Virus record (IMG/VR): IMGVR_UViG_3300020195_000009
Location: 124,001 to 188,000 of that record
Direction: 5' to 3' (one strand)
Length of the DNA: 64,000 nt
The notes beneath the pieces were generated by a model. It saw only the letters and a list, made by a program, of their open reading frames with translations. It had not been told where the DNA came from and made no database searches. Positions within the stretch are counted from its first letter, which is position 1, and each line of letters begins with the position of its first letter. The translations under genes were made by a program, and so were the position numbers. Shown here one piece after another: positions 1-64,000 of the stretch.

Positions 1-387
1 CGATTGCAACGGCCCGGTGAACGGGGGGAGCACCAAGGTTGCCGCCCCCGGTGCCGGAGTGACCATTTCGGCGCTTGCCCCATCGATGTAAACAAGCTTG
101 ATCCAAAACGCATCCGTATCCGACAGGGAGAAGTTGGAAGGCTTGAAAATCATCCGAACGTTCTCGCCCGGTTGAATCACATGCTGAGGGCCCGCTACCT
201 CAGGGTCCACCTTTCCTGTTCTGGGGACGGTCATCACCGTGGTCGCGAAAAGACCCCCTGGGTTGTTGGCGACATCCGCCTTGAGCCGGTACTGTTCAAC
301 CAGCTCCGATGCAGGTCGGATCGGAGTGATGAGATCGATCAGGCCGGGTTTGCGACGAAGGATTGAGAACAGGCGGGGGGCTGTCAT
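1..387 (-). CDS. Hypothetical (probably virion) protein, runs off the window edge
   Basis: Manual translation from ATG at 387 (MTAPRLFSILRRKPGLIDLITP...) is open to base 1; it starts 1 nt after the stop of 389..793. Not in the ORF track because it has no stop inside the window. Confidence 0.7.
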   Translation of the reverse strand, partial: MTAPRLFSILRRKPGLIDLITPIRPASELVEQYRLKADVANNPGGLFATTVMTVPRTGKVDPEVAGPQHVIQPGENVRMIFKPSNFSLSDTDAFWIKLVYIDGASAEMVTPAPGAATLVLPPFTGPLQS

Positions 388-388
388 G

Positions 389-793
389 TCACTTCGACCC
401 GGCTACAAGATGATCATAGGTTGCAGCCGCCTCGTTACCCTTCTCGGTACGGGCCAGCTCTTGGGCCTCCCTCCAGGAGCCGGTCTCAACCCCCTCGTAG
501 TTTGCCTGAAGGTTGGCTTTGAAGACGTGGTCCTTCTCTTTTTTGGCCAGCATGTCCCGCCGCTTCGCCCGGTAGGCGTTCTCTTTGATGGACTTGCTAG
601 CCCACCCCCCAGACTCACCCTCCTTGAGAATGAACCCTAGGTTACCGGGGGCGAAGCCAATTTGAGCTGGAAGGCCGCAGGTCTTGCAGGCGAGGGCTTT
701 GGTGCCAGCTTTTACTTGGTCGTACTCCGAGTACGACAGGCGTTGGTCGTGGGTTTCACCGCATTCAAGGCATTCGATTTGGTACGTCGGCAC
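389..793 (-). CDS. FmdB-family zinc-ribbon protein
   Basis: MPTYQIECLECG...ACKTCG, the typical MPxYxYxCxxCG/CxxCG pattern; SD-like GGGAGA upstream. Confidence 0.75.
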   Translation of the reverse strand: MPTYQIECLECGETHDQRLSYSEYDQVKAGTKALACKTCGLPAQIGFAPGNLGFILKEGESGGWASKSIKENAYRAKRRDMLAKKEKDHVFKANLQANYEGVETGSWREAQELARTEKGNEAAATYDHLVAGSK

Positions 794-806
794 GGTCGAT
801 CTCCCT

Positions 807-1706
807 TCATTTCATTTTCATTTCACGCTGAATAGCGTGGCGGAAAGCATCCTCTGCGGCGGTCTTCTTCTTGGGGATCTCCCACTTACGAACATGACCA
901 ATGACAGCCGATACGTGTTTGCAAACCCGATTGATCCTCTCGGGGTCTTTAATGTTCGGAGTTGAAGCCGTACCCACGGGCTTACCGTCTATGTACGCCT
1001 CACCCTTCGCATGGAACTCGGAACCCAACCATCTCCAAGCATGGCAGGAGCATGAGAAGTGGGCGTCCATCTTGGTCAAGGCTTTCACTACCCCTTTGCG
1101 GGTTGCCTTAAGCTTGACCATCTTGGGGCCGTTACCGCAGTTGACAGAGAAGATCCAACGAAGATTGCCAACATCCACTCGTTTGACGGAAACAGCGCAA
1201 GTTTTGGATCGGTCGACGACCTTGGGGTTCAACCCCTCTTCAATCTCGGGAAACCGGGCAGCAATCCGCACCAAACCCTCAAGTGGTACCAAGACCTCAT
1301 GGGCCGTCCGTAGCAACCAGAGCTGCGTCACAGACTCAACGAGGTGGGCGTTGTGACGGTTGGGGATCTTGTCCCGGTACGGGTAACGGGTCTTGGAATA
1401 GTCGTTGTCGGGTCGTTCACCAAGCCCGTTGTAGCTAGGTTGGGCTTTCGAGTGGTCGATCTCGTCCGCCCGCCCTTGGTCCTTCAACAGATCGTCGGCG
1501 TTGTCGACATGGTAGATCGACTGGTTGTTCATGGAAGGCTCTCGGGGAGGCTCGCCGGGTGGCTTTGCAAACGTAGAGGACCCAGGGATAGCGGGGTCCA
1601 AAGACAAGCCCTTCCCCGCCGGGTCACCACTGGGGAGCTTGGACTCCGAAAGTGCCGACCCACCCGCTGTGCCGTAAGGCGGGCGAATAACAAGCGGCTG
1701 GATCAT
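807..1706 (-). CDS. SWIM-type zinc-finger protein (putative virion morphogenesis)
   Basis: FSCSCHAW...VCKHV (CxC...CxH) in the C-terminal half; carries the VRIAARF motif. Confidence 0.6.
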   Translation of the reverse strand: MIQPLVIRPPYGTAGGSALSESKLPSGDPAGKGLSLDPAIPGSSTFAKPPGEPPREPSMNNQSIYHVDNADDLLKDQGRADEIDHSKAQPSYNGLGERPDNDYSKTRYPYRDKIPNRHNAHLVESVTQLWLLRTAHEVLVPLEGLVRIAARFPEIEEGLNPKVVDRSKTCAVSVKRVDVGNLRWIFSVNCGNGPKMVKLKATRKGVVKALTKMDAHFSCSCHAWRWLGSEFHAKGEAYIDGKPVGTASTPNIKDPERINRVCKHVSAVIGHVRKWEIPKKKTAAEDAFRHAIQREMKMK

Positions 1707-2458
1707 GGGGAGGCTGCCTTCCCCCGCGCTCTCTTCTCGGCCTTGTATATCCGATTCTGTTCTCGCCGTCTTGCTTTACGTGCCCGCTCCTCAGGGGGGA
1801 GATGAGCGTCTCTGGCGATTGCATTCGCAGCAACCGTTTCCCAAGCCTTGCGCAACCCCTCGGCGTTAGCCTTCTGCCACTCAGGATCAGCATGCTGCTT
1901 ACGAAGCTGCTCTAGGTTCTGCTTTCGCCACTCAGGATTGGCGAGCTTTGCTTGAGCACCCCTTGAACAAGCGTCCCTGTACTCAAGGTCAGCCGCTCTC
2001 TTCTTGGCCCCCTCCGCCACATTCTTCCGCCACTCAGGGTTAGCGGTTCGCTTGCGAACACCTTCCCGAAGCTTCTCTTGGCAAACAGGATCAGCCGCCC
2101 TTTTCAATGCGGCTTCTGCCACATTCCTCTGCCACTTGGGATTTGCCGACCGTTTGCGAGCCCCTTCTCTACTACGTTCCAGAATCTCAGGGATAGAAAA
2201 GTCCACACCTTCTCCGCCAGAGGTAAGGTTGTAGCCCTTAGGAGTGAGGCAGTCGTGGGTTGCTATCTGTCGGATTTCTGCCGCAAGGAGGTCTGCGCGA
2301 ACACCTTCAACGACCTCAAGGCAAACTACCGTAAAGTTTGGGACACCATACTTACGCATCGCCCTATGTAGGGGGTAAGAGCTGCCATTTTTGGCGGCGC
2401 TCAAATGCTCCCCCCAACGCTTTGCGATGAGCTTGGTGAGCCCAACGTACCTAGCCAT
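1703..2458 (-). CDS. GIY-YIG homing-endonuclease-like protein, N-terminally truncated, with six 17-aa C-terminal repeats
   Basis: YVGLT, KRWGEH, AEI and GYNLTSGGEG motifs are present; the first GIY motif is absent; repeats are of the type xRKRxA[ND]PEWxxxxxEG. Confidence 0.7.
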   Translation of the reverse strand: MARYVGLTKLIAKRWGEHLSAAKNGSSYPLHRAMRKYGVPNFTVVCLEVVEGVRADLLAAEIRQIATHDCLTPKGYNLTSGGEGVDFSIPEILERSREGARKRSANPKWQRNVAEAALKRAADPVCQEKLREGVRKRTANPEWRKNVAEGAKKRAADLEYRDACSRGAQAKLANPEWRKQNLEQLRKQHADPEWQKANAEGLRKAWETVAANAIARDAHLPPEERARKARRREQNRIYKAEKRARGKAASP

Positions 2459-2467
2459 CCGAGTGCC

Positions 2468-3214
2468 CTACTTGTGCTTGTCTTTGATGACCGATTTGTT
2501 CTTCTCCCAGTTGTCCGCGATCTCCTCCAATTGAGCGTCCGTGAGGGCCGGGTTGGACTTTTTGAAGCCATCCATCACGTCCTCACGTGAATCCGCTTGC
2601 ATCGGTCCCATCGCCTCGACAGCTTCCTGAGCTGTCTGGGATAGGGCCATCTTGACGTAATGGAGGCCAGCGATGACCACGTGCCGGTTGGGAGTGGCCG
2701 TCTTCTCGATGTAGTTCGCAAGTTGGCGGAGATGCGAGGCGATGCGATTGGTCGATGCGAGTTTGAACATGGCCTGCTTCCCTTGACCCATTTGAGGAGT
2801 CGTTTGAATCGGTTGGATGTACGGCGAACGACGATCGATATGCCGGATTCGGACGTCTTTGAGAACCCGCTCCAGCTCTTCAACCTTCTCTGGCTTGAGA
2901 GACTGCTTCAACTCCTCGTAGTCAAGACGAGAGGCCGCTAGAGCCGTAGCGTCCAGCGCCTTGTCAAGCCTGAAAAGAGCATCGGGGAGGCCATAGATGA
3001 CATCCCCGGCAACTTCGTAGAAGTGGTCTCGATGGCTGGATTGCGAGATGAGCCGCACAGCCTTGTCAACGAAGTCTTTGAGTTGAGCACAACGCATGCG
3101 AGCGTCGGTCAGCTCCTCCATTAAATAAACCGTTACCCCAGCCTCTTTTGAGAGGGCAGCCGTCACTAAATCGGGGAGGGAGATACCCTCTTCGAGCTTC
3201 TCGTCTGACGCCAT
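2468..3214 (-). CDS. Hypothetical helical protein (putative internal head protein)
   Basis: 248-aa ORF with late-type motif 16 nt upstream; several KxA motifs (KEAG, KQAM, KLAS, KTAT). Confidence 0.6.
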   Translation of the reverse strand: MASDEKLEEGISLPDLVTAALSKEAGVTVYLMEELTDARMRCAQLKDFVDKAVRLISQSSHRDHFYEVAGDVIYGLPDALFRLDKALDATALAASRLDYEELKQSLKPEKVEELERVLKDVRIRHIDRRSPYIQPIQTTPQMGQGKQAMFKLASTNRIASHLRQLANYIEKTATPNRHVVIAGLHYVKMALSQTAQEAVEAMGPMQADSREDVMDGFKKSNPALTDAQLEEIADNWEKNKSVIKDKHK

Positions 3215-3249
3215 CGCAAGACGAGAAGCTACAAGAGAAGTAGCGGCAC

Positions 3250-4551
3250 CTATGCTGCGAAGGCTTCCGGGAACTCCTCCAGGAGAACCCGCTTGAAGTC
3301 ATCGGATTCCGCAGCGAAGATCGCCCGGATGACGTCCAGACGATCCTCAAAGTTCAGACGGATCATCGCCAACCGACGCTTCCAGTGGTCACTGAACTCG
3401 TACTCGGTTGGGAAATCCTTGCAGATAGCCTTGGCGATGCTCTTTCGGGCGTCCGCCGTCCCATCCTTATCGATCTTGGATTGACCCTCTTCAGGGCCTC
3501 CCTGAAGAGCCCCTTGCTGAGGCTGGACCATCTGCATGTTTCCGAAGGCCTTCTTGGGGCCATTCGTGTTGCGGAAGGTCATCCCTTCGGCTTCGACGAC
3601 GCTCTCCTTGGGCTTACCGCCCATACCCGAGAGGTCGGCAATCTCAGTCCCACCCCCCGTTGAAAGGGTAGTCTGGATGCCCTCGGTCTGGGAGACCCGC
3701 TGGCCTTGGGGGATCTGAGCTACCACCCTGGACTGAGCCGGTGCTGCTTGAACCCGCTGAGGTTGAGCCGAAGCTTGACGCTGGCCCATCCCCGGCTGGT
3801 TGTTGGCCGCCATGTTGTGCGACTGAGCTTGAGGGGGGACGTAGCCGACGCCTCGGCTCATCACGTCGCCCTTATGAGCCTCCTTCTCAGCGAGATACTG
3901 GGAACGCTGATCTTCGGTCATCCTAGCGAGGACCTCTTGCTCCGAGATGCCCTCCCCCGGTCGAACCTTCACCTGTTCGGCAGTTCGGATGGCAGAACCC
4001 ACGGTGTCCGGGGTCACCCTCGTCTCCATCCTGGCGGGAGTCATGAGGGTACGAGCCACGGGAACACCGAACTCCGCGCCCCCCATCTCGATGGCTCCAG
4101 GACCCCCGTTGAAAGAACGAGCAACCCCACCACCTCGGTTCTGCTGAGCCCGAACGGATTGAGTCTGCTGTTGAGCGGCGGCTGCCCGGTCCCCACGGGA
4201 CATCACGATGCGCTCATCCGACTCGACGGTCGTGATGGCGTTCCTCTTGACCGGCTGCATCGGGTTCTGGCCAAAATCGTTGGCCGACCGGACCTGGATG
4301 TTGGCTGAGGGTGCCGCTTGAATGGGGTCGCTCGGGTCGTAAGTCTCGGAGGGGACGAGCCACCCGAGCTTGAGAGCCCCCCGAAGGGTCGGGAGTACGA
4401 ACCTCTGACCGCCGACTTCCACGTTGGTCCCGTCGAACAGGACCTCCATCTCCGTAGCAACCGTGTAACCCGTGCTTCCTAGAGCAAAGGACCGGGTTGA
4501 AACGTACGAAATCATCTGGCCGGGTTTGAATTTGATCTGATCCATCATCAT
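3250..4551 (-). CDS. Hypothetical protein with Q/G-rich low-complexity middle
   Basis: 433-aa ORF with SD-like GAGGAG upstream and genome-typical codon usage. Confidence 0.65.
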   Translation of the reverse strand: MMMDQIKFKPGQMISYVSTRSFALGSTGYTVATEMEVLFDGTNVEVGGQRFVLPTLRGALKLGWLVPSETYDPSDPIQAAPSANIQVRSANDFGQNPMQPVKRNAITTVESDERIVMSRGDRAAAAQQQTQSVRAQQNRGGGVARSFNGGPGAIEMGGAEFGVPVARTLMTPARMETRVTPDTVGSAIRTAEQVKVRPGEGISEQEVLARMTEDQRSQYLAEKEAHKGDVMSRGVGYVPPQAQSHNMAANNQPGMGQRQASAQPQRVQAAPAQSRVVAQIPQGQRVSQTEGIQTTLSTGGGTEIADLSGMGGKPKESVVEAEGMTFRNTNGPKKAFGNMQMVQPQQGALQGGPEEGQSKIDKDGTADARKSIAKAICKDFPTEYEFSDHWKRRLAMIRLNFEDRLDVIRAIFAAESDDFKRVLLEEFPEAFAA

Positions 4552-4616
4552 TTGGAGGCTCCTCTATAGGGGTGCTTACCCCCTACTCATAGGGATCCCA
4601 TAAAAGGATTCATGCC

Positions 4617-5081
4617 CTAGCCAGCCCGGGGGCCACAAAACTCACACGAGGCTTTAGGAACTCGATGCCACCTTACGTGTGTGTGGTAGCGACCTAGCTT
4701 TGACGCCTCTAGGTTCACCTGAGAAGAATCGACGGATCGAGACCAAGGTAGAGGCCCCCCGAAGTCCCATAGCTGCACTTCCTCTATGGCTAGAAACCCA
4801 AGGGAGAGGCGACATTCGTTGATAAAGATGAGCAGCTCTGAAGAAATCCAAAAGAACTCTCTGGTGAGAGTAATGCGGTCCTTCTTAAACTGGAAGTGGA
4901 CCTCTTTTTCAGGGGTGTTGGTCCAAGCGAGGAGGGCGATTCTTCGGAACGTATTTGTTCGGAGGTTGTAGAGCCGAGTGGTGATTCGAGCACTAACTCC
5001 GATCTTTACCACATTTGGCTCAACGAGGGCGATGTAGGTGCCCTTAGTTGCCGGGGCCGGAAGGTCTACGAGGTGAACCAT
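4617..5081 (-). CDS. T5orf172/MUG113-like GIY-YIG nuclease-domain protein
   Basis: TYIA...VKIGVS...RL..L...EKEVH..F...REFF pattern; C-terminal H/H/CxxC; lower GC than its neighbours. Confidence 0.65.
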   Translation of the reverse strand: MVHLVDLPAPATKGTYIALVEPNVVKIGVSARITTRLYNLRTNTFRRIALLAWTNTPEKEVHFQFKKDRITLTREFFWISSELLIFINECRLSLGFLAIEEVQLWDFGGPLPWSRSVDSSQVNLEASKLGRYHTHVRWHRVPKASCEFCGPRAG

Positions 5082-5092
5082 GGCTCTACAAA

Positions 5093-5131
5093 ACGAGCGG
5101 GGGTGGGCCCTCCTCAGGACCCACCCCTCGT
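5093..5131 (-). terminator. Intrinsic terminator after HU
   Basis: Hairpin ACGAGGGGTGGGTCC...GGGCCCACCCCCGCTCGT followed by TTT on the minus strand. Confidence 0.65.
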
Positions 5132-5147
5132 ATCGCCTCGTCGTCGG

Positions 5148-5477
5148 TCACTTCTTGCGGCTGGCTTTGCTCGTATCCGGGAGTTGCCCCACCGTCACCT
5201 TGAGGGCCTTCACGAACCGAGCCTTGAGCTTCTTGGACGCAGGCTTCGCTGGAACGGTCATCGTCGCTCCCGTTGCCGGGTTGCGGGCCTTCCGCTCCTG
5301 CTTCGGGGGGACCTTCACGAGGAGAAGCTTCGCGATCCCAGGGACAACGAACTTCCCATCCTTCTTGAGGGTCTTTCCGCAGACCAAGTTCAAGGCGTTG
5401 AGAAACGCCTTCACATGAGTCTTGGTCGTCCCGTCCATCTCTTCCGCGATTGCAGTGATGAGTTGCGTCTTTGTCAT
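5148..5477 (-). CDS. hup: HU-family DNA-binding protein
   Basis: MTKTQLITAIAE...FVVPGIAKL...RKARNPATG...PAK...KAR..KALK signature. Confidence 0.93.
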   Translation of the reverse strand: MTKTQLITAIAEEMDGTTKTHVKAFLNALNLVCGKTLKKDGKFVVPGIAKLLLVKVPPKQERKARNPATGATMTVPAKPASKKLKARFVKALKVTVGQLPDTSKASRKK

Positions 5478-5575
5478 CTGTTTCCTTCCGATCTAGCTAT
5501 CTTGAGTTAGGGGTACGCTCGTTAGTGAGCTATCTTAGCTTACCTACACCAGCCGTGTCACGTAAAAGCAGAAAA

Positions 5576-6049
5576 TCAAACAGAAGATGTTTGCCCGTTC
5601 ATCGATTCAGCCGCTTCAAGCATTTCCTGAAGGGCCGAATCACCTGACCCGGTTTCAACAGTACCTTGGGCCGGGTCTTCCGTAGACCAAAGCCCAGTGA
5701 GGGCTCCTGAGCCGCTGAGCATCAAAAGAGCCTGCTCTGCAAAGACAGTCTCCGTCTCCCTCAGCCTGTGGAAACCTTGGATGTGCTCCTGGACGGCCTT
5801 GTACGAGTCCTTGATGGCTTCCTCGTCCGTAGGTCCTGTCCCCTCCCAAGATTGATCGAAGGAGACTTGAATCCCCCCAACATCGTCGATCCCCTTGGTC
5901 CCTTGGAGTGAGGCCCTAAATTTCCAACCCCCAAGCCCAATGTCTGAAGGCGAGTGTTGAAACTCGAAGAGTACCTTGGTGACCGATTGAGGATCGATCG
6001 ACTTTCCGAGGAAGAGTAGGGCGTCAGCAAGGACCGAGAGGTGGCTCAT
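5576..6049 (-). CDS. Hypothetical protein
   Basis: 157-aa ORF preceded by GGTGTA motif and SD-like GAGAGG. Confidence 0.6.
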   Translation of the reverse strand: MSHLSVLADALLFLGKSIDPQSVTKVLFEFQHSPSDIGLGGWKFRASLQGTKGIDDVGGIQVSFDQSWEGTGPTDEEAIKDSYKAVQEHIQGFHRLRETETVFAEQALLMLSGSGALTGLWSTEDPAQGTVETGSGDSALQEMLEAAESMNGQTSSV

Positions 6050-6072
6050 GCCGCCTCTCTACACCAGAAGCC

Positions 6073-6681
6073 TCAGACTAGGGCTTGGTTTCCGATCTGC
6101 ACCTTGTGGAAAGTCCCGTTGAAGTCGCTTCCGGTAGCGACCCCACCGACCCCAACGAACACGTAACTAGGCTGAAAAGGAGCCCATGTGGCCGTTGGGT
6201 TGGTCCCCCACGTGGTCGTAGCCGTTTCACTCTGCCGAAACTTGGCGAACCTTGCCCCATCGATGGCTTGCTCAGAGTTCCAGGAGTAGCGAAGCCTCAT
6301 CTGGGCTCCCGCTACCTCTGCGGCGAATTGGCCGGCAGCGACCAAGACCCCCGCAGCGGATCGTTGATGGACGATAGCTTGGTTGTCTGTAGTGAGATAA
6401 ATTTCAAGAAACCGCGTTGGAGAAACGGCGGCATCCGCAAGGACCACAAGAGACCTGGAGGAGCCCGTAGCCCCAGTCGTGATCCACAGGTCAATGGCCC
6501 CTTTGATCCCTGAGATTTGCGTTACCGCGTAACGACCAACCCCAAGACCCGTGAAGACAAGTCCGGGGAGAAGCTCGGTTACCCTCGGTGCCCTCTGAGA
6601 GGCACCAACCATGGGGAGCCCAGGGTTCATCGAGAGGTCCCCGATCATGCCGGTTGGGTAGAGAATGAAGGGCTCGGTCAT
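6073..6681 (-). CDS. Putative virion protein, LamG/concanavalin-like beta-sandwich
   Basis: Beta-rich pattern GAIDLW...LEIYL...YSWN...FVG...FNGTFHKVQI; immediately downstream of the capsid gene; late motif 18 nt upstream. Confidence 0.5.
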   Translation of the reverse strand: MTEPFILYPTGMIGDLSMNPGLPMVGASQRAPRVTELLPGLVFTGLGVGRYAVTQISGIKGAIDLWITTGATGSSRSLVVLADAAVSPTRFLEIYLTTDNQAIVHQRSAAGVLVAAGQFAAEVAGAQMRLRYSWNSEQAIDGARFAKFRQSETATTTWGTNPTATWAPFQPSYVFVGVGGVATGSDFNGTFHKVQIGNQALV

Positions 6682-6699
6682 CGTACCCGAAGGCGGGAT

Positions 6700-6708
6700 A
6701 CAAGAAGA
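6700..6708 (-). promoter_or_regulatory. Putative late promoter motif TCnTCTTRT (representative copy)
   Basis: Similar copies at 3231, 13641, 16419, 21410, 28283, 29203 and 54848; most lie 16-21 nt before a start codon. Confidence 0.55.
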
Positions 6709-6732
6709 TCAGGCGGGAGGGGACGGTACCAC

Positions 6733-6772
6733 AAAGCCGAAAGGCCACCCCGGTTTCCCAGGATGGCCTTTC
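6733..6772 (-). terminator. Intrinsic terminator after major capsid gene
   Basis: GAAAGGCCATCCTGG-GAAA-CCGGGGTGGCCTTTC hairpin followed by GGCTTT. Confidence 0.65.
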
Positions 6773-6800
6773 AACAGTGGCTTATTCAGCCTGCTTCGTG

Positions 6801-7673
6801 TCAGACGCGGGTGACGATCAACCGTGTGAGACCACGTGGGTTGAACGCCCCTATACCCACGTTCTCGAAACATGAGAAGCCGATTGTCCGGGCCTTCGGA
6901 TCGTCCGCGGAAAGCACGGTGAGTTCCGTGCGGACCGGGAAGCGGCCGAAGTTCTCCGGCTCGGCGCAGATGTACACGAACCCGGCTGGAACCAGCCGCG
7001 ACGTGATGATCTGAGCACCCCAGAGAGTGGCCTGGAGGCCAGTCTTGAGGAGGACTGCCTGGCTCTCGATGTCCAGGATGTCCCGACCGAACTTGCGGAT
7101 GTCCGCGTAGTCCGTCGCATTCATGTAGATACGAGCGACCCGGAGGTCGTGACGTTCCACTTCTGCGAAGGCGTCCGCGAGGACCGAGGGGCTGATCGGA
7201 GCCACGACGTTGATGTCGGGGTTCGTCTGGCCGGGGAGGGTGTCGAAGCCCGAGACAGCGATGCTGTCGAGGACGGCGAACACACGCTCATCTTCGGCTG
7301 CCTGGATCTGCGCCTTGGCGAGGTCCTGGCTGCGTTCGATGAGGTCGAAGCGGCGCTCCTTGATCTGCGTGAGCGGGATCTCCGGGTTCGAGGCGATCTC
7401 GAACAGCGGGAAGATCACGCGACGAGGCTTCTGGATGGCGAGAATGTTCTCGCCCTCTTCGCCGACGACGTAGGCCGTGACGTCCGGGTCCTTGTCGTAG
7501 ATCGGAAGGGCTCCGTCCGGGAGCTGCTCCACCAAGAAGGTCTTACGACCCACTGCCGTGTAGTCACGGCGAAGGCGAAGCGGTTGGATCATGGAAGCAG
7601 CGAGCTTCGCTCGGCCAGCGGCCGTTTTGATGTACTCGCTGATGATCTGCTGCTTGATGTCGTTGGATACCAT
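6801..7673 (-). CDS. Major capsid protein (HK97 fold)
   Basis: 290 aa with very strong codon bias, downstream of protease-scaffold-decoration genes. The segment LAASMIQPLRLRRDY...PIYD...FEIASNPEI...AAEDERVF resembles, from recall only, capsids of Bxz1/cluster-C-like large phages. Confidence 0.85.
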   Translation of the reverse strand: MVSNDIKQQIISEYIKTAAGRAKLAASMIQPLRLRRDYTAVGRKTFLVEQLPDGALPIYDKDPDVTAYVVGEEGENILAIQKPRRVIFPLFEIASNPEIPLTQIKERRFDLIERSQDLAKAQIQAAEDERVFAVLDSIAVSGFDTLPGQTNPDINVVAPISPSVLADAFAEVERHDLRVARIYMNATDYADIRKFGRDILDIESQAVLLKTGLQATLWGAQIITSRLVPAGFVYICAEPENFGRFPVRTELTVLSADDPKARTIGFSCFENVGIGAFNPRGLTRLIVTRV

Positions 7674-7696
7674 GTTCGTGCCTTTCTTCCTTCCGC

Positions 7697-8347
7697 TCAG
7701 ATCCGAAGATCCAGCACGAGCATGGGGGTGCTGGCGTCAGGGGCAGCCTTGACGATGCCAACAACAGTTGGGGCGGTCGGAGTGGTGGCGTACGCTACCG
7801 CTGCGAAGAGCTGCTCATAGGCGTCGTCCGGGTTGTTCGTGAGAAGCCCGTTCGCCGAGGCGTAGAGACGGTCACCCGCCGCGTAGACGAGGTCGTCACC
7901 AGCATTGCCGGGACCCGTCGCCTGTTGGATCTTGGTCTCGTAGATCGTGACCCCGATCGTCGAACCCGCCCCACAGACGTAGGAGCCTCGACCAGAAGCC
8001 GGACCTGGGGTGTTCTCGAAGGCGTTGCCGACAGCATCGTTGAGATAGATGCCGAGAGGCATGATGCCAGCGAGGAACACCGGGCCAGCGGTGGTGAACG
8101 CACCTCCGTGGAGGTTGTTGCCGACTTGAGGTCGCGTGAAAGCGACCGATCCACCCAGAACGCCGACCTTGGTGATGCCGGCGAGAGTGGTGCTCTTGGT
8201 TGTTGCGCCCGTGTAGACGACAGGGTTCGCCTGGGTGAAGGCATCTGCCGTGAGGGCACCAACCGCGTTGCGGGTGACCACATGAAACAGATGAACTCGA
8301 CCAGAGGTTTCCTTGAAGTCACCCGAGCTTTGTCCGCGCATGCTCAT
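7697..8347 (-). CDS. Head decoration/cement protein
   Basis: Gly/Ala/Thr-rich 216-aa protein directly upstream of the capsid gene; Y..GDRLY.S.NGLLT...VGIV..AP pattern typical of beta-tulip cement proteins. Confidence 0.65.
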   Translation of the reverse strand: MSMRGQSSGDFKETSGRVHLFHVVTRNAVGALTADAFTQANPVVYTGATTKSTTLAGITKVGVLGGSVAFTRPQVGNNLHGGAFTTAGPVFLAGIMPLGIYLNDAVGNAFENTPGPASGRGSYVCGAGSTIGVTIYETKIQQATGPGNAGDDLVYAAGDRLYASANGLLTNNPDDAYEQLFAAVAYATTPTAPTVVGIVKAAPDASTPMLVLDLRI

Positions 8348-8471
8348 TGAATGCGTCTCCTATGGGCGGGAAAGCGTTGGGGGTCTTCACATCTACATTT
8401 GCATCTAGGCAACCACCGAAGTGATTGAGAGAGTCACCCAATGAAGGGTGATTGAAGGATTATTGAAGACC

Positions 8472-8496
8472 GGAGGGCTTCAAGTTGAAGCCCTCC
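8472..8496 (-). terminator. Hairpin (probable terminator) after scaffold gene
   Basis: Inverted repeat GGAGGGCTTCAA/TTGAAGCCCTCC. Confidence 0.5.
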
Positions 8497-8502
8497 TAAT
8501 CC

Positions 8503-9951
8503 TCAGCGGTCGGGAAGGCCGAAGGCCTCCTTGACGTTGGGTGCCGAACCCCAGAGCGACGAGAGCTTGCCGATCTCGTTGCCGCCACTGGGAGCTGGGC
8601 CGCCACCAATGTGGCTCACACCCTGAGTGGGGCGTGTTCCGACGGTACGGCTGGAAGCTGTACGAACGGCATGAGCCTGCTTCTGTTGCTGCTCACCACC
8701 GTCCTGAGCCTGCTGGGCCTGTTGAGCCTCATCGTTGGAGAAGAGCTGACGAAGGACATCATCCTCCGGTCCGAGTTGAACCTCACCGACGTCCATCGAG
8801 GGGGTTTCGAGTTCGATCTCCATCTCCGCTTTCGGAGCTTGGATGCCACCATCCGAAGCGAGCATCTGATCGATGAGAGCATCATCGCCCATCATCGGCA
8901 TTTGCTGCTGCTGACCCTGCTGAGCAGGCATCTGCTGCTGGTTGCCCTGCTGCTGCATCTGTTGAACGATCTGCTGAGCCGCTTGAACAGGATCCTGACC
9001 CTGTTGAATGGCGGACTGGATGGCCTGCTGCATCTGCTGAGCCTGTTGCTGCTGCTGGGCAAGCTGCTGCTGCTGGGCAAGCTGCTGCTGGTTCGCTTGA
9101 ACCGGCATCTGCCCCTGCTGCTGAGCGAGCTGTTGCTGTAGCTGGGCAACCTGCTGCTGTAGCTGGGCAACCTGCGGGTTCTGCTGAGCCTGCTCCTGCT
9201 GCTGAGCCATCTGTTGCTGCATGGCCTGCTGGACCATCTGCTGAGCAGACTGAGCGTCGCCCTGTTGGAGGGCGAGGACGGCCTGAAGAGCCTGGTTGGC
9301 TTGCTTCTTCTTGTCGTCGTCCTTCTTGGCGGCGGCTTCTTCCTTCTTCTTTTCCGCGTTCTCTTTGAACTGCGGAGGCATCTGACCGGCCTGCTTCTGG
9401 TCCTGCTGACCTTGGGCTTCCTTGTCGTCCTCGCCTTCCTTCTTGTCCTGGGCCTGCTTCTGCTGGTCCTGACCCTGGGCTTCCTTGTCCTTGTCGTCGC
9501 CTTCCTTGTCCTTGTCCTGACCGGCAAGGCGGGTGTACGTCGACATGACCTCCGCATCGGGGAGGTGCATGAAGGAAATCGACTGCTCCTCAACGTCCAG
9601 CTCGGACGCCGTCTTGGGGAGCATCGCCCGAGCGATGGCGACACAGAGGGCCGCCTTCTTGGTGAGGACTTCCTCACTCGCTGTCTTCTCGGGATGATTG
9701 AAGGTGTCGCCCCTCATCTCCGGCATGCCGATCTCGTTCCGCTTCACTTGGCCGCCGCTGTACTCGGCCTCCCAGGTGGAGCCGGAGGGGTGGATGTCCT
9801 CGGCAAACGAGGAGGGGTCACCAGACACGTACTTGTCAGCCGGGGGCTGAACCTTCACGTGATCCTGATTCATCAGGTAGGGGTCCGCCGTTTTGATTGT
9901 CGCCCGCTTGGCGATCTCATCACGGTTCCAGGTTGAACGCTCTCGGGGCAT
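8503..9951 (-). CDS. Capsid scaffolding protein with poly-Q and K/D/E-rich tracts
   Basis: Lies between protease and decoration/capsid genes; low complexity; many K-[TQE]-A motifs. Confidence 0.6.
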   Translation of the reverse strand: MPRERSTWNRDEIAKRATIKTADPYLMNQDHVKVQPPADKYVSGDPSSFAEDIHPSGSTWEAEYSGGQVKRNEIGMPEMRGDTFNHPEKTASEEVLTKKAALCVAIARAMLPKTASELDVEEQSISFMHLPDAEVMSTYTRLAGQDKDKEGDDKDKEAQGQDQQKQAQDKKEGEDDKEAQGQQDQKQAGQMPPQFKENAEKKKEEAAAKKDDDKKKQANQALQAVLALQQGDAQSAQQMVQQAMQQQMAQQQEQAQQNPQVAQLQQQVAQLQQQLAQQQGQMPVQANQQQLAQQQQLAQQQQQAQQMQQAIQSAIQQGQDPVQAAQQIVQQMQQQGNQQQMPAQQGQQQQMPMMGDDALIDQMLASDGGIQAPKAEMEIELETPSMDVGEVQLGPEDDVLRQLFSNDEAQQAQQAQDGGEQQQKQAHAVRTASSRTVGTRPTQGVSHIGGGPAPSGGNEIGKLSSLWGSAPNVKEAFGLPDR

Positions 9952-9996
9952 CGGGGGATCCTTTCCTTTGACTGAAGGACTCGTATAGAAACTTCT

Positions 9997-11664
9997 TTAG
10001 AGTCCGAGGGAGTACAAACGGCCCTTCTCAACGAGTTGGGCTTTTTCGGACTCCATGAGTTCACGACCCACTACCTTCCGACAAGCCGAGAGGTAGAGAT
10101 TTACATCTGAATACTGACCCGTCCCGCCAACGGCGATCACGGTTCGGTAGATCCGAGCATCCCCCGCCATCGAGGAACGTTTGGTTAGCCGATCGATCAA
10201 CCTGGACATCACCAGAATCTCACGGCCAGAGAAGCGATTTGCTCGTCGAACAGCTTCCCAACCACCCAGGTCGTGAAGGATCAACCCAGCCAGAACGGAC
10301 CTTGAAGTTGAAGGCGTCTTGACAGACGCCATGATCACCTTCGCCCGCTCTCGCCACTTGGCGTATCGAAGAGCAGACTTGATGAGAGACTCGTTGGAGC
10401 GGTTCTCATCCAAGATATCTTTGACGTTCCCTGCTTCGTCTTTGGAGATGTCGTCTCTCACACGAGTGACAACATGGTCCTTCAAGACCTTGTAGAGATC
10501 GTCCACGACCTTCTTGAGGGGGTCTTCGGGTTCGGCAGGAGCCACTTGCTCTCCACCCCCCGTATCACTCTCACCGGGGAAGTCCTGTTCGGCCGTTCTA
10601 TTCTCGTACACAGACTGAACTTCTGCGTGACGCTCGGCTCGAAGCTGTTCGGCCTTTGCTTGAGTAGAGAAGGCTGGGGGGGCGTGTAGGGTCCCGATGG
10701 GGGCGCCATCGAACAGGTACGCAAGGTAGTCTGAAGGGACCGCTCGGCTACCAACCCCAATGGGGGCCAACCTAGCTGCCTTCTGAAGCATGGTCGGATC
10801 TGCAACCCGAGTCGGATGAGAGAAGGCTACTTGAATCTTCTTCCGAGTAAGCTCCGCCATCTGGGCCGAAGCTGGGTCCAAGATGTTACGAAGGACAGCT
10901 CCAGTGAAGGCTGGGTTAGCTACCCACGAGCCTTCAATGAACTTGACAGACCCCGGCTCACGGTCGATATGACCGCATAGCTCGGCGATCTTCCGTCTCT
11001 TCCCCATCGGGTCGAGGAAGAAGTTGCCCTTCTGGTACTTGATGTGCCGGCAGAGCTGGAGTTCATCCTCCGCTACGTTGCCGCACTTGGTGCAAACAGT
11101 GAACCCAACGTGGCAACCCATCGAGAGGGTGGCAAGCGAACCGTTGGTGATCGCATCGATCAGAGCCTTGTGTTTCTTATCGGTCGCAACGAGGATGTCG
11201 ACGTAGATTGAGTCTCCAATGTCCCGAGCGGCGGCATCGATGATCTTGCCCTTGCTTAGCTCCGGGATTTGAATGTGCTCGACGTAGTTCTCTGCTCCGA
11301 TGAACGTCTTGTAGGCTGCAAGGAGGAGTTTGCGCTCCCAAGCATCCTGGTTGTTGTTGACGTACTTGGAGGTCCCGACCGTGATGTAGTAGTCGGGGAA
11401 CTGACGATCAATCTGAACCCCATCGAACATCTGCTTCCCGAGCGGCTGCCCAGGCTTCTCGGTATCCACCGAGGCGATGATCGAACAATGGGACAGAAGG
11501 TACTTCGACGGGTCGTACTTCTGGAGGATGACTTGCGCTTGAGTGCCGATTCGTTCATCGAAGTTCGGCCCTAGACCGACAGCCGCATGGCGGATGTCGT
11601 CCCAACCTGCCTTGTTGATGGCGGGTTGAACTACAGAGGCGTTGGCGAACTTCGCGAACCCCAT
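9997..11664 (-). CDS. Prohead (capsid maturation) protease with Zn-finger insert
   Basis: YVEH...KGKIIDA and LSMGC..GFTVCTKCGN...LCRH...EGSWVANPAF, consistent with HK97/herpes-assemblin-type proteases of large phages; gene position supports the call. Confidence 0.7.
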   Translation of the reverse strand: MGFAKFANASVVQPAINKAGWDDIRHAAVGLGPNFDERIGTQAQVILQKYDPSKYLLSHCSIIASVDTEKPGQPLGKQMFDGVQIDRQFPDYYITVGTSKYVNNNQDAWERKLLLAAYKTFIGAENYVEHIQIPELSKGKIIDAAARDIGDSIYVDILVATDKKHKALIDAITNGSLATLSMGCHVGFTVCTKCGNVAEDELQLCRHIKYQKGNFFLDPMGKRRKIAELCGHIDREPGSVKFIEGSWVANPAFTGAVLRNILDPASAQMAELTRKKIQVAFSHPTRVADPTMLQKAARLAPIGVGSRAVPSDYLAYLFDGAPIGTLHAPPAFSTQAKAEQLRAERHAEVQSVYENRTAEQDFPGESDTGGGEQVAPAEPEDPLKKVVDDLYKVLKDHVVTRVRDDISKDEAGNVKDILDENRSNESLIKSALRYAKWRERAKVIMASVKTPSTSRSVLAGLILHDLGGWEAVRRANRFSGREILVMSRLIDRLTKRSSMAGDARIYRTVIAVGGTGQYSDVNLYLSACRKVVGRELMESEKAQLVEKGRLYSLGL

Positions 11665-12428
11665 TACCTAGCTCCTCGTTGCGAAACCACGGGAGGAGCA
11701 AGAGCGGGTGAGGTCTTGAACCAATCGTGGGGCTCTCCCGTCGGACCCAGGATGGAAGGAGGGTCGATCAAGTAGAGGCACTTGGGGCAAGCGAAAACCG
11801 AGTGCTTGGCTCCTTTGTTCATCTTGTAGGTCGCCTTGCGCATCCGAGAGCCACACTTTGGGCAAGTCGGCTTACCGATCTTGAGATCCTCACCCGTGGC
11901 TCGGTACTGCCGGTTCTGGGCGACCCAGTAAGCGCCTGCCTTTTGAATCGCCTGTTGAATCCGAAGCTCCCCTGCGTTGCGGGCGAGACGGTAGAACTTC
12001 CTTACCTCATCTCGGAGGGCTTCATCATCAACGTTGGGTGAGAGGGTTCGGTAAAGGTCATCGTAGGCGATGACCTCCCCGGCTCCCTTATGCCATTGAC
12101 GGGCGAGGTCGATGTAGACCGAAGGCTGAAACTGAGCGTTCCGCCAGAGGGGAGCGGATGCCTTCCGCGCCTTTTCGATCTCGACCGTCGAGTAACTTTG
12201 ATCGAAGGCAGGGGGTAGGTACCGAAGGAAATCCGGGCTGACCCTGACAACGTCATCAGGGAAGACTCGCTCGTTGCCGAACGGCCACTGAACATCCAAG
12301 CAACCGATGCCCCGGTGGACGGCGGTTACGGACCCAACGTAGGGTGAGAGCTGTCCCGTGTTGACGTCGATCTTTTGGACCGCATCCCCTTGGGAGTACT
12401 CTTTTGTCAGCTTCCAGTAATCAATCAC
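11664..12428 (-). CDS. Hypothetical head-module protein with SH3-like N-terminus and C-terminal Zn ribbon
   Basis: CPKCG...CPKC; its stop overlaps the start of the protease gene. Confidence 0.6.
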   Translation of the reverse strand: MIDYWKLTKEYSQGDAVQKIDVNTGQLSPYVGSVTAVHRGIGCLDVQWPFGNERVFPDDVVRVSPDFLRYLPPAFDQSYSTVEIEKARKASAPLWRNAQFQPSVYIDLARQWHKGAGEVIAYDDLYRTLSPNVDDEALRDEVRKFYRLARNAGELRIQQAIQKAGAYWVAQNRQYRATGEDLKIGKPTCPKCGSRMRKATYKMNKGAKHSVFACPKCLYLIDPPSILGPTGEPHDWFKTSPALAPPVVSQRGAR

Positions 12429-12473
12429 GAGCGCCCCACGAAGGGTTAGGGTTGCTTTTGAAGAACCCGAACC

Positions 12474-15400
12474 TCAGGGAGCGAGGGGACGGCCGTTCTC
12501 GGCCTTGCCTGTCTGGACCGCCTGCGACTGGTCATCCTTGTATTGACCCATGTAGGGCTCGTCCGAGTCCGTCTGCTTGGGGGCCGTGGGGGCGTTGAAC
12601 GTCGGCATGTACTTCTCATCCGAGTCCTGCTGGATGACCTTCGCAGACTTGAGGACTTCCACCTGGCGCTTGGCGAGAGACTCATCCCCGTAGGTCGCCT
12701 TCTCGATGTCATCGGCCGTCCGATCGAGATCGTTGACGATGTTCTTGGCGGTCTCGAAGTCCATCCCCCACTTCGTGTGGTTCTCCTGAATGTAACCGGC
12801 GACCTTGTCGAGCCGGTCCAGGATGACGTTGGCTTGCTCCTTGGCGAATTTGACGGTCATGGCGTTTCCCTCTGTCTCTTCCGTTGAGGAGGTCTTTCGG
12901 ACCCCTGGTTTGGTTCCCGAAGTGGCTTTCTCCACCTTGAACCCGAACTTCTTACCTACGTCTTGAAGGGCTTTGAAAGCCTTATCGATGTCCGCTTCGG
13001 GGACTTGAACCCAAACAAGGGTCTCCACACGAAGGCCTTCCTTCTCTTGATGGAAGGTGAGGAAGCCGCCGCCACGGGTGTCCACGACCCGGAGATTAAC
13101 GTCGTGCTCCTTACCGTCGTCACCTTCGGTCGGGATCCACGTCTTGTTGATGGCGTTGATCGTGTCGATGTTGAAGGGAACCGGCTTACGGGTGGGGACA
13201 AAGAGCACGGTGATCGTGTCCACGCCGTAACCGAAACCAGCCGTGTGGACCGTCAACAAGGTCTCGCCCGCAGGTTGCGAGGCCAGTTTGGCGAGCATCA
13301 TGTTGTACAACGGAGCGGAGATCGCTCCGTTGTACTTGCCATCCTCAGCTCGTTGAATCGCGAGGTCCAAAGCGGCTCGGAATCGAGCATCAGGAACCAT
13401 CCCTTCGACGGACTTCGACAGGATGGGGGACTTGAGCCAGTCCTTGGCGGCTGCCAAGAGAGTTCCAAAGTCACTCGGCCCGAGGTCTCGTTGGTGAACC
13501 TGATGCCACTCGGGGTACGAGGCAAACCCCTCGTGACCCTTTGGGTAAGGCTCAACGCCATGATAGATGGCCGTACGGACCGCTTGGCGAGCGTCATCGA
13601 TGGAAAGCGGAGGGGTGCCCATCTGCCAATTTCGGTCCCGATAAGAAGAATAGAGAGAAGCGACCCGTAACGAACGAAGCTCGTCAAATTGCTCCTGACG
13701 GGCCGCTCGCTCCGCCTTGGAGGGCTTACCTTCGTAACCAAGAGGCTTCACTGGAGGCTCCGGGGCGAGCGGGGGTTCAGGTTCAGGAACCTCAAAGGGT
13801 TTTGAGGGGGTCCGATAAGGATCTCCTTTGGCCAACTCCTTCTCATGCTTGATTTTCGCCTTAGTCCACTCGGTGTGCTCTCGTTCAAAGGCCCTGTAGG
13901 CCTTTTTCTGTTCTGCTTCCGCAGCTTTGAACTCACCAATAGACTTCTCGTACGCCTCACCTTCTGCTTGTTTGAGGAACTCCTGGACCTGAGCTTCCTT
14001 TTTGGGATCAAGCCCGCGTAGGGACTGACGGACCCGAACTCGGAAGACCATAGATGGGTCATCAAGCGCAGCCTTTACCTCGGCTGGGTAACGCTTACCT
14101 GCTTTGCGGATCATCTCCGTTGCAGCGGTTAGCTTGTTGGCTATTACTCTCGGGTGGTCCCGCTCGGAGATGACGTCGTTGGACTTTGGATCCAAGAAGC
14201 GCTCATGAGCGGCTCGGTAGTCCTCCCCTTGGAGGTTGGCTACCGCCACCATCTGCGTGTGGGGATCCAGCTCCTTAAGGTTGGATAGGAGCTTATTTCG
14301 CTCTTGGTCCTTCAACGCCTCGCGTTTGGTATTTCTTGAGACCAAGCCAAACCTCTCATCAGGATCCTCACTAACTTGAGGGAACCCGGCAGATGCTTTA
14401 CTAAAGAGGTTTTGAGCTGCCTCTTTAGCTTTGGACTCTCGTTCTTCAGGTGGGAGTGAAGCAGAGGTCAGCGATAGATGAGCGAGGCTGGGTGCTAGGT
14501 GACTGGGAACACCAGACGATTTGAGGGCGTGTGAAACACGCATTTGGGTCGTAACACTAGCCGCTACAACTGCTACCCGATGCTCTTGTACAGCTTGAGC
14601 CTGCTCTTCTTTAGACAGCTCCTCAAATGGCTTTTCAATGCCGTCCGAAGCCTTCCCCTTCTTAGGGAGGGTCTTCACCAGAGCGGGATCCGTGGTGAAT
14701 GAAGCCCCACCATTTTGAATCTCATCTTGCACACTTCGAGGAGCTGGGAGGGACTTGAAGTCTAGGTAGTTCGCAACGACAGCCTTTACATCCTCTGGGT
14801 GCATCAACCTTAATTGAACACGGACCTGAGGAGGTAGGTCTGTGGTAAAGAGTAACTCTGTAGCCTCATGTATCTGTTGCTGAGTGGGGGGCTTTCGCTT
14901 CGGCGGGGGGAAGTCTTGGGCGCTCGTAGGCTTCTTCTCGGGAGCCTTCTCCTTCTCAGGGGCCTTCTCACCTTCAGGAGTCTTCTCACCTTCAGGAGTC
15001 TTCTCGGGGGTTTTCTCTTCCTCGGGGGGTTTCTTGGTGTCGACCTCAGCGGGAGCTTCCTGAGGTCTCTTCGTCCGCTGGGCTTTAGCTACAGGCTTTG
15101 GAACAAGCTCAAGAGCCTTCTTGAGGTCACCAAGGGTTTTGATTTCAGGTGGGAAATCTGCCTTGGGGAAGACCTCTTTTACAGGCTTGCCTGGGTTGCT
15201 ATCGGCGACAGCTTGCAACGCGGTAGCTGGATTTGAAAACGTACCTATGGCGCTCTTTAGGGCCGGGTCGTTCTTCGCTCGCTCTTGAAGCTCTTCCCCT
15301 CCGATACGAGCATCCAATTCCTTGATTGGCTCGTAGGGTGCCTTCGGCTCAGGGTTGAACTTGTCTCGCTTCTTGGGGGCCTCTTGTTTCGATTTAGGCT

Positions 15401-16400
15401 CCTCGGGCTTCTTGGGGGCCTCTTGTTTCGCAGGTCCAGGCTTTTTTTCAGTGTCTTCTGCTGCGGGATCTTCGGGTTTCTCAGTCCCAGGCTTGGGCTC
15501 TTCCTTGGGCTTCTCCTCTTCCTTGGGCTTCTCCTCTTCCTTGGGCTTCGGACCCATCAACTTAGGTGGTGGCTTCCCGTCTCTCTCCGCATCCTCGACC
15601 GCCTCAAAGTGATCATTGATCCACTTCGGGATCGACTTCGACCATGTGACCGCATCCCCCACGGTTTTGAACTTGGCAAGCTCAGGGTGACCTTCGAGCC
15701 CCTTCACCTCCGAAATGGGTGTGTCCTGCGGTAGATCGGAGATCGTTGACAGAGCCTTTTGAAAGACAGGATCCTTCTGGGTCTTTTCAAGAATCCCCTG
15801 GACGAAATCAAATTCCTTACGGTGCTCAGGAGCTAGGGGATCCGGCTCAGTTCCAGGTTTTTCCTCGCGGGTCTCTGGCTTACCCCCCTCGGGCTTATCT
15901 TCAGGCTTCTTATCTTCAGGCTTGACCGGCTTGTATCGGGAGGGGTTGTTCTTCGCCGTCGTCTCGGGAACCGAGACGACCTTTTTCTCCTCCGAATCGA
16001 AGACCGAGACGTACTTCTTGGGACCGGATTGAGCCGGCTTGCGCTCTTTGAGGTCTTTGCGCTTCTGGGTCCGCTTCTCTTTACGTCGCTGTTGGAACTT
16101 CGGGTTGGACTTAGCCTCCAGGTAGCGGCTCACCACCCGGTCCTCGATGGCCGGCTCCAGAAACCGATCCACAACCCTAGCAATCAGACCAACGGAACCC
16201 CCGACCCTTTTGTAATTGAGGGATAGGTCTGGGTCGCTCTTGGTGTCCGGGTCCCCCTCTACATCTGGATCTCGATCCGGCTGCATATCGTCACGACGAC
16301 GATCCCTGCGAGGGGGCTTCTTCTTGGGTTGAGGACGGACAAGGCGCTCCGCCTCATCATCCTCTTTCTCCCCATGCGTCTTCGTGGCCAGAAAATCCAT
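12474..16400 (-). CDS. Large (~1308 aa) putative internal head protein with P/E/K-rich repeats
   Basis: Long ORF between portal and protease genes. ATG at 16400 is 18 nt from a late motif (the track uses GTG at 16406). Two RVVxR[FY]L motifs near the N-terminus. Confidence 0.7.
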   Translation of the reverse strand: MDFLATKTHGEKEDDEAERLVRPQPKKKPPRRDRRRDDMQPDRDPDVEGDPDTKSDPDLSLNYKRVGGSVGLIARVVDRFLEPAIEDRVVSRYLEAKSNPKFQQRRKEKRTQKRKDLKERKPAQSGPKKYVSVFDSEEKKVVSVPETTAKNNPSRYKPVKPEDKKPEDKPEGGKPETREEKPGTEPDPLAPEHRKEFDFVQGILEKTQKDPVFQKALSTISDLPQDTPISEVKGLEGHPELAKFKTVGDAVTWSKSIPKWINDHFEAVEDAERDGKPPPKLMGPKPKEEEKPKEEEKPKEEPKPGTEKPEDPAAEDTEKKPGPAKQEAPKKPEEPKSKQEAPKKRDKFNPEPKAPYEPIKELDARIGGEELQERAKNDPALKSAIGTFSNPATALQAVADSNPGKPVKEVFPKADFPPEIKTLGDLKKALELVPKPVAKAQRTKRPQEAPAEVDTKKPPEEEKTPEKTPEGEKTPEGEKAPEKEKAPEKKPTSAQDFPPPKRKPPTQQQIHEATELLFTTDLPPQVRVQLRLMHPEDVKAVVANYLDFKSLPAPRSVQDEIQNGGASFTTDPALVKTLPKKGKASDGIEKPFEELSKEEQAQAVQEHRVAVVAASVTTQMRVSHALKSSGVPSHLAPSLAHLSLTSASLPPEERESKAKEAAQNLFSKASAGFPQVSEDPDERFGLVSRNTKREALKDQERNKLLSNLKELDPHTQMVAVANLQGEDYRAAHERFLDPKSNDVISERDHPRVIANKLTAATEMIRKAGKRYPAEVKAALDDPSMVFRVRVRQSLRGLDPKKEAQVQEFLKQAEGEAYEKSIGEFKAAEAEQKKAYRAFEREHTEWTKAKIKHEKELAKGDPYRTPSKPFEVPEPEPPLAPEPPVKPLGYEGKPSKAERAARQEQFDELRSLRVASLYSSYRDRNWQMGTPPLSIDDARQAVRTAIYHGVEPYPKGHEGFASYPEWHQVHQRDLGPSDFGTLLAAAKDWLKSPILSKSVEGMVPDARFRAALDLAIQRAEDGKYNGAISAPLYNMMLAKLASQPAGETLLTVHTAGFGYGVDTITVLFVPTRKPVPFNIDTINAINKTWIPTEGDDGKEHDVNLRVVDTRGGGFLTFHQEKEGLRVETLVWVQVPEADIDKAFKALQDVGKKFGFKVEKATSGTKPGVRKTSSTEETEGNAMTVKFAKEQANVILDRLDKVAGYIQENHTKWGMDFETAKNIVNDLDRTADDIEKATYGDESLAKRQVEVLKSAKVIQQDSDEKYMPTFNAPTAPKQTDSDEPYMGQYKDDQSQAVQTGKAENGRPLAP
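15501..15549. repeat. 18-bp tandem repeat (KPKEEE) inside the large ORF
   Basis: ttccttgggcttctcctc x~2.7; similar 18-bp EK[TA]PE[GK] units at ~14930-15010. Confidence 0.7.
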
Positions 16401-16436
16401 GCCCACCCCGGCTGGGCGAAAAGACGAGTATCGGTC

Positions 16437-18245
16437 CTAGAACCGGCCTTCTTCTGCGGCGGCTGGTTCTTCTTTGACGCTAAGGTTGAGGTACTTGGCG
16501 ATCTTGTCCATGATGTCGGTCTTTTCCGCGAGCATCCGGCCGACCTCCCCATAGATCCCGCGAATGACCTCGTTGAACACGGAGTCGTTGACCGAGAACA
16601 TGTCTCGCTCGATCTTCTCTTTCGTATCCGCTGGGTCGATGTTGAACATCTCCAGAATGAGGTCGATGGAGATGCTCCCCTTCTGGTACAAATTGAAGAG
16701 GGCGTCGTAGGTGTCCTGGCTGTCCCGAAGGGCCAGACGAGTGAAGGAGAGCCTTGGGATGAGGACAACCTCATCCCCCCAATCATCCTTCTCCACGAAC
16801 CCCTTGCGTCTTGCTACGGGCTTGAAGAGGTACTCCTCCACATACTCCTGGAGCATCTCTCTGAAGAGCAGATAGCGGGTGTTGAGGACCTCCAGCTTGA
16901 CTCGGTCTCCGGAGAACGTGCTCTCTCCGTTGAGAAGACTCTCGGTCACACCAAGGCCTGCGAAGAGCTGCTTATCCGTGATCTCGTATTCACCAGACAG
17001 ATCAAGGAGACGGTCACGGGCTCCGATCTCTTCCCAGTGGACCTCGTAGTTGGTGACGATCGAGTAGTCCGGGTCCACGAGAGCCAAGTCGACCTGCTCA
17101 CGAAGATCATCCGTATCAATGTCCGAAAGGTTCTCACCCCACACGAGACGCTTGGGCGTCATCGCTCGGTCGGCGATGAGCGTCTGGGCCTGCCGGAGCT
17201 TCTCTCGGTAGTACAGGATACGAAGACAACGATCGAGGAGGCTGGCCCCAAGCTCCTCACCAGCTCCACGTCGGGCCGTGAGATGGTAACAGAACGAACC
17301 CTCATCAGGATCCGTCCCAAGTGGGATCAACTGGCCAGATTCGATGTAGTCCCGCACTTCTTGGGGGATTTCTTCGACCATCCGCTGGGCCTTATCGTCC
17401 CCGATTTTGGCCTGCTCGATGAGGGCTCGGTCCCGGTCTGACGGGATTAGGTCGAGTTGAACCTTGTCCGTGAAGCTAAAAGAAGCGAGCTTGACCTGGT
17501 CGATAGGGAGGATGATGAGCTTGTCCCACCCCTTGTAATGCTGCTGATAGTACGCCAGCTCAAGGTCTTCTCGATCGTTAAGTTCCGTGATCGACTCTTC
17601 GACTTCCTCCACCCCGTTGCCGTCGTCATCGAGGGAAGACTTGACGTTCTTTTCGATCTTGTGCCCAACCTCGGGCGGTACGTCTACGGTCCCATCCTCA
17701 GCAAACAAGAACACGTTTCCATCGAGATGGTAGTGGTGAGCCCCCGTGATCAGCCGTTGAAACAGCTTGATCCGCTTGCACATCTTCTCAAAAAACGAGA
17801 GAATGTAACGGCCGTAATCTTCGGGGCTCTTGAACCTATCCGGGTGTGTCCGAGGGGTCGGTTTCGCTAGGCGAACCTTGGAGAGCGGAAGCTCTGTATG
17901 TAGGTCGATGGCCTGCCCTACAATAGGGTCTGTGTTGTAGAAGTGGCGATAAATCTCTCGCTTCTCACGAAGCGATTGGGGCAGTTGGAGGAAGTCTGTC
18001 GAGAGTTGGGGCGAGAAAAACGCCCCCTGACCCGACAATGTTGTGTGTCCACCACCGGCCCCACCCGTTGGAAACGCCCCGGCCGTCTTGTTCTGGCTCT
18101 GGCTGGCTCGACGAGCCATACGCTCCTTTTCGGTCAAATTGGTGATCCCACCCTTTGCCGAATAGGGGGCATGCAAGTAACGACCGATCTGCGTGTTCGC
18201 TAGAACGATGCCGTTTCGAGCATTGGTGAACCGATCAGCGGGCAC
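16437..18245 (-). CDS. Portal protein
   Basis: 602 aa in the head module; YRHFY..DPIVGQAIDLH, GNVF, G.SLL.R...L, LFAGLGV.ESLL.G segments typical of large-phage portals. Confidence 0.8.
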   Translation of the reverse strand: MPADRFTNARNGIVLANTQIGRYLHAPYSAKGGITNLTEKERMARRASQSQNKTAGAFPTGGAGGGHTTLSGQGAFFSPQLSTDFLQLPQSLREKREIYRHFYNTDPIVGQAIDLHTELPLSKVRLAKPTPRTHPDRFKSPEDYGRYILSFFEKMCKRIKLFQRLITGAHHYHLDGNVFLFAEDGTVDVPPEVGHKIEKNVKSSLDDDGNGVEEVEESITELNDREDLELAYYQQHYKGWDKLIILPIDQVKLASFSFTDKVQLDLIPSDRDRALIEQAKIGDDKAQRMVEEIPQEVRDYIESGQLIPLGTDPDEGSFCYHLTARRGAGEELGASLLDRCLRILYYREKLRQAQTLIADRAMTPKRLVWGENLSDIDTDDLREQVDLALVDPDYSIVTNYEVHWEEIGARDRLLDLSGEYEITDKQLFAGLGVTESLLNGESTFSGDRVKLEVLNTRYLLFREMLQEYVEEYLFKPVARRKGFVEKDDWGDEVVLIPRLSFTRLALRDSQDTYDALFNLYQKGSISIDLILEMFNIDPADTKEKIERDMFSVNDSVFNEVIRGIYGEVGRMLAEKTDIMDKIAKYLNLSVKEEPAAAEEGRF

Positions 18246-18249
18246 TTAT

Positions 18250-18753
18250 TTATACCTCTTCCCCGTACAAATCATCCACTTCGCCAGGGGTAACCAAGTC
18301 CGGAGACAAGGAGACCGGAGGGGAGGGATGGTCAGGGCCAAACAGAGCGGAAAGAGGATCTACTTCTACCTTCTTGCCTTCTTTGGCAGCCTTGGCTTCT
18401 TTGCGAGCTTGTTTTACCTGCTCTTCTTGAGCCAGATCAGCCATGGTTCGCTTGGCCTCAGCCAAGACACGATCAAACGCAGCGGTCCGTTTCAACCCCT
18501 GCGAGACCATGCCCGTAAGGCGTTTTCCCACGTTGGCCAAGTTGAGGTACGTCGGCGTTGCGTAGTCGGGGGTTCCACGACGGACCGTGTGGTACAGGAC
18601 CTCGTAAACCTTATGGAGGCGCTCCGCAGCAACAGACATCTCCTTCTGGAGACGCCGGCCCTCAACACAAAGCTCATCGGGGGTCATCCGCTCAACGGGC
18701 ACCCCCGCTCTGGACCCCGAACGAGTCGGGAGAATTTCATCTAGGTTTGGCAT
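18250..18753 (-). CDS. Hypothetical helical protein
   Basis: 167-aa ORF tightly packed between neighbours. Confidence 0.6.
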   Translation of the reverse strand: MPNLDEILPTRSGSRAGVPVERMTPDELCVEGRRLQKEMSVAAERLHKVYEVLYHTVRRGTPDYATPTYLNLANVGKRLTGMVSQGLKRTAAFDRVLAEAKRTMADLAQEEQVKQARKEAKAAKEGKKVEVDPLSALFGPDHPSPPVSLSPDLVTPGEVDDLYGEEV

Positions 18754-18758
18754 TTGAT

Positions 18759-19271
18759 TTACATAGAAGTCTGAATTCCCAAGAAGTTTCGATTACTTGT
18801 CTTGGGAATTTGAGCCACGAACCCGGTGAAAAAGGCGGGGGCTAGAGGGTGCCCGGATAGGGTCATCTCGTCCTCCTTCGTCCACAAACCACGAAGTGAT
18901 AGATAGAGTATGTCCTGGACTTGGTAGACGAGCGGGACGAGGGGTCCCCCAAGACGGGAGGCATACGTGTACTGCTCGTAGCTGCTCGTAGAGATGAGGC
19001 AGCCTCCCGAGAACATCGTGGCGTAGCGATAGTGGGGTTGCTGGCGGGTGATCGCCGTGAAGCGGTCCCCCTCTTCATCCGAGCCCCAAACAAGGAAACC
19101 CCCGTAGAGACCCTCTGAGTAGGTGACCAACCGTTCATCGCCCGTTGACCCTGCCCATTGAACACCTTGACCCCCAGGCCAACCACCCGTGACCATAGCT
19201 TGAGACACCGCCACGGTCTGAGTGTCGCCTTTGAAAAAAACGACGCAGTCTCGGGAGCGTAGGATCTCCAT
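18759..19271 (-). CDS. Decoration-like protein, tandem paralogue 3
   Basis: RSRDC...KGD...GGWPGGQGVQW...YSEGLYGGFLVWGSDE shared with the two upstream ORFs. Confidence 0.7.
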   Translation of the reverse strand: MEILRSRDCVVFFKGDTQTVAVSQAMVTGGWPGGQGVQWAGSTGDERLVTYSEGLYGGFLVWGSDEEGDRFTAITRQQPHYRYATMFSGGCLISTSSYEQYTYASRLGGPLVPLVYQVQDILYLSLRGLWTKEDEMTLSGHPLAPAFFTGFVAQIPKTSNRNFLGIQTSM

Positions 19272-19273
19272 GG

Positions 19274-19801
19274 TCAGATTGAGGTCTGGAGGGTGATGAA
19301 AAAGTTGTTGTCAGCCGACGGAGCCTGCACCACGCTCGCTACAAAGAAGTTGTTGGGGGCTCTAGGGTCGGCCGTGATCGTCCATTCGTCTTCGCGAGTG
19401 AAAAAACCTCGAAGGGAAAACACGACCCGTTCCCCAACGACGTAGTTGTTTTCGACGAGCGGCCCACCAAGCCTGGAGGCGTAAGTGTAACGCTCGAACG
19501 TTCTCGTAGAGATGAGCCAACCGCCAGCGCAAAGGGTTCCGAATCCGTAGAGGGGTTGATTGCCCGTGAGGGAGGCGAATTTGTCGGAGTCTTCATCAGA
19601 CCCCCAGAGAAGAAAGCCCCCATAGAGCCCATCGGAATACGTGACGATGAACTCATCCAAGGAGGAGTCGATCCACTTGACTCCTTGCCCACCTTGCCAA
19701 CCCCCAGTCTTCATCGCCTGGGATACAGCAACGGGGTACGCATCACCCTTGAAAAGGACGTAGCAGTCTCGCTCACGGGGGAAGCTTTTGATGAAGGCCA
19801 T
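19274..19801 (-). CDS. Decoration-like protein, tandem paralogue 2
   Basis: RERDC...KGDAYPV...GGWQGGQGV...YSDGLYGGFLLWGSDE. Confidence 0.7.
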   Translation of the reverse strand: MAFIKSFPRERDCYVLFKGDAYPVAVSQAMKTGGWQGGQGVKWIDSSLDEFIVTYSDGLYGGFLLWGSDEDSDKFASLTGNQPLYGFGTLCAGGWLISTRTFERYTYASRLGGPLVENNYVVGERVVFSLRGFFTREDEWTITADPRAPNNFFVASVVQAPSADNNFFITLQTSI

Positions 19802-20316
19802 CAGATGCTCACCTGAATTCCCATAAAGAATTCAGTCGAGGCGCTGGGGATCTGTGACACGAATCCGATGAAGTAGCTGTTGGAGCCTCTTGGGTCGCCT
19901 GAGAGCGTCCACTCATCTTCGCGGGTCCAGTAACCCCTTAAACTGAAAACGAGTCGATCACTTGGGGAGTAGACGATCTGAACTAGCGGGCCAGCTTGTC
20001 TGGAGGCGTAGGTGTACTTCTCGTAACTTCGAGTAGAGATATGCCAACCCCCGGCTCCACATGTGGCAAACCTGTAGAACGGTTGGCTTCGGGTTGTAGC
20101 AGTGAACTGATCCGCAGATTCATCCGAACCCCAAAGCATAAATCCTGCGTAGAAGCCGTCCGAGTAGGTGACGAGAAACTCGTCTTTCAGCGGGGGGGCC
20201 CATTGAACCCCTTGGCCCCCTTGCCACCCACCGACAGACATCGCCTCAGAGATCGTGACCGGATAGGCGTCTCCTTTCACGAGAATTATGCAATCTCGGC
20301 TCCTGGGGAGTTCCAT
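19801..20316 (-). CDS. Decoration-like protein, tandem paralogue 1
   Basis: RSRDC...KGDAYPV...GGWQGGQGVQW...YSDGFYAGFMLWGSDE. Confidence 0.7.
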   Translation of the reverse strand: MELPRSRDCIILVKGDAYPVTISEAMSVGGWQGGQGVQWAPPLKDEFLVTYSDGFYAGFMLWGSDESADQFTATTRSQPFYRFATCGAGGWHISTRSYEKYTYASRQAGPLVQIVYSPSDRLVFSLRGYWTREDEWTLSGDPRGSNSYFIGFVSQIPSASTEFFMGIQVSI

Positions 20317-20317
20317 C

Positions 20318-21388
20318 TCAAGCCGACTCCGTCTCCTGTTTGCGGCCCGGCATCTTGCTCCAAACCGTCACGACGGTCTTGAGTAGTTCGTTGTGAATGG
20401 GATCCCCATTGAGGAACTTCTCCCAACTACCCCCACTCTGACGGAAGACCGACCTCATCACTTTGAAGTCGGTCTCTTCTGTAACGGTATCTTCCGACAC
20501 CATGTGATCCACAAGTTGACGGATGACGCGATCCCCAAAATTCAAAGGAACCTCAGGCGGGCAATCGAAGGAAGCTGCCTTCTCGTTCAACTTCTCGATG
20601 ACCGAGCCGTCATGAAGGTAAGCTTCCTCCATGGAAGGCACGAGGTACTGACTACGAAGCGTAGACGCCTCGTGCCCTACCGCTTCGGCAGCCCCTTCGA
20701 TGGCCTTCTTGAACTCGGCCTTGAGGATCTTGTCCTTCTCTTTGCGACCGGCTGGAAGCTTCGGACCCCCTGACCGAATCTTCCTCAGGCGCTCTTGGAC
20801 CTCCGTGTTCGCGTGAAGACCCCGGATGTCCTTGGCCGTGATGTCGAAGTCGGTCAGGTAGGCGTTGACTTCTTTCGCTCCCACGCACCCATCATCGTGG
20901 GAGAAGATGCAGGTCTCGCCCCCCTCCACAGAGTCGTAGGCCTTGCGGAGCGCCTTGAGGATCTGGCCGTCCGAGACCTTTTTCTCGTGCTTGACTCCAG
21001 ACTTGCCAACGTACTTGACCGTTGCTGTCCCCTTGCCGAACGACAAGTGACGCTTCTGCCAGCCTGTCACCCCAAAGTGGCCCTCATCGGCGGACCCGTC
21101 GTTTCCGACTCGCTCGTAGGTGTGGTCAATCAAGGCAACCGCAAGAGCCGTCAGCTTGGTGGACAGGTCCTTGGAACCCATGTCGGATTTGACTTTAGTT
21201 CGGAGCTTCCCCATCGATTGACGAAGCTTCTCGACACGATTGGCCTTCTCGTTGTTGCGGTTCGCGATCTGACGATCGCTATACTCGTAGACCGTCATGT
21301 CCTCACCGGACTCGGTCTTGATCTTCTTCTTGGACTTGTACCTAGCCACAACGCGAAGGGCTATCGGGTCTAGCTGGGGAATCCTCAT
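20318..21388 (-). CDS. DNA topoisomerase IB (poxvirus/bacterial-type catalytic core)
   Basis: Full catalytic pentad: ERVGN (R), GKSG (K), AKDIR (R), VGH (H), RSQYL (Y). Confidence 0.88.
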   Translation of the reverse strand: MRIPQLDPIALRVVARYKSKKKIKTESGEDMTVYEYSDRQIANRNNEKANRVEKLRQSMGKLRTKVKSDMGSKDLSTKLTALAVALIDHTYERVGNDGSADEGHFGVTGWQKRHLSFGKGTATVKYVGKSGVKHEKKVSDGQILKALRKAYDSVEGGETCIFSHDDGCVGAKEVNAYLTDFDITAKDIRGLHANTEVQERLRKIRSGGPKLPAGRKEKDKILKAEFKKAIEGAAEAVGHEASTLRSQYLVPSMEEAYLHDGSVIEKLNEKAASFDCPPEVPLNFGDRVIRQLVDHMVSEDTVTEETDFKVMRSVFRQSGGSWEKFLNGDPIHNELLKTVVTVWSKMPGRKQETESA

Positions 21389-23394
21389 CGTGTTCTCCCC
21401 AAGGGCTTTACAAGACGATCCCGGTGGACCCCGTGTTGACGCATCCGAGCCATCTGGAAGTGCTGCAAGGACCTCGGCCCACCACTCTGCCGTGGGTCAT
21501 TAGGGTTCCTCGGGGCCGTGATCTTCATGGTGCTGATCCGCTCCATTGAGAGCCAAATGGCTCGAATGAGAGCGTCGGATACATCGTCATGAGCCCCGCT
21601 GATCTGCGGCGCCTCCACGACAATCTGGTTACGTGCCGTCTGCTTGGCTTGGAGGCTCAGCATCTCTTCAATGAGAGGAGAATGCTTGGATTGCGACTCA
21701 CCCACCTTGGGCAGCGGGTAGTCGTAGAGGATCACTCGCTTGTCGAAGATGAGAAGCTTCGCCGCCTGGAACATCCGGCTTGTCGCATCACGGTTGTAGA
21801 ACTCACTCTTGAACTGCTTTAGGCCCTTCTTGTGGAGGGCCTCCTCCAAAGGGAGCCCATTCCAACGATCGAACGATCCGGCTGTGATATAGAAACGTTT
21901 CGTGAGGAGAACGATCCACTTGGCGATCTCCTCGAAGTCCAAACGCTCCGCCATCTCCAGCGTCTTTGCGTAATCACATAGAGGGTTCGTGAGGTGCGGG
22001 TTGGACTCCTTCCACGGGACCCCGGCGTACCAAGCCTCGTGGTAATCAAGGATGATCTTCGGACCCTCGGTATGCGTAATCGCAATCGCGGTCCCGTCTC
22101 CTATGAGCCCAACGTCGATCCCCATTTGGTGAGGGAACCTAGGCGGGCCGTACGTTTTGGGCCGTAGGTCTGGGCGAACGCATTCGATGAGGTCGGTCTC
22201 TCGTTCAATCCAACCTCGAACACGATCGGAGAACAGAGCCCCATGCTCCGTCATGAAGACCGTCGGGTCCTCATGGTACTTCTCACGGTAGTAGCTCGTT
22301 GGGATGGTCGGGTTGACCTCCCACGTCGGAGCCTGAATGACGAGCATGTTCTCCGAGCCGGGACCCCGACTCATTCCAAGGTGGAACAGCTCGTAGAACT
22401 TACCAGCCTTGTTCAAGGGAGACGAAATGCAAATGACGCGGGCTTCGGACTGAGTCTCCGATCCGTGAATAGGGAGTCCCGTGTCGAGGTCCTTAGCGGA
22501 GAAGGCAGCCACGGACGGAGTGATAGCGTCGTAAATGTCCTTAGCGCTGGACTTACCTTTATCCTGAAAGTGGGCGATCTCGTCCAGGATGATGACGATG
22601 TTACCAGAGCCTCGAAGGCCCTTTGAAATGCTCGCCTTGAAGGTAACCCGGATACTCGCCTTACCGTTGAACGAGGTGAACTTTCCGTCCGTATGTCGGA
22701 CTGTAGGACCGTAACGCTCGATATCATAAGGGGTTCGGAGCTGAACGTAGGAGAGTGTGTTGTTGGCGATGTACGGTTGGAAGAACTCGCACTTCGCCAT
22801 GTGCGAAGTCACGTCATTAAAGAGAAGGCCTGCTTGGTCCTTATCGGTAGCGACCGAGATGATTTGAATGCGGTTGCCGTTTGGGAGCCCGTAGTACTCC
22901 TGGGGGTTACCAAGAGAGAGCAGGCGGTACAGCTCGTAGCTAGCGAAAACAGCGGACAATGTCGTCTTGCCAGCCCTCCTACCGATGGGAAGCGTGAGCT
23001 GACGACGAAGATGGTCTTGTTCCCCGATGTTGCAACGACCCTCGTTGTAGAGGTAGCTCAGGTACTCCTTCTCCGTGAAAGTGTAGAGCGTTTTTGTGTT
23101 GAACATGTCCGAGATCCGAATCCTTCGGGTCTCGTCTTCTGGAAGCTTATCGTCAAGAGGCAGGTGGTAGTACAGCTTCACGATGAAGCGTTGTACCGGG
23201 AACAACCTCATATTGAGGCCCCAGGCAGACTCAACGTAGTTTAGAACGTTGAAGATACGGGTGGTCCGGCCGCTAGATCCAACAGAGGCTAGATCCCCAT
23301 TACCCGACTGTTCATCAGAGATGACCCGAGCACGATGCCCGGCACTCCGAATCAGATGGGAAATGCTTGACGATGACTTTTGCTCCCGAGCCAC
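21385..23394 (-). CDS. terL: Terminase large subunit
   Basis: Walker A GRRAGKT, Walker B IIILDE, coupling motif ISSP, RNase H-like nuclease GIDVG...DGTA and HDDVSDA. Confidence 0.92.
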   Translation of the reverse strand: MAREQKSSSSISHLIRSAGHRARVISDEQSGNGDLASVGSSGRTTRIFNVLNYVESAWGLNMRLFPVQRFIVKLYYHLPLDDKLPEDETRRIRISDMFNTKTLYTFTEKEYLSYLYNEGRCNIGEQDHLRRQLTLPIGRRAGKTTLSAVFASYELYRLLSLGNPQEYYGLPNGNRIQIISVATDKDQAGLLFNDVTSHMAKCEFFQPYIANNTLSYVQLRTPYDIERYGPTVRHTDGKFTSFNGKASIRVTFKASISKGLRGSGNIVIILDEIAHFQDKGKSSAKDIYDAITPSVAAFSAKDLDTGLPIHGSETQSEARVICISSPLNKAGKFYELFHLGMSRGPGSENMLVIQAPTWEVNPTIPTSYYREKYHEDPTVFMTEHGALFSDRVRGWIERETDLIECVRPDLRPKTYGPPRFPHQMGIDVGLIGDGTAIAITHTEGPKIILDYHEAWYAGVPWKESNPHLTNPLCDYAKTLEMAERLDFEEIAKWIVLLTKRFYITAGSFDRWNGLPLEEALHKKGLKQFKSEFYNRDATSRMFQAAKLLIFDKRVILYDYPLPKVGESQSKHSPLIEEMLSLQAKQTARNQIVVEAPQISGAHDDVSDALIRAIWLSMERISTMKITAPRNPNDPRQSGGPRSLQHFQMARMRQHGVHRDRLVKPLGRTR

Positions 23395-23397
23395 GGA

Positions 23398-24006
23398 TCA
23401 CCTCAGAGCGTTCGTGGCTCGGTCCTCCCAGCCTTCCATCACCGAAGCAAATCGGTTGAAGAAGAGGTTCATCACTTCCTGAGGGAGAGTCTCTTGCGCA
23501 ACTTCACGCATGGTCTCCACCCAAAGGGTGAACAGCTTTTGCATCCGCTCGCTGCTCAAGTTGACGGAGGCCGAATCCAGCTCTTTGATCTTCAACTCGA
23601 TGTCAGCGATCTTCTTGAGGGCTTCGATGCGTCTGGTCGAGACCTGACCCGTTTCCTTTCCGCGCTTCGCAACTTCGAGGCGCTCGAAGTTGAGGCTAGC
23701 CGCTTCGGACGCGACCTCCTTCTTGATGAGGTAGAGGATTTCTAGGGGTGCCCCCTTAGCTTCGATCTTCTGTACAAGAGGGTCGGAGGCGATGAACTTC
23801 TGGCGCTCCCGGACCATCTCAGCATGGTATTCGAGGTCACTCGTTGTTGGCTTTCGCTCGATCTTACGGGGGCGACCTACCCCTCGCTTGACGCTGGCAA
23901 GTTGGTGACCCTCCGAAGTGTTCGGAGCATCCTGTTCCGGGAGGAGACGCAGGACTGCGTCGACACGCTCTTCTTCGGAGTTGGGGTTTGTTCCGTCCTT
24001 CTTCAT
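23398..24006 (-). CDS. Putative terminase small subunit
   Basis: Helical 202-aa ORF immediately upstream of terL; AT-hook-like KRGVGRPRK. Confidence 0.5.
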   Translation of the reverse strand: MKKDGTNPNSEEERVDAVLRLLPEQDAPNTSEGHQLASVKRGVGRPRKIERKPTTSDLEYHAEMVRERQKFIASDPLVQKIEAKGAPLEILYLIKKEVASEAASLNFERLEVAKRGKETGQVSTRRIEALKKIADIELKIKELDSASVNLSSERMQKLFTLWVETMREVAQETLPQEVMNLFFNRFASVMEGWEDRATNALR

Positions 24007-24013
24007 TGTATCC

Positions 24014-24403
24014 TCACTTCACAGGCTTGGTGCCGCCGCCCCCACCTGTCTCGATGAGATATTGGGAGAGGTTCTTCACTGTAGCATAGCCTTTGTCTTT
24101 GGGAATTTGCTTCTCAATGACTTTGGCAAGGTCTTTACCCGTCTCAGCCAAATTGCGAACACTCGTTTGATTCGGCTTGGGGACGAACACATCCTCAGGT
24201 CGGATGTCACGACGATTGGGTGAGACGGTTTCGTCGTGACCATCACCCATGGGCTTGCCGTGCTCTTTGAGGATCGAACGATCAATACCCTTGGGGCGGT
24301 TCACGGGCTTGACCATGTCCTTGTCCTTCTTCCGTTGACCAGGGGGTTGGTCACTTTGAAGGAATCTGGCAGCCACCCGGAGGATGAGAACATCGTCGAT
24401 CAT
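24014..24403 (-). CDS. Small basic protein with N-terminal LRVAARFL motif (putative internal head protein)
   Basis: 129 aa; motif shared with the topoisomerase and the 1310-aa protein. Confidence 0.6.
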   Translation of the reverse strand: MIDDVLILRVAARFLQSDQPPGQRKKDKDMVKPVNRPKGIDRSILKEHGKPMGDGHDETVSPNRRDIRPEDVFVPKPNQTSVRNLAETGKDLAKVIEKQIPKDKGYATVKNLSQYLIETGGGGGTKPVK

Positions 24404-26412
24404 AGGTCGATCTTGGCTCTCCCCAGCTCGACAGATACGGTAGCCGCCTTGGTGGGCTCCGGGTTCAAGTCGATGGTCATCGACTTCATCCCGAACTCCG
24501 CCACGATCGACTTGTTGTTGATCATGAGGTCGGCGAGAGACACCTCATTGGCCTTCCCCGAGTTCAGAATCTCTTGCTGTTGGGCCTTTTTGTCCGCGTA
24601 CGGAGGCTCGATGACGAGCGGCTTGGCATACTTGGAGCAGTGCCCTGGGCTCGTCTGGAGGACACAGCTCCCGCACTTGGATCCCATCTTGACGTAGGGG
24701 ACGAGACGGGAGCGGTGGAGACGGGCTCCTTCGTCGCAGCCCCTACCGTAGTCATCATAGACCGCTGCATTGACGTAGTAGATCCCCTGGAGCCCTTGCT
24801 CGGAAAGGAGCGGCTTCAACTCCGGCCCGGCCGCCACGATGTCTCGGGGATCGAACTGGCGCTTGAGGAGGGCCCCGAGCTGAGACCCGTAGAGGCCCTC
24901 GTTCAAGTACCGAGAGGCGGTCTTCACGATCTCACGCTTGGTGATACCAGCCGTAACGTGGCCGTGGCCCTGACCGTTGAATGCCTGCTCCAAGTAGGAA
25001 CGGACTGTAGTGGTTTCCTGCTTCCCAGCCTTGGATGCAACCCTGTAGATTGCCTTGAGAGCCTCTTTGGGAGTTGACCCCCAAGCCACCTTGTCCGAAC
25101 CCGTCTCCAGCTTACCAGCCAGACGATGCTCCCAGATGACGTTTTTGACGACATCTTCGGTGAAGGCCGCATCGGAAGTTGCCACGAGCGGGCGTCCGTA
25201 GAGGAGACATCGAGCCATCTTGTTGTAGATGCACCCGTTGCACTTACCTCCCGCTACGATCGATTTAACGGATGGGTTGTGCTTGGCGAGGAAGTCGGCT
25301 CCGACGTGGCAATCATCGAACGAAGTCTGTGTGGAGTAGACGGTCCCGTAGTAACCTGCCTCCTTGAAGAGAGGACCCCATGCTTCACGGGTGTTCTTCA
25401 GGTCCTCCGTGGTGAAGGACAGCTTGAGAGCTTGAATCAGCTCAGCTTCCCCTCGACCCTTGAGCATCTCTCGACGAAGGAGGTTAGCGACCTCGAAGCC
25501 CTTCTTGTCCTGGGATGTCTTGATCCCAGCGGTCTTTCCCTCCACGGGAGGCTGCCACGCCTGCTCTGCTTGGGTGAAGCTCTGAGCCTGGCTGTGAAGG
25601 ACCGGAAGGTGAACCTTCCCCGGAGCCTGATTGGCCCGGATGAACTGAGCAGGATTGACGATCGGCTTGGGGGTCTCGTGAGGCCCTGCGATCTTCCCAT
25701 CACCAGCCAAGAACGCCGCTTGGATTCGACCCTTGGCGTCCGTTGTGGACGCTTGGATCTGCTTCCCCTGAGAAGCTTGCGAACGCTCGACAGCATCGGC
25801 CAAGGCTGGCGTGTACGGAACTTCCAGGACAATCTGCTTTTGGAAGACGCCGCAGGTGCTCCCAGAGCTGTGGACGCACCCGGAGCACTGGTCCTTCGCT
25901 TCCACGAACTTCGCATCCGAAGCAAAGCGACGAACGAACGCTACGACCTTCTTGGATCCTTGAGCGCAATCGGTGAAGTCCGAGGCAGAGATGTAGTGTC
26001 GACCAAGAAGCCCACGCTCTTGAAGAAGAGCGGCGAGGACCGGCTTGGCGGCGAGGATGGTGTCCGAGTCGAACCGGGAGGTGAGGGCATGCTTTAGACG
26101 CCTCAGATCCGGCGACTGCATGAGGGCGTATCGAGCCACCCTAACCAATTGCTCGGTGGCTGCTGCTGCCTGCTTGGCATGAGCTTGGCTCAGGTCCGCC
26201 ATCGCGGGGACCTTGTCCTTGTTGGGAACCAGGTAGGCGCTTGCCGGCTTGTCCTTGTGATCCCACATGGCCTGAAGATCAGGTGCAATGTCGAGGTTTT
26301 GCTTCGGGAGCTTGTCCAGTTCTCGATACTGCGTCTCGTTGACGTCGAGCCAGTCGAGGTCGGCGACCGCGCCCTCTTTCAAGAAGTCCGAGATGTCGCC
26401 GAGATCAGCCAT
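24400..26412 (-). CDS. Protein with three internal Cys4 repeat domains
   Basis: Three ExG(L/Y)xGxxY...C..G...CxxC-x6-7-C...(K/R)x(I/L)V units. ATG 26412 (MADLGD) overlaps the upstream stop and is a likelier start than 26451. Confidence 0.7.
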   Translation of the reverse strand: MADLGDISDFLKEGAVADLDWLDVNETQYRELDKLPKQNLDIAPDLQAMWDHKDKPASAYLVPNKDKVPAMADLSQAHAKQAAAATEQLVRVARYALMQSPDLRRLKHALTSRFDSDTILAAKPVLAALLQERGLLGRHYISASDFTDCAQGSKKVVAFVRRFASDAKFVEAKDQCSGCVHSSGSTCGVFQKQIVLEVPYTPALADAVERSQASQGKQIQASTTDAKGRIQAAFLAGDGKIAGPHETPKPIVNPAQFIRANQAPGKVHLPVLHSQAQSFTQAEQAWQPPVEGKTAGIKTSQDKKGFEVANLLRREMLKGRGEAELIQALKLSFTTEDLKNTREAWGPLFKEAGYYGTVYSTQTSFDDCHVGADFLAKHNPSVKSIVAGGKCNGCIYNKMARCLLYGRPLVATSDAAFTEDVVKNVIWEHRLAGKLETGSDKVAWGSTPKEALKAIYRVASKAGKQETTTVRSYLEQAFNGQGHGHVTAGITKREIVKTASRYLNEGLYGSQLGALLKRQFDPRDIVAAGPELKPLLSEQGLQGIYYVNAAVYDDYGRGCDEGARLHRSRLVPYVKMGSKCGSCVLQTSPGHCSKYAKPLVIEPPYADKKAQQQEILNSGKANEVSLADLMINNKSIVAEFGMKSMTIDLNPEPTKAATVSVELGRAKIDL

Positions 26413-27982
26413 TGGAACCCGTCCTGTTTTCGTCTTCGTGTCGGAAGACATCTTGAATGTCGTTGCGGTAGTTGTGCGTGTTCCAGTCGTACTTCACGTA
26501 GGGAGCATCCTGGCGTTCCACCTTATGCCCTACGTCCATGACATCTCGGTCGTAGTTGTAAAGGGCGGGGGCTTGATCCCCAGGCATACGAGACTCACCC
26601 TCAAGGGCGGGCCTCCACGCCTGCCGAGCCCGAGCCCGAAGGTCATTTTCCGTGACGAAGCTACCAGGCCCCTCGGCTTCCAGCTTCGCTCCTCCAAACA
26701 TGTGTTCGTTGTTGTGGGCGGGCCGGGGCTTGAGCGGGGCATCAGGGCTTTGCGGTCCTGAACCAGGAAGCCCGGACTCCCCACGAAGATTCACGTTGAA
26801 TTGGTTTCCCTTGTTTCCCTCGAAGTAGTCCGACCTCGCTATGGGATCCGGGCCGTCAACGGGAAGCTGAGACTCCCCACACGCATGATCGCAAGCCCAA
26901 ACGTTGCGTTCAATTCCGTCCAAGTATGGCCCAGTGCCTTCTTCCGTGTCCCTCGTCGGAGCACCAGGGTTGTTGGGGAGACCGCTGGAGGGGCCAAACA
27001 CCCCACGACCATCAGGAGCTACCGTCCCGTAACCCTCAGACCCACGACCCTTGGCCCCGTAACCGATCCCAAAATCACGAGCTTCCGTCTCCGTAGGCTC
27101 GCTGTTGGCGTCAGGGACCGCAGACTCACCCCAAGTGACCTTCCCGGTCTTGTCGAGGACGTTGTTGGCCCAGTCGGACTCGTAGAGGTAGTCATCTCCT
27201 ACCCCTTCGGTCTGCCCCCATTCATCCTGCGTGAGAGGCTCGCCTTTGTTGTAGGAACCGTAAGGTCCCGTCTGCTCACCACGGTCAAGATGGTCAACAC
27301 GTGGCCCAGGGAGGGTCGTTACAGGAAGCGAGCTGTTGGCGTTGACGCTCCACTTGGAAGTGGCGGTTTTCTGAGGGATCTTACCGAAAGGTTTAGTCTC
27401 AGACGGGATATCCCCACCCTCAGGAACCTGAGAGGCTTCGTCCTTCTTGTTGGGGGTTCCGCCCGGACCATCGTTTTTCTTCTCGATTTGGTCGAGCTTC
27501 TTCTCCCCAAAGCCCTCAGGGTCCTCCAGAACCTCCTCAGCCTCGTCCATGAACTCCGTGACGTCTTCGGCATCGTTCTCCCCAAGATCAGCAAGCTTCG
27601 GCTGCCAGTAGGGGGCATTCATTTCATCATGAATCGTGTCCGTGATGGAGGAGAGAAGCTCGCAAGCTTGCTGGAGCTTTGCTCGCACATCCTTGACCTT
27701 GAGGACGTAGCCCCGACCCCCAAGCATCCCATCCGGGGAGATGCTTGAAGACTTGATTCGAGTAAACTCCTTGTAGGCCGTAACCGCATGCCCCAGTGAA
27801 ACGCTGGATGAGAACAACATCCGAGCCATCGGCTTGAGGGCCTTAGGGTCGAAGTCATGGTTCTTGGGGATGTTTCGCTGGAGAGTCCCATCCGTGACTC
27901 CCCCACCAAATGCCGGCGGCGGGGAGGGATCAAAACCCTCCTCCCTGGCGACAATCATGCGGACTTTTTGGTGTGCCTTCAC
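26405..27982 (-). CDS. Hypothetical protein with repeated GESx[LVM]P motifs
   Basis: 525 aa; helical N-terminus followed by a disordered acidic region with GESAVP, GESQLP, GESGLP and GESRMP; SD GGAGG. Confidence 0.65.
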   Translation of the reverse strand: MKAHQKVRMIVAREEGFDPSPPPAFGGGVTDGTLQRNIPKNHDFDPKALKPMARMLFSSSVSLGHAVTAYKEFTRIKSSSISPDGMLGGRGYVLKVKDVRAKLQQACELLSSITDTIHDEMNAPYWQPKLADLGENDAEDVTEFMDEAEEVLEDPEGFGEKKLDQIEKKNDGPGGTPNKKDEASQVPEGGDIPSETKPFGKIPQKTATSKWSVNANSSLPVTTLPGPRVDHLDRGEQTGPYGSYNKGEPLTQDEWGQTEGVGDDYLYESDWANNVLDKTGKVTWGESAVPDANSEPTETEARDFGIGYGAKGRGSEGYGTVAPDGRGVFGPSSGLPNNPGAPTRDTEEGTGPYLDGIERNVWACDHACGESQLPVDGPDPIARSDYFEGNKGNQFNVNLRGESGLPGSGPQSPDAPLKPRPAHNNEHMFGGAKLEAEGPGSFVTENDLRARARQAWRPALEGESRMPGDQAPALYNYDRDVMDVGHKVERQDAPYVKYDWNTHNYRNDIQDVFRHEDENRTGSNG

Positions 27983-27994
27983 GGGACCTCCGGC

Positions 27995-28264
27995 TCAGTA
28001 ACGAAGAGGCTTTCCGTTGTCGTCAAACTGACGCTCGATGACCATCGAGCCGTCCGCTTCACGTTTGATGGCCCACAGATCCTTCTCCGACTTGTGGATG
28101 AGGGTGTCGTTGCTCAGGCGGATGAAGTTGGAGAGATCCTGGAGGGAACCCACCTTGCGCCTCCCCGAGGGGGTGATCATCTGAGGCTCCCTTGCGAAGA
28201 AGGAGTCCAGGCCGTAGGAGCCTTGGACTTGGAACATGGAGCCGATGTCGAAATCTTTACTCAT
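27995..28264 (-). CDS. Hypothetical protein
   Basis: ATG 28264 (MSKDFDIG) with GAGGG SD and late motif 18 nt upstream; the track start is 28276. Confidence 0.6.
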   Translation of the reverse strand: MSKDFDIGSMFQVQGSYGLDSFFAREPQMITPSGRRKVGSLQDLSNFIRLSNDTLIHKSEKDLWAIKREADGSMVIERQFDDNGKPLRY

Positions 28265-28272
28265 CCTGACCC

Positions 28273-29175
28273 TCACGTAATCACAAGATGAATGTCAATA
28301 TCCAGGTAGCTGTTGGAGCTGTACCCGGAGACCCTGAGTTTCTCCGTGTAGGTCCCCTGGAGGAAGTTGTCTGGGGGCACTGCGGTCACCGTGATGACGT
28401 CCGACCCCAAAGAGGCAAGCGTCCCGGAGGCCGGTAGGAAGCTGGTAAGCCAATCCGAAAGCCCCGTAAGCTTCTGGATTTGGTAATCGAGGATGGACCC
28501 CGCTGGTCCCGAGTTCTGCACCGTGAACGTCTGGACCGGAATCGACGGGAACGGGCCCGAAATAGGCTTCACGACCGAGAAGGTCAGGAGCGTGGGGAGC
28601 AGGAAGATGGTGGCCTTGGGTCGAACCACAATCGTGACCGGGAACATCTGGGGGTTGTTGACCGCCGCAGGATCTTGAACCGCGATGCTTTCAACGTACG
28701 GGCTTGAGGCCGCAAGGAGGTTAGTTGCATCCACTTCAACTTGGAACTGGCCCGATTCATTCAACGCTAGGTTGCCTACGTTGGCCGGGGTGACCCGTAC
28801 GTAGGCCGCTGAGGTGGTGAGAGTCACTCCAAGGATAGACCCGTACACCCCGTCGTTGGTGAGAAGAACAAACTCCCCAGGCCCGAACCCACGGCCCTCG
28901 TCCACGTTGAACGTGAGAGACGAAGGCGGCCCAAGCAGGATGCTCGGGGAGAAGTTGGCTCGAAGCTCGTCGATGGACTCGGCCATCGCGGCCACAACCT
29001 CCCCTGGGATGGGGATGGAGTCTCTCAGCAGGCCATAGGGAGAAACAATGTCGAGCACCGAGTAGACCGGGTTCGACTGCGACACATCCAGCCGTGTTGT
29101 CCATCGCCACTTACCGGCAGCAACGGGCAACTCGAACTTGTAGTCGTGGACCTTCAGGTTCGAGACTAGCGGCAC
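28273..29175 (-). CDS. Virion protein with two Ig-like (BACON-like) domains
   Basis: PSSLTF...TSAAYVRVTP and PTLLTF...QTFTVQNSG...WL...PASGTL...GTYTE; likely GTG start at 29175 after GAGGGA (track start 29199). Confidence 0.6.
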   Translation of the reverse strand: MPLVSNLKVHDYKFELPVAAGKWRWTTRLDVSQSNPVYSVLDIVSPYGLLRDSIPIPGEVVAAMAESIDELRANFSPSILLGPPSSLTFNVDEGRGFGPGEFVLLTNDGVYGSILGVTLTTSAAYVRVTPANVGNLALNESGQFQVEVDATNLLAASSPYVESIAVQDPAAVNNPQMFPVTIVVRPKATIFLLPTLLTFSVVKPISGPFPSIPVQTFTVQNSGPAGSILDYQIQKLTGLSDWLTSFLPASGTLASLGSDVITVTAVPPDNFLQGTYTEKLRVSGYSSNSYLDIDIHLVIT

Positions 29176-29220
29176 TTGCAGTTCCCTCTTGAACCACAAG
29201 CCATAAGAAGAAACGGGGCG

Positions 29221-29386
29221 TTAGGCGGCCTTCGAGCGAAAACTACCCAGATAATCGGCCGCTCCCTGGAGCACCCGGAGGCTCTCCCTGGCATGCCCCA
29301 AGCCGAAGTTGCAGCCTCGACAAAGGAGCCCTCGGACAGCTAGGCCCGAAGGGTCCTGAGCCGCCGCAAGTCGTACAGGCTTTCAC
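29221..29386 (-). pseudogene. Internally deleted, frameshifted endonuclease VII-type HNH homing endonuclease remnant
   Basis: GTG start reads MKACTTCGGSGPFGP; another frame then reads AVRGLLCRGCNFGLGHARESLRVLQGAADYL...TAA, the EndoVII C-terminal signature. The DHDH core is missing. Confidence 0.75.
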
Positions 29387-29398
29387 GTTGATAACCTA

Positions 29399-30028
29399 TC
29401 AGAAACAACCATCCCCACCGCGGTTTGACCACTGCGGCAAGCGAACTTCGCGCAAGATGTTGAACTTCTTGGAAGCTATACTGGAGAAAACCTTGTGGTA
29501 AGGGACGAACTTGCCCTCTTCGCCGGCACGTTTTTCCAGTGTCTTGACGGCCCCAAAGAAACGATGACGCACTCGACCTTGCGTGAGCCCGAGTCGCGTA
29601 GCGACTTCACTCTGGCAGGTCGTTTGCCACATCCCCACGAGGATATCGACGTCGATAGGTTTGAACGGAACGTCGGGGAGGTCCTGACGCATCTCATCTT
29701 CGCTGATTTGCGGAATTGAAAGAAGGAACCGTATGCGTTGTAAGCCCCGATCCAGCCGATAGCTGATCGCCGCTTGCGTGACGCCGAAAATCTCAGCGAT
29801 GTCGGCTTGGCGCTTCTTTTGGATGTAGTAGAGGAAGATGAGATCAGCCTCTCGCTCTGGGATCCGATCCAGTAGGGGCTTGACCTGGTTCTCGTAGTTG
29901 AGGGTTGATAGGAGGGGCTCTACGTTGGGCTCCTCTTCCTCATCAAGATCATCAAAGAGCCGGTCTGGGGCTGCGAATCTGTTGGCGAGTTCTGCCGGGT
30001 CAACCGAAATAGTGAAGCCGCCACTCAT
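29399..30028 (-). CDS. Transcription factor with two tandem sigma70 region-4-like HTH domains
   Basis: IPEREADLIFLYY...QADIAEIFGVTQAAISYRLDRG and QSEVATRLGLTQGRVRHRFFGA; no recognisable region 2. Confidence 0.7.
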   Translation of the reverse strand: MSGGFTISVDPAELANRFAAPDRLFDDLDEEEEPNVEPLLSTLNYENQVKPLLDRIPEREADLIFLYYIQKKRQADIAEIFGVTQAAISYRLDRGLQRIRFLLSIPQISEDEMRQDLPDVPFKPIDVDILVGMWQTTCQSEVATRLGLTQGRVRHRFFGAVKTLEKRAGEEGKFVPYHKVFSSIASKKFNILREVRLPQWSNRGGDGCF

Positions 30029-30049
30029 GGATTCTTCCTCCCGTCAAAG

Positions 30050-32095
30050 TCACTCGGAAAAGGCGAGTTGTTCTTGTCGCTTCGCAAATCCTCGTGAAGC
30101 GGTCTGAAAGAAGGGTTCCACTATCGAGTCGGCTTGGATGCTGAGCCCACCGATGACTTCGGAGGCGATCTTTGCATCAGGACTCGGAGCGATCTCATCA
30201 AACGAGAGATCGTCGCGTAGCTGCATGAGATTCAAATTGAGGCGGACCTGAGCTTCGGCCGCACGGATCTTCGCGTACTGCCCGGCGGTGATGCCAGACA
30301 AGTTGGATGCGAAGACCTCATCAACTGAACCGTAGTTTTTCAAGAGCGCCGTCAGAACTTTCGTAGGTACCCGGCCACCGACACCCGGTACCTCATCTGA
30401 ATCGTCCCCGAGTAACGCCCGAAGTTGGACCATGCGTTCGGGTGTGACTCCATATTCTTCCACAACTTTGTCCCGGTCGTAAAGGGTCTCCTGTCGATTT
30501 CCGACCTTGGGTGATAGCACGATGTCAGTCAATGTCACCAACTGTAAGAAGTCTTGGTCCGTAGAGAGGATGACGTTCCTCTGACCTTTGAGCTTGCCTC
30601 GGACAAGACAAGCGATGACGTCATCCGTTTCTTCCTCGGCGTTGAATGCTTGGGTGACACCCAGGAGGGGGAGGATGTTTCGCAGGCGACTCATCTGGCT
30701 CTCAGGGCCAACAGAGGCACCATTCAAGGACCCGTTGGCCGCTCGCTCGGCTGCTCGCTTCTCACGCCGCTTAATCTTGTACCCCTCAAAGAGGTTGATA
30801 CGACGCTGCGGGGATCCGTCCCAAACAACGTAAATTGAGGCATTTGCAAATCTCTTCTTGAGACTAGCCAGGCTTTTCAAGAACCCAAACACGAGGGAGG
30901 TGGGGTTCCCTTCTGCGTCCGTGAGGGGTTTCTTCATGGCCCCGAGGGCATGAGAGACTCGGTACGCGAGGTTGTGCCCATCGATGATGACGTTCTCGAA
31001 CATGTCCGATCTCCCTGTTAGCGCCTCAACGTTACCCACGTTACGGGCCAGCCCATTCAATCTCTGTACGATGTCTTGGAGCCACTGAGACTCAAGCATT
31101 TTTGCTTCTACTTGAGCGTTGAGTGTCGGTAAGGTGGCGAGAGCTGGGGCCGCTTGGAGGTATTGAAACCAAGCTGGACCTCGTTCTATCAACGAGTCCA
31201 TTTGATGCACAAGGCCGTATTTTTCAGCGACCTTGTCCATCACTGGAGTGGGCTTTACTTGGAGACCGAGCTTACGACTACGATCCAACCAACCACCAAA
31301 GAGTTGAACCCCTTGGTGACTATGCAACAAAAGGGTGATTGGAGGAGGGCCTGAGGGGAGCGTCATCTGACGGCGGATGTGTTTGACGCGATCCAACCGT
31401 ACAAGGCCTAGCTCGATATTACCGAGGTCTCGGACGGCCTGCTCGACCTCCCTAAACCCAGAGGGAACCCACGACAGAATGGGTTGAACCAACCGACTCC
31501 ACTCTCGGATCCGTTCGATCTTCGTCATGAACGGAGAGAATGTGGGAAGATCCGACTGGTCCTTCGAGACGAATCGGAGAAACGACCTGGGGAGCGTGAC
31601 TATGGCTTCTTTGGATCGAAGCTTGATATAGACCTGAACTGAATCGGTCTCTGGGATCTCCTCGATGATCCGGCCGTTGATGCCCTTGTAGGGGCCGTTC
31701 ATCACCTGAACTTCATCCCCTACTTCAATACCTTGTTCTGTTTCAACGTGTATTTGACGACGCATCTTGTCGATGTCCACGTCTCGAACAGTCGCCATCT
31801 CACGGTAGGTGGTCTTTCGGTCCAAAGCCCGAGCTACCGTCAGAACCGAAGCGACGTACCGCGTACCCTCAAGCCGCATATACGCAGAGTCAGGGAGGGT
31901 CCTACGTACAAAGACGTAGTTGTCGATCAGCTTGTGGATGACACGGCTATCTCCGACGATGGACACGGAGGCAGGGATGAAAATCTCGACCGTCTTGTCT
32001 CGGAATACACGAGCTAGAGCGGAGGCGAGGACCTCTGGGTCTTCGTCTTCTCCTTGAGGGGAAAGCTCTAAGACGACCCAATCACGCGTCGCCAC
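30050..32095 (-). CDS. NusG/RfaH-like (NGN+KOW) domain fused to a PolA/T5-FEN-type 5'-3' exonuclease
   Basis: N-terminal WVVL, IFIP, NYVFV and KOW IEVGDEVQVMNGPYKGING; C-terminal IIDGHN, VWDG, ETDDVIA, STDQD, GDDSD and H3TH motif. Confidence 0.85.
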   Translation of the reverse strand: MATRDWVVLELSPQGEDEDPEVLASALARVFRDKTVEIFIPASVSIVGDSRVIHKLIDNYVFVRRTLPDSAYMRLEGTRYVASVLTVARALDRKTTYREMATVRDVDIDKMRRQIHVETEQGIEVGDEVQVMNGPYKGINGRIIEEIPETDSVQVYIKLRSKEAIVTLPRSFLRFVSKDQSDLPTFSPFMTKIERIREWSRLVQPILSWVPSGFREVEQAVRDLGNIELGLVRLDRVKHIRRQMTLPSGPPPITLLLHSHQGVQLFGGWLDRSRKLGLQVKPTPVMDKVAEKYGLVHQMDSLIERGPAWFQYLQAAPALATLPTLNAQVEAKMLESQWLQDIVQRLNGLARNVGNVEALTGRSDMFENVIIDGHNLAYRVSHALGAMKKPLTDAEGNPTSLVFGFLKSLASLKKRFANASIYVVWDGSPQRRINLFEGYKIKRREKRAAERAANGSLNGASVGPESQMSRLRNILPLLGVTQAFNAEEETDDVIACLVRGKLKGQRNVILSTDQDFLQLVTLTDIVLSPKVGNRQETLYDRDKVVEEYGVTPERMVQLRALLGDDSDEVPGVGGRVPTKVLTALLKNYGSVDEVFASNLSGITAGQYAKIRAAEAQVRLNLNLMQLRDDLSFDEIAPSPDAKIASEVIGGLSIQADSIVEPFFQTASRGFAKRQEQLAFSE

Positions 32096-33602
32096 GAGAT
32101 ATCACTCCTCGATTCAACCAGAGTGTTTCAAAACCCCTTCGCCAAACGGATGGGCTAACGATGTCTCTCCCATCCCTCAACCGATGCTCATCCCAGAGGA
32201 TGGGCGCCTTTGCGTGTTTGTTCGCCGGTAAAGGGCCGGGAACTGCAAAATGATCAAACTCCCCGAGCGCACACGGATCTTGACCTGAAGGGCCCACTCC
32301 ATCGGCACGGACATCCGGCCCAACGGATCTTGGTTGAGGTATGAATTTCTGAGGTGGGGCTGGAGCTGCCAAGACCTGCGGTAGTGGAGCCTGAGCTGGG
32401 GCCGCCACTGGGAGTACAGGGGCCTGCACGGGGACCTCAGGGGTTGAGGCTGGCTCGGGTGAGATTTGTAGAGGTGCTGGGACCGCTACTGGACTTGGAG
32501 CTGGACCCAACGGTTGAAGCGGTGGGGGTTGCTGCTGTTGACGTGGAGCGATTGGGTGCTCTGAGGTGAGTTCCTCTGCCGCCATCAACACATCACAGAT
32601 CAAGCCGACTTTGGTTACATACCTTGACCGAAGGAAGCGTTCTGCGAGGCGAACAAGCCTTTGCCCCCCGTACGCCTGGAAAGCCTTTTGACCGAGATCC
32701 TTGTCGGCGAATGTGAAGTCAGCGGTCATCCCGGTTGCCAACCGGAACGAATTCATCGCGGCTTCTGCGAGACCGGAAGCCACTTCTTCGGGGGTGACTC
32801 GATCACAAGCCTTGTCTACGTAGGACAAAGCCTCTTTGGTGTCCGAGGCGATGCGCAGAAGGATCTCGTAGTAGGTCGATACAACGGAGAGGTTGAGGTT
32901 GGCTCGTACGCTCTCCACCGTTACAGGACCCATCTGGGCAACCATCTCCAGACGGTTGATTACGTCACGTACGTGACCCCCAGAGAAGTCGATGACGATG
33001 AGAAGGGCATCATCCTCGTGCTCAACCTTCTCTGACGTGAGGATGCTCTTCACCCGAGCAAGGATATCCTCTCGGGTCACCTTACGGATTGCGTACTCCT
33101 CACACCTCGACCGGATGGCGCCACGTACCTTCTCAGGTTCCGTCGTACAGAACATCCCAACGAGCTTCTTTTCCTCCAAGGGTTTGAGAAGAACGTCTTG
33201 GGCGTCCTTGCTCATCCGGTGGCACTCGTCGATGACGTAGATGCGCTTCTTGGCTCCGAAGACAGCGAAGGGGAGGTCGTCTACGATCTTTCGTACGTGT
33301 TCGATCGTCCCACGGCTAGCCGCATCCAGTTCGACGAAAGCACCGAGGTTATCATCCAAGACCCCCTTGCAGTTCTCACACTCGTTACAAGGCTCAGGGT
33401 TCGCAGGGTCGAGCTGTTGACAAAGCACGGCCCTCGCAAGGATCCGGGCTAGGGTAGTCTTCCCTTGTCCCGGACCCCCGCAAAAGATGTAGCTCGTGTC
33501 TAGGGCCGTCCCGTTACGAAGCCTCGATTTGAGGACTTGAACGGTGCCTTCTTGACCGAGGACATCGGCGAACTTGAGCGGCCTATACTTCGTATCCCAC
33601 AC
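32082..33602 (-). CDS. dnaX: DNA polymerase III clamp-loader subunit gamma/tau
   Basis: KYRP..F..V.GQ, GQGKTT, PCNECENC, ELDAAS, IDECH, LLKPLEE, IRSRC; Pro-rich tail. Confidence 0.92.
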   Translation of the reverse strand: MWDTKYRPLKFADVLGQEGTVQVLKSRLRNGTALDTSYIFCGGPGQGKTTLARILARAVLCQQLDPANPEPCNECENCKGVLDDNLGAFVELDAASRGTIEHVRKIVDDLPFAVFGAKKRIYVIDECHRMSKDAQDVLLKPLEEKKLVGMFCTTEPEKVRGAIRSRCEEYAIRKVTREDILARVKSILTSEKVEHEDDALLIVIDFSGGHVRDVINRLEMVAQMGPVTVESVRANLNLSVVSTYYEILLRIASDTKEALSYVDKACDRVTPEEVASGLAEAAMNSFRLATGMTADFTFADKDLGQKAFQAYGGQRLVRLAERFLRSRYVTKVGLICDVLMAAEELTSEHPIAPRQQQQPPPLQPLGPAPSPVAVPAPLQISPEPASTPEVPVQAPVLPVAAPAQAPLPQVLAAPAPPQKFIPQPRSVGPDVRADGVGPSGQDPCALGEFDHFAVPGPLPANKHAKAPILWDEHRLRDGRDIVSPSVWRRGFETLWLNRGVISRGDA

Positions 33603-33612
33603 GTGGTGAACC

Positions 33613-34122
33613 TCAGTGGGCTGCTGGGGCTCCAGCGGAACGGGTGGTTGTTCGGGTCGGGTCGGCCTCGGTCACACCAGCCGTCATGAAGCTGAGGTCG
33701 AGGGTTTGAGCCACGGAGACGAAACCAACGAGGTCCTCGTTCCAGGTCCCATGTCGACGAAGGATGGAAGAGAACTCTTGGACGTCCGGCTCCCGGAGCT
33801 TCCACTTCATCTCTGCCGTCTCTTCATCTTCTTCCCCGAGGCAACGCTCCAGAAGATGATCGACCAGGGCGGTACGCTTGCTCGCATCGAGAGGGGTCCA
33901 AGAGTCGAGTGCGATCTCAACTAGGTAATCAGCGTCGATGAGGAAGATCATGAGATCGCTCATCTTCTTGACCGTACCGTACACGGTCTTCCCGCCTTTT
34001 TTACCGGCCTTCTCCTTGAAGACGTACCGGAATCGTGCCGTTGCAAGTTCCGGGTGGTGCGACGGGATGAGGGTCTTGGCGAGGGCTTCGACAGCCTCGG
34101 CATTTTCGTAGGTCTGAGGCAT
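33613..34122 (-). CDS. Phage metallopeptidase-like protein with degenerate active site
   Basis: ALVDHLLERC...LREPDVQEF..I.RRHG, against the usual ALxDHELxH...HDVEEF pattern. Confidence 0.55.
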   Translation of the reverse strand: MPQTYENAEAVEALAKTLIPSHHPELATARFRYVFKEKAGKKGGKTVYGTVKKMSDLMIFLIDADYLVEIALDSWTPLDASKRTALVDHLLERCLGEEDEETAEMKWKLREPDVQEFSSILRRHGTWNEDLVGFVSVAQTLDLSFMTAGVTEADPTRTTTRSAGAPAAH

Positions 34123-34128
34123 GGTCTC

Positions 34129-34830
34129 TCACTCCATTTGGGCTTGAAGAAACGACTTGAAACGATCATCACCCCAGGCTTCCCAGAGGTCACCAGGGTC
34201 CTTAATAGCTTTACCGTTCGGTAGTTTGACTCCTATCGGGTAGCCCACCGACCGGACTTCTTCAAATTGACCTCCGTACTCTTTAACGAAGGCCGAGTAA
34301 ACACGAATGCCGATCGCATCGTTATCATAGAAGAAGCGCCACCGCTTTACAATACGCCGGCAGGCTCGGAGGAGGTTCCCACTCACCTTGGCCGTGAGCG
34401 TTGACACTGAGTACGGCACAACGCGCTGCGTTGGGAAGTAATCAAACACACCCTCTACGGGCATGATTGCCTCATGCTCCCAGATCGAAGGCATCGCTTG
34501 CCCCAACCCAAAGTAGACGGGCTCCGCTCGGGTGAGGAAGTAGTCCGAGTAGGTCGAGGACCTCTCAACCCCTCGAAATTGAAACCCCAGCACTTCACCA
34601 AGAGGGTTGGTCAGAGGGAAGACGAAGGAGTCAGCCAGCTTCCTCCCGTGCCAGCACCATTCCAAGAAGTCGGCGGGATACTCGGCCGGGGGCAGCTCTT
34701 TGTTTAGGTACCCGATCTGGAGGAGATCGATTTGGTCCTCTGACGCCCCACGAGTCCAAAGGGCTTCCCGGACTCGCTCGTCCAGGCCACCCTTCGCGTA
34801 GTTCACCAGAGTTTCAACCCAAGCTGCCAT
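34129..34830 (-). CDS. dnaG: DnaG-type primase catalytic core (TOPRIM), no zinc-binding domain
   Basis: VFPL..PLGEVLGFQFR, VEGVFD, YDND..G, KDPGD. Confidence 0.75.
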   Translation of the reverse strand: MAAWVETLVNYAKGGLDERVREALWTRGASEDQIDLLQIGYLNKELPPAEYPADFLEWCWHGRKLADSFVFPLTNPLGEVLGFQFRGVERSSTYSDYFLTRAEPVYFGLGQAMPSIWEHEAIMPVEGVFDYFPTQRVVPYSVSTLTAKVSGNLLRACRRIVKRWRFFYDNDAIGIRVYSAFVKEYGGQFEEVRSVGYPIGVKLPNGKAIKDPGDLWEAWGDDRFKSFLQAQME

Positions 34831-35437
34831 TCGGTCGGACCACCATCAACGTTCGGGGAACGTTGTAAAGTTGGAGCCCGAGATGGTCCCCAACCCTCGT
34901 ATAGACACCGAGGGCGGGTGGACTTGCAGCAACTAACGCAGATCCTTCAGGAAGTGAGGGGGAGGTCACAACTTGGACTCCCTCCACAGAAGCGTACCCT
35001 TCGGGTAACTCCTGCCCTGTAGGTAGAACCACGGTCTTCGGTTGGACTGGAGAGGCTTTCATCGAGGCAAGAGCCTCTGGGATTGAAGCGAAAACGTTGG
35101 GCCAGTTGAGTTCAAGAGCCAGGTTCAACACCCTCAAGAAAAGGCGGTTCAGTACTTCCCCCTCCTCGGCCGGAGGGCAGGGGAAGAATCCGTACCTAGC
35201 GACCCCCTCGGAGCCACGCCGAACCTGGAGAAAGGCCCCCCGCATACTCGATGCCAGGATGGGTTCGGCACTCGCAGGGACCGCCCGCTCCTCCATCGCT
35301 GGTACAGAGAACCCACCCTGGCTCGTCGCCCGTTGACGAAGACGCTCCGTCACCAGCAAGTAGGAGAGAGGTGAGAAGTTCAACTCAACCTCTTGGGCTC
35401 CGCCCCAAGAAGCCGGAGAAGCCAAGCCTTCCACCAT
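34814..35437 (-). CDS. Hypothetical protein
   Basis: ORF overlapping both neighbours in the replication operon; start uncertain. Confidence 0.5.
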   Translation of the reverse strand: MVEGLASPASWGGAQEVELNFSPLSYLLVTERLRQRATSQGGFSVPAMEERAVPASAEPILASSMRGAFLQVRRGSEGVARYGFFPCPPAEEGEVLNRLFLRVLNLALELNWPNVFASIPEALASMKASPVQPKTVVLPTGQELPEGYASVEGVQVVTSPSLPEGSALVAASPPALGVYTRVGDHLGLQLYNVPRTLMVVRPNGSLG

Positions 35438-36039
35438 GGAACCGGCGAGGCTGCTGTACCTGTCGAGTCGTACGGATCCGCAGGCGGGGTGATCGGATCT
35501 GGCTCAGGCGGATCTGGCTCAGGCTTAGGGGCCGGAGGCTTAGGGGCCTCTTCCTGTTGAATCAACCTCTCTATCTTCTCTTGAGTTTCGACGATCTGTG
35601 GCTGATCCTTGGCCTCAGCCTCTTCCAAGAGCCAAAGTAGGGAGAATACTTCGGGTAGGTTCCCCCGTGTCCACGACTCATCTCGAAGCTGCTCCCGGAA
35701 CTCTTTGAGTAGATCAGCCTTCTTTCGGGCGGGCTCAAAGACAGGACAACGGATGGCGTCAAGGGGCTCTTCGCAGATGGTACCACCCCACATCTCCGGG
35801 TCCTTGGATCCGAGCATGCAGAGCCCGATCGTCTGGAGGACAGGGAGCCCACGATTGTCCGTGATGCGGTTGTAAGTCTCGTTAGACTCCCCATCGACCT
35901 TCTTTCGTTGGTCCAAAGGATGCCGGTAGTTGTGAACACAACGACACGGAAGCTTCTCTGTGGCTGACGCGATGCGGCGATTCAACTCTTCGCTGAGGAG
36001 TTGGTTCAACCTACCTCGGATTTCGGTTTCACCTTTCAT
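35380..36039 (-). CDS. Hypothetical Cys-containing protein with Pro-rich linker and amphipathic C-terminus
   Basis: C.C.HN...C...C...CP.F; PWWKAWLLRLLG tail; ATGA overlap with the upstream gene. Confidence 0.6.
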   Translation of the reverse strand: MKGETEIRGRLNQLLSEELNRRIASATEKLPCRCVHNYRHPLDQRKKVDGESNETYNRITDNRGLPVLQTIGLCMLGSKDPEMWGGTICEEPLDAIRCPVFEPARKKADLLKEFREQLRDESWTRGNLPEVFSLLWLLEEAEAKDQPQIVETQEKIERLIQQEEAPKPPAPKPEPDPPEPDPITPPADPYDSTGTAASPVPWWKAWLLRLLGAEPKRLS

Positions 36040-36725
36040 GCCCCTCGCAACCTCTTCACCACGAACTCACTCTTTACACCTACCGGCTTGGAGTCCCCTT
36101 GATATGAGACGCTAGCGTGCTCAAGGAACGCCGGCTTGTGAGTCACCATGAGAAGGGAGAGGTTGCTTGTGTCGGCTAACTTCTGGAGGAAATGCCCCGT
36201 CGCCTCGATGTAGTCGTCCGAAACTGCCGCAAGAGTCTCATCCAAGAGCAGGATCTTCTTACGCTTCAATCGGAGAAGAGTGAGGATTCGCAGGATGAGG
36301 CTAGCGATGCTAGACGGACCTCCGCCGAACGAATCCAGCGGGGAACCCTTGATCCCACCATTGTCAGGATCCCCTTGGCAGATGTAGAACTCGACGCTGA
36401 TTTTGTTGTACTTCTGCGACACTTCCGCTCGGAAGCTGAGGTCTTGATCGAAGAAGATGGTTCGCAGCCCTTCCGATACGATCGTTTCGATCATACGGAC
36501 TTGCCCCATCACCATCTGATCCATGAGGACCCGGTACAACTCAGAGACCTTCGTGAGGATCTCTTGCCGACGCGTAAGCTCCTCAATCTCTTCTTCCTTG
36601 ACGGTCAGCTCGTCAGCGAGTTGGTCCCTAACCACCCTCAGCCGAATGGCTGAGTTTTGGAGATGTTGAACACGCTGAGACCAGCCGTTTACTCTTTCGA
36701 CGGCATGAAGCGTGTCACTCTGCAT
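36036..36725 (-). CDS. SbcC/Rad50-like ABC ATPase, C-terminal half
   Basis: Short coiled coil, signature SFGGG, Walker B LLLDE, H-loop MVTH; no Walker A. Confidence 0.8.
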   Translation of the reverse strand: MQSDTLHAVERVNGWSQRVQHLQNSAIRLRVVRDQLADELTVKEEEIEELTRRQEILTKVSELYRVLMDQMVMGQVRMIETIVSEGLRTIFFDQDLSFRAEVSQKYNKISVEFYICQGDPDNGGIKGSPLDSFGGGPSSIASLILRILTLLRLKRKKILLLDETLAAVSDDYIEATGHFLQKLADTSNLSLLMVTHKPAFLEHASVSYQGDSKPVGVKSEFVVKRLRGA

Positions 36726-37939
36726 TTGTACGTGTCCTCTGGCTCGAAGACGGACTTCCCGGCGGCATCCAGGCGGAAGTCGTCGAGGGTTCGGAACATT
36801 CCGACCTCCTTCCTACCTCCTTCTGGGGCCAGAATCAAAACGTGAAGCTCTACGTCGACCGATTTCACCCGCTCGATCAGGTCGATCATGTGGTCGATGT
36901 TGATACTGAAGGCCCAGTCGCGAGCCTCCATCCAGTCCTTGCCGTCGATCTGCTTCGGTCGGACCGTAACGGGTAGGCTGTCGGTCTTGGAAGTACCTTC
37001 GGAAACCCCGAACTGAACCCGTCGCAGCTCGTGGTTGAACTGGATCTTGATCTTGTCCCGGCTCTTCTCAAGCTCACTTCGCGTGTACTTGAGGGAGTTC
37101 AAGAGCTGCACCTTGTCGATGAGAAAGATGTTCTTGTCACTCTTGAGCGGGTAGTACTTGAACTGAGCGTGAACCTTGGCGTGTTTCGGCCAGCCAAGGA
37201 CGTGCCCCTTTGCGTTCTCGACAAACGTGAAGTGTGCCCCCATGCGGAAGGTCACCTCCTTATCAGCACTCTTGCTGAGGAACGAGATCAAAGCAGGCAA
37301 GTGTTGGGAGTGGATTTCGAGCCCCTTACCCGCAAATGCCTCGCACCAGAAGTAGTAGGCTCGGACACTGTCCGAAGCCAACAGGTGCCCATCTCCCTTG
37401 ACGTACTCCGGCTTTGAGGCGTCGAAGACCTGAAGGGCCTTGTACTGCTCCTCGATCCGGGTGTCCGTAGTCTTCGCCAGGAAGGGGCGGCTCATGTCGA
37501 TCGCCTCCTTCAAGATGGCCGTGGGGTAGTTGTGCGTCGTCGTTGTGGCGTTGAGATCATCGTCACAGGTGGACAGGAGCTTCGGGTTAAACGAGGTTCG
37601 CTCCGTACGGGCTCCATTGGACGACTCGTATCGAACAATGAAACGCTCATCTTCCTTGGCTTCGGCCTCAAACGTGAGGGTCTGGCCATCCAGGTACCTG
37701 AGCGCGTCGATGAACTCTGCCGGATATACGAAAGACCCGTCCTCATCCACCTCGACAAGATCGAAACTCGCTCTTGCCACGCACTGGTCGTCACGGGAGT
37801 AGACGTGGCACTTGGTACCTTGGACCATGAAAAGGTACCCAGCTCCGCCTTGTGCCGTCACGGCCCGAGGGGTGACGATCTTCACCACGTCGAGAGCGGC
37901 GATCAGGTCTGACGCGTTTAGCTTGAATTTCATCTTCAT
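36689..37939 (-). CDS. DNA polymerase III beta-type sliding clamp (divergent)
   Basis: MKFKLNASDLIAAL..V start, ASDSVR (cf. ATDGHR), SINIDHMIDLI; 416 aa; clamp-loader genes nearby. Confidence 0.65.
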   Translation of the reverse strand: MKMKFKLNASDLIAALDVVKIVTPRAVTAQGGAGYLFMVQGTKCHVYSRDDQCVARASFDLVEVDEDGSFVYPAEFIDALRYLDGQTLTFEAEAKEDERFIVRYESSNGARTERTSFNPKLLSTCDDDLNATTTTHNYPTAILKEAIDMSRPFLAKTTDTRIEEQYKALQVFDASKPEYVKGDGHLLASDSVRAYYFWCEAFAGKGLEIHSQHLPALISFLSKSADKEVTFRMGAHFTFVENAKGHVLGWPKHAKVHAQFKYYPLKSDKNIFLIDKVQLLNSLKYTRSELEKSRDKIKIQFNHELRRVQFGVSEGTSKTDSLPVTVRPKQIDGKDWMEARDWAFSINIDHMIDLIERVKSVDVELHVLILAPEGGRKEVGMFRTLDDFRLDAAGKSVFEPEDTYKCRVTRFMPSKE

Positions 37940-37943
37940 CTCC

Positions 37944-38219
37944 TCATTTCTTGTCGTAGGAGGTCAGGCTGTTTTCAGCCTCGATGAGACCTCGCTCGAA
38001 CTCATCCATGAGGGATTCGAGTTCCTGTTGCGCCTTGTTGCGGTCTTCGACGAGCGTTTTGGGGTTGTACCCTGCTGCCTGGATCTCCTTTACGAGAGAT
38101 TGCAGCTCGTCCTTCTTGGACTTTAGCTCCCCACCCAGCTCCGCCTTTCGTTTGAGAACGCGAGCATGTCGGGTTTGAAGGTCTTGGATCTTGGTGTTCA
38201 ACTCTTCAGGGGAGAGCAT
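37944..38219 (-). CDS. Small coiled-coil protein
   Basis: 91 aa with heptad pattern; SD GAGGA. Confidence 0.7.
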   Translation of the reverse strand: MLSPEELNTKIQDLQTRHARVLKRKAELGGELKSKKDELQSLVKEIQAAGYNPKTLVEDRNKAQQELESLMDEFERGLIEAENSLTSYDKK

Positions 38220-38228
38220 GCTGGTTCC

Positions 38229-39224
38229 TCACTCGTCATCGTCCAAACTCAAACCAGGTTCTACTACACCGGGGTCTGGAAGTGGTGTTCGGGGTTTGCG
38301 GCTCATCGCAGCGACCTTCTTAGTCCCGGCTTCACACTTGCTCACGTAAGAGCAAAGACGGCAATGACCTCCTGCTTGAGCTGGGAAGCGCTCTTGACGG
38401 AGTTCATCATAGCTCTTCGATTGACCAGAGAGCTTATCCAGGGAGGTAACAGAAGACGCGATTCGATCCGCCGCCGCTAGTACCTCTATTTGCGTGTTAT
38501 CTAAATCACCATTGTCGAACGAGATCCATTCCATGGCTTCAAAGGACTCGCTGTACTTATCGGTCCACCACTCGGGACGGGTACCATCAAAATGCCAGAA
38601 GATGTACCCCAACCTATCAGGAACGATTCCAGTCTTGGCTCGATAGAGGGCCGCATACAGCTTGAGCTGCACCCCTTCGACCCTCTGGCCTGACTTCTTG
38701 GGGTCCCCATCGACGTACTTTTCGCGCCATTTGGACCCCTTCCCATCAAGGATCACCAGGTCCTCATAGGGAGCAATCCTACGGATCACGAAGTCCGCTC
38801 GACCCCCAATCAGATGATTCCCAAACTGCGTGTCCAGTTTCAACTCAGCAGAAGCATCCGACCCAAGAAGGCGGTTCTTTCGTATCGTTTGAATCCCTCG
38901 GGGGATCGCTAACCGTACGTCTGCAACGACGTCTTCTCTACTGTGATAGTTCGACTTCTCGTCGGCCCAGTCATAGACACGACCTCTCTGGTCCCGGATA
39001 GCCTTGTCGAAACAGGGCTCCACAATGGATTGAAGGAAGTCGAGATAGTCGACCTTACGCCATAGGCGATCTCGGTAGAAGGTCTCGAAGACCAACCCTA
39101 CAACGCTGCCATAGAGGGCGTTGACCCCGTTGTCCGGGGGGATCGACGTCTTGTTCACATACTTGTGCCAGTATTCGTAGGGGCACTGACCGTAGGTCTT
39201 GAATCCAGAGTAGGACAGGTACAA
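38229..39224 (-). CDS. PD-(D/E)XK (RecB/AddB/Cas4-like) nuclease with 1+3 Cys Fe-S motif
   Basis: LSYSG...QCP, GRADFV, ILDGK, QLKLY, HCRLCSY..KC. Confidence 0.8.
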   Translation of the reverse strand: MYLSYSGFKTYGQCPYEYWHKYVNKTSIPPDNGVNALYGSVVGLVFETFYRDRLWRKVDYLDFLQSIVEPCFDKAIRDQRGRVYDWADEKSNYHSREDVVADVRLAIPRGIQTIRKNRLLGSDASAELKLDTQFGNHLIGGRADFVIRRIAPYEDLVILDGKGSKWREKYVDGDPKKSGQRVEGVQLKLYAALYRAKTGIVPDRLGYIFWHFDGTRPEWWTDKYSESFEAMEWISFDNGDLDNTQIEVLAAADRIASSVTSLDKLSGQSKSYDELRQERFPAQAGGHCRLCSYVSKCEAGTKKVAAMSRKPRTPLPDPGVVEPGLSLDDDE

Positions 39225-39228
39225 AGGA

Positions 39229-40206
39229 TTACCCCACAGCTTCTACGAGTTCTAGGTAACGAAGAGCCTCACGACGAACATCATCAGCAAAGTTGAGGCC
39301 GTGGATGTTGGCTTCGATGCTGGCCGTAGGATCAATCCCACCATCCGCAAGAAGCTGGAGGACGAACTGATCGATATCGTGACGCTCCTTCTCTTGAGCG
39401 GCCTTTTTCTCCAGATCAAACACATCCTCGGCTGGTGCAACTGACAAGGCGATGGGGGTGATTCGCACATCACCCCCATCGATCTCGATCAGGGCGACTT
39501 TGGGGATTCGCTGGAGGTTCTCGCGAACCAGAGCCCCACGAGACACGGCCCCAAGGTTCACGAAATGCTTGCCTCTGATAACCTCGATGCCTTGATCCCT
39601 ATGCCAGTGCCCAAAACACCAGACATCGGGTCCATTTCTGGTCACCAAGGCTTCGTAGGGGAAGACCGGCTCGTTGAAGAAGTCTTCTACTTGAGGGGGA
39701 GGGTTCTTAGCGGCTAGAGCATGGACAATAGCGATGAGGTGCGTGTCCCCAGGCTGCTTCTGGATGCGATGCAGGTCCTCCATGGTCCGCGTGGGATTGT
39801 AGGGGACTCCGACAATCCGGACCTGGAGGTTTCCGTCCTTGAAGACTTGATCACGTAGTTGGTGGAACACCCCGCTGGTGTAGAGAACCCCAAGAGGCTG
39901 CTTTCCAATGGATTCCAGGTTGTTGTAGGCAAGATCGTGGTTACCCTCGACCTCATACGTCTCACACGGGTACGCTTTCTGAATCCTGGCTGAGCGCTCT
40001 ACAAGGTGATGGGGGTTCTTTGAGGACGCTTTGACGTGGAAGTAGTCACCTCCATCCAGCACGGCGTTAGCCTCGTGTTGCCTCGCAAACTGGCCGATCT
40101 GCTCCAGGTTGGACCAAATTTCGGCCGGGTAGTCACCCTTCCACGAGATCGGACTTCGATCCGTGACGTGCGTGTCCGTTCGGTACAAGAAGGCGAGTCT
40201 AGGCAT
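39229..40206 (-). CDS. sbcD: SbcD/Mre11-like metallophosphoesterase nuclease
   Basis: TDTH, GGDYFH, GNHD, H, FGHWH; likely start MPRLAFL at 40206 (track start 40254). Confidence 0.85.
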   Translation of the reverse strand: MPRLAFLYRTDTHVTDRSPISWKGDYPAEIWSNLEQIGQFARQHEANAVLDGGDYFHVKASSKNPHHLVERSARIQKAYPCETYEVEGNHDLAYNNLESIGKQPLGVLYTSGVFHQLRDQVFKDGNLQVRIVGVPYNPTRTMEDLHRIQKQPGDTHLIAIVHALAAKNPPPQVEDFFNEPVFPYEALVTRNGPDVWCFGHWHRDQGIEVIRGKHFVNLGAVSRGALVRENLQRIPKVALIEIDGGDVRITPIALSVAPAEDVFDLEKKAAQEKERHDIDQFVLQLLADGGIDPTASIEANIHGLNFADDVRREALRYLELVEAVG

Positions 40207-41422
40207 GGGCATGTCCGGTCTGAACGGGTTGCGTACAGGTAGGACAGACACCAAGGGCTTCTACTTCTCCTTGAACTAGCCCCTCTTCCTTTGAAACTCC
40301 TTCAAGATCAGCTTGGACTTGCTGGATGGCCTTAGCGATGGCCATCTGACGAGAGGTAAAACGAGCCAGGTCCCGAAGCCGGTCCTTCTTGTTTTCAAGA
40401 GAGACCACGGCCGGAAGGGTGATGGCTCCAGCCGCCTCCAGGGCTGCGAAGCGAGCCCGGTACGATCGAAGCCGGTGAATCCAAAGGTCCAACTGCTGGA
40501 GTCTTTTAGCAGCCTCCTGGAAGGCTTCGATCGCAGGGATCAAATCCAGGAACTTCTCAACCCAGGCGATCGACTTGTAACCTTCTACTCGGCGAGTAAG
40601 ATCGCTGACGAAACGAACCAGAACCCCAACCTTGACGGCCCCTTTGGCAAGGGGGGTGACATCCGGGACAAGGATAGAACCTACCTCCCACAAGCCTCTG
40701 ATTCGCTTGACGAGGTCCTCCGTCGTTGCGACGTAGTGACTCAGAGCGTTGACCCTACGGAGGGCCTTCTCCACACCACCGAGGGTGACCGCAGCTTGAG
40801 TGGCCATCGTGAGAGCCGTATCTAAGCCCTCGTAGGCGGTAAGCCGAAGGCGTAACCCCTCGGCATCCTTCTCTCGGATCTTCTTGGTCGAGACAACCTC
40901 GCGACGGTCTTTCTCGACAAGCTTCGTGGCTGCACTGACACGATCAAGCCGTGCCACGTCCGAGATGGCTTCGGCAATCGCTGGACCTGATTGGTTGAGC
41001 AGGAAGATGGGGAAGAACTGGTCAGCAACTTGAATGCTACCGACCTCATCTCCTACTTTGATAGGGGCAAACCCATGGCTTAAGAGAAACTCTGGGATCC
41101 CTTGCCCTGGCTTATCATACCGTTCACCGTTGAACGTGTACCTGTTGATCGCATCCCCCTTCTCCCACCGAAGGTCGAACCCTTCGGTTTGAAGGCGGAC
41201 CGTCGATTGACACTTGCAGGCTTTAGCCTTGCGAAGGGTTCGAGCACAGTCATCCCCGTGACGAACGAAGGAGGTACCGAGGGAGTTGGTGAGGGCGCAT
41301 TTGATGGCCCTCACCACGGCACTCTTACCGATGTTGGATCGCCCAACAAGAGCAGTAAAGCCGTCAATCTGAATCGAGAGGTGCTCGATTGATTGAAACC
41401 CTCTGATCTCAACTTCAATCAT
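40199..41422 (-). CDS. SbcC/Rad50-like ABC ATPase, N-terminal half ending in a zinc hook
   Basis: IRGFQS, Walker A GRSNIGKS, Q-loop ADQF, coiled coil, terminal CPTCTQ. Confidence 0.82.
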   Translation of the reverse strand: MIEVEIRGFQSIEHLSIQIDGFTALVGRSNIGKSAVVRAIKCALTNSLGTSFVRHGDDCARTLRKAKACKCQSTVRLQTEGFDLRWEKGDAINRYTFNGERYDKPGQGIPEFLLSHGFAPIKVGDEVGSIQVADQFFPIFLLNQSGPAIAEAISDVARLDRVSAATKLVEKDRREVVSTKKIREKDAEGLRLRLTAYEGLDTALTMATQAAVTLGGVEKALRRVNALSHYVATTEDLVKRIRGLWEVGSILVPDVTPLAKGAVKVGVLVRFVSDLTRRVEGYKSIAWVEKFLDLIPAIEAFQEAAKRLQQLDLWIHRLRSYRARFAALEAAGAITLPAVVSLENKKDRLRDLARFTSRQMAIAKAIQQVQADLEGVSKEEGLVQGEVEALGVCPTCTQPVQTGHAHA

Positions 41423-41425
41423 TGA

Positions 41426-42667
41426 CTAGCTGGCCTCAGCCTCCGCACTGCCACCCTCGGTTTCCATATCGGCGAGGATGTTTTCGATCTCTTCGACATC
41501 CACCCCCTCAGCGATATCATCATCAGTGATGCCTTCCCGATCATCCGATTGGATGTCCTCATCCTCAACCGTGCCGGTGACCGCCTGCGGAGCTTCAGAG
41601 GTCAAAGCGGCGATGACCTTGGCTCGGAGATCAGCCATAACCTTGGGGTTGTCGATGAGATACTTCCGAACCCGCTCCTTGCCTTTGATGGCCTCACCGT
41701 TGAGGGTGTAGTTGGAGCCATCCTTTTTGATGAGCTTCCGAGGGATGGCGGACTCGATGAGCGAGTGATATTCATCGATGCCGTACCCGAAGCGAATGAA
41801 GACTTGAGCGCTGTGACCTTGCTTGCCGTCAAGTTTGTTCTTGACGACCTTCACCTGAACCACGTTGCCGTAGGGGATGCGCTTCTTGATGAGGCTCACC
41901 GGGTCTTTTTGCTCCACTACATCCGCCCGAATCTTCGTGAGCTTGAGCCGGTGGGTTGCGTAGAACTTGACGGCTTTACCTCCAGACGTGTTGTCATCCT
42001 CTCCGGCGTGACTACCGGCCTTGATGACAGCACGCGTCTGGTTGATGAGCATGACGCACGTGGGGGAGTCCTTGAGCCACTGAACCATCTTGGAGAGGTT
42101 TTGACTCATCGCTCGGGCAAGGGCTCCGATACGGGCCTCTTCCCCGAGTTTTCGCTCCAACTCCAACTTGGGCACCATCGCGGCAACAGAGTCAACAACC
42201 ACGAGGTCGTAGATCCCACTTGTGATGGCGATGTAGAGCATCTGGTATCCCATCTCTAAGGTATCCGGGGAGAAGAGGATGCACTTGTCCTTGTTGAAAT
42301 TCACACCAATAGCCTTGGCGTAGGGGTGGGCGATGGCGTTCTCGAAGTCGAGGAACATAGACAGACCACCTTGCCTCTGGACCGCAGCAAGAGCCCCCAA
42401 GGCTAGGGTCGTCTTCCCGCTCGACTCGGCCCCGAAGACCTCGATGACGCGACCACGGGCGTAACCGGGACACACCATACCTCCCCCATTAGGGAGAGGC
42501 GTACCCCCGAGAAGGTTGTCGATCTGGATGATCCCTGACGGGATGTGAGGGAACGTTGTGTTCTGGCCCCCGAGCGGCTTCTGACCCGTGACCTTCTCGA
42601 TCAAAGCGAGGGTTTTGGCGAGGATTTGGTCTCTTGTTTCCTTCTTAGCTGCTGCCGCTTTGCTCAT
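41426..42667 (-). CDS. recA: RecA recombinase
   Basis: GRVIEVFGAESSGKTT, FLDFE, VVVDSVAA, ARAMSQ, INQTR, SGGKAVKFY, KVVKNK. Confidence 0.93.
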   Translation of the reverse strand: MSKAAAAKKETRDQILAKTLALIEKVTGQKPLGGQNTTFPHIPSGIIQIDNLLGGTPLPNGGGMVCPGYARGRVIEVFGAESSGKTTLALGALAAVQRQGGLSMFLDFENAIAHPYAKAIGVNFNKDKCILFSPDTLEMGYQMLYIAITSGIYDLVVVDSVAAMVPKLELERKLGEEARIGALARAMSQNLSKMVQWLKDSPTCVMLINQTRAVIKAGSHAGEDDNTSGGKAVKFYATHRLKLTKIRADVVEQKDPVSLIKKRIPYGNVVQVKVVKNKLDGKQGHSAQVFIRFGYGIDEYHSLIESAIPRKLIKKDGSNYTLNGEAIKGKERVRKYLIDNPKVMADLRAKVIAALTSEAPQAVTGTVEDEDIQSDDREGITDDDIAEGVDVEEIENILADMETEGGSAEAEAS

Positions 42668-43314
42668 TGGGACTCCGGGAGTTGAGAGAATCTGTAGAAA
42701 CGCTCACCTTCACGGAACAAAGTCCCGCGTTGGTGAGTCTCGCCCGCATGCTTGCCCTTGGAGAAGGTCTTTTCATTGAAGAAGACGTGTTGCTCTGAAG
42801 GTAGAAGCACGTCTTTATCAATCCTTCCTGTCAAGAGGAGCCAGAACCGGGCAGCAAACCTTGAGATATGGTAGGCGTCAGCTTCGTCCCCATTCCACCG
42901 GGCGATCCCAGTGTCGGCCTTCGCCATCGCCACCATATCAGCCTTGAACATCATTCCTTTACGGACCGTGGGGTCCTCCTTTGCGAGGAGCTTCACGGTC
43001 AGAGGATCGAAGTACACCACATCCTTACGACGTGTGAAGATCGCCTCATTTACATAGAGAAATAGACCATACAGACCCTCAGACCAGAGTTCCCCAAATG
43101 GCGGAGATTCGACCCCTACGATTTGAATCTCTGGCCAGTCGTCGAGCAGGTTCTCTACGCACTCACGTAGACCTATATATCTTGCGACGAATACATCTGA
43201 AGCGGGGCTCGCAAAGCGACCTTTATCCACGACACGCTTCTTTCCAGAAGCATTCGCATCATGGATGCACCAACCGAACCCCGTTAAAGACGGATCCAAC
43301 CCAAGAGACAGCAT
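42664..43314 (-). CDS. ruvC: RuvC-like Holliday junction resolvase
   Basis: LGLDPSLTGFG, GVE, K..M, DEADA. Confidence 0.8.
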   Translation of the reverse strand: MLSLGLDPSLTGFGWCIHDANASGKKRVVDKGRFASPASDVFVARYIGLRECVENLLDDWPEIQIVGVESPPFGELWSEGLYGLFLYVNEAIFTRRKDVVYFDPLTVKLLAKEDPTVRKGMMFKADMVAMAKADTGIARWNGDEADAYHISRFAARFWLLLTGRIDKDVLLPSEQHVFFNEKTFSKGKHAGETHQRGTLFREGERFYRFSQLPESQ

Positions 43315-43376
43315 CTCGTGTCGAGGGGAAAGGGAGCCGAAGGCCGCAACCTGCGGCCCCCTCCACCCCGCCTCAA

Positions 43377-44246
43377 CTAGACGTTACCCAGGATGTTCGA
43401 GAAGTCCTCGCCTGAGATGTCGGATCCGGGAGCTGCGGTTCCACCACCACCAGGCATCAAGCCGAGCTTCTCACGAATCTCATCGACACTCAGCTCGCGG
43501 AACGGGCTCATCTTCTTGTAGAAGGTGACGGCCTTCTCCAGGATCTTGCGCTTGAACTGCTCGTTCTTGGAGTACAGCGCCGGACCGGCCTGGGTGATCG
43601 TGATCTTCTGGAACTGGGTATCCGAGCACGACATGTGAAGGTCGATGCCCGAGAGGGAAGTGCTGCTCTCCAGAAGCCCTCGGTTGATCTTCCGAAGCAC
43701 TTCGTACTTGTCCGGCGAGAAGCGCCAGGGTTTGATCTGCCACTTACGGGCGAGCGCTTCCTTGTCAATCTCCCCATCCCGGTCGGTCGGGTAGATGAGC
43801 AGGAGCGAGATCACGTAGTCCTTCTTCTCCCCCAGCTTCGCAAAGACCTTCTGGTCTTCGGTGGAGATTGGACCCTTCGGCGCCGCAACGTAACCGACGT
43901 CCTTCTTGTAGTAGCCGGAGGCGGTTCGGAACCTCGCCTCACTCAGGTCGAGAAGGTCCACCTGGTCAAGCTGGTCGGCCGATTTGTTGAGCTTCGTAGC
44001 GACGGCAACCCGAACCTTTTCGACGAGGTCCTTCTTCTGAGCGGGGGTGAGGTCAGGCTTCGCAAGGACCGCCTTGCGCAACTGTGATTGCTCGTGGCTG
44101 TTGAAATACACGAAGGCAACCCGGTCCGTACGACCCTTCTCACCCTTGTACCAATCGGTCTGGTTGGACTGGACCTTACCCTTGTCCTCTTCGCCGAGAC
44201 CGATTTCGTTGTCGTCGAGTTCAATCTGAGATTCGCTGTCACTCAT
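43377..44246 (-). CDS. Putative single-stranded DNA-binding protein (gp32-like)
   Basis: 289 aa with strong codon bias, aromatic-rich core and acidic-hydrophobic tail; next to recA/ruvC. Confidence 0.55.
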   Translation of the reverse strand: MSDSESQIELDDNEIGLGEEDKGKVQSNQTDWYKGEKGRTDRVAFVYFNSHEQSQLRKAVLAKPDLTPAQKKDLVEKVRVAVATKLNKSADQLDQVDLLDLSEARFRTASGYYKKDVGYVAAPKGPISTEDQKVFAKLGEKKDYVISLLLIYPTDRDGEIDKEALARKWQIKPWRFSPDKYEVLRKINRGLLESSTSLSGIDLHMSCSDTQFQKITITQAGPALYSKNEQFKRKILEKAVTFYKKMSPFRELSVDEIREKLGLMPGGGGTAAPGSDISGEDFSNILGNV

Positions 44247-44414
44247 TGGAATGGCTCCTTAAACATGCCGCCCGGATACATCACTACGGATAGGTATTGC
44301 CGGGAACAGGCTGGTTAGTGGAGTACGGACACTGGACAGTGTGTGAGGTTGCCCTCTGACATGGTCGTGTGCCGTACCCCACTTGGATATACACCACTCC
44401 AACTTTGATGGCCG

Positions 44415-45494
44415 TTAGATGTTCTTGAGAAGGTCAGAGAAATCAAAGTCCCCATCCTCACCCGCGGGTGAGGATTTAGCCTCATTCAATTGAGGTTTGG
44501 GCTTCTCTTCCTTCTTCTTGGCTTTGACGTCAGACTTTGATGTCGAGCCATTCGCCTTATCACTGATTTCAGAGCCAAGGAAGCGGTTGATGTCCGCTTC
44601 TTCTGTAGAAGGGGTGGCTGCTGGAATAGGACTGCCGGAAAGCAGCATATCTGCAAGGTCAAGAGCAGACTCTTCCTTCCCGGACGGAGCCATAACGACA
44701 GGCTCTTCTTTCATAGGAGGGGCGGCCGGAGGCTCGACCTTTGGGGATGACGCTACCACTTCTGGCTTGGGATCTGGTACCGGCTCAGGCTTGGCTTCAA
44801 CCACGGGGAGCTTGGGTTCCGAAACCTTGGGCTCGGGCACGGGTAGCTTAAGCTCAGAGGCTTCCGCCTCGACCACGGGAGCTTCGGAGCTATCGCTGCA
44901 ACCCGCCCCTAAGTTCCCTGCTTCGGCTCGCATGAGTCGATCAATTTCACCCTCGTCGATACCATTATCTTCCATTGGAAGGGCTCGACCTTTGCCGTCT
45001 CTGGGGCCGTCAAACTCATCACCGTAGCCCGCACCTGACACACGATCCGCAAGAAGAAGAGAGCGCTGCGTCTTGATGTTGTCGCTCGTCCGTACAAGCT
45101 CCTTGTGCCTCAGGAGGACTGCCTTCTCGATCGTATCAAGGTCACTGATCTCTTGCTTGAGCGTCACGACTCGACTGATCCGATCCCGTAAGGCCATGTT
45201 GGCCGAAGCTTCGCGATCCTTGATGTTCGGGAGCCTACGGATGGTCTCGTTCTCAGATAAAAGCTGGTTCAGTTCGATCTGGTAAGCCGCTTCTTGTCCC
45301 GCGAGGTCCTGACTGAAGCCACGCTTCTCCCTTTGAATCTGAAGAAGGAGCATCGTGGCCCGGTTCAAGTAGTTGCGGCACTGGGAGATGACTTGGTTTA
45401 GGTACCTCGGACCCAAGACCGTCGGGTCGGGCTCCAGCTCGATCCCCATACCCAAGATTTCTTCGTAGATCGCATTGACTTGTTTCAGGTCCAT
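44415..45494 (-). CDS. Coiled-coil protein with disordered linker and SSB-like tail (possible recombination mediator)
   Basis: N-terminal coiled coil, P/E-rich middle, C-terminus DFDFSDLLKNI. Confidence 0.55.
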   Translation of the reverse strand: MDLKQVNAIYEEILGMGIELEPDPTVLGPRYLNQVISQCRNYLNRATMLLLQIQREKRGFSQDLAGQEAAYQIELNQLLSENETIRRLPNIKDREASANMALRDRISRVVTLKQEISDLDTIEKAVLLRHKELVRTSDNIKTQRSLLLADRVSGAGYGDEFDGPRDGKGRALPMEDNGIDEGEIDRLMRAEAGNLGAGCSDSSEAPVVEAEASELKLPVPEPKVSEPKLPVVEAKPEPVPDPKPEVVASSPKVEPPAAPPMKEEPVVMAPSGKEESALDLADMLLSGSPIPAATPSTEEADINRFLGSEISDKANGSTSKSDVKAKKKEEKPKPQLNEAKSSPAGEDGDFDFSDLLKNI

Positions 45495-45503
45495 AGGGGC
45501 GCC

Positions 45504-47765
45504 TCAAGGTTTGGTCGGCGCCTCCTCTGAAGAGTCACCGGACCCCCTACTCACACCGGAAACCGTGTTCGCGATCAACTTACCCTGGATATCGTTGAAA
45601 GCTCTCGTGATAGCCCGCTCGAAACCCGTGTTGCGTTGGACCACCTGGTCGTTAGCGATAGCCTTGGAAACGGCGATGTTGTCCCCAAGCAACCAAACTC
45701 GCTTACGAGCCCTTGTCACAGCCGTATAGAACAGGTTTCGTTGAAGCATCCTGCCTTGGGCTCGAACGATTGGAAGGATGACCGTATCGAACTCAGAGCC
45801 TTGGCACTTGTGGACGGTGATCGCGTAGGCCAACCGGAGCTTCTGAGGGATCTCCTTGCGGGGGAACTCAACGAGCATATCAAGCCCATCCTCACCGGCT
45901 CCGTGAACTTTGACGATCACGTGATCGGTACGAATGGTCATGAGTTTCCCCATGTCCCCGTTGTAGACGCCAAGTTCGTAATCGTTCCTGATGACCATGA
46001 CACGGTCACCCTCTCTGAATCTGAGCGCACCGATGACAAGCTCCTTCTTCCCTGGGGAGCTTGGGTTCAACGCCTCACGCAGCTTGTCGTTGAGGTTGCT
46101 TACCCCCACGGTTCCTTCATACTTTGGCGAAAGGACCTGGAAGTTGGCATCCCTGTCTTTCAACTTAAGAGCCATACGGACAACCAAGTCGACAAGCTTT
46201 TCTTCGTCTCCGATAGACACGAAGCGGAAATCGGAGCCTTCAACCCCTGGGACGATCGCCTCCCCTCGGTTGATTCGATGGGAGTTCAGGATGATGTCGC
46301 TGGTCTCTGCCTGACGGAAGATTTGAGTCAGCCGGACCGTTGGGACCTCGGGGCACCGAATCAGCCCCCTAAGGACATTCCCTGGCCCTACCGAGGGGAG
46401 CTGAGCGTCATCCCCCACGAGGACCAAGATGGTACCTTCTTCCAGAGCATCGAGGATGCGGAAGAACAGCTCTTGGTCCACCATCGACATCTCATCGACG
46501 ATGACAGCTCCGACGGGGAACTTGTTGTTGACGTTGTACCCCCAGCGTTCCCCATCGTAACGGAACGTACGGTGAATCGTTGCGGCTGAGTGTCCCGTCA
46601 CCTCGGACAGACGCTTTGAGGCAATGCCCGTGGGTGCCATGAGCGTGAACGTGATCCCGGCCTGCTGGAACAAGCTCACGAAGGTCTTCACCACAGTCGT
46701 CTTGCCTGTCCCAGGCAGCCCCGTGAGGACCAGGACCCGGCTGCTCAAAAGCTTCTCTACGGCTCCCCGCTGAGCCTCTGAGAGGCTGATCTGGTGGATG
46801 GTCTCGTACGACCTCAAGAACTCGTGAGGCTCTACGTCAAGTTGAACGGGCGTAAGGAACCTAGCAAGGTACTCCGCTGACTGGCGTTCGTGACGGAAGT
46901 GGTTGGGGAGGTAGACCCCGACATCGGGGTCCACTCGAACCCCCTCTCGATCTTGAAGCCGGAGAACCGCTTTGTTTAGCTCCTCCGTGAGGCTCCCATC
47001 TCCGAAAGCATCAACGTCCGTCCCCTGGAGCAACTCTCGAAGCTGAGCTGAGATGTCCCCACGACGAACACAGAGGTGCCCTGACTTGGCCGCCTCTCGT
47101 AGGACCCATAGGACAGCCCCTTCAAATCGTCGGGGGTCTCCTCGTTCGACTCCCATGCTATCAGCGACCTCATCGACCTCCCCAAAAGAGAACCCTTCGA
47201 CCTCTAACAGCCGGTAGGGGTTCTCTTGCAGGACCTTCTTGGCCTCGGACCCGAAGGCTTCAAAGAGAGCCTTCATTTGGGTTGAGGAGACCGTATGGTG
47301 AGAGAAGAAGGCAGATAACTCAGAGCTGGTTCGAGCGTAAGCCCAGTCTTCCAGTAGAGAGATGATTGAATCGTCCGTGAGGCCGGGGAGATCCCGAAGC
47401 TTGTCCGGCTCCTCGGAGAGAACGCGGAACAAGTCCACCCCGAACGCATCCACAAGGGTGACTGTTTGGATCTCATCCAGCTCCAAACAGACCCGAAGAA
47501 ACGTATCTACCCCCGCATCCGTGTCGGCCCAAGGCCCCCACCCATGAAGGTCGAACTGACGCCCAAACTTGGGGTGGGAAGTCCATTTCCCAAAGACCTC
47601 AAGAGAGACGCCAGCCGTTATCTGCTGTACACCAAAGATTCGACCCTTGCAGACGATCTTGCGTCCATAGTTGAGAGCATCTCGACCCGAAGGCTCAAGA
47701 GAGAAAATGTAGAAGTCGTCGGTCTTGTGGATGACACTCCACACCCGACCTCGAAGAGACTCCAT
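45504..47765 (-). CDS. recD2: RecD2-like SF1B helicase
   Basis: HPKFGRQF, NPYRL, GLPGTGKTT, APTGIA, TIHR, VDEMSM, GDDAQLPSVGPG, YAITVHKCQGSE, YTAVTRA. Confidence 0.92.
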   Translation of the reverse strand: MESLRGRVWSVIHKTDDFYIFSLEPSGRDALNYGRKIVCKGRIFGVQQITAGVSLEVFGKWTSHPKFGRQFDLHGWGPWADTDAGVDTFLRVCLELDEIQTVTLVDAFGVDLFRVLSEEPDKLRDLPGLTDDSIISLLEDWAYARTSSELSAFFSHHTVSSTQMKALFEAFGSEAKKVLQENPYRLLEVEGFSFGEVDEVADSMGVERGDPRRFEGAVLWVLREAAKSGHLCVRRGDISAQLRELLQGTDVDAFGDGSLTEELNKAVLRLQDREGVRVDPDVGVYLPNHFRHERQSAEYLARFLTPVQLDVEPHEFLRSYETIHQISLSEAQRGAVEKLLSSRVLVLTGLPGTGKTTVVKTFVSLFQQAGITFTLMAPTGIASKRLSEVTGHSAATIHRTFRYDGERWGYNVNNKFPVGAVIVDEMSMVDQELFFRILDALEEGTILVLVGDDAQLPSVGPGNVLRGLIRCPEVPTVRLTQIFRQAETSDIILNSHRINRGEAIVPGVEGSDFRFVSIGDEEKLVDLVVRMALKLKDRDANFQVLSPKYEGTVGVSNLNDKLREALNPSSPGKKELVIGALRFREGDRVMVIRNDYELGVYNGDMGKLMTIRTDHVIVKVHGAGEDGLDMLVEFPRKEIPQKLRLAYAITVHKCQGSEFDTVILPIVRAQGRMLQRNLFYTAVTRARKRVWLLGDNIAVSKAIANDQVVQRNTGFERAITRAFNDIQGKLIANTVSGVSRGSGDSSEEAPTKP

Positions 47766-47770
47766 GGGTT

Positions 47771-49663
47771 CTACCCTTCTACCAACCCAAGGAACTCGTC
47801 TTCCGTGAGGATCTTGGTTCCGTTTTTCTGAGCCGCTGCCGCCTTCGTCGTCGAAGCAGCACTAGCTACGAGGTATGTCAGCTTCTTTGACACCGACGCT
47901 TTCACCTCCCCGCCGTTGCTCGTAACGAGAGCCTCCAACTCAGGACGCTTACGACTCATCGAACCCGTAAAACAGAAGCTCATCCCGGTCAGTTTGCCCC
48001 GGATCTTATCTTGGATAGCCACACCTGCAAGCTCCAAGTCCTCTACGATCCGACCGTGCGTTTGCAACCACTTGAACAAGGACTCAGCCTTTACGGGGCC
48101 GATACCATTCACCTTGACGAGCTGCTCCAGCGTGGCCGATTTGAGAGTCGCGAACGTGTCGTACCCGGCGTCCATCGCCATCTTGATCGTGCTAGTTGCT
48201 ACGCCGGGAATCGAGAGAGCCCCGAGAACCGTCTCCAAGGGGAGGTCTTTCTTCTCGTTGAGGTTTTCAAGAACCTTGGCCGCAACCTTAGGTCCCATGC
48301 GGTCGAGTCCCGCGATCTGCTCTTCCGTGAGTACATAGAGATCGGGGACCGACTTCACGAGACCGGAAGTCACCAACTTCTCCAGAAGCACGTCACCCCA
48401 TTCCAGAATGTTGAGCGTCGAGATCCATTGGGCGAGGCGCCCGACCACCTGAGCCGGACAAGCCCCCCAGTTCGGGCAAACATGGTACTCCCCGTCTTGA
48501 ACCACCTTCACCCCGCAAACGTCGCAGGTCTCTGGAGGTTGGTTGAGGGTGTCGACACCTCGAACCAGAGCCACAACCCGAGGGATCACATCGTTTGCCC
48601 GAGCCACAAGGACCCGAGCCCCAACGTCGATCTTGAGGTCTCGGATGTACTTCCAGTTGTAGAGGCTAGCGTTGGTGACGACCGCACCCATCAGGTTAAC
48701 GGGATCAAACACGGCCACGGGGGTGATGCGTCCAGTTCCTCCGGTCTGCCGTAGAATCTGACGGAGCACTGTCTCCCTCGTGATGGGAGCGAACTTGAAG
48801 GCAACGGCACCTTTAGGTCGGAGGTCCTTCTCTCCCAAGGAAATCTGCTTGGTGAGGTTGTTGATGCGAACAACCAGGCCGTCAATGTCGTAATCAAGCC
48901 GGTCCCGCTTCGACTGCTGGTAGTCGACCCAGATGTCATGGGGGGTTTTGATCCCCACCCACATCCCTGAGAGCGTCCACCATGGCGTCAAAAAACCAAA
49001 CTCCTGAATGAACCGGAACTGGTCTTCTTCCGTTGTGAAGCTGACGCCGTCCGTCACCTGATAAAACATGACCGACAGGTGTTCACACCCTCGACCATCG
49101 TACCGTTTGGCGATTCCACTCGCAGCATTACGCGTGTTGGCGTAGTCGTCTTTGAACCACGCTTGGTGGTCGCTCTTGAGAAGGACGATCTCACCCCGAA
49201 GGGAGAACGAGAGCCTCTTTTGGAGCTTCTCTTTGATCCCCTTCATCTTCAAGACGTTGAGGGTGATGTCCTCGCCAGTATACCCGTCCCCTCGGGTAGT
49301 CGCTTGCGTGAGCTTGCCGTTCAGGTAGCGAACGTGAAGGCTGATCCCATCGAGCTTCTCGGTGACGAAGAGAGACTCCCCACGAGCGTAAGAGTTCACC
49401 CAATCAGTCATCTCTTCAAGGGCGTTCACCTTGTCGAGGGATCCCATCGGGTTCTCGTGTTTGACTTTTTTCCACTCGGAAACAGGGGCGGCCCCGATCG
49501 AAATGACGACCCGATTGATGGCGTCCAACTCCGATAGTTCATCTAACCAAGCATCGTAGACGTCGTCTGTAACTGCCGGTTGCTTGTTGTAGTAGTCGTC
49601 TTTCGCTTTCGCGATGAGACCCTCCAACTCTGCAATCCGAGCCCGCCGCTCCTCGTCAGTCAT
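47771..49663 (-). CDS. ligA: NAD-dependent DNA ligase
   Basis: YY...D..YD, EKLDG, TRGDG, RGE, RNAASG, DGLV, AFKF, Zn finger, HhH, C-terminal BRCT. Confidence 0.95.
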   Translation of the reverse strand: MTDEERRARIAELEGLIAKAKDDYYNKQPAVTDDVYDAWLDELSELDAINRVVISIGAAPVSEWKKVKHENPMGSLDKVNALEEMTDWVNSYARGESLFVTEKLDGISLHVRYLNGKLTQATTRGDGYTGEDITLNVLKMKGIKEKLQKRLSFSLRGEIVLLKSDHQAWFKDDYANTRNAASGIAKRYDGRGCEHLSVMFYQVTDGVSFTTEEDQFRFIQEFGFLTPWWTLSGMWVGIKTPHDIWVDYQQSKRDRLDYDIDGLVVRINNLTKQISLGEKDLRPKGAVAFKFAPITRETVLRQILRQTGGTGRITPVAVFDPVNLMGAVVTNASLYNWKYIRDLKIDVGARVLVARANDVIPRVVALVRGVDTLNQPPETCDVCGVKVVQDGEYHVCPNWGACPAQVVGRLAQWISTLNILEWGDVLLEKLVTSGLVKSVPDLYVLTEEQIAGLDRMGPKVAAKVLENLNEKKDLPLETVLGALSIPGVATSTIKMAMDAGYDTFATLKSATLEQLVKVNGIGPVKAESLFKWLQTHGRIVEDLELAGVAIQDKIRGKLTGMSFCFTGSMSRKRPELEALVTSNGGEVKASVSKKLTYLVASAASTTKAAAAQKNGTKILTEDEFLGLVEG

Positions 49664-49986
49664 GCGTTCATCTTCCCTTTGCCACCAGACATGGCAGAGG
49701 TGATCTCGATCTTTCGACCCCCATTCGGGGACTCTCCGACCTCGACCTTCTCACCTTGAGCTTGCTGTTCTTTGACGATCCGCTCCATCTCCTCGATGGT
49801 CGCCAATGGCGCCAGAACCACCCGAACCTCACGGCCCTTGAAGGTACCCAAGGCTTGTTGGACGTCGAAAGAGAACGGCTTTCCTGCCTGGTCTACCGTG
49901 CGAAGGATGAACCGATCCGACATCGGGTCTTGCTCCACAAGACCTTCGACGAGAAAGACACCCATACCGACTACACCTTGCGTCAT
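49660..49986 (-). CDS. Hypothetical protein
   Basis: 108-aa ORF with ATGA overlap with ligA; an alternative start at MGVFL is possible. Confidence 0.6.
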   Translation of the reverse strand: MTQGVVGMGVFLVEGLVEQDPMSDRFILRTVDQAGKPFSFDVQQALGTFKGREVRVVLAPLATIEEMERIVKEQQAQGEKVEVGESPNGGRKIEITSAMSGGKGKMNA

Positions 49987-50005
49987 TTACGCCTCCAAAA
50001 TGGCC

Positions 50006-50036
50006 AAGCCCCCTCTAGTAACACCAGAGGGGGCTT
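50006..50036 (-). terminator. Hairpin after ribonucleotide reductase gene
   Basis: AAGCCCCCTCT...AGAGGGGGCTT inverted repeat. Confidence 0.55.
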
Positions 50037-50061
50037 AGTAGGAGAGGTTGTTCGCAAAAAG

Positions 50062-52002
50062 TCAGCGGACCGGGCAGATTCCACCCTGACACTCTTCAAC
50101 TTCGATCTCCCCGCCTCGAACAAGCGGGTGATCGTGTTTGATCTGAGCGTAGAGGTTCTGGAACTTGTCTTGCTGAATCTCCTCGTACGGAGCCTGCTTG
50201 TAGCCGTGCTTCTTTGGAAGGCAGCTCGTTGATTTGAGGAACGGTACATACTCCTTCAAGCAGCCGGCCAACTCGTCCTTCTCTTCGTCGGTGAACGAGA
50301 GGGTTGCACTGACCGCATTGTCGGCCCAAGAGTCCTGAACGTCCTTCTGGCGCTCGAACTGCTGACGGATGGTCTCGGATTGAACCGTGACCTCCGTATG
50401 AGCTGACTTCGTGGGGAACGCGAAAACCCAGGTGTGTCCAGACTTGTCGTAGATGTCCTCCTCGTAAGGTACTCCCGCTTCCATCATGGCTCCCGCCATG
50501 GGGTCGTTCTTTGCGATGCGGGTCCGACGAAGGTAGTAGGCGGCGTAGGGAGCGTGAATCCCAGGGCTTGAGCCATTCAAGAGGGAGATGGTCCCTGAGG
50601 GCTTGACTGTTGTGACCGTGATGGGGGCGTTGACGCCAAGCTCCTTGGCGTAGCGGCTCGCCTCATCCCGACAGGCGCCATACCAGTGACGAAGCTGGGG
50701 CTTGTTCCACGCAAAGTCGCAGAGACCCCCAAGGCCGACTCCGACACGCATGTTGTTGAACCCGACTTCTTGGCTCCTTGGATCCGTGAGAGGCGAGAGC
50801 CGCTGCCGGAGACAGTACCTCGTGATGAGGCGGAAGACCGTATCCGGGTCGGTTGAGTCCTCAAACTTGGCCGGGAAGACCTCAGCAAGGTTACAGGCCT
50901 CACGATCATGTAGGAGCTGCTCTCCGCACGGATTTACGCCTTTTGCGCCAGGATCCGTCTTCCAACCAAGAGGGAGATTCAGGATACCCGGCTCCCCGAA
51001 GATGGCGTTGTCCTCCACGAGGGACTTCCAGTCGAACTTCTCGATCTGCTCCCACGACCGGAACGCAAGGGAGTTGTTACTCGTGTGCCGGTGGCTCGTG
51101 ACCTTGTCCCAGTCCTTCTTCGCATCCCGGAAGGGTTGGTCCTCCGCATCCCCAAGAACGATGAGAGCGGATCGACGAACGTTGCCGGCCTTGATGCAGA
51201 GCCCGATGTAGTTGGTGATGTCCAAGCACTCTACAGAGTTGAGGTGGCGTCCCACCGCTCCCCGAATGATGTTCCAGGCAGATCGAAGAAGGTGGGTGAG
51301 GGGGCCGGGGCCGCAAGCGATCCCACCAAACGTCTTGATGGGGAGACCACGAGCCCGAACCTGAGAGACATCCACGATGAGACCCTTGGCCGTGAACGCC
51401 GCCTGTAGGACCTGGCGAAGGGCTTCGACCCACCCCTCACGAGAGTCAGGCACCGTGTAGATCGGGGTCTGGCCGTTGAGAACTTCTTTGCCGTCTGGCT
51501 TGACTTCAGTGATGTCCGGGTGATGCTCAAAGCACCGAACTGCGAGCCTCGCAGCCGGCTCACGTTGAACTATAGGGAGGGTCCTGATGTCGCTCAAACC
51601 GACACCCACGCCGCCTCCGAGCATGAGGCAGTTTGTCGTCCAGCACCAGTCATCGATGCTGTAAAGAGTCGTGAACCAGCAATTGAAACGAGCGTCGGCC
51701 GGGATACCATCGACCCCACCCGTCCAAAGCCCACGACCCGGAGGGAGGGCTTGCCCGGTCCAGAAGAGGTGGAAGAGAAGCTCCGCCTCTTTCTCATCCG
51801 TATGTGATGCGAACGAGATGTTAGACTCGACAACTCGACGAATCGTATCCGTCCACGTCTCTCCACCGCGACAGTACTTGGTGAGGTAAGTCGACCTCGC
51901 CAGGAGGGACTGAAACGGATCCCCCTTGCGGTAGTATGGGCTCAGAAATTCTCTTGAGAACCGAAAGGGGTTCGGTTGCGGCGTCTTTGAGACGATCATC
52001 AT
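50062..52002 (-). CDS. nrdJ: Class II (adenosylcobalamin-dependent, RTPR-type) ribonucleotide reductase
   Basis: PPGRGLW, FNC, GGGVG, GNVRRSA, NPCGE, CNLAE, TVKPSGT, C-terminal ECQGGICPVR; no beta subunit adjacent. Confidence 0.9.
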   Translation of the reverse strand: MMIVSKTPQPNPFRFSREFLSPYYRKGDPFQSLLARSTYLTKYCRGGETWTDTIRRVVESNISFASHTDEKEAELLFHLFWTGQALPPGRGLWTGGVDGIPADARFNCWFTTLYSIDDWCWTTNCLMLGGGVGVGLSDIRTLPIVQREPAARLAVRCFEHHPDITEVKPDGKEVLNGQTPIYTVPDSREGWVEALRQVLQAAFTAKGLIVDVSQVRARGLPIKTFGGIACGPGPLTHLLRSAWNIIRGAVGRHLNSVECLDITNYIGLCIKAGNVRRSALIVLGDAEDQPFRDAKKDWDKVTSHRHTSNNSLAFRSWEQIEKFDWKSLVEDNAIFGEPGILNLPLGWKTDPGAKGVNPCGEQLLHDREACNLAEVFPAKFEDSTDPDTVFRLITRYCLRQRLSPLTDPRSQEVGFNNMRVGVGLGGLCDFAWNKPQLRHWYGACRDEASRYAKELGVNAPITVTTVKPSGTISLLNGSSPGIHAPYAAYYLRRTRIAKNDPMAGAMMEAGVPYEEDIYDKSGHTWVFAFPTKSAHTEVTVQSETIRQQFERQKDVQDSWADNAVSATLSFTDEEKDELAGCLKEYVPFLKSTSCLPKKHGYKQAPYEEIQQDKFQNLYAQIKHDHPLVRGGEIEVEECQGGICPVR

Positions 52003-52017
52003 GAGTGCCCAACTCCT

Positions 52018-53001
52018 TCAACTTGCAAGGTCGAGAATAGCCAGCTCAAGGAGCGTCCTCCGAGAGTGGCTCGTTCGTTTCAGGTCTACATCTAATTTAC
52101 ATAGGTTCTGCATCACGGAGGACAGCCTCCGTTTACTGTGCTTCCCGACTTGCTGGAGAAGAGTCAGTTTGAATCGGTAGGGGTGCATCCCGATACGAGC
52201 GGCGATGTCATCTGGAGCTACACCTGAGTCGAGCATCGTCCGGGTGACGAACAGCTTTTCAGCCTGTTTCATCATGGAATACAATACAGGCATGGCCGGA
52301 TCCTCCGCCACGTGCCGGTACATAGAGGAAAGGGCGTTCAGAGCTTTCTTCGAGTTCTTCTCGAACGCAGCTTCGGCGACGGTCCAAGGTTCTGCCGTGG
52401 ACCCAGGCGACATGACCAACTTGAGGTGGTCGACCGTAACGGGAACCCCAACCGGAACAATGAGCCGAAGCTTCTGAAGCTCACTGGCTAGCCGATAGAG
52501 ATCACCACCCCCGGCTTGGAACATGACACTAGCGGTGCGGTAGTCGATCAAAAGACCAAGCGGCTTGGCCTCCTCTTGGATCCACTTGACGACTTCGTTG
52601 TTGGTGTCGAACGTCTTGAGTTTCTTGAACTCGCGAATCGTTATCTTGTCCCCAAGCTTGGACCAGAAGGCCAACAGCTTTTCGTCTCGAACGATGAAGG
52701 CAAGAACACACCCTAGGTCCCTAGGACCTTTGCCTTCCAGGTACGCCTTCATTGCCTTTTCAGGCTTGAACTTGTTGGCGTTATCAACGACGATGACCCT
52801 TGGCTTAGTGCTAGCCGGATCGTCCAGGTCGACGATCATCGTGGCGCAGATTGAAGCTAGGGCGCTGTCATCTACCGACGGACCATCAACGACCACTACA
52901 GTCCTGGTGGGTTGATCCCGGAAACTGTTGAAGTCGCGATCGAGGAAGTATTCCTCTTCCCCATAGGTCGCAACAACAGGCGTAGTGAATCGGAAGCCCA
53001 T
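52018..53001 (-). CDS. holA: DNA polymerase III delta subunit
   Basis: YGEEEYFL, W..EEAK..G..I, GGDLYRLASELQKL, MHPYR, LCKLD..LK; adjacent to holB. Confidence 0.8.
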   Translation of the reverse strand: MGFRFTTPVVATYGEEEYFLDRDFNSFRDQPTRTVVVVDGPSVDDSALASICATMIVDLDDPASTKPRVIVVDNANKFKPEKAMKAYLEGKGPRDLGCVLAFIVRDEKLLAFWSKLGDKITIREFKKLKTFDTNNEVVKWIQEEAKPLGLLIDYRTASVMFQAGGGDLYRLASELQKLRLIVPVGVPVTVDHLKLVMSPGSTAEPWTVAEAAFEKNSKKALNALSSMYRHVAEDPAMPVLYSMMKQAEKLFVTRTMLDSGVAPDDIAARIGMHPYRFKLTLLQQVGKHSKRRLSSVMQNLCKLDVDLKRTSHSRRTLLELAILDLAS

Positions 53002-53005
53002 GCCC

Positions 53006-53953
53006 TTACCCGCAAAATGCGGCAGCGATGGCCGACTTCAGTTGGAAGGACAGGTTAACGTAAGAGGATTCGTACCTCTCGCTGAGAGTTTTTAACTCCC
53101 CCCACAATTGAAACCATCTGTCGGATTTTGCTCGGTTTCGCATTGTAGTTAGGTCTTCAAGCACGTCCTGGTTGATAGCTCTTTGAGGGTCGACTCGGAC
53201 CACCAGCACGTCATGAACGAGGAAACAAAGGAATCGAAACGCTAGAGGCAACTCTTTGCTAAGTTCGTCGATAGACGCGAAAGAGGACGAAAAGTCCCCC
53301 GTCGCACCCGCAAGCAAAAGCCCGAGTACGGAGTCACGAATTGCGATCCGGTTCGAGCCCCAATACCGGGCGGCTCTACCTACCGAACCTTCTCCCATAC
53401 GGGTGTAGACAAGAGCTTTATCGGGATCCGACTCGAACCTAGAAATTCGCTCAAAGATGAACGAATCACTGAGTTTTCGGAAGGGGACTCTCCCGCAACG
53501 CGACCGGATGGTGGGGAGTACACGCTCGTAGGATTCGGCAAGCATGAAGAAGCGGGAAGCTGCTGGGGGTTCCTCCAAGGTCTTGAGGATTGCGTTAGCT
53601 GCCGGGATCGTCATTCGATCGGCACCATCCACGATGAAGAAGCGGTATGGTGCCGAGGTCGGGTACGAGAAGGATTGCGTAACAATCGCTCGGATTGCGT
53701 CGACTCCTATCTCTTTGTCTGATGGGGCGGACACGACGACTACGTCCGGGTGGGCTCCATGTTCTACTTGAACGTACTCCGGGCTGCCCACACCCCGTTG
53801 CTTGCTGATCAGTTCTTTGACAGCGGAGGTGACCGAGAACTTACGACCCGTACCCTCTTCCCCGATGAGGAGTAACGGAGAAGAGATTTGACCCTCGATC
53901 ACTCTCCGCAGGTAACCCACGGCCTCGTCTTGGCCCACCACATCACTCAACAC
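53006..53953 (-). CDS. holB: DNA polymerase III delta-prime subunit
   Basis: VVGQ, GEEGTGR, HPDV, IGVDAIR, ADRMTIPAANAILKTLEEPP, LPTIRSRC. Confidence 0.9.
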   Translation of the reverse strand: MLSDVVGQDEAVGYLRRVIEGQISSPLLLIGEEGTGRKFSVTSAVKELISKQRGVGSPEYVQVEHGAHPDVVVVSAPSDKEIGVDAIRAIVTQSFSYPTSAPYRFFIVDGADRMTIPAANAILKTLEEPPAASRFFMLAESYERVLPTIRSRCGRVPFRKLSDSFIFERISRFESDPDKALVYTRMGEGSVGRAARYWGSNRIAIRDSVLGLLLAGATGDFSSSFASIDELSKELPLAFRFLCFLVHDVLVVRVDPQRAINQDVLEDLTTMRNRAKSDRWFQLWGELKTLSERYESSYVNLSFQLKSAIAAAFCG

Positions 53954-54140
53954 GACCCACCGGAAGACTGTTTGGCGCAGACTTGGGTTCCACGGGCTCG
54001 ATGACGAGACGAACGAAGTAGTTCTGCTCGCATTGACCGCAGATCATCCTGAAGACTTCCTGCCCGCTTTGACCTAGAACCCCCGCACATCCTGTACGGG
54101 TACACCGCATCATACCTACACGGGAGTCAGAGCCATCCAT
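53943..54140 (-). CDS. Small zinc-ribbon protein
   Basis: CTRTGC...CGQC; overlaps both neighbours. Confidence 0.55.
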   Translation of the reverse strand: MDGSDSRVGMMRCTRTGCAGVLGQSGQEVFRMICGQCEQNYFVRLVIEPVEPKSAPNSLPVGRVE

Positions 54141-54826
54141 TAGAGCTTCACTTTACCCCGAGACTGCAAGAATCGAAGAACCGAACCGTAGACCTCATCC
54201 CCAGCAGCAAGGGTACCGTTGCGGATAGATCGGTCGGTTGCATCCAACCACTTGTCGATGGTTTCTTGGCTCCACGACATCTTGTAGTAGGCCATGCTGA
54301 GGAATTGTTTGCGGATTGAATCCTTCCGCTCGAAGGGGATGTTCCCCGTAAGCCAGAACAGAACAGCCATCGACATGGCGTAGCCCCGCTGCTCCAGGCG
54401 GACTCTCCCTGGGGAGGGCCAAGGGATCAGGCAGGCTAGACCCAAACCAAAGGCGATGAGGGACCACCAACCAAAGAAAAAAGCGAGCACCATCCCCGTG
54501 ATGAGGAACGGGATCAGAAGTACTTGGGGGAGGGCGTAGCTCAGGCGAAACCAAAGCGGGCTCGCCTTCGTGTCGAGAAGGTGGACCCGCTCATGAGCCA
54601 GCGTGATGAGAGATCGGCCCGGATCCTTCTCGTAGGACTCCTGGGTGGGGAACCAGACCATCGGGTAGAAGGTCGTCGTGTACGACGTCATATAGCCGGG
54701 GTTGAACGGCTTCATGATCAGACCAAGCAGCTTGTGGAAGTTCGACGTGTTCTTCCAGTCGAGCTTGAAGCCCGGTACCACTGCGGCTGTGTCTGCTTCA
54801 AATGCCCGAAGGTCGGTCAGGTCCAT
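54140..54826 (-). CDS. Membrane-anchored HExxH zinc metallopeptidase-like protein
   Basis: LAHERVH, then two hydrophobic helices and a downstream E (RLEQRGY). Confidence 0.6.
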   Translation of the reverse strand: MDLTDLRAFEADTAAVVPGFKLDWKNTSNFHKLLGLIMKPFNPGYMTSYTTTFYPMVWFPTQESYEKDPGRSLITLAHERVHLLDTKASPLWFRLSYALPQVLLIPFLITGMVLAFFFGWWSLIAFGLGLACLIPWPSPGRVRLEQRGYAMSMAVLFWLTGNIPFERKDSIRKQFLSMAYYKMSWSQETIDKWLDATDRSIRNGTLAAGDEVYGSVLRFLQSRGKVKL

Positions 54827-54856
54827 TGCGGCAAGGGAGCCTTGCCCAAAAGGAGA

Positions 54857-55090
54857 TTAGAGGTTGACCGACCCCCCTACCGACAGGTGCCATGTGTGGT
54901 TGCACTTGACGCACTGATACAGGCGTTGATGAGACGCTCCTGACCCTTCAGGCGCAGCACCAGAGGTGATTTCGGTTGCTTGGATCGAAGTGCAGCTATC
55001 GTTGCGGCACTTCATGTGGATCATCTTCGGTCCTGGCTTGGCTTCCGGCACCAAACCGGGGCTCACACCTGTTTTGTCGAAGCTCATCAT
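54857..55090 (-). CDS. TFIIS/RPB9-like zinc-ribbon protein
   Basis: KCRNDSC...RLYQCVKCNHTW. Confidence 0.55.
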   Translation of the reverse strand: MMSFDKTGVSPGLVPEAKPGPKMIHMKCRNDSCTSIQATEITSGAAPEGSGASHQRLYQCVKCNHTWHLSVGGSVNL

Positions 55091-55095
55091 GACTC

Positions 55096-55503
55096 CTAGA
55101 GGTTTGAAATTGGGAACTCAATCGTGAAGAGATCCCGCAGTATCATCAACACTCTCTCGTAAAGCTCAGGTTCCCATATCTCTGAAGCCGAGGGATCGAA
55201 GAAGTTGTTGGGGTAGAGAACAACAGAGGTGTCTACTGGAAATTGCCTCGTATCCAGCGTCCCATCTTTGAGAAATGGGACGATTTTGGCCCAATCGTCC
55301 GACCTCACGAGGATGTTGATCCCCCCGCTAGGGTTGAAAAGTCGGATGCACGGGGTGTCGTAAACAACATGACAATCTACCCTTGCCCGACCTCGAAGAA
55401 CCGCCACGATACCCCTAGCTAAGGCCGGGACCTCATTGCGTGTAAGTCGTTGTGGCCTTGACCCATAAACCTGGGAAAGTCGATTGTCCACGCTCAAGAC
55501 CAA
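55096..55503 (-). CDS. Hypothetical protein
   Basis: 135-aa ORF filling the gap between neighbours; lower GC. Confidence 0.55.
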   Translation of the reverse strand: MVLSVDNRLSQVYGSRPQRLTRNEVPALARGIVAVLRGRARVDCHVVYDTPCIRLFNPSGGINILVRSDDWAKIVPFLKDGTLDTRQFPVDTSVVLYPNNFFDPSASEIWEPELYERVLMILRDLFTIEFPISNL

Positions 55504-55515
55504 GGATAACTAGAT

Positions 55516-57572
<2,057 letters not shown>

Positions 57573-57586
57573 GGAGGACCCCTAGC

Positions 57587-57790
57587 TTACACCCGCTCCA
57601 GCCTGGACTTCACCTGGAGGTGCTCCAGATACCCCCGCTGCTCCGTGGCGTCCTTGACCGCCTTGCGGCACATCCGGCAAAGACCGTCAGGGGGAGGTGG
57701 CATGTCGAAGCCGACTTCTTCCCATTCCGCGAAGGGCCTGGGCTTGAGAAGGGGGACGCAGATGGAGCACTTGACCTCGTGACCCATCAT
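57587..57790 (-). CDS. Small Cys4 protein
   Basis: CSIC...CRMC; 67 aa, directly after rtcB. Confidence 0.5.
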   Translation of the reverse strand: MMGHEVKCSICVPLLKPRPFAEWEEVGFDMPPPPDGLCRMCRKAVKDATEQRGYLEHLQVKSRLERV

Positions 57791-57793
57791 GGA

Positions 57794-59200
57794 TCATTCG
57801 GCCCCTTTGATGTTCGCGACCGGCATCATGCGGTGGGCGATCTTGGCGATGCCTTCATCTTCGAGAACCGCAAGAACGGCATCGAGGTCCTTGTAGACGT
57901 GCTTGCATTCGTCGACCGGGATGTTCTTGTGGTTCGAGATGATCCCTTCGATCGTCACACCTGCAAACGTTCGCTGGACGTCGTGCATCTCAGCGTTGAT
58001 TCGATCCTGCTTGGGACCCAGGCTCTTCTTTGCCTTGCTTCGCCCAAGAGTCCGACCCGACCCGTGGTTGACGGAGTACCCGGACTTGGAGGCTCCAGCC
58101 TGAGCGAATAGGATCGCAGCTCCGTCGTACATCGAACCGGGGATGCAGCACGGGTGTCCTGTGTCCGCCCACTTCGTCCCCACGAGATCGGGATGCCCAG
58201 CCGGGAAGGCACGGGTTGCCCCTTTACGGTGGACGAAGCCCTTCTTCGTGGTGCCGTCGGGGAGGACCAGGGTTTCCTCTTGGACGAGGTTGTGGCTGAT
58301 CTCGTAGTAGACCTCGCCCTCAACGTTGAAAACCTCTTGGAGAGCCTCCTGGATGCCTTTGACGATGACGTGGCGGTTGGCCACGGCAAAGTTGGCAGCG
58401 CTGTTGTGGTAGCGCCAGTAGTCCTTCCCAACCTGCTCGTCCATCCGAAGCCAGGACTCTTCACGTCGGTTACTGGGAAGACCACGGGCCTTGGCCCCCT
58501 CGAAGAAGAAGTGATCGGCGGTTTGCCAGCCGTACCCCCGGCTCCCGCAATGGATCATCACCCAGACTTCTGCTGTGTCCCGATCCACCTGCATCTCGAT
58601 GAAATGGTTGCCTCCGCCGACACTACCAAGCTGAGGGATGACCTTCGAGTAGGCCTTCTGGACCATCTTGAAGTCGGTACCCTCCGGGATCGGGATGTAC
58701 TGACGTTCGCATAGGTCGGCTGAGACCCCCAAGGCCTTGGCTCCGAACCGGAGGATCTCATCGGCCTGGTTCTGGTTGAAGTGGGGCATGAGGTTGGGTC
58801 GTTCGGACCCAACCCCGGTCGCGATTCGCTTCTCGACCTCCTTGACCCAACGCTCCCGAGGGTACCGACCCCGAACCCCACTCGCCGTGAGCCCAGGGAC
58901 CTTCATGTAAAGGACCCCACACGAAATGTCGTAACCAGAACCCGACTGGATGATCGTGTCCTCGGTTACAACGACCCCACCGACAGGAATTCCGTATCCG
59001 ATATGACAATCGGGCATAAGGTAGGCGCCGATGACTCCCTCATAGGAGGCGCTCGTCTTGATCTGCTCCCACATGTTCTCTTCCGAGGAGTTGTAGAGAT
59101 CCTCGGACAAAAAGGCGTGCGCCTCCACCTTCATCTCGCCGACTTTTGGCAAGACATAGTGGTTGGAGCCGACCTTTTGCGCTGTGTACTTGAGGGACAT
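57794..59200 (-). CDS. rtcB: RtcB RNA ligase
   Basis: MPDCHIGYGIPVG, GYDISCG, GSVGGGNHFIE, HCGSRG, HN, HRKGAT, PGSM, HGSGR, YKD. Confidence 0.95.
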   Translation of the reverse strand: MSLKYTAQKVGSNHYVLPKVGEMKVEAHAFLSEDLYNSSEENMWEQIKTSASYEGVIGAYLMPDCHIGYGIPVGGVVVTEDTIIQSGSGYDISCGVLYMKVPGLTASGVRGRYPRERWVKEVEKRIATGVGSERPNLMPHFNQNQADEILRFGAKALGVSADLCERQYIPIPEGTDFKMVQKAYSKVIPQLGSVGGGNHFIEMQVDRDTAEVWVMIHCGSRGYGWQTADHFFFEGAKARGLPSNRREESWLRMDEQVGKDYWRYHNSAANFAVANRHVIVKGIQEALQEVFNVEGEVYYEISHNLVQEETLVLPDGTTKKGFVHRKGATRAFPAGHPDLVGTKWADTGHPCCIPGSMYDGAAILFAQAGASKSGYSVNHGSGRTLGRSKAKKSLGPKQDRINAEMHDVQRTFAGVTIEGIISNHKNIPVDECKHVYKDLDAVLAVLEDEGIAKIAHRMMPVANIKGAE

Positions 59201-59279
59201 GTGTGATCCGATTTACGTGATGTTACTAGAGAAGCGGGAAGTTTGAGATTCGCTAACGTTGGGTTGGTTCTGCAACCAG

Positions 59280-59364
59280 CGGAAGATGGAGGTCCCGACC
59301 CCCTAAGCCTTTCAGCTCTCATCCGATTTCAAATCGGCTCCCGGCCCTGCCGAGTTCATCTTCC
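59280..59364 (-). tRNA. Non-canonical 8/4-fold tRNA-Ser(TGA)
   Basis: 8-bp acceptor GGAAGATG/CATCTTCC plus discriminator G; long D-stem CTCGGC/GCCGGG; anticodon loop TT-TGA-AA; long variable arm with GAAA loop; 4-bp T-stem GGGG/CCTC with loop GTCGGGA. Confidence 0.72.
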
Positions 59365-59368
59365 AGTT

Positions 59369-59839
59369 TCAGGCCACCCCGCGTGGGTTGCCCCAGGACT
59401 CGGAGAGCCGAGCCTTGAGAATGTTCATGAATAGACCACCCTGCTCCTTGGCATCATCGAGGGCGATGTGTGTGTGTCTGGCGTCCGGGAACCAGACCTT
59501 GGGCATGTTCCGCTTCGTGGACTGGCGGAACTCGATGCCAAGATACGCCGCCACGTAGGTCTTGATGTCCAAGGCGGAGAAGCTGAAAGGGCTCTCCAGC
59601 CCGCAGTTGACGATATACCAGTAGATGAACATGAAATCGAAGGTGGCTGGGTACCCGACGAACACAGGCTTCCCAGGCAAGGACTTCACCCAATTCACGT
59701 ACCGCTTCATCGTCTCCCCGATCGGCATCGGGTCTTTCCGGCAAGCCACCCAAGCGTTCGGGTTCTTGTCCCAAAACTCGCTCTTCGTGAGCGGGTGCAT
59801 CGAAGCCCCCGGAAAGTGCAACCCCCTCTCCCGTTTCAA
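59369..59839 (-). pseudogene. N-terminally truncated DEDD 3'-5' exo(ribo)nuclease (Rv2179c/RNase AS-like)
   Basis: ExoII (ATFDFMF), LDIKTY and ExoIII (HIALDDA..Q) are present. The ExoI DxE motif is absent and there is no room for it before the vWA stop. Confidence 0.6.
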
Positions 59840-59855
59840 CTTTGGTTACGCTGAT

Positions 59856-61445
59856 TTACCAGCGCTTGCTGCGGACCTTACCGACTTTTGCCTTGGAGGG
59901 CTCCGCAGGTGAGGCCGAGAGGGGCTCCCCTGAGGGTGCTACTAGGGACGGCCCCAGAGAGACCCCCCCAAGCAAGATGCTACCTCCGGCGCCATCCCCC
60001 ACCCCGCCGCTCCACGAGCCCCCTACGAGACCCCCAAGGTCGACGGGCGGGGCCGGGACTGCCGGGACTGCCGGGTCTGGTACCACCGGACCCGTGAACT
60101 CCTGGACCATCATGTCCTGCTGGGCGTTCGAGACCGAGTAGTTGTTCGAGACGAGGACCTCTTGATCCTCGGATGCCAGGCCGGAAGCTCGAAGGCCCCG
60201 CGTCATGGCCCTCCTCATCCCTGCCCGGTTTCCAGAGGTATCTCGATAGGAATCCTGGTTCAGATACATGGCGTTGACGTGCCCAGCAACAGCGGCAACA
60301 CCGACATGCCCTCGGGTATTAATCTCACCCCGAACATCCGCTAGAGCCGCCGCAGCCGCCACGAAGTTGCCACCACGGGCAAACTTCTCGGCTTCGACCT
60401 GAGCTTCCACGAGTTGGGCTCGGGCCACGACCTCATCGACTTCCTTCGTGGGGGTCTTCTGCTCGTCCCCGGCCTTGACGAACTGAACTTTAGCCTTGGC
60501 TTCGGCCGTCTTTGTGACGAGCTTCCCATCGGCGTCGATGACCTGGTACTTGAGCTTCACGTCAACAGCGTTGACCTGACGAGGCCCTGGTTGCTTCTGG
60601 GAGGCCAGCTTCACCATCAAGACGAGGTTCACATTCTCCTCGCTGAGAATGTGTGGAATCTTGACCTGAACTTCACCCGTGGTCTCCTCTTCGACATCGG
60701 CATCCGAGAGGACTTTTGTAACGAGGTGCCCGTTGTGAGGAATCACCTCAATCACGACGTCTTGAGCGTAGGTGGAAAGCAGACCCCCAAGCTCCTTCCC
60801 GAAGGCGGCAAGAGCCCCATCCGGGTCTCGGACGTAAGCGTAGTTGCCGTTCCCCTTCGTGGAGAGAGCCTGTAGGAGGTCTTGGTTGGCGTCGTCGCCG
60901 TACCCGAAGGCGGACACAGACGCCCTCCCAGCCTGCTTCTCCAGAAGACCATTCAAGCCCACAGGGTCCGTCACGCCATGGGTAGGCTGACCGTCCGTGA
61001 ACATGATGACCCGGACGAGGGTAGCCTCGGGAAGGTCCATCTCGTTCGCCGTTTGGAGACCGAGGAGCATCCCCGACGAGAAGTTGGTACCGCCTTCGAC
61101 CTTGAACCGGCCGACGAGGGCTTTGAGAGCCTCCTTGTTCTCGGGGATCATCTTCACCGGCTTGGCGTCGACACGAGCCGAATTGGAGAAGCTGATAATA
61201 CCGAGGTAATCCTCGGAGGAGAGGTGCTCAATGAGCTTCAGGATTGACTGCTTGGCGTAGGCCAGCTTGTCACCACCCATCGACCCCGAGATGTCGAGGA
61301 CCGGGAGGATGCAAAGCGGTGGGCGCTTGGCCTGCCAGTCGCCCTTGGGGGCGGTAAGGGAGACGACCAGGTGGAGGTCGTTGTCCTTGTCGTGGCGGAC
61401 GGATTCGTACGTGAATTGGGGCTTGATTTCCATGGGCTTCACCAT
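59856..61445 (-). CDS. von Willebrand factor A domain protein
   Basis: MIDAS LDISGSM, GGTN, FTDG, GYG, GNY; Ig-like flanks and low-complexity tail. Confidence 0.88.
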   Translation of the reverse strand: MVKPMEIKPQFTYESVRHDKDNDLHLVVSLTAPKGDWQAKRPPLCILPVLDISGSMGGDKLAYAKQSILKLIEHLSSEDYLGIISFSNSARVDAKPVKMIPENKEALKALVGRFKVEGGTNFSSGMLLGLQTANEMDLPEATLVRVIMFTDGQPTHGVTDPVGLNGLLEKQAGRASVSAFGYGDDANQDLLQALSTKGNGNYAYVRDPDGALAAFGKELGGLLSTYAQDVVIEVIPHNGHLVTKVLSDADVEEETTGEVQVKIPHILSEENVNLVLMVKLASQKQPGPRQVNAVDVKLKYQVIDADGKLVTKTAEAKAKVQFVKAGDEQKTPTKEVDEVVARAQLVEAQVEAEKFARGGNFVAAAAALADVRGEINTRGHVGVAAVAGHVNAMYLNQDSYRDTSGNRAGMRRAMTRGLRASGLASEDQEVLVSNNYSVSNAQQDMMVQEFTGPVVPDPAVPAVPAPPVDLGGLVGGSWSGGVGDGAGGSILLGGVSLGPSLVAPSGEPLSASPAEPSKAKVGKVRSKRW

Positions 61446-61610
61446 CGAGAACGTGGGAGGTGCCGAGACGCGGAGGGTTGGACAAACCTCCCAAATCTCA
61501 ACGGTTTTCCGTTACGTCCGCGACTTCGCCCAAACCCTAAGGTGCGGCTCCGTCGAAATGAGACCCCAAGCCGAGGCGCGGTCCCGGATGATCATATTAC
61601 ACCGAAATGA

Positions 61611-61648
61611 CGGCAGGGCTCCACCTTTTTCAAAGTGGAGCCCTGCCG
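61611..61648 (-). terminator. Hairpin after HNH gene
   Basis: CGGCAGGGCTCCAC...GTGGAGCCCTGCCG perfect 14-bp stem. Confidence 0.6.
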
Positions 61649-61677
61649 GGGCCAGTAGGTCTCCCTTTCAGGAGTTG

Positions 61678-62241
61678 TTACGCTGCGTGAGCGCCTACCA
61701 CGTAGTAGCCGTCACCGTGCTTGTGGGCCTTCGAGAGGTCCAGGTACGGCCCCCACGCTTCCGGGATCTTCCCCGCATCAATGAAGACCGGGTGAAGGGG
61801 GAGTGCATGAGGCTTGGCCGGCTTGCGGAGGAGGGTCATCTTGGCCTGCTCTGGTGTGCGCCCGCCCTTTCGGTCGTTGCACGGATAGCAGGAGGTCACG
61901 ATGTTGTCCCAGACCGTCTTTCCACCCTGCTTACGCGGGAGGACGTGGTCGTAGTTCAACTCCCTCATGGTGTACCGACCGCCGCAATACTGGCAGCGGA
62001 AGCCGTCACGGGTGAAGACGTTGATGCGGGAGAACTTGACACCCTTCTTGAAACCGCGAACCTGCTCTTTGAGCTGGAGTACGGCGGGGATGAAATACGA
62101 GGTCGACGGAGAACTGACCGTCTCTTCGTAATCCTCCAACACGGTGGCCTTCTCCTGGTACATGAGGCAGATCGCCTCCTCCCAGTTCAGGATCGCGTGG
62201 GGGAGTCCCCAGGAATTCAGAAGCAGTGTACGAGTCTCCAT
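61678..62241 (-). CDS. HNH endonuclease (McrA/HNH_5-like)
   Basis: LLLN...W.EA, FSRINVFTRDGFRCQYCG, DHVLP..QGG..W.N.V.SC..CN..KG.RTP. Confidence 0.9.
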   Translation of the reverse strand: METRTLLLNSWGLPHAILNWEEAICLMYQEKATVLEDYEETVSSPSTSYFIPAVLQLKEQVRGFKKGVKFSRINVFTRDGFRCQYCGGRYTMRELNYDHVLPRKQGGKTVWDNIVTSCYPCNDRKGGRTPEQAKMTLLRKPAKPHALPLHPVFIDAGKIPEAWGPYLDLSKAHKHGDGYYVVGAHAA

Positions 62242-62350
62242 GACACACCTACCTTCGCCTTCTCTTCCTCATGACAGGCCTTCTTTCTGTTCGATGGCCA
62301 CCGAATTGAAGACGCTCACCATGAGCGTCTTCTGACATTGAAGGGGGCGT

Positions 62351-62560
62351 CTAGGACGCTCGACCACTTGTCTGCTTACCCCTCGGGCGTCGGTACCAGA
62401 CAAAGAGCGCCTGACCGTAGGGGGTAGGGACCACATCCCTACCTAAGACCCTCACGCGGGTCTTCTTCTTCCAGTCAGCGTAGGCCCGGAACAGGTCCGG
62501 GGTCACCGGGAAGGGCTCCATCCCATCCGCAGGAGGGTTGAAGGAGGAGAGCAGTTTCAT
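62351..62560 (-). CDS. Small hypothetical protein
   Basis: The track start (62632) lies inside the tmRNA, so ATG 62560 (MKLLSS) is the plausible start. Confidence 0.45.
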   Translation of the reverse strand: MKLLSSFNPPADGMEPFPVTPDLFRAYADWKKKTRVRVLGRDVVPTPYGQALFVWYRRPRGKQTSGRAS

Positions 62561-62578
62561 GACTTTAGACCTAATTTG

Positions 62579-62925
62579 TGGAGCTGCGGGGTACTGCCCC
62601 CCGGTCCTCCAGAAGTCCGATGACGCCTTCATTCACGTACGTAGTCGAAGTATCCCCCTCGACTGAGTTCGTAGATTCGGCCACGACCTATTCCCGCTGT
62701 TCCTCTCGACCTTTGCACCGCAAGACACGTGCTCGGTCCAGCCCTAGTGGTTGACAGGCTCTCCGCTACCAGGACGATCTGGCGGGAACCCGGCCTTCAG
62801 GCCGCCTTGAGAGCGGTGAAAGCGAAAGCGTTGTCGTTGGCGACTAGCTTGTGCTCGATTGAACAGGTCGAGCGCTGTTGTACGCAGATGTCACTTCTTT
62901 CCAGAGTCGAATCTATTTCAGCCCC
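62579..62925 (-). ncRNA. ssrA: tmRNA (one-piece), tag peptide ANDNAFAFTALKAA
   Basis: 5' GGGGCTGAAATAGATTCGAC; 3' CAGCTCC-A with G3-U wobble; resume codon GCC at 62841 to TGA at 62797; T-arm CGGGG-GGCAGTA-CCCCG. Confidence 0.9.
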
Positions 62926-62973
62926 TTTCGTACTCCTACCCTACACCAAGAAGCATCGAAGAGCTAGTGCTAG

Positions 62974-63058
62974 TACCCGTAGAGGGAGTCGAACCCTCAG
63001 CGCCCACAAGGAGCCGCGAATTTTAAATTCACTGCGTCTGCCATTCCGCCACACGGGC
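62974..63058 (-). tRNA. tRNA-Leu(TAA)
   Basis: GCCCGTG/TACGGGT acceptor, TGGCGGAATGGCAGACGC D-arm, loop TT-TAA-AA, long variable arm, GGTTCGACTCC. Confidence 0.9.
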
Positions 63059-63062
63059 CTAG

Positions 63063-63143
63063 TACTCAGGAAGGGGATCGAACCCTCACGGTTTTACCCG
63101 GTGGATTTTGAATCCACTGCGTCTGCCATTCCGCCACCTGAGC
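63063..63143 (-). tRNA. tRNA-Leu(CAA)
   Basis: GCTCAGG/CCTGAGT acceptor, loop TT-CAA-AA, variable arm CGGGTAAAACCG, GGTTCGATCCC. Confidence 0.9.
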
Positions 63144-63152
63144 AAGAAACAG

Positions 63153-63224
63153 TGCGCCATCTAGGAGTTGAACCTAGCCACCCCGCATATCAGACGGGGC
63201 CGTTCACCGGAAACATCATGGCGC
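63153..63224 (-). tRNA. Atypical tRNA-Ile(GAT)
   Basis: GCGCCAT/ATGGCGC acceptor plus A, loop CT-GAT-AT, T-arm CTAGG-TTCAACT-CCTAG; G at position 8 and an unusual D-arm. Confidence 0.7.
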
Positions 63225-63388
63225 AAACGGGAAGGGAACAGGAGCAAGAACAACTCTGCCCGACGTGACTTGCCTTGTTCGCCGATGCTTGGGAGAACCC
63301 AAGAACTCACGGAGAGCTAAGCCGGCCGTCACGTGACGGAGTGAGTCGGCCAACGGTTTTACCCGTTCCAGGTAGGCCCCTTCCCGAA

Positions 63389-63412
63389 ACGAGGCTCCAG
63401 AAGAAGCCTCGT
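63389..63412 (-). terminator. Hairpin/terminator after 63423..63941
   Basis: ACGAGGCTTC-TTCT-GGAGCCTCGT followed by TT. Confidence 0.5.
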
Positions 63413-63422
63413 CCTAGACCCA

Positions 63423-63941
63423 TCACTCGAAGAGCGACGGATCCAAGTCTTCTACCTCGATCTCCCTGCCGTTGGCGACTGCAATAGCCGCCCTCAGCGA
63501 GCCGGCCTTCTTGCCGGTCTGGATGGCGAGCTTCACCGCATCTGCGGCGGTGATGGTGCGGATCGCACGGATCTGGTTTGGATCCCGCGTATCCACATCG
63601 TCCATATAGGACGGACGGCTGTTCTTCTCACTGACGGTGCTCTTCCACATCTTCTCGATGCGACCGACACCACCGATGCGCTTGATGGCCTCAGCGAGAG
63701 ACATCCTCTCCCCGTTCGCCTCAACCTGCACAGCGAGGTTGTACCTCATTTGAACGACCTGGAGCTTGGCCAAGGCCGCTTCCGCCTTGGCAAAGGTCTC
63801 GATCACCTCTTGAGGTGTCTCCTTTTGCTCGTCGGGGAACTTCTTGAGAGACTGATTGAAGGTCCCGGACGCCGTATCCCTTCTCAGCTCGTACTGTTTG
63901 ATCGCCTCTCTCAAGGCGTACCCTGACGTTTTCATCTTCAT
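63423..63941 (-). CDS. Helical protein, possibly DIP1984-like
   Basis: L.EA......R...; L..L...MRYNL...MSLAEAI pattern; embedded in the tRNA cluster; SD GGAGAG. Confidence 0.5.
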   Translation of the reverse strand: MKMKTSGYALREAIKQYELRRDTASGTFNQSLKKFPDEQKETPQEVIETFAKAEAALAKLQVVQMRYNLAVQVEANGERMSLAEAIKRIGGVGRIEKMWKSTVSEKNSRPSYMDDVDTRDPNQIRAIRTITAADAVKLAIQTGKKAGSLRAAIAVANGREIEVEDLDPSLFE

Positions 63942-63959
63942 CTCTCCGTTCCAAGTTAC

Positions 63960-63965
63960 TACACC
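63960..63965 (-). promoter_or_regulatory. Putative early/middle promoter motif GGTGTA (representative copy)
   Basis: Copies at or near gene boundaries at 5545, 6060, 36075, 38265, 44390, 49972, 57211, 57588, 61598 and 62942. Confidence 0.55.
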
Positions 63966-63967
63966 AG

Positions 63968-64000
63968 TACGAGGTGCGGGACTCGAACCCGCCTGGTCTA
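63968..64000 (-). tRNA. 3' part of a tRNA (identity outside window)
   Basis: GCGGG-TTCGAGT-CCCGC T-arm followed by acceptor strand ACCTCGT-A. Confidence 0.75.

What the first reader, a model, noticed from the sequence alone, without database searches (positions are those of the whole stretch)
29399..32095. NusG-5'-3' exonuclease fusion next to a tandem sigma-4 protein: candidate replication-coupled late-transcription (or 'torpedo') system
Seen: one uninterrupted 681-aa ORF joins a full NusG/RfaH-like NGN+KOW module (aa ~1-175), a ~190-aa helical linker and a PolA/T5-FEN-type 5'-3' nuclease with its acidic catalytic motifs intact (IIDG, WDG, ETDD, TDQD, GDDSD). It is the penultimate gene of the replication operon, followed by a protein with two sigma region-4 HTHs, and then the virion genes begin. 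Known: NGN domains bind the RNA polymerase clamp; FEN-family enzymes remove RNA primers and flaps; T4 couples late transcription to replication through its clamp; in eukaryotes Spt5 (the NusG homologue) works with the 5'-3' exonuclease Xrn2/Rat1 in torpedo termination. Inference: the phage tethers a 5' nuclease to host RNAP, either to link Okazaki processing/nicks to late promoters, to clear R-loops, or to terminate or degrade host transcripts. I know of no described protein with this architecture.
Basis: partly seen in the sequence, partly recalled or inferred. Interest (0 to 1): 0.88.

Follow-up and report, generated by a model that had tools for sequence, protein, structure and literature searches.

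The report
NusG–flap nuclease fusion in huge phages
A clade of uncultivated huge phages joins a NusG-type transcription factor to a DNA-replication flap nuclease in one gene; the fusion is real and conserved, but its two halves began as neighbouring genes and can still work apart, so the proposed "nuclease tethered to RNA polymerase" role remains untested.

Summary
- a NusG-like NGN+KOW module (aa 1-177)
- a poorly conserved helical linker (aa 178-364)
- a Pol I/FenA-type 5' flap nuclease with all its acidic motifs (aa 365-665)

The next gene encodes a 209-aa sigma region-4 protein, and virion genes follow.

The window is part of a 286-kb IMG/VR phage contig. The same full-length architecture occurs in more than 118 protein clusters and about 50 viral contigs (37-99% identity, contigs up to 512 kb). 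The order clamp loader / fusion / sigma-4 is invariant, so this is not an assembly artefact.

Comparative data change the reading:
- In outgroup phages the NusG-like gene (180 aa) and the FEN gene (313 aa) are separate, overlapping neighbours. One outgroup has NusG-like then sigma-4 with no FEN between.
- The fusion, with its linker, arose once and was split again at least twice.
- The FEN's own Shine-Dalgarno site and start codon (M365) are kept inside the fused ORF, so free FEN is probably still made.

Best reading: a phage-specific NusG paralog acts with the sigma-4 protein at the head of the late block, fused to the replisome's Okazaki-fragment nuclease. Physical coupling of RNA polymerase to the nuclease is plausible but unproven. 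The "torpedo" idea has no support. I found no paper describing this architecture.

The parts
30050..32095 (-). Fused gene, 681 aa: NGN-KOW-linker-FEN (GTG start at 32095, stop at 30050-30052)
   Evidence: ORF list and translation. Full-length relatives at 37-99% identity.
31760..32095 (-). NGN domain (aa 1-112) of a divergent NusG paralog
   Evidence: Pfam NusG 19.8 bits. PDB profile hit to NusG at E=6.8e-10. hhalign to E. coli NusG. NCBIfam nusG, UpxY, LoaP and RfaH all far below their cut-offs. pLDDT about 90.
31565..31738 (-). KOW domain (aa 120-177), the best-conserved part (63% mean pairwise identity). The LRSK...TLPR loop is invariant.
   Evidence: Pfam KOW 24.6 bits, above the cut-off. 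Conservation per region.
31004..31564 (-). Helical linker (aa 178-364). It is weakly conserved (23% identity), 138-217 aa long in relatives and absent from the unfused outgroup. W199 and R345 are nearly invariant.
   Evidence: AF2 helices at pLDDT 40-80. Conservation and lengths. Outgroup gap of 12 aa.
31011..31015 (-). Internal Shine-Dalgarno-like GGGAG, 8 nt upstream of ATG-365
   Evidence: Anti-SD duplex energy -8.2 kcal/mol. That is within the top 5% of internal sites and equals the gene's own start at -8.4. An SD-like motif is conserved at this distance in 24 of 24 loci although the encoded residues differ.
31001..31003 (-). In-frame internal start codon (M365), the probable start of a free ~317-aa FEN
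   Evidence: The codon is ATG, GTG or TTG in 31 of 34 distinct family sequences, and the other three have a start codon 1-2 codons upstream. The same codon is the real FEN start in split relatives L078 and L052.
30101..31003 (-). 5'-3' flap endonuclease/exonuclease domain (aa 365-665) with an intact active site
   Evidence: Pfam 93 and 46.6 bits. Foldseek hits: M. smegmatis FenA 6c33 at E=4e-18, then Taq Pol I, ExoIX and T5 FEN. Invariant acidic residues.
30053..30100 (-). Disordered C-terminal tail (aa 666-681). A clade-specific GF.K motif lies in the tail and a conserved L-x-x-F-F lies just before it. It is a candidate partner-binding (clamp?) peptide, untested.
   Evidence: C-termini of 61 relatives. 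pLDDT below 50.
29399..30028 (-). Neighbouring 209-aa protein. It has a sigma region 4 (aa 50-103; 29720-29881), a second HTH (aa 124-170; 29519-29659) and no region 2. The N-terminal motif GYVIPVDPxELANRF and the C-terminal motif FNILREVKLPQWxNRGGD are invariant.
   Evidence: Pfam Sigma70_r4 50.9 bits. SigF r4 at E=1.8e-6. Foldseek TM 0.84, rmsd 1.0 A. Second HTH 19 bits. Alignment A5. The protein follows the fusion in every locus.
29329..29352 (-). Terminator-like hairpin just after the sigma-4 gene (9 pairs, weak T tail)
   Evidence: Consensus scan only; the number of such sites in the region is not above shuffles.
29201..29215 (-). Conserved non-coding T-rich element CGTTTCTTCTTATGG (family consensus G-TTT-CTTTTAT), 26 nt upstream of the probable GTG start (29175) of the first post-sigma-4 gene
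   Evidence: Seen upstream of the w308 homologue in the 21 divergent loci used to build the matrix. It occurs once in the 64-kb window: score 20.5, with the next best 14.9 inside a gene. It is usually the only strong coding-strand hit in a ~14-kb family locus. It stays with that gene even where other genes are inserted, and it is absent in the outgroups.
32082..33602 (-). Upstream neighbour: clamp-loader tau/gamma-like ATPase (506 aa), whose end overlaps the fusion's start
   Evidence: Pfam DNA_pol3_delta2 89.9 bits. Conserved synteny.

Best explanation
This is a bifunctional gene of a clade of huge phages. It was made by fusing two ancestrally adjacent, translationally coupled genes.

**N-terminal half (inferred role).**
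- It is a phage-specific NusG paralog (NGN+KOW).
- By analogy with operon-specific NusG paralogs, it is inferred to bind the clamp helices of the host RNA polymerase.
- It is inferred to act with the adjacent sigma-4-only protein on the long co-directional virion gene block.
- That block starts just downstream, behind a unique conserved T-rich element.

**C-terminal half (inferred role).**
- It is an active Pol I/FenA-type flap nuclease.
- It is inferred to remove RNA primers and 5' flaps for the phage's own Pol III-type replisome.

**Products (inferred).** Two are probably made:
- the full-length fusion;
- a free ~36-kDa FEN, made from a retained internal SD and start codon at M365.

**Effect of the fusion (inferred, weakest step).** A 140-220-aa helical linker holds one copy of the nuclease near transcribing polymerase. 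Equivalently, it concentrates the NusG-like factor on nicked, replicating phage DNA. This loosely couples late transcription with lagging-strand processing.

**Shown versus inferred.**
- Shown: domain identities, the intact active site, conservation, gene order, fusion and fission history, and the internal start signals.
- Inferred: RNAP binding, antitermination, primer removal, dual products, and any functional coupling.
For: **Domains.**

**Conserved fusion.**
- At least 118 protein clusters cover 92-100% of the query.
- Forty of 44 non-redundant loci are fused.
- Synteny clamp loader / fusion / sigma-4 / w308 / w525 / w683 holds in all ~50 IMG/VR loci.

**Ancestral separate genes.**
- L075: NusG-like 180 aa and FEN 313 aa with a GTGA overlap, then sigma-4.
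- LR745208.1: NusG-like 207 aa directly followed by a sigma-4 orthologue at 41% identity.

**One fusion, at least two fissions.** Tree; split loci.

**Internal start.**
- A start codon lies at or within 2 codons of M365 in all family loci, with an SD-like motif although the residues there vary.
- The SD is stronger than the gene background in 24 of 24 loci.
- Energy is -8.2 kcal/mol against an internal mean of -2.95.
- The same ATG is the real start in the split forms.

**Replisome context.** Primase Toprim, beta clamp, tau/delta/delta' clamp loader, NAD ligase, RecD2-type helicase and RecA are present, and no Pol I was found in the window.

**Late block.** Terminase, portal and capsid genes lie downstream. 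The T-rich element is unique and conserved.

**Precedent.** Specialised NusG paralogs are encoded next to their target operons (PMC7819879).
Against: - No experiment or complex model shows RNAP binding. The NGN hallmark strand reads L-I-D-N-Y-V-F-V where E. coli NusG has F-F-P-G-Y-V-L-V, so the contact surface has diverged.
- Scores to every curated NusG subfamily are far below the cut-offs.
- The host is unknown.
- Internal initiation is inferred from sequence only. The loci are phylogenetically related, so the combined p-value overstates independence.
- Only 64 kb of the 286-kb genome was seen, so another FEN, RNase H or Pol I could exist elsewhere.
- The T-rich element could be a promoter, a factor-loading site or a 5'-UTR signal. 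Nothing links it directly to these proteins.
- Synteny of the whole block is conserved, so adjacency alone is weak evidence of a functional link.
Confidence: 0.45

Rival explanations
1. Neutral 'neighbour fusion'. The NusG-like factor and the FEN have unrelated jobs, late transcription and Okazaki maturation respectively. They were joined only because their genes overlapped by a few bases. The linker merely keeps the two domains from interfering, and nothing depends on their being one chain.
For: - In the outgroup the genes overlap by 4 nt, so a single frameshift fuses them.
- The internal SD and start are retained.
- Two independent fissions were tolerated.
- The linker is the least conserved part, at 23% identity and variable length.
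- One outgroup (LR745208.1) has NusG-like next to sigma-4 with no FEN between them.
Against: - A 140-220-aa linker was gained with the fusion and kept across the whole clade.
- The linker is retained on the NusG-like half in the fission lineages (three divergent members in one, plus L052) rather than decaying.
- The fused state persists in 40 of 44 lineages, down to 36% identity.
Confidence: 0.28
2. Replication-coupled late transcription, working like phage T4. The FEN half, perhaps through its C-terminal tail, binds nicks, flaps or the phage sliding clamp on replicated DNA. The NGN half binds the beta' clamp helices of RNAP, and the sigma-4 protein binds the beta flap. Together they deliver polymerase to the late promoter only on replicating genomes.
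For: - Gene order puts the beta clamp, clamp loader, fusion and sigma-4 in one conserved block, immediately before the late genes and a unique conserved cis element.
- The neighbour has sigma region 4 but no region 2.
- A short motif is conserved in the disordered C-terminal tail.
- From my own knowledge, not tested here: NGN and sigma region 2 use the same site on beta', and FEN-family enzymes commonly bind sliding clamps.
Against: - No canonical clamp-binding motif was found. The L-x-x-F-F lies in a confidently folded helix, and its spacing from the Gln does not fit a PIP box.
- No homology to T4 gp33 or gp55 was detected.
- NusG-family proteins act in elongation, not initiation.
- The fission variants and the unfused outgroups argue that the bridge is not obligatory.
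Confidence: 0.15
3. The NGN-KOW module carries the 5'-3' nuclease on the elongation complex so that it degrades nascent or hybridised RNA. The result would be termination, host shut-off or R-loop removal. This would be a covalent version of NusG-KOW/Rho or Spt5-KOW/FttA.
For: - In bacteria and archaea the KOW domain of NusG/Spt5 bridges the elongation complex to the termination effector, Rho or the FttA ribonuclease (PMC11616081).
- Here the KOW is the most conserved part and is followed covalently by a nuclease.
- From my own knowledge: FEN-type enzymes can remove RNA from RNA:DNA hybrids.
Against: - The nuclease is closest to structure-specific DNA flap enzymes (FenA, the Pol I 5' domain, ExoIX, T5 FEN), not to single-strand exoribonucleases.
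- A nuclease tethered to the polymerase cannot 'chase' it from a distant 5' end.
- Its genomic context is the replisome.
- The two genes are unfused, and the linker absent, in the outgroups.
Confidence: 0.07
4. Artefact: a fusion produced by assembly error, a sequencing frameshift or recent stop-codon loss in this one contig.
For: - Three IMG/VR relatives (L042, L043, L052) show the two halves in different frames.
- One junction (L043) lies next to an A7 run.
Against: - The fused ORF recurs in independent samples and assemblers (JGI, ENA, Logan, NCBI) at 37-99% identity.
- The split state is itself inherited in a clade with proper start codons and ATGA-type overlaps.
Confidence: 0.01

Closest known systems
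Operon-specific NusG paralogs (RfaH, LoaP, UpxY, TaA, ActX)
   Same: - A two-domain NGN+KOW core that is colinear with E. coli NusG.
- Weak but end-to-end matches to the nusG, UpxY, LoaP and RfaH models.
- The gene lies next to a long co-directional gene block, as described for several paralogs (PMC7819879).
   Different: - It is phage-encoded.
- Scores are far below every subfamily cut-off.
- It is followed by a 140-220-aa helical linker and a nuclease.
- The KOW loop motif (LRSK...TLPR) differs from NusG.
- No recruitment site has been demonstrated.
Stand-alone bacterial and phage flap endonucleases: M. smegmatis FenA, the Pol I 5'-nuclease domain, E. coli ExoIX (Xni), T5 D15
   Same: - Same fold: Foldseek E=4e-18 to 1e-12, target TM 0.71-0.82.
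- Both Pfam domains score above their cut-offs.
- It has the full set of acidic metal ligands and the arch Y-K-x-x-R.
   Different: - It carries an N-terminal NGN-KOW-linker.
- In this clade the H3TH glycine motif reads PGV-P-R-VP instead of G-[IV]-G.
- The window protein has an extra insertion in the arch region.
Stand-alone phage NusG-like proteins (PHROG 6386 'transcription antiterminator'; UniProt A0A6J5PZH6)
   Same: - The NGN+KOW module matches PHROG 6386 at E=1.5e-7.
- There is a structural hit in BFVD.
- About 165-190-aa stand-alone relatives dominate the wider family.
   Different: - Those proteins lack both the linker and the nuclease.
- No BFVD entry covers the whole architecture; query TM is at most 0.36.
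NusG-KOW/Rho and Spt5-KOW/FttA termination bridges
   Same: The logic is the same. NGN sits on the polymerase and the KOW connects to an RNA-directed effector, which in archaea is a 5'-3' nuclease (PMC11616081).
   Different: - Here the link is covalent.
- The effector is a FEN/PIN-like DNA flap nuclease, not a helicase or a beta-CASP ribonuclease.
- No evidence for a role in termination was obtained.
Phage T4 late transcription (gp45 clamp, gp33, gp55)
   Same: - Replication genes sit next to late-transcription factors.
- A sigma-fragment-like protein is present.
- 'Minimal' single-HTH sigma factors and gp33 are described for jumbo phages (PMC7824862).
   Different: - No sequence or fold homology to gp33 or gp55 was found.
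- The clamp here is beta-type (weak DnaN match).
- Clamp binding was not tested.
Genes with in-frame internal starts giving two products (for example T7 gene 4A/4B; from my own knowledge)
   Same: An SD and a start codon lie inside an ORF, at a domain boundary.
   Different: The dual products here are only predicted.

Membership tests
NusG/Spt5 family | N-terminal NGN alpha/beta domain | tested here: met
   - The family profile hits NusG structures: 2lq8 at E=6.8e-10, and Aquifex, M. tuberculosis and E. coli NusG are also listed.
- hhalign to E. coli NusG gives probability 88%.
- The AF2 model has pLDDT about 90, and Foldseek hits NusG at E=8.8e-9.
- The Pfam NusG score for the window protein alone is 19.8, below the 22.2 cut-off. 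Some relatives carry PF02357.
NusG/Spt5 family | KOW beta-barrel after the NGN | tested here: met
   - Pfam KOW scores 24.6 bits against a 22.3 cut-off.
- The G-D-x-V-x-V-x-x-G-P-Y-x-G motif aligns with the NusG KOW.
NusG/Spt5 family | NGN binds the RNAP beta' clamp helices and bridges the cleft | not testable with these tools
   - No complex prediction or binding assay was available, and the host RNAP is unknown.
- In the hallmark strand L56, Y60 and F62 are invariant, but the F-P of NusG is replaced.
Defined NusG subfamilies (NusG, RfaH, LoaP, UpxY) | Score above NCBIfam's curated cut-off | tested here: not met
   Scores against cut-offs:
- nusG 40.6 vs 135.7
- UpxY 36.1 vs 100
- LoaP 28.9 vs 125
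- RfaH 20 vs 144.5

It is a separate, divergent paralog family.
5'-3' exonuclease / FEN (PIN-like) family | N-terminal resolvase-like nuclease domain plus the H3TH/SAM-fold domain | tested here: met
   - PF02739 scores 93 bits and PF01367 scores 46.6 bits, both above their cut-offs.
- Foldseek hits FenA, Taq Pol I, ExoIX and T5 FEN.
5'-3' exonuclease / FEN (PIN-like) family | Conserved acidic metal-binding residues and the helical-arch Lys/Arg | tested here: met
   - D372, D426, E488, E489, D491, D513, D515, D564 and D567 are invariant in 61 sequences, as are Y439, K440 and R443.
- Their assignment to the canonical sites is by motif, not by superposition.
5'-3' exonuclease / FEN (PIN-like) family | Structure-specific nuclease activity | not testable with these tools
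   This needs an enzyme assay.
Sigma-70 family (neighbouring 209-aa protein) | Region 4 HTH (-35 / beta-flap binding) | tested here: met
   - Pfam Sigma70_r4 scores 50.9 bits.
- SigF r4 matches at E=1.8e-6.
- Foldseek gives TM 0.84 and rmsd 1.0 A.
Sigma-70 family (neighbouring 209-aa protein) | Region 2 (core binding, -10 recognition and melting) | tested here: not met
   - No region 2 or region 3 match appears in Pfam or NCBIfam.
- All NCBIfam sigma matches cover only model positions that correspond to region 4.
- The protein is too short. It is not a complete sigma factor.
   - The C-terminal half scored alone gives Sigma70_r4 at 19 bits, below the 24.1 cut-off.
- AF2 shows a confident helical HTH-like domain at aa 124-186.
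T4-type clamp-coupled late transcription | gp55- and gp33-like factors carrying a clamp-binding tail | not tested
   - No matches to such families appeared in the Pfam or PHROG scans of the neighbourhood.
- The tail motifs are only candidates.

The most novel reading that the evidence does not exclude
The full-length protein is a covalent counterpart of the NusG-KOW/Rho and Spt5-KOW/FttA bridges. The NGN rides on the host elongation complex and the linker presents a flap nuclease to DNA or RNA structures at or behind the polymerase. This could trim 5' flaps or R-loop RNA where transcription meets the phage's replication forks. It could equally load the antitermination factor only on nicked, replicating genomes. 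Either way, late gene expression would be physically coupled to lagging-strand processing without any T4-like gp33/gp55 system. The linker is retained after gene fission, which would then reflect a non-covalent NusG-FEN complex.
Probability: 0.2. Interest if true: 0.85.

Novelty: new variant of a known kind. Interest (0 to 1): 0.6.

Why it matters
**For transcription biology.** NusG/Spt5 is the only transcription factor conserved across all life. It normally recruits its partners (Rho, the ribosome, FttA) non-covalently through the KOW domain. A conserved lineage in which the KOW is followed in the same chain by a replication nuclease would be the first covalent NusG-nuclease pairing, if the link is functional. 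It offers a natural handle on how transcription and lagging-strand DNA processing are coordinated on a very large phage genome.

**Value even under the neutral reading.**
- The locus defines a new, sizeable family of phage NusG paralogs.
- These paralogs are invariably paired with a region-4-only sigma fragment and, in the fused clade, with a unique cis element at the head of the virion genes.
- That makes a compact and testable late-transcription module for uncultivated huge phages.
- The retained internal start is a clear example of how a gene fusion can keep producing the original stand-alone enzyme.

Tried and rejected
- **Bacterial and archaeal genomes.** Two scans of GTDB species representatives found no fused homologue, only one unrelated FEN. 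The long contigs are therefore phage, not cellular.
- **GenBank phages.** tblastn finds only the FEN half. The exception is LR745208.1, which holds an unfused NusG-like gene.
- **Clamp-binding motif.** I looked for one in the FEN C-terminus. The conserved Q-x4-[IL]-x-x-F-F does not fit PIP-box or QL[SD]LF spacing, and it lies in a confidently folded helix. It is left as a candidate only.
- **Repeated late promoter.** I tested whether the T-rich element is one. A PWM scan finds it once in 64 kb, so it is not a repeated promoter class.
- **Conserved RNA hairpin downstream of that element.**
  - RNAalifold gives no consensus.
  - Single-sequence folds show a hairpin in 7-8 of 12 loci, with z-scores from -4.1 to +0.9. 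This is inconclusive.
  - Rfam has no match there.
- **Foldseek of the sigma-4 model.** It gave only weak E-values (at least 0.05) because the domain is small. The identification rests on TM score, rmsd and the sequence profile.
- **Literature.** Six searches found no paper on a NusG-nuclease fusion or on NusG in huge or jumbo phages. The jumbo-phage review PMC7824862 does not mention NusG.
- **Sources of relatives.** Cluster look-ups gave no organism names or accessions.

Full report
**1. What is there**

On the minus strand, window 30050-32095 is a single 681-aa ORF. It has a GTG start that overlaps the end of the preceding clamp-loader gene. A 209-aa ORF follows at 29399-30028.

Pfam places four matches on the long protein:

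| Pfam family | Residues | Bits | Cut-off |
|---|---|---|---|
| NusG | 6-112 | 19.8 | 22.2 (below) |
| KOW | 125-155 | 24.6 | 22.3 (above) |
| 5_3_exonuc_N | 369-549 | 93 | 34.3 (above) |
| 5_3_exonuc | 550-633 | 46.6 | 40 (above) |

The borderline NGN call is secured by independent tests:
- A profile of 30 relatives finds Thermotoga NusG (2lq8) at E=6.8e-10, along with NusG from Aquifex, M. tuberculosis and E. coli.
- hhalign aligns family positions 4-154 with E. coli NusG 7-164 at probability 88% and E=2.9e-6.
- NCBIfam's nusG model matches end to end at E=2.3e-10.
- PHROG 6386 'transcription antiterminator' matches at E=1.5e-7.

An AlphaFold2 model built on 61 relatives has mean pLDDT 83.5. 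Confidence is above 90 for NGN, KOW and the nuclease. The 180-residue linker is helical at pLDDT 40-80.

Foldseek against the PDB returns these hits:
- M. smegmatis FenA (E=4e-18), Taq Pol I, ExoIX and T5 FEN for the C-terminal half
- a NusG model (E=8.8e-9) for the N-terminal half

So are Y439, K440 and R443 of the helical arch.

**2. Where it comes from and how common it is**

The window is identical to part of IMGVR_UViG_3300020195_000009, a 286-kb viral contig.
- A search of 5.8 billion proteins returned 120 top hits. Of these, 118 cover 92-100% of the query at 37-99% identity. They come from JGI, ENA, Logan and NCBI assemblies, on contigs of up to 549 kb.
- JGI's pipeline already labels many of them '5'-3' exonuclease/transcription antitermination factor NusG'.
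- About 50 IMG/VR contigs (100-512 kb) carry the fusion.
- One relative lies in NCBI assembly GCA_902730345.1.
- No homologue was found in 185,579 bacterial and archaeal species genomes.
- No GenBank phage record, and no BFVD viral structure, has the whole architecture.

This is therefore a core gene of a clade of uncultivated huge phages and not an artefact.

**3. Context**

The whole window is transcribed leftwards.

Upstream of the fusion lie these genes:
- a weak DnaN-like clamp and a DnaG-Toprim protein
- a phage metallopeptidase
- the tau/gamma-like clamp loader, and further up delta and delta'
- an NAD-dependent ligase and a RecD2-type helicase
- RecA, SbcCD-like and PD-(D/E)XK nucleases
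- a class II ribonucleotide reductase, GroEL and RtcB

This is a Pol III-type replisome and recombination block. No Pol I was seen in the window.

Downstream of the sigma-4 gene come three conserved genes without family matches. They are followed by large terminase, a type IB topoisomerase, portal and an HK97-type capsid protein.

In every family locus the order is clamp loader / fusion / sigma-4 / w308 / w525 / w683. The sigma-4 protein (47-83% identity) is better conserved than the fusion (36-65%).

**4. The neighbour**

- Its residues 50-103 are a bona fide sigma region 4. The evidence is Pfam 50.9 bits, SigF region 4 at E=1.8e-6, and Foldseek TM 0.84 with rmsd 1.0 A.
- A second helix-turn-helix at about 124-170 reaches only 19 bits for the same model.
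- There is no region 2.
- Invariant N- and C-terminal peptides, GYVIPVDPxELANRF and FNILREVKLPQWxNRGGD, suggest conserved partners.

It is a sigma fragment, not a sigma factor. 'Tandem sigma-4' is only partly supported.

**5. Evolutionary history, which changes the interpretation**

*Outgroups with separate genes.*
- In a more distant clade (L075, 177-kb contig) the same position holds a 180-aa NusG-like gene. A separate 313-aa FEN gene follows, whose GTG start overlaps the upstream stop (GTGA). Then comes the sigma-4 gene. There is no linker.
- In the published 485-kb phage LR745208.1 a 207-aa NusG-like gene (32% identity) is followed directly by the sigma-4 orthologue (41% identity). No FEN lies between them.
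- An exhaustive profile search finds 502 clusters of this NGN-KOW family. The closest ~65 are mostly 520-690 aa and fused. The rest are about 165-190 aa and stand-alone.

*Secondary fissions inside the fused clade.*
- Four loci have the gene split just before the nuclease: L042, L043, L078 and L052. All have proper start codons, and some have ATGA-type overlaps.
- The NusG-like half keeps the linker, giving proteins of 287-337 aa.

*Tree.* A maximum-likelihood tree of the concatenated NGN-KOW and FEN parts was rooted on the unfused form.
- The split loci fall in two separate, well-supported positions among 40 fused ones.
- The minimum history is therefore one fusion and two fissions.

*Conservation by part* (mean pairwise identity):

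| Part | Identity |
|---|---|
| KOW | 63% |
| FEN | 52% |
| NGN | 49% |
| Linker (138-217 aa) | 23% |

**6. A retained internal start**

- Five codons before the I-D-G motif, the codon aligned with M365 is ATG (24), GTG (5) or TTG (2) in 31 of 34 distinct family sequences. The other three have a start codon one or two codons upstream.
- GTG makes up only 27% of Val codons in these genes, and TTG only 22% of Leu codons.
- A GGAG/GGA-type motif lies 6-12 nt upstream even though the encoded residues there differ between lineages.
- Its predicted pairing with the anti-SD is stronger than the gene's own background in 24 of 24 loci. The Fisher p-value is about 4e-8, but the loci are related, so this overstates independence.
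- In the window the site scores -8.2 kcal/mol. Internal codons average -2.95, and the gene's annotated start scores -8.4.
- In the split relatives this very codon, with GGAG 9 nt upstream, is the FEN start.

I infer that the fused gene still yields a free ~317-aa FEN as well as the full-length protein. This is sequence-based inference only.

**7. A cis element at the head of the late block**

- Between the sigma-4 gene and the next gene lies CGTTTCTTCTTATGG (29215-29201, minus strand). It is 26 nt upstream of the probable GTG start at 29175. The ORF list's TTG at 29199 is probably not the real start, judging from relatives.
- The element (consensus G-TTT-CTTTTAT, with TT...TTAT invariant) lies upstream of the w308 homologue in the 21 divergent loci used to build the matrix.
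- In the position-matrix scan it is usually the only strong coding-strand hit in a family locus, always just upstream of that gene. It stays there where other genes have been inserted after sigma-4. It is absent from the outgroups.
- It occurs once in the 64-kb window.
- The majority form contains TTCTTT, which fits the TTNTTT non-template-strand motif recognised by the NGN of B. subtilis NusG (PMC8060035). In T-rich sequence this may be coincidence.
- A hairpin that presents the SD follows in many loci but not all, and it has no alignment-level support.
- A terminator-like hairpin sits just after the sigma-4 stop, but such sites are not enriched in the region.

The element may be a late promoter, a loading or pause site for the NusG-like factor, or a leader signal. 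I could not discriminate between these.

**8. How it most likely works**

*Shown:*
- a divergent NusG paralog and an intact flap nuclease in one conserved ORF
- ancestral separateness of the two genes
- a clade-specific linker
- a retained internal start signal
- invariant pairing with a region-4-only protein
- a position between the replisome genes and the virion genes

*Inferred from family knowledge:*
- The NGN binds RNAP clamp helices (10.1101/324400; PMC7819879). It may act like the operon-specific paralogs that are encoded beside their long target operons.
- The FEN removes primers and flaps for a replisome that lacks Pol I in the sequence seen.

*Weakest step: whether the covalent link matters.*
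- For: the linker was gained with the fusion, persists down to 36% identity, and is kept even after fission.
- Against: fusion of 4-nt-overlapping neighbours is mechanically easy, the free FEN start is preserved, fission was tolerated twice, and the linker sequence drifts.

| Reading | Confidence |
|---|---|
| Bifunctional gene with loose coupling (best explanation) | 0.45 |
| Neutral fusion | 0.28 |
| T4-like clamp-coupled late transcription | 0.15 |
| Torpedo or R-loop idea | 0.07 |
| Artefact | 0.01 |

The last active model has a conceptual precedent in Spt5-KOW/FttA (PMC11616081). However, the nuclease type and the genomic context speak against it.

**9. Novelty**

Both domains belong to well-known families, and stand-alone phage NusG-like proteins exist. 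Three things are new:
- the conserved NGN-KOW-linker-FEN architecture
- its history of fusion and fission
- the NusG-like/sigma-4 module of this huge-phage clade

Six literature searches, and two reviews read in full text, gave no description of it. Automatic annotation has recorded the domain pair without comment. I rate it a new variant of a known kind, of moderate to high interest because it makes transcription-replication coupling in huge phages directly testable.

Noticed in passing
window 29201-29215 (-): A unique non-coding T-rich element, CGTTTCTTCTTATGG (family consensus G-TTT-CTTTTAT). It lies 26 nt upstream of the probable GTG start (29175) of the first gene after sigma-4. It is conserved upstream of that gene across divergent family loci and absent in the outgroups. 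It may be a late promoter, a NusG-like loading or pause site, or a leader signal.
   Followed up: partly
window 31001-31015 (-): A conserved in-frame start codon (M365) with an SD-like GGGAG inside the fused ORF, at the linker/FEN boundary. It predicts a second product, free FEN.
   Followed up: yes
window 29173-29199 (-): The mechanical ORF start of the 308-aa gene (TTG at 29199) is probably wrong. Relatives start at the codon aligned with GTG 29175, which has an AAGAGGG SD upstream.
   Followed up: partly
window 29160-29200 (-) and the equivalent in loci L004, L022, L024, L033: A hairpin that presents the SD in its loop, just before the start codon of the first post-sigma-4 gene. The arms differ between loci. 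It is present in 7-8 of 12 loci (z from -4.1 to +0.9), and RNAalifold finds no consensus.
   Followed up: partly
window 62576-62925 (-), 62973-63224 (-): A phage-encoded tmRNA (Rfam 76.9 bits), next to tRNA-Leu(taa), tRNA-Leu(caa) and tRNA-Ile(gat).
   Followed up: no
window 55516-57195 (-), 57794-59200 (-): A phage-encoded GroEL-type chaperonin (Cpn60, 209 bits) and an RtcB RNA ligase (290 bits) lie upstream of the replication block.
   Followed up: no
window 20318-21388 (-): A eukaryotic-type topoisomerase IB catalytic core (Pfam Topoisom_I, 78.5 bits) is encoded directly downstream of the large terminase gene.
   Followed up: no
L074:7185-9071 (LR745208.1): The clamp-loader orthologue of this related 485-kb phage appears to carry an intein. 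The HINT and intein-splicing matches at aa 153-280 interrupt the AAA+ domain.
   Followed up: no
window 29399-30028 (-): The sigma-4 protein has invariant terminal peptides, N-terminal GYVIPVDPxELANRF and C-terminal FNILREVKLPQWxNRGGD. They look like docking motifs for unknown partners.
   Followed up: no
L047, L053 (sigma-4 orthologues), alignment A5 columns 180-202: Two lineages carry a CxxC...CxxC insertion, a possible zinc ribbon, between the two HTH domains of the sigma-4 protein.
   Followed up: no
window 59856-61445 (-): A 529-aa protein with a von Willebrand factor A domain (60 bits).
   Followed up: no

Follow-up and report, generated by a model that had tools for sequence, protein, structure and literature searches.

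RtcB ligases join 3'-phosphate or 2',3'-cyclic phosphate RNA ends to 5'-OH ends in a GTP-dependent reaction, and the bacterial rtcBA and Salmonella rsr-yrlBA-rtcBA operons combine Ro60, Y RNA and RtcB. The megaphage locus described here likewise has RtcB near a protein containing a von Willebrand factor A (vWA) domain and near a structured non-coding RNA. It differs from rsr-yrlBA-rtcBA in having no TROVE domain, RtcA, RtcR or Rfam Y-RNA match, and from Ro60 systems in that its vWA protein has an ArnB/ITIH architecture and that the vWA gene and its leader RNA persist in relatives without RtcB.

In giant phages, large tRNA sets, tmRNA and RtcB are already known; the translation gene sets of huge phages have been described (Al-Shayeb et al., 2020; PMC7162821), and the supply of tRNAs together with RNA repair against host ribotoxins has been proposed for jumbo phages (Iyer et al., 2021; PMC7824862). 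The present locus shares with these systems a large tRNA set, tmRNA, RtcB and a phage genome of >200 kb, and the proposed role, the countering of host attack on the translation apparatus (PMC7824862), is also alike. It is unlike them in that RtcB occupies a variable slot in a backbone of HNH, vWA and GroEL genes and is often absent, and in that SmpB, polynucleotide kinase, TROVE and Archease are all absent from the megaphage. A reading of the locus as a translation island is therefore ordinary, since the parts are known from giant phages and the counter-defence role is published. No description of the vWA gene with its leader RNA was found in either paper (PMC7824862; PMC7162821), and what is new is this leader RNA family, which is absent from Rfam and strictly coupled to the vWA gene across dozens of uncultured megaphages.

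The window, the whole stretch of 64,000 nt that was analysed, lies inside a 286-kb record of an uncultured megaphage, and the segment studied (57794–64000) forms the 3' edge of an array in which 45 tRNAs, covering 19 amino acids, are spread over 17 kb from window position 62973 onward (Table 1). In the whole record, 16 kb of further tRNAs lie past the window end, so that the end of the cluster at 64000 is the end of the window and not a biological border. An earlier reading made from the sequence only had described an integrated island in this segment, something that does not agree with the GC content, which is 0.55–0.63 all across 50–64 kb with no shift in composition, nor with the same strand and syntenic backbone found on both sides, the minus-strand run extending in one direction into clamp loader, RNR, DNA ligase and RecD2 genes. 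The parts that it listed (RtcB, a Ser-like tRNA, an exonuclease, vWA, HNH, tmRNA, tRNAs and structured spacers) all lie on the minus strand. At the nucleotide level the window matches no cultured phage.

Table 1. Features of the segment and its immediate flank, in window positions.
Feature	Position	Strand	Basis or remark
GroEL-type chaperonin	55516..57195	-	Pfam Cpn60_TCP1 E 1e-61; PHROG 5725 E 7e-138
Two small ORFs (126 aa; 67 aa), RtcB–GroEL interval	57192..57790	-	No Pfam or PHROG match
RtcB RNA ligase	57794..59200	-	PF01139 E 4.4e-86, profile positions 1-426 (full-length)
tRNA-Ser(UGA)-like gene	59279..59364	-	ARAGORN at -ps85 or -ps80 only
N-terminally truncated Rv2179c-like DEDDh exonuclease relic, 156-aa ORF	59369..59839	-	PHROG 192 E 1.5e-5
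vWA protein, 529 aa	59856..61445	-	Pfam VWA PF00092 E 4e-16
vWA-leader RNA, ~150 nt, three stem-loops	61442..61588	-	Covariance model, RNAalifold
GGTGTAnnATG box just upstream of leader	61593..61603	-	Aligned in five relatives
Terminator-like 17-bp GC-rich hairpin after HNH, then TCATTTCGG tail	61611..61648	-	Sequence and fold
HNH endonuclease, 187 aa	61678..62241	-	HNH_5 E 1.4e-13; PHROG 16726 E 2e-31
Terminator-like 11-bp hairpin, tmRNA region to HNH	62308..62332	-	Sequence/fold
tmRNA, tag ANDNAFAFTALKAA and stop	62576..62925	-	Rfam RF00023 76.9 bits, gathering score 47
tRNA-Leu(UAA), tRNA-Leu(CAA), tRNA-Ile(GAU), last three of the array	62973..63224	-	ARAGORN; Rfam 47.7, 52.3, 30.3 bits
Structured spacer; terminator-like hairpin 63387-63414, then multibranched fold	63225..63422	-	z = -3.8
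172-aa ORF, no Pfam/PHROG family	63423..63941	-	Within tRNA arrays of relatives, 47-63% identity, >10 loci
tRNA-Val(GAC), 3' part, cut by window end	63967..64000	-	Whole gene at genome 187967-188039

The order of tRNA array, tmRNA, HNH, vWA, variable slot and GroEL is common to 28 distinct backbone-sharing loci from related megaphages. The segment is thus read here, with a probability of roughly 0.7, as the junction of the 45-tRNA array and tmRNA with a conserved backbone, in which RtcB is optional cargo of the slot; the backbone would run from HNH through the leader RNA, vWA, the variable slot and GroEL into the clamp loader and nucleotide-metabolism genes. GroEL, which lies outside the segment studied and is its downstream anchor, is syntenic in all 28 loci and shares at most 46% identity with cultured phages among the matches listed. 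The 126-aa ORF next to it is kept in many related loci (tblastn, 34–84% identity), while an ORF at 62351–62560 was rejected as a gene, its protein not being conserved. Across relatives, the slot contains an Rv2179c-like exoribonuclease, tRNAs, a SpoU methylase or RtcB. The RNA-related genes recurring there hint at a functional theme looser than pure synteny.

That RtcB is optional cargo follows from its distribution: it fills the slot in 11 of the 28 loci, is absent from three complete relatives (G019, G021, G026) and is present without vWA in five others (G003, G005, G007, G010, G011). In a further three (G023, G025, G027) it is located elsewhere than the slot, and the closest relative of the window (L052), whose vWA and GroEL are 93 and 98% identical to those of the window, has no RtcB in its slot. 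One relative (L065) carries in the slot an RtcB of an unrelated lineage, with 29% identity. Since vWA and HNH persist in loci without RtcB, and RtcB occurs without vWA, the two genes are not RtcB-specific partners, and the earlier proposal that they are RNA-repair partners is not upheld. RtcB is instead a swappable cargo in a fixed slot, which corrects the idea of vWA and HNH as RNA-repair cofactors, and its presence or absence among relatives offers a natural with/without series on what RtcB contributes.

These findings also bear on the proposal of a single co-selected module, made up of RtcB, tmRNA, tRNAs, vWA, HNH and the exonuclease, for repair, replacement and rescue against host ribotoxins. 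The gene order is kept in many related megaphages, the slot cargo is all RNA-related, and the same argument has been made in the jumbo-phage proposals (PMC7824862); for bacteria, work cited in PMC11090510 moreover reports that tmRNA is the RNA on which RtcB acts most often. A single module is nevertheless improbable, as RtcB is missing from 17 of the 28 backbone loci, vWA and RtcB occur independently, the exonuclease is broken in the window, the cluster is split by terminator-like hairpins and tmRNA does not track RtcB, being found by our own count in 7/10 loci with RtcB and 7/15 without. The co-conservation that had been expected therefore stands for the order of the genes and falls for RtcB. 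Ro60/TROVE (PF05731), SmpB and a CCA-adding enzyme, which had been named as companions, were not found in the 286-kb record, nor was Archease, and no SmpB was found in the 18 related records searched. Taken as a whole, the sequence-only reading was right that the parts exist and that each has to do with RNA or translation, and went too far in combining them into a single dedicated module. A counter-defence role of the tRNAs, tmRNA and RtcB, as published for jumbo phages, is plausible.

The RtcB of the window looks catalytically competent, as predicted from kept active-site residues. The residues for metal binding and guanylylation in P. horikoshii RtcB PH1602 (D95, C98, N202, H203, H234, H329, H404 and R408) have as counterparts, in order, D91, C94, N198, H199, H217, H303, H379 and R383, all of which are invariant in 14 relatives. 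During infection, the enzyme would most likely act on tRNAs and tmRNA, resealing their 2',3'-cyclic-phosphate/5'-OH breaks. Against 480 phage records, all matches to this RtcB were below 33% identity. The neighbourhood of the phiCbK RtcB, with a band-7 protein and Pth and no tRNAs, was considered and is not syntenic with the window.

Most tRNAs lack an encoded CCA end, and no intron-containing tRNAs, which would need a splicing ligase, were found in the tRNA scan. As claimed before, the segment holds at least five tRNA or tRNA-like genes, two of them non-canonical; five were counted, the weak or atypical ones being tRNA-Ile (30 bits) and the Ser-like gene. The latter takes the form of a cloverleaf, with UGA as its anticodon, at -ps85 and is missed as a tRNA both by Rfam and by ARAGORN in its default setting, having a deviant D-arm and the T-loop GTCGGGA instead of TTCGAGA. 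Its ortholog in the closest relative (80% identical) is called as tRNA-Ser(tga) by ARAGORN at default, and another relative (L002) has a tRNA-Ser(tga) in the same slot. The spacer that holds the Ser-like gene (59201–59368) folds no better than shuffles (z = +0.2). Recoding of TAG, prompted by two tRNA(CUA) genes, was rejected: read-through ORF coverage, a crude measure, and stop-codon usage give no evidence of it, and the central ORF ends at TAG in one translation with X at each TAG.

The tmRNA has the lowest score of its group, those of relatives reaching 94–168 bits. It possesses the G3·U70 pair in its alanine acceptor stem and lacks an encoded CCA end, and its tag ORF, as read from the sequence and the alignment, has a resume codon and a stop, with a frame that aligns with the tmRNAs of relatives. 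Its T-loop is noncanonical (GGCAGUA, 62592–62598), where 15 of 15 relatives carry the TTCGAnT type, and this aberrant loop is identical in a strain from an independent sample (X2). A metatranscriptome contig spans 62640–62925 of the tmRNA, the transcript being that of a relative. The array tRNAs and tmRNA would supply translation capacity and ribosome rescue, and would use the SmpB, AlaRS and CCA-adding enzyme of the host, since the phage encodes none of these.

It is possible, at somewhat less than even odds, that the tRNA array, tmRNA and Ser-like tRNA mainly serve to match the codon usage of the phage (57% GC) to a host of differing composition and to sustain late translation, rather than to counter host defences, with RtcB as a general RNA-maintenance accessory. 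The breadth of the array across amino acids agrees with this, as does the common reading of huge-phage translation gene sets (PMC7162821), and the Myxococcota chromosomes that carry vWA homologs, with their 69–76% GC, hint at a much GC-richer host. These homologs give only a hint of the host, however, and codon matching and counter-defence are not exclusive of each other.

The terminator-like hairpins point to more than one transcription unit and speak against one operon. That at 61611..61648 was not flagged by a scan for T-run consensus terminators, and a similar hairpin with a TTTCG tail recurs elsewhere in the genome. Structured spacers, as noted from the sequence, were recovered at 61446–61677, which folds with z = -3.3, and at 63225–63422; the latter has no homolog among the related loci retrieved and no tRNA or Rfam match.

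The exonuclease had rightly been called a relic: it keeps ExoII and ExoIII and has lost the ExoI DxE motif, whereas full-length orthologs of ~190 aa possess ExoI as DVETDG (L003, L007), and one relative has a full-length gene at the same position (L028). In place of the 53 nt at 59804–59856 of the window, strain X2, which comes from another sample and is 95–98% identical, carries 418 nt, so the truncation is a recent deletion. The orthologs of relatives match the Rv2179c-like DEDDh 3'-5' exoribonucleases (PF16473) above the family cut-off, unlike the window ORF, which has lost ExoI and does not match PF16473. It may be seen as the freshly truncated remnant of a slot gene. The HNH gene is single-copy in the genome and encodes flanking CxxC pairs (CQYC and CYPC, read from the sequence). 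It lies directly upstream of vWA in most relatives and adjoins it in ~22 loci, in one of which (L028) the two ORFs overlap by 4 nt. HNH and vWA are backbone genes, present independently of RtcB.

Translation of the vWA protein probably begins at the ATG at 61433. Its vWA domain, with MIDAS, is followed by a beta-sandwich and then by a helical domain, and a disordered tail closes with a conserved ...RSxRW. Its MIDAS motif DxSxS...T...D is intact, with D51, S53, S55, T120 and D151 invariant in 40 homologs, and its AlphaFold model (pLDDT 85) has 4fx5, ArnB (8s05) and ITIH1 as best fold matches. With these proteins of the Sec23/24-like core it shares the order of MIDAS domain, beta-sandwich and helical domain, at target-normalised TM-scores of 0.71–0.74 and identities of 14–17%, and the PDB sequence match to ITIH1 reaches E 6e-26. 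It is unlike ArnB in that no FHA or zinc-ribbon partner resembling ArnA was found near it, and unlike ArnB and ITIH in that its C-terminal tail has a conserved motif and its gene a leader RNA of its own. Essentially no homolog was found in cultured phages; cellular homologs are almost all on chromosomes of Anaeromyxobacter or other Myxococcota. An Anaeromyxobacter homolog lies near a WYL/PafC-type regulator and an ADP-ribosylglycohydrolase, with no RtcB, HNH or leader RNA found in that neighbourhood. The domain fusions of long family members were uninformative, being of the eukaryotic RING-vWA type only.

The leader RNA folds into stems P1 (~61585–61560), P2 (61555–61521) and P3 (61518–61450), all three with the same CCGC / UUGGG internal loop, and the closing helix of P3 stops just ahead of the ribosome-binding site. 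RNAalifold on 10 leader sequences gave 37 pairs, and at 17 of these there were compensatory changes. Among 36 distinct leader sequences there were double changes at all 37 pairs, with 92% of cells paired and 285 double-change cells against 83 ± 10 in shuffles (0 of 500 shuffles reached the observed values), counts that are somewhat inflated as the alignment was fitted to the model. When RNAalifold was applied independently to this alignment, 31 pairs were kept, all compensated, and slid-structure controls scored far lower. The covariance model gave 41 matches (38 in one search), all of them directly 5' of vWA, on the same strand and ending within ~60 nt of its start; every record with vWA had one, and those lacking vWA had none. 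There was no match to the 4227 Rfam families, and among the runs listed for the leader there was no RNA run. The GGTGTAnnATG box occurs once in the window, where 0.07 is expected, and is a candidate promoter -10 region.

The leader is accordingly a lineage-wide structured 5' RNA, and most likely a putative cis-acting translational operator. It resembles ribosomal-protein leaders, T4 translational operators and orphan riboswitch candidates in that it covaries, is fixed 5' of one family and abuts the ribosome-binding site, and differs from these in its lack of an Rfam match, its threefold CCGC/UUGGG loop and its occurrence so far with megaphage vWA genes only. A protein, which may be the vWA protein itself, would bind the three loops. 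A metabolite- or ion-sensing riboswitch controlling vWA and the downstream genes would also fit the conserved structure, the fixed 5' position and the closeness to the ribosome-binding site; we consider it a poor prospect, in that one would sooner expect a threefold internal-loop module in protein-binding operators and the function of the downstream gene suggests no ligand.

The strict one-to-one coupling of the RNA with the vWA gene, and the resemblance of its repeated loops to protein-binding sites, could also point to a stand-alone small RNA that forms an RNP with the vWA protein, in the manner of Ro60 and Y RNA, rather than a cis leader; Ro60 too has a vWA domain, and in Salmonella the Y RNA genes are beside rsr and rtcB. 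Such a stand-alone RNA is quite unlikely here, given that no terminator separates the RNA from the start codon of vWA, that the ribosome-binding site follows immediately after P3, that the TROVE domain is absent, that the vWA fold matches ArnB and ITIH and not Ro60, and that read depth on the leader is zero in the one metatranscriptome showing tmRNA.

Tentative enough to be called unlikely for now is the suggestion that the vWA gene and its 150-nt leader together make up an RNA-protein unit, hitherto unrecognised, in a megaphage lineage that is widespread, and that this unit acts on translation or RNA quality control. The loops would then be vWA binding sites, for autoregulation or for a true RNP, and the unit would sit by the array of tRNAs and tmRNA and by the slot in which RNA-repair genes gather, analogous in function to Ro60 with Y RNA and structurally unrelated to it. 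As a putative operator or otherwise, the leader makes the function of the vWA protein, an otherwise opaque phage protein that is very widespread, open to testing, and with it a catalogue dominated by bacterial motifs gains a candidate regulatory RNA or RNP that is specific to phages. Distant vWA loci adjoin an RF-1-like gene, PTH2 and a cREC-domain gene.

The most novel element of this region is a structured RNA lying directly 5' of the vWA gene, and after it a T-loop variant in the tmRNA. The leader RNA came to light when the spacer between the HNH and vWA genes was aligned with the corresponding spacers of relatives, whose vWA proteins are 66–93% identical, revealing an intergenic block that is better conserved than the genes flanking it. 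RNAalifold predicted three stem-loops (P1, P2 and P3) from 10 sequences, with 37 pairs, 17 of which carry compensatory changes. A covariance model gave 38 matches in 1.3 Mb of fetched related loci, and all 38 lie on the vWA strand and end at most some tens of bases from the start of vWA, some of them at distant loci that otherwise share no synteny. In the covariance-model alignment 92% of cells are paired, double changes occur at 37/37 pairs, and 285 doubly changed cells were observed vs. 83 ± 10 after shuffling (0/500 reach 285) and no more than 55 when partners were slid, figures which are biased towards structure since the alignment was itself fitted to the model. An RNAalifold rerun on the same alignment kept 31 pairs, every one of them compensated.

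Of 27 whole records scanned, 21 carry vWA; 20 of these have exactly one match each, and the six records lacking vWA have none. An IUPAC pattern blind to vWA, applied to 2.9 million viral contigs, produced 10 hits; nine immediately precede a vWA gene, and the remaining one does not satisfy the covariance model. All three hairpins share the same internal loop, whose two strands read CCGC and UUGGG, with the strand order reversed in P3. A conserved GGTGTAnnATG box lies 5' of the element, and many relatives have a ribosome-binding site, ACGGAGG, directly after P3. These features point to a 5' leader operator, which is probably what the element is, and probably one bound by protein. No Rfam 15 family matches the RNA, and no RNA-seq support for it was found. 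That it is a riboswitch seems improbable to us, and that it works as a stand-alone RNP is doubtful to the same degree. The available portions of PMC7824862, PMC7162821 and PMC11090510 contain no mention of a vWA gene preceded by a leader RNA.

The sequence-only reading had described the segment 57794–64000 as an integrated translation-rescue island with a proposed role in counter-defence. Its listed parts (RtcB, vWA, HNH, exonuclease relic, tmRNA and tRNAs) were all confirmed with Pfam, PHROGs, Rfam and ARAGORN, as was its tally of tRNA and tRNA-like genes, five in all with two non-canonical ones (the Ser-like gene and a weak Ile-GAU).

Table. Positions of features in the window and, where prefixed, in the whole record (genome) or in fetched related loci (L-numbers).
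Feature	Position	Strand	Basis or remark
GroEL	55516-57195		Pfam and PHROGs; just downstream
RtcB	57794-59200	minus	Pfam and PHROGs
tRNA-Ser(UGA)-like gene	59279-59364	minus	ARAGORN; exonuclease relic-RtcB spacer
Exonuclease relic, 156-aa ORF	59369-59839	minus	Only C-terminal part of exonuclease PHROGs matched
vWA protein	59856-61445	minus	Pfam and PHROGs
Leader RNA	61442-61588	minus	Covariance model
HNH	61678-62241	minus	Pfam and PHROGs
tmRNA	62576-62925	minus	Rfam, 76.9 bits
orf172 (172 aa)	63423-63941	minus
45-tRNA array	genome 186973-203829 (from window 62973)	minus	ARAGORN
tRNA(CUA) pair	L030:889-963, L030:2110-2182 (genome 239889-239963, 241110-241182)		Outside window
Genes beside distant vWA	L027:11981-12556, 13192-13482; L024:336-671, 3974-4369

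The island itself did not hold up, as GC content is flat (0.55–0.63) across 50–64 kb of the window, same-strand genes carry on downstream of GroEL (clamp-loader subunits, class II RNR, NAD-dependent DNA ligase and RecD2) and the tRNA array continues upstream. The window covers bases 124001–188000 of its source, a 286,005-bp IMG/VR virus record, estimated by CheckV as 60% complete, from a microbial-mat metagenome. This record holds 47 tRNAs according to ARAGORN, 45 of them in this one array, and given where the array begins, the noted cluster is only its 3' edge; the window end cuts through a tRNA-Val(GAC). The array region (L029, genome 187900–205900) is interspersed with genes for a VanW-like protein, OMP decarboxylase, a GmrSD_C-like nuclease and another HNH, and ARAGORN found no tRNA-Trp in the 286-kb fragment. 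Behind orf172, the tmRNA region and HNH there are GC-rich hairpins whose tails are of the TTTCG type. Similar hairpins lie elsewhere in the genome, which suggests that the cluster may comprise several transcription units. Searches of the record found no paralogs of the cluster proteins, and no cultured phage matched the window at the nucleotide level. The record also encodes a pair of tRNAs whose CUA anticodon makes them amber suppressors, both scoring high in Rfam (55.9 and 64.1 bits); no sign of TAG recoding emerged when read-through ORFs, the usage of stop codons and a single candidate frame were crudely checked.

Related loci were gathered via RtcB, a vWA profile, exact-protein look-ups and the vWA-blind RNA pattern, and mapping by tblastn and ARAGORN yielded 28 distinct loci. 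These share the order tRNA array, (orf172), (tmRNA), HNH, vWA, a variable slot, (126-aa ORF), GroEL, 135-aa ORF and 77-aa ORF, where brackets mark optional members. RtcB occupies the slot in 11 of the 28 (the window, L028/L061, L002, L060, L014/L016, L065, L003, L007, L081, L005/L017 and L015) and is missing from it in 17, including the closest relative, L052, which is 93% identical to the window in vWA and 98% in GroEL. The RtcB of L065 (13201 onward) is just 29% identical to that of the window and is thus of a different lineage, implying independent acquisition at one position. Whole-record searches located RtcB nowhere in the complete relatives G019, G021 and G026, and ~200 kb away in G023, G025 and G027; five further records (G003, G005, G007, G010 and G011) encode an RtcB ortholog, 56–74% identical, yet no vWA ortholog. 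From this synteny and presence/absence pattern we conclude that HNH, vWA and GroEL belong to a backbone, with RtcB as optional cargo. The proposed co-conservation of the cluster is in part contradicted, RtcB and vWA each being found without the other. Other slot contents are an Rv2179c-like exonuclease (~15 loci), tRNAs and a SpoU methylase (L028), and this RNA-related cargo is suggestive of a module, though no proof of one. Jumbo-phage tRNA provisioning with RtcB/Rnl repair has already been proposed as counter-defence (PMC7824862), and tmRNA is reported as the most frequent bacterial substrate of RtcB (PMC11090510). An RNA-repair and translation theme is plausible. Co-occurrence lends no support to a dedicated integrated module that would include vWA and HNH.

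Compared with P. horikoshii RtcB, the window RtcB retains all residues that align at the sites of metal binding and guanylylation. The neighboring exonuclease relic keeps ExoII (FD) and ExoIII (HxxxxD) and lacks ExoI, while its orthologs in L003, L007 and L028 are ~190 aa, have a DVETDG motif and belong to the Rv2179c-like DEDDh family. A sister strain in a sediment metagenome (X2, 95–98% identical), which still carries RtcB, has 418 nt in place of the window's 53 (59804–59856) at the vWA/exonuclease junction, showing that the exonuclease was truncated by a recent deletion. Elsewhere, ~350 aa inserted in frame after about residue 50–100 interrupt the RtcB of L010 (8645–11134; record G009, 55107–57455), within an 834-aa open frame, and this insertion looks like an intein.

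The tmRNA was missed by ARAGORN at default settings. Relatives carry ANDN... tags, with which its own tag frame (ANDNAFAFTALKAA) aligns, and its acceptor stem has G3·U70. Three tRNAs follow it, Leu-UAA, Leu-CAA and the weak Ile-GAU. Its T-loop (62592–62598) reads GGCAGUA on an intact stem, vs. a UUCGAnU-type loop with the same stem in 15/15 relatives. The variant recurs in X2, an independent sediment sample (~97.7% identical), which differs from the window at 3 positions in the 350-nt tmRNA vs. 27 in the remaining ~980 nt. A sediment metatranscriptome (X16) contains a 307-nt contig over 62640–62925 with nine differences, and the protein-coding DNA on either side shows no depth, suggesting that the tmRNA of a close relative is probably expressed in nature. 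The Ser-like gene was detected at relaxed thresholds only and carries a G at both position 54 and position 58 of its T-loop (T-arm 59288–59303), where its L052 ortholog, a tRNA-Ser at default threshold, has U and A.

Most of the tRNAs and the tmRNA have no encoded CCA end. The companions whose presence the sequence-only reading had left to be checked were not found, the 286-kb record having no SmpB, PolyA_pol-type CCA-adding enzyme or TROVE, and it has no Archease either; a search of 18 related records, of which five are at least 90% complete, likewise found no SmpB. With SmpB, the CCA-adding enzyme and most CCA ends lacking, the phage tRNAs and tmRNA would have to rely on host factors. Published huge phages include ones that encode tmRNA, SmpB and release factors (PMC7162821).

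Clustered at 50% identity, the vWA family has 2,789 representatives (E ≤ 1e-30), almost all metagenomic, and the MIDAS motif is invariant in 40 homologs. In the AlphaFold model (pLDDT 85) the vWA domain is joined by a beta-sandwich and a helical domain, and the tail is disordered; the closest folds are 4fx5, ArnB and ITIH1, followed by Sec23/24. The tail (residues 470–529, window ~59856–60038) ends in a nearly invariant K..RSxRW, with W529 invariant, and may be a docking peptide. Cellular homologs (L032–L048; 40–46% identical) are nearly all chromosomal, in Anaeromyxobacter and other Myxococcota of 69–76% GC, with a concentration in Anaeromyxobacteraceae; several adjoin a WYL/PafC-type regulator, and in A. 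oryzae also an ADP-ribosylglycohydrolase. The leader RNA is absent at these loci, and RtcB, HNH and GroEL were not found near them. The homologs are a weak hint at the host lineage, or possibly at gene exchange. The distant vWA loci L027 and L024 adjoin genes for an RF-1/PCRF protein (191 aa, PrfH-sized), PTH2-like peptidyl-tRNA hydrolases and a cREC domain protein. A Myxococcota cluster in the ESM Atlas has a vWA domain fused to a ribosomal L7/L12 C-terminal domain, and its language-model feature score of 0.93 against the phage vWA is taken as a lead only.

What the first reader, a model, noticed from the sequence alone, without database searches (positions are those of the whole stretch)
59280..59364. 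tRNA-Sec-like 8/4 cloverleaf with a serine anticodon directly upstream of rtcB
Seen: 8-bp acceptor (GGAAGATG/CATCTTCC), 4-bp T-stem, extended D-stem, long variable arm, G discriminator, TGA anticodon and a T-loop GTCGGGA lacking TTC. Known: 8/4 and 9/3 allo-tRNA folds have been described and are often missed by standard scanners; a long variable arm and G73 fit SerRS substrates; bacterial tRNA-Sec is 8/5 and can start GGAAGA. Inference: a nuclease-resistant replacement tRNA-Ser, or an RtcB substrate or decoy. A single anticodon change (TGA to TCA) would make it an opal reader.
Basis: partly seen in the sequence, partly recalled or inferred. Interest (0 to 1): 0.75.

Follow-up and report, generated by a model that had tools for sequence, protein, structure and literature searches.

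The report
Phage serine tRNA with 8/4 cloverleaf
The 85-base element is a real but oddly shaped serine tRNA gene (anticodon UGA) of a jumbo phage; this shape was already described in phages in 2017, standard tRNA finders miss it, and its place next to the RNA ligase gene rtcB seems to come from lying at the edge of the phage's tRNA island.

Summary
On the minus strand, window 59364 to 59280 folds into a cloverleaf. It has an 8-bp acceptor stem, a 6-bp D-stem, a UGA anticodon, a long variable arm, a 4-bp T-stem with loop GUCGGGA, and discriminator G. ARAGORN at default settings and Rfam both miss it.

It is not a chance fold. A covariance model built from this one sequence finds more than 60 distinct relatives in other large-phage contigs, and nearly all carry serine anticodons. 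The pair that defines the 8/4 layout (position 8 with 65) is Watson-Crick in 23 of 23 aligned sequences, with three pair types. The 7/5 alternative (49 with 65) pairs in only 2 of 23. RNAalifold predicts the same 8/4 cloverleaf on its own.

The phage (286 kb, about 47 other tRNAs and a tmRNA) has four 8/4 serine tRNAs: UGA, GGA, CGA and GCU. This element supplies the otherwise missing UGA isoacceptor.

(8/4) tRNA-Ser in phage tRNA clusters was described by Mukai et al. 2017, so this is a new member of a known kind. It sits within 1 kb of rtcB in only 3 of about 18 related phages. The decoy or nuclease-resistance ideas have no support here. Expression and charging remain untested.

The parts
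59280..59364 (-). Whole (8/4) tRNA-Ser(UGA) gene, 85 nt including discriminator G (59280). No CCA is encoded; the 3' trailer is CUG.
   Evidence: Sequence. R1 self-score 117 bits, with homologs at E down to 1e-18. ARAGORN -ps80 calls tRNA-Ser(tga). Most other tRNAs of this phage also lack an encoded CCA.
59357..59364 (-). Acceptor stem, 5' strand GGAAGAUG (positions 1-8).
   Evidence: Pairs with 59281-59288. G1:C72, G2:C71 and A3:U70 are invariant in 23 of 23 sequences. Pair 8:65 is GC16/AU5/CG2.
59281..59288 (-). Acceptor stem, 3' strand CAUCUUCC. Its first C (59288) is the partner of G8.
   Evidence: 8:65 is paired in 23 of 23 sequences, the rival 49:65 in 2 of 23.
59340..59354 (-). D-arm CUCGG(C) AGG (G)CCGGG: a tRNA-Sec-like long D-stem (5-6 bp) with a short loop that holds G18 G19.
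   Evidence: In the family the 6-bp D-stem is 97% paired and all six pairs covary. G18 and G19 are nearly invariant.
59323..59337 (-). Anticodon arm CCGA UUUGAAA UCGG. The anticodon UGA is at 59331-59329, with U33 and A37 present.
   Evidence: U33 and A37 are invariant in A3. Anticodons across 64 family members are almost all serine.
59304..59321 (-). Long variable region: AUGA, then stem-loop GAGCU GAAA GGCUU, then A.
   Evidence: the variable-arm pairs covary, with 79-88% of cells paired.
59289..59303 (-). T-arm: 4-bp stem GGGG/CCUC and loop GUCGGGA (G54 U55 C56 G57 G58 G59 A60).
   Evidence: The T-stem is 96.7% paired with compensatory changes. The identical T-arm occurs in 26 distinct family members from viral contigs and genome or MAG contigs of 44-72% GC.
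57794..59200 (-). rtcB (468 aa), starting 79 nt downstream of the tRNA on the same strand.
   Evidence: Pfam RtcB, E = 4.4e-86.
59369..59839 (-). Exonuclease-like ORF. Its stop codon lies 4 nt upstream of tRNA position 1.
   Evidence: PHROG exonuclease families at 1.5e-5 and 6e-4. PDB 7t2s_A, a 3'-5' exonuclease, matches at 3.4e-10 but only over its residues 72-178. The same gene-then-tRNA-Ser(UGA) order is seen in L068.
62576..63224 (-). Start of the phage's main tRNA island inside the window: tmRNA, tRNA-Leu(UAA), tRNA-Leu(CAA) and tRNA-Ile(GAU). The island runs on to genome position 203829.

Best explanation
This is a genuine tRNA gene: the UGA isoacceptor of a phage-encoded set of four serine tRNAs that all use the non-canonical 8/4 cloverleaf. 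That fold has an 8-bp acceptor stem, a 4-bp T-stem, a tRNA-Sec-like 6-bp D-stem and a long variable arm.

Shown here: the fold, its conservation and covariation, the serine anticodon, and the fact that it completes the isoacceptor set.

Inferred:
- It is transcribed on the minus strand together with the flanking exonuclease-like gene and rtcB. No promoter-like or terminator-like site was found around it.
- It is cut out by RNase P and by 3' processing enzymes.
- It receives CCA after transcription.
- It is serylated by the host SerRS, through the long variable arm, G73, G2:C71 and A3:U70.
- It reads UCA, and probably other UCN codons, during infection.

Its position beside rtcB reflects the edge of a tRNA, tmRNA and RNA-repair island rather than a dedicated partnership with rtcB.
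For: 1. The cloverleaf is present and stable.

2. Model R1 finds homologs in 13 of 17 related jumbo-phage records and a second copy in the phage's own genome. It also finds further members in unrelated viral contigs and a few MAG contigs.

3. Of 64 distinct 8/4-type members, anticodons are UGA 17, CGA 17, GGA 15, GCU 13, ACU 1 and one non-serine. The discriminator is G in 54 and U in 9. Pair 8:65 is GC 40, AU 10, UA 7, CG 6, GU 1.

4. On an independent MAFFT alignment of 23 sequences, 91.5% of cells are paired, against 69.5% in shuffles and at most 53% when partners are slid. 24 of 28 pairs show double changes. Pair 8:65 holds in 23 of 23 sequences, the rival 49:65 in 2 of 23.

5. RNAalifold predicts the same 8/4 cloverleaf unaided.

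6. The tertiary and decoding invariants G18 G19, U33, A37, U55 and C56 are kept.

7. The phage's other serine tRNAs (GGA, CGA, GCU at genome 199086-199415) have the same architecture. The CGA and GCU genes hit Rfam tRNA-Sec best, at 40 and 35 bits, below its cut-off.

8. Without this gene the phage's near-complete tRNA set would have no reader for UCA, which makes up 9.7% of Ser codons in its long ORFs.

9. Mukai et al. 2017 reported (8/4) tRNA-Ser in phage tRNA clusters and showed that 8/4 allo-tRNAs are processed, serylated and used by E. coli ribosomes (PMC5389517).
Against: - There is no direct evidence of transcription, processing or aminoacylation. The two RNA-library runs that hold part of it give only low-depth contigs from relatives, and these could be DNA carry-over.
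- The T-loop has G54 and G58 where almost all tRNAs have T54 and A58.
- Position 27:43 is a G.A mismatch, so only 4 Watson-Crick pairs close the anticodon loop.
- The D-loop may be only 3 nt.
- Mukai et al. also found allo-tRNA-like genes that were inactive in E. coli.
- No SerRS-type core or CCA-adding enzyme was found in the held 60% of the genome, and the host is unknown, so charging cannot be argued from a cognate enzyme.
Confidence: 0.85

Rival explanations
1. It is a decaying or inactive tRNA-like gene (a pseudogene), like the inactive allo-tRNA-like sequences reported earlier, left at the edge of the tRNA island.
For: - The T-loop is non-canonical (G54/G58), 27:43 is a G.A mismatch and the D-loop is very short.
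- ARAGORN and Rfam do not see it.
- It sits 3.2 kb from the main array.
- Mukai et al. 2017 describe allo-tRNA pseudogenes and species inactive in E. coli.
Against: - The same GUCGGGA T-arm recurs in 26 distinct genes from contigs of 44-72% GC, with compensatory changes in all other stems and in the T-stem itself.
- All decoding and tertiary invariants are kept.
- The 27:43 mismatch is a family trait, unpaired in 18 of 23 sequences, not a private lesion.
- It is the only UCA reader in an otherwise near-complete phage tRNA set.
Confidence: 0.07
2. It is a tRNA-like cis element or RNA partner of RtcB: a processing signal that frees the rtcB message, or a substrate, decoy or regulator for the ligase, and not a decoding tRNA.
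For: - It lies 79 nt upstream of rtcB on the same strand, with no promoter-like or terminator-like site between the genes.
- Two relatives, G001 and G013, also have tRNA-Ser genes within 1 kb upstream of rtcB.
- In all relatives checked, rtcB lies within about 26 kb of the serine tRNA genes.
Against: - In most relatives no tRNA lies within 3 kb of rtcB, and the orthologous tRNA-Ser(UGA) sits in tandem Ser tRNA arrays 10-26 kb away.
- Contigs that carry the same T-arm show no rtcB in the held flanks, apart from the close relatives.
- Contigs of relatives in other samples lose similarity to the window exactly at the tRNA's 3' end, so the tRNA-rtcB junction is not conserved.
- There is no YrlA or Y-RNA match and no Ro/TROVE protein nearby.
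- RNase P cleavage of a co-transcribed tRNA would still split the transcript, so this reading overlaps with the main one as a by-product.
Confidence: 0.05
3. It is a selenocysteine or opal-suppressor tRNA, or a recent derivative of one.
For: - Its 8-bp acceptor stem and long D-stem resemble tRNA-Sec. From memory, E. coli selC also starts GGAAGAU.
- Sister genes in the same phage hit Rfam tRNA-Sec best.
Against: - The anticodon is UGA, not UCA, and none of the 64 family members has UCA.
- The acceptor branch is 8+4 = 12 bp, not 13.
- There is no Rfam tRNA-Sec hit even at E<=10.
Confidence: 0.01

Closest known systems
[quoted passage not shown] 2017 (Nucleic Acids Res 45:2776; PMC5389517)
   Same: - 12-bp acceptor branch split 8+4.
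- Long variable arm.
- G73 discriminator.
- tRNA-Sec-like long D-stem with a very short loop.
- Serine anticodon.
- Encoded by uncultured phages with large tRNA sets.
- Picked up weakly, or not at all, by standard tRNA models.
   Different: - The T-loop here is GUCGGGA (G54/G58). The main text of that paper does not discuss T-loops, and its figures and supplement were not available, so I cannot say whether this variant was shown.
- The anticodon stem has only 4 Watson-Crick pairs plus G.A, whereas allo-tRNAs are described as having longer anticodon stems.
- The phages reported there also carried (8/4) tRNA-His. This phage's tRNA-His is the ordinary type with G-1.
Bacterial tRNA-Sec (selC; Rfam RF01852)
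   Same: - 8-bp acceptor stem.
- 6-bp D-stem with a tiny loop.
- Long variable arm.
- G73.
- Serylated by SerRS (for tRNA-Sec, established knowledge).
   Different: - tRNA-Sec has a 5-bp T-stem, giving a 13-bp branch.
- tRNA-Sec has a UCA anticodon.
- This element gives no RF01852 match at E<=10.
Canonical type-II bacterial tRNA-Ser (7/5; Rfam RF00005)
   Same: - Serine anticodon.
- Long variable arm.
- G73, G2:C71 and A3:U70.
- G18 G19, U33, U55 and C56.
- Related phages carry canonical tRNA-Ser(UGA) genes as well, for example L027:1688-1775 and L041:1501-1584.
   Different: - G8 pairs with C65 instead of a free U8.
- 4-bp T-stem.
- 6-bp D-stem instead of 3-4 bp with a large loop.
- G54/G58 in the T-loop.
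- No RF00005 match at E<=10 and no default ARAGORN call.
YrlA / bacterial Y RNA tRNA mimics encoded near rtcB and rsr (considered from memory)
   Same: A tRNA-like RNA encoded next to an rtcB gene.
   Different: - No RF02553 match at this site.
- No Ro/TROVE protein nearby. The neighbouring 529-aa protein has only an N-terminal VWA domain.
- The element has a complete anticodon arm and acceptor stem, like a decoding tRNA.

Membership tests
(8/4) tRNA-Ser / (8/4) allo-tRNA (Mukai et al. 2017) | 12-bp acceptor branch made of an 8-bp acceptor stem and a 4-bp T-stem | tested here: met
   In the window G8:C65 pairs and A49.C65 does not. In the family 8:65 is Watson-Crick in 23 of 23 sequences (GC16/AU5/CG2), against 2 of 23 for 49:65. 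Over 64 members all four Watson-Crick types occur. RNAalifold gives 8/4 unaided.
(8/4) tRNA-Ser / (8/4) allo-tRNA (Mukai et al. 2017) | Long variable arm | tested here: met
   There are 18 nt between the anticodon stem and the T-stem, with a 5-bp stem and a GAAA loop. The pairs covary in the family.
(8/4) tRNA-Ser / (8/4) allo-tRNA (Mukai et al. 2017) | Discriminator G73 (or U73) | tested here: met
   G at 59280. In the family the discriminator is G in 54, U in 9 and A in 1.
(8/4) tRNA-Ser / (8/4) allo-tRNA (Mukai et al. 2017) | tRNA-Sec-like D-arm: long stem and tetraloop | tested here: met
   The 6-bp stem is 97% paired and every pair covaries. The loop is 3-4 nt, and in the window it is 3 nt (AGG) if C16:G20 forms.
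(8/4) tRNA-Ser / (8/4) allo-tRNA (Mukai et al. 2017) | Anticodon stem longer than in canonical tRNAs | tested here: not met
   The window has 4 Watson-Crick pairs plus G27.A43. Pair 27:43 is unpaired in 18 of 23 family members. This is a described tendency of the group, not its defining trait.
(8/4) tRNA-Ser / (8/4) allo-tRNA (Mukai et al. 2017) | Serine anticodon (for the tRNA-Ser subgroup) | tested here: met
   UGA at 59331-59329. 63 of 64 family members have Ser anticodons.
(8/4) tRNA-Ser / (8/4) allo-tRNA (Mukai et al. 2017) | Y20 (pyrimidine at position 20), the criterion for counting an (8/4) tRNA-Ser as an allo-tRNA | tested here: inconclusive
   The base after G18 G19 is G in the window and varies in the family, because it pairs with position 16. 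The paper's numbering could not be checked without its figures.
(8/4) tRNA-Ser / (8/4) allo-tRNA (Mukai et al. 2017) | Processed, serylated and used in translation | not testable with these tools
   The RNA-library contigs are uninformative. No aminoacylation data exist for this sequence.
Bacterial tRNA-Sec (RF01852) | 13-bp acceptor branch (8/5), UCA anticodon, and a score above the Rfam cut-off | tested here: not met
   The branch is 8/4, the anticodon is UGA, and there is no RF01852 match at E<=10.
Canonical tRNA (RF00005, 7/5 cloverleaf) | 7-bp acceptor and 5-bp T-stem, free U8, a T54/A58 T-loop, and a score above the Rfam cut-off | tested here: not met
   There is no RF00005 match at E<=10 and no ARAGORN call at default or 90% thresholds. 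G8 is paired, and positions 54/58 are G/G. G18 G19, U33, U55 and C56 are present.
YrlA / Y RNA-like tRNA mimic | Match to RF02553 and a neighbouring Ro (TROVE) gene | tested here: not met
   No match at this site. No TROVE domain in the neighbouring proteins.

The most novel reading that the evidence does not exclude
The whole set of serine tRNAs in this phage group has switched to an 8/4, tRNA-Sec-like body, and many members carry a G54/G58 T-loop that cannot form the usual T54-A58 pair. This altered body could be a counter-defence adaptation. It might let the phage's Ser tRNAs escape host enzymes that recognise the canonical elbow or acceptor-T geometry, such as tRNA-cleaving defence nucleases or modification enzymes, while still being charged by SerRS, which tolerates 8/4, 8/5 and 9/4 bodies. 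The nearby RtcB ligase would be the repair arm of the same module.
Probability: 0.1. Interest if true: 0.6.

Novelty: new member of a known kind. Interest (0 to 1): 0.3.

Why it matters
For annotation, two of this phage's four serine tRNAs (UGA and GGA) are invisible to ARAGORN and Rfam. Its tRNA set therefore looks as if it lacks readers for UCA and UCC/UCU when it does not. The same blind spot will affect tRNA counts, codon-supply analyses and host-independence estimates for many jumbo phages.

For biology, the data add about 60 natural 8/4 tRNA-Ser sequences with clear covariation to a class known from few examples. They also show a recurrent G54/G58 T-loop variant, and they show 7/5 and 8/4 serine tRNAs coexisting in related phages. 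That is useful material for studying how the tRNA body can change without loss of identity, and as scaffolds for tRNA engineering.

It does not change what is known about RtcB.

Tried and rejected
1. Plus-strand reading. The loop then shows TCA, but 34 nt precede the anticodon arm and only 19 nt follow it, so the arm order does not fit a tRNA. All model and ARAGORN hits are on the minus strand.

2. Intergenic terminator or plain hairpin. No terminator-like or promoter-like site lies in 58900-60100, and the element has four arms.

3. YrlA or Y-RNA mimic partnered with Ro. No Rfam match and no TROVE protein.

4. Conservation directly upstream of rtcB. The upstream regions of 20 rtcB relatives are unrelated to each other, so homologs were sought genome-wide with a covariance model instead.

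5. blastn of the locus against GenBank phages found no match. The RtcB protein is below 35% identical to those of cultured phages.

6. A repeated motif in the 79-nt spacer before rtcB. Some 9-mers are enriched in the genome, but there are no longer repeats. Dropped.

7. Expression. Two RNA-library runs hold part of the tRNA, but only as short low-depth contigs from relatives that diverge at the tRNA's 3' end. This is no evidence of transcription or of mature ends.

8. Cellular genomes. A pattern scan returned 107 stretches, about as many as my rough estimate of chance matches, and 80 of them were fetched. Only 6 contigs, all MAG contigs and several of them short, held true family members, in tandem clusters typical of phage tRNA arrays.

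9. A phage-encoded SerRS or CCA-adding enzyme. None was found in the held 286 kb, which is about 60% of the genome.

Full report
**What is there**

Window 59280-59364 lies in a 168-nt gap between two minus-strand genes. Upstream is an exonuclease-like ORF (59369-59839), whose stop codon lies 4 nt before the element. Downstream is rtcB (57794-59200; Pfam RtcB E = 4.4e-86), which starts 79 nt after it.

- an 8-bp acceptor stem
- an extended D-stem
- the UGA anticodon (59331-59329)
- a long variable arm
- a 4-bp T-stem with loop GUCGGGA
- discriminator G

On the plus strand the arm order does not fit a tRNA.

The single-sequence fold gives a four-arm cloverleaf (-36.3 kcal/mol, z = -2.98). It uses a 7+6 register for the acceptor and T helices rather than 8+4.

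**Standard scanners**

- ARAGORN at default settings finds only three tRNAs in the window, at 62973-63224.
- Rfam finds a tmRNA (62576-62925) and two tRNAs.
- Rfam still reports no tRNA, tRNA-Sec or YrlA match in 59150-59450 at E<=10.
- ARAGORN calls the element tRNA-Ser(tga) only when thresholds are lowered to 80%. At that setting it also makes an implausible overlapping call on the other strand, so this alone proves nothing.

**Where the window comes from**

The window is part of a 286-kb IMG/VR virus record, estimated at about 60% complete, from a microbial-mat metagenome. ARAGORN finds 47 tRNAs in it, nearly all in one minus-strand island at genome positions 186973-203829. That island starts 3.2 kb from the element, right after the tmRNA. 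The only serine isoacceptors ARAGORN finds are GCU and CGA.

**Comparative evidence**

The regions directly upstream of rtcB in 20 related viral contigs are unrelated to one another.

- 13 records have matches, at E down to 1e-18, and often several per genome.
- The phage's own genome holds a second hit at 199241-199325, between the two ARAGORN-called Ser tRNAs. It is a tRNA-Ser(GGA), also missed by ARAGORN and by Rfam at E<=10.
- All four Ser genes of this phage (UGA, GGA, CGA, GCU) share the same build: position 8 pairs with position 65, the T-stem has 4 bp, and the D-stem has 6 bp with a 3-4-nt loop.
- The CGA and GCU genes score best against Rfam tRNA-Sec (40 and 35 bits, cut-off 47), not against the tRNA model. 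Mukai et al. first noticed such tRNAs in the same way.

**Test of 8/4 against 7/5**

I used an independent MAFFT alignment of 23 distinct members (A3).

| Measure | 8/4 structure | Control or rival |
|---|---|---|
| Cells paired | 91.5% | 69.5% in shuffles; at most 53% with slid partners |
| Pairs with double changes | 24 of 28 | 16.4 on average in shuffles |
| Diagnostic pair | 8:65 Watson-Crick in 23 of 23 (GC 16, AU 5, CG 2) | 49:65 pairs in 2 of 23 |

RNAalifold, given no structure, returns the same 8/4 cloverleaf: an 8-bp acceptor stem, a 6-bp D-stem with a 4-column (3-4-nt) loop, a 4-bp anticodon stem with a 7-nt loop, a variable arm, and a 4-bp T-stem with a 7-nt loop.

G1:C72, G2:C71, A3:U70, U33, A37, U55 and C56 are invariant, and G18 G19 are nearly so.

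**Wider distribution**

A pattern scan for the window's exact T-arm found 27 viral stretches. The model confirmed 49 family hits in them, 31 of them distinct. The same scan of cellular genomes returned 107 stretches, about as many as my rough estimate of chance matches, and 80 of them were fetched. Only six MAG contigs held true members, in tandem clusters that look like phage tRNA arrays.

Pooling all hits gives 64 distinct 8/4-type sequences:
- Pair 8:65: GC 40, AU 10, UA 7, CG 6, GU 1.
- Anticodons: UGA 17, CGA 17, GGA 15, GCU 13, ACU 1 and one non-serine. None is UCA.
- Discriminator: G 54, U 9, A 1.
- T-loop positions 54/58: G/G 28, U/A 23, A/A 12. The G/G count is inflated by the pattern used.
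- G54 is always accompanied by G58.
- T-stems next to the GUCGGGA loop show compensatory changes that fit the 8/4 register. For example, GAGG/CCUC in L047:2137 fits 8/4 but not the shifted register of the single-sequence fold.

**Relation to rtcB**

tRNA-Ser genes lie within 1 kb upstream of rtcB only in the window, G001 and G013. In the other relatives the serine tRNAs are about 5-26 kb away (coordinates), and no tRNA lies within 3 kb of rtcB.

In G012 and G014 the closest ortholog of the element (80 bits, the same T-arm) sits in a tandem CGA-UGA-GCU array.

The exonuclease-like gene is a neighbour of a tRNA-Ser(UGA) in one further contig, L068. Contigs of relatives from other samples match the tRNA and that gene but lose similarity exactly at the tRNA's 3' end, at 59278/59279.

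So rtcB belongs to the general neighbourhood of the tRNA island, which makes sense for an RNA-repair ligase. The tight adjacency here is not conserved.

**Function**

The simplest reading is a decoding tRNA-Ser(UGA).
- It completes a set of four isoacceptors that covers all six Ser codons.
- UCA makes up 9.7% of Ser codons in the phage's long ORFs.
- Like most tRNAs of this phage it has no encoded CCA, and its 3' trailer (CUG) matches those of the sister Ser genes.
- No promoter-like or terminator-like site flanks it, so co-transcription with its neighbours and excision by RNase P and 3' processing is inferred.
- No SerRS-type core or CCA-adding enzyme was found in the held part of the genome, so host enzymes are presumed.
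- Serylation is plausible because the elements SerRS uses are present: the long variable arm, G73, and (from memory of the E. coli identity set) G2:C71 and A3:U70.
- SerRS is known to accept 8/4, 8/5 and 9/4 bodies, and 8/4 allo-tRNAs worked in E. coli translation (PMC5389517).

None of this was measured for this sequence. The RNA-library contigs do not show transcription.

**Comparison with what is known**

Mukai et al. [quoted passage not shown] The element meets the defining features of that group: the 8/4 branch, long variable arm, G73, long D-stem and Ser anticodon. It does not meet the described "longer anticodon stem".

- It is not a tRNA-Sec: the branch is 12 bp rather than 13, the anticodon is UGA, and there is no Rfam hit.
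- It is not a canonical 7/5 tRNA.
- This phage's tRNA-His is the ordinary kind with G-1.
- A literature search found no later work on phage 8/4 tRNA-Ser.
- The main text of Mukai et al. 2017 does not discuss T-loops. Its figures and supplement were not available, so I cannot say whether the G54/G58 variant is new.

**Verdict**

The structural interpretation is right. The functional speculations (nuclease-resistant replacement, RtcB substrate or decoy, near-opal reader) are unsupported. This is a new member of a known kind, and its interest lies mainly in annotation and in the natural diversity of the tRNA body.

Noticed in passing
L043:1501-1585 (-) = own genome 199241-199325, outside the window: A second 8/4 tRNA-Ser (anticodon GGA) is missed by ARAGORN and by Rfam at E<=10. 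It sits between the called tRNA-Ser(CGA) and tRNA-Ser(GCU). All four Ser tRNAs of the phage are 8/4.
   Followed up: yes
window 62576-62925 (-): The phage encodes a tmRNA (Rfam RF00023, 76.9 bits), directly followed by the first tRNAs of a 17-kb tRNA island (62973-63224 in the window).
   Followed up: partly
own genome 239885-239962 and 241106-241182 (-), outside the window: There are two tRNAs with a CUA anticodon, which would read the amber codon. In a crude ORF count, coverage of the last 36 kb of the record rises from 0.57 to 0.84 if TAG is read as sense. This hints at TAG recoding in part of the genome.
   Followed up: partly
own genome (whole); L002:2881-2955: ARAGORN finds tRNAs for 19 amino acids but no tRNA-Trp in the held 286 kb. 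A relative (G001) has tRNA-Trp(CCA) directly upstream of its rtcB. I did not check whether a non-canonical Trp tRNA is hidden here.
   Followed up: no
window 59369-59839 (-): The exonuclease-like ORF matches only residues 72-178 of a 187-aa 3'-5' exonuclease (PDB 7t2s_A, E = 3.4e-10), so the N-terminal part of the fold seems to be missing. The gene is nevertheless conserved at 63-64% identity in L068 and L050, and in L068 it again sits just upstream of a tRNA-Ser(UGA).
   Followed up: partly
L031, L032, L033, L039:1406-1493: Related jumbo phages also carry Ser tRNAs with C8 and a paired 49:65, that is 7/5-type, and fully canonical U8 tRNA-Ser genes (L027:1688-1775, L041:1409-1584). So 7/5 and 8/4 serine tRNAs coexist within one phage group.
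   Followed up: partly
window 59278-59279: Contigs of relatives in two RNA-library runs match the tRNA, and one also matches the gene upstream. They lose all similarity exactly at the tRNA's 3' end, so the tRNA edge is a synteny breakpoint.
   Followed up: partly
window 55516-57195 (-): The phage encodes a GroEL-type chaperonin (Pfam Cpn60_TCP1, E = 1.1e-61) two small ORFs downstream of rtcB.
   Followed up: no
window 59856-61445 (-) and 61678-62241 (-): A 529-aa protein with an N-terminal VWA domain (no TROVE domain, so not Ro) and an HNH endonuclease lie between the tRNA and the tmRNA.
   Followed up: no
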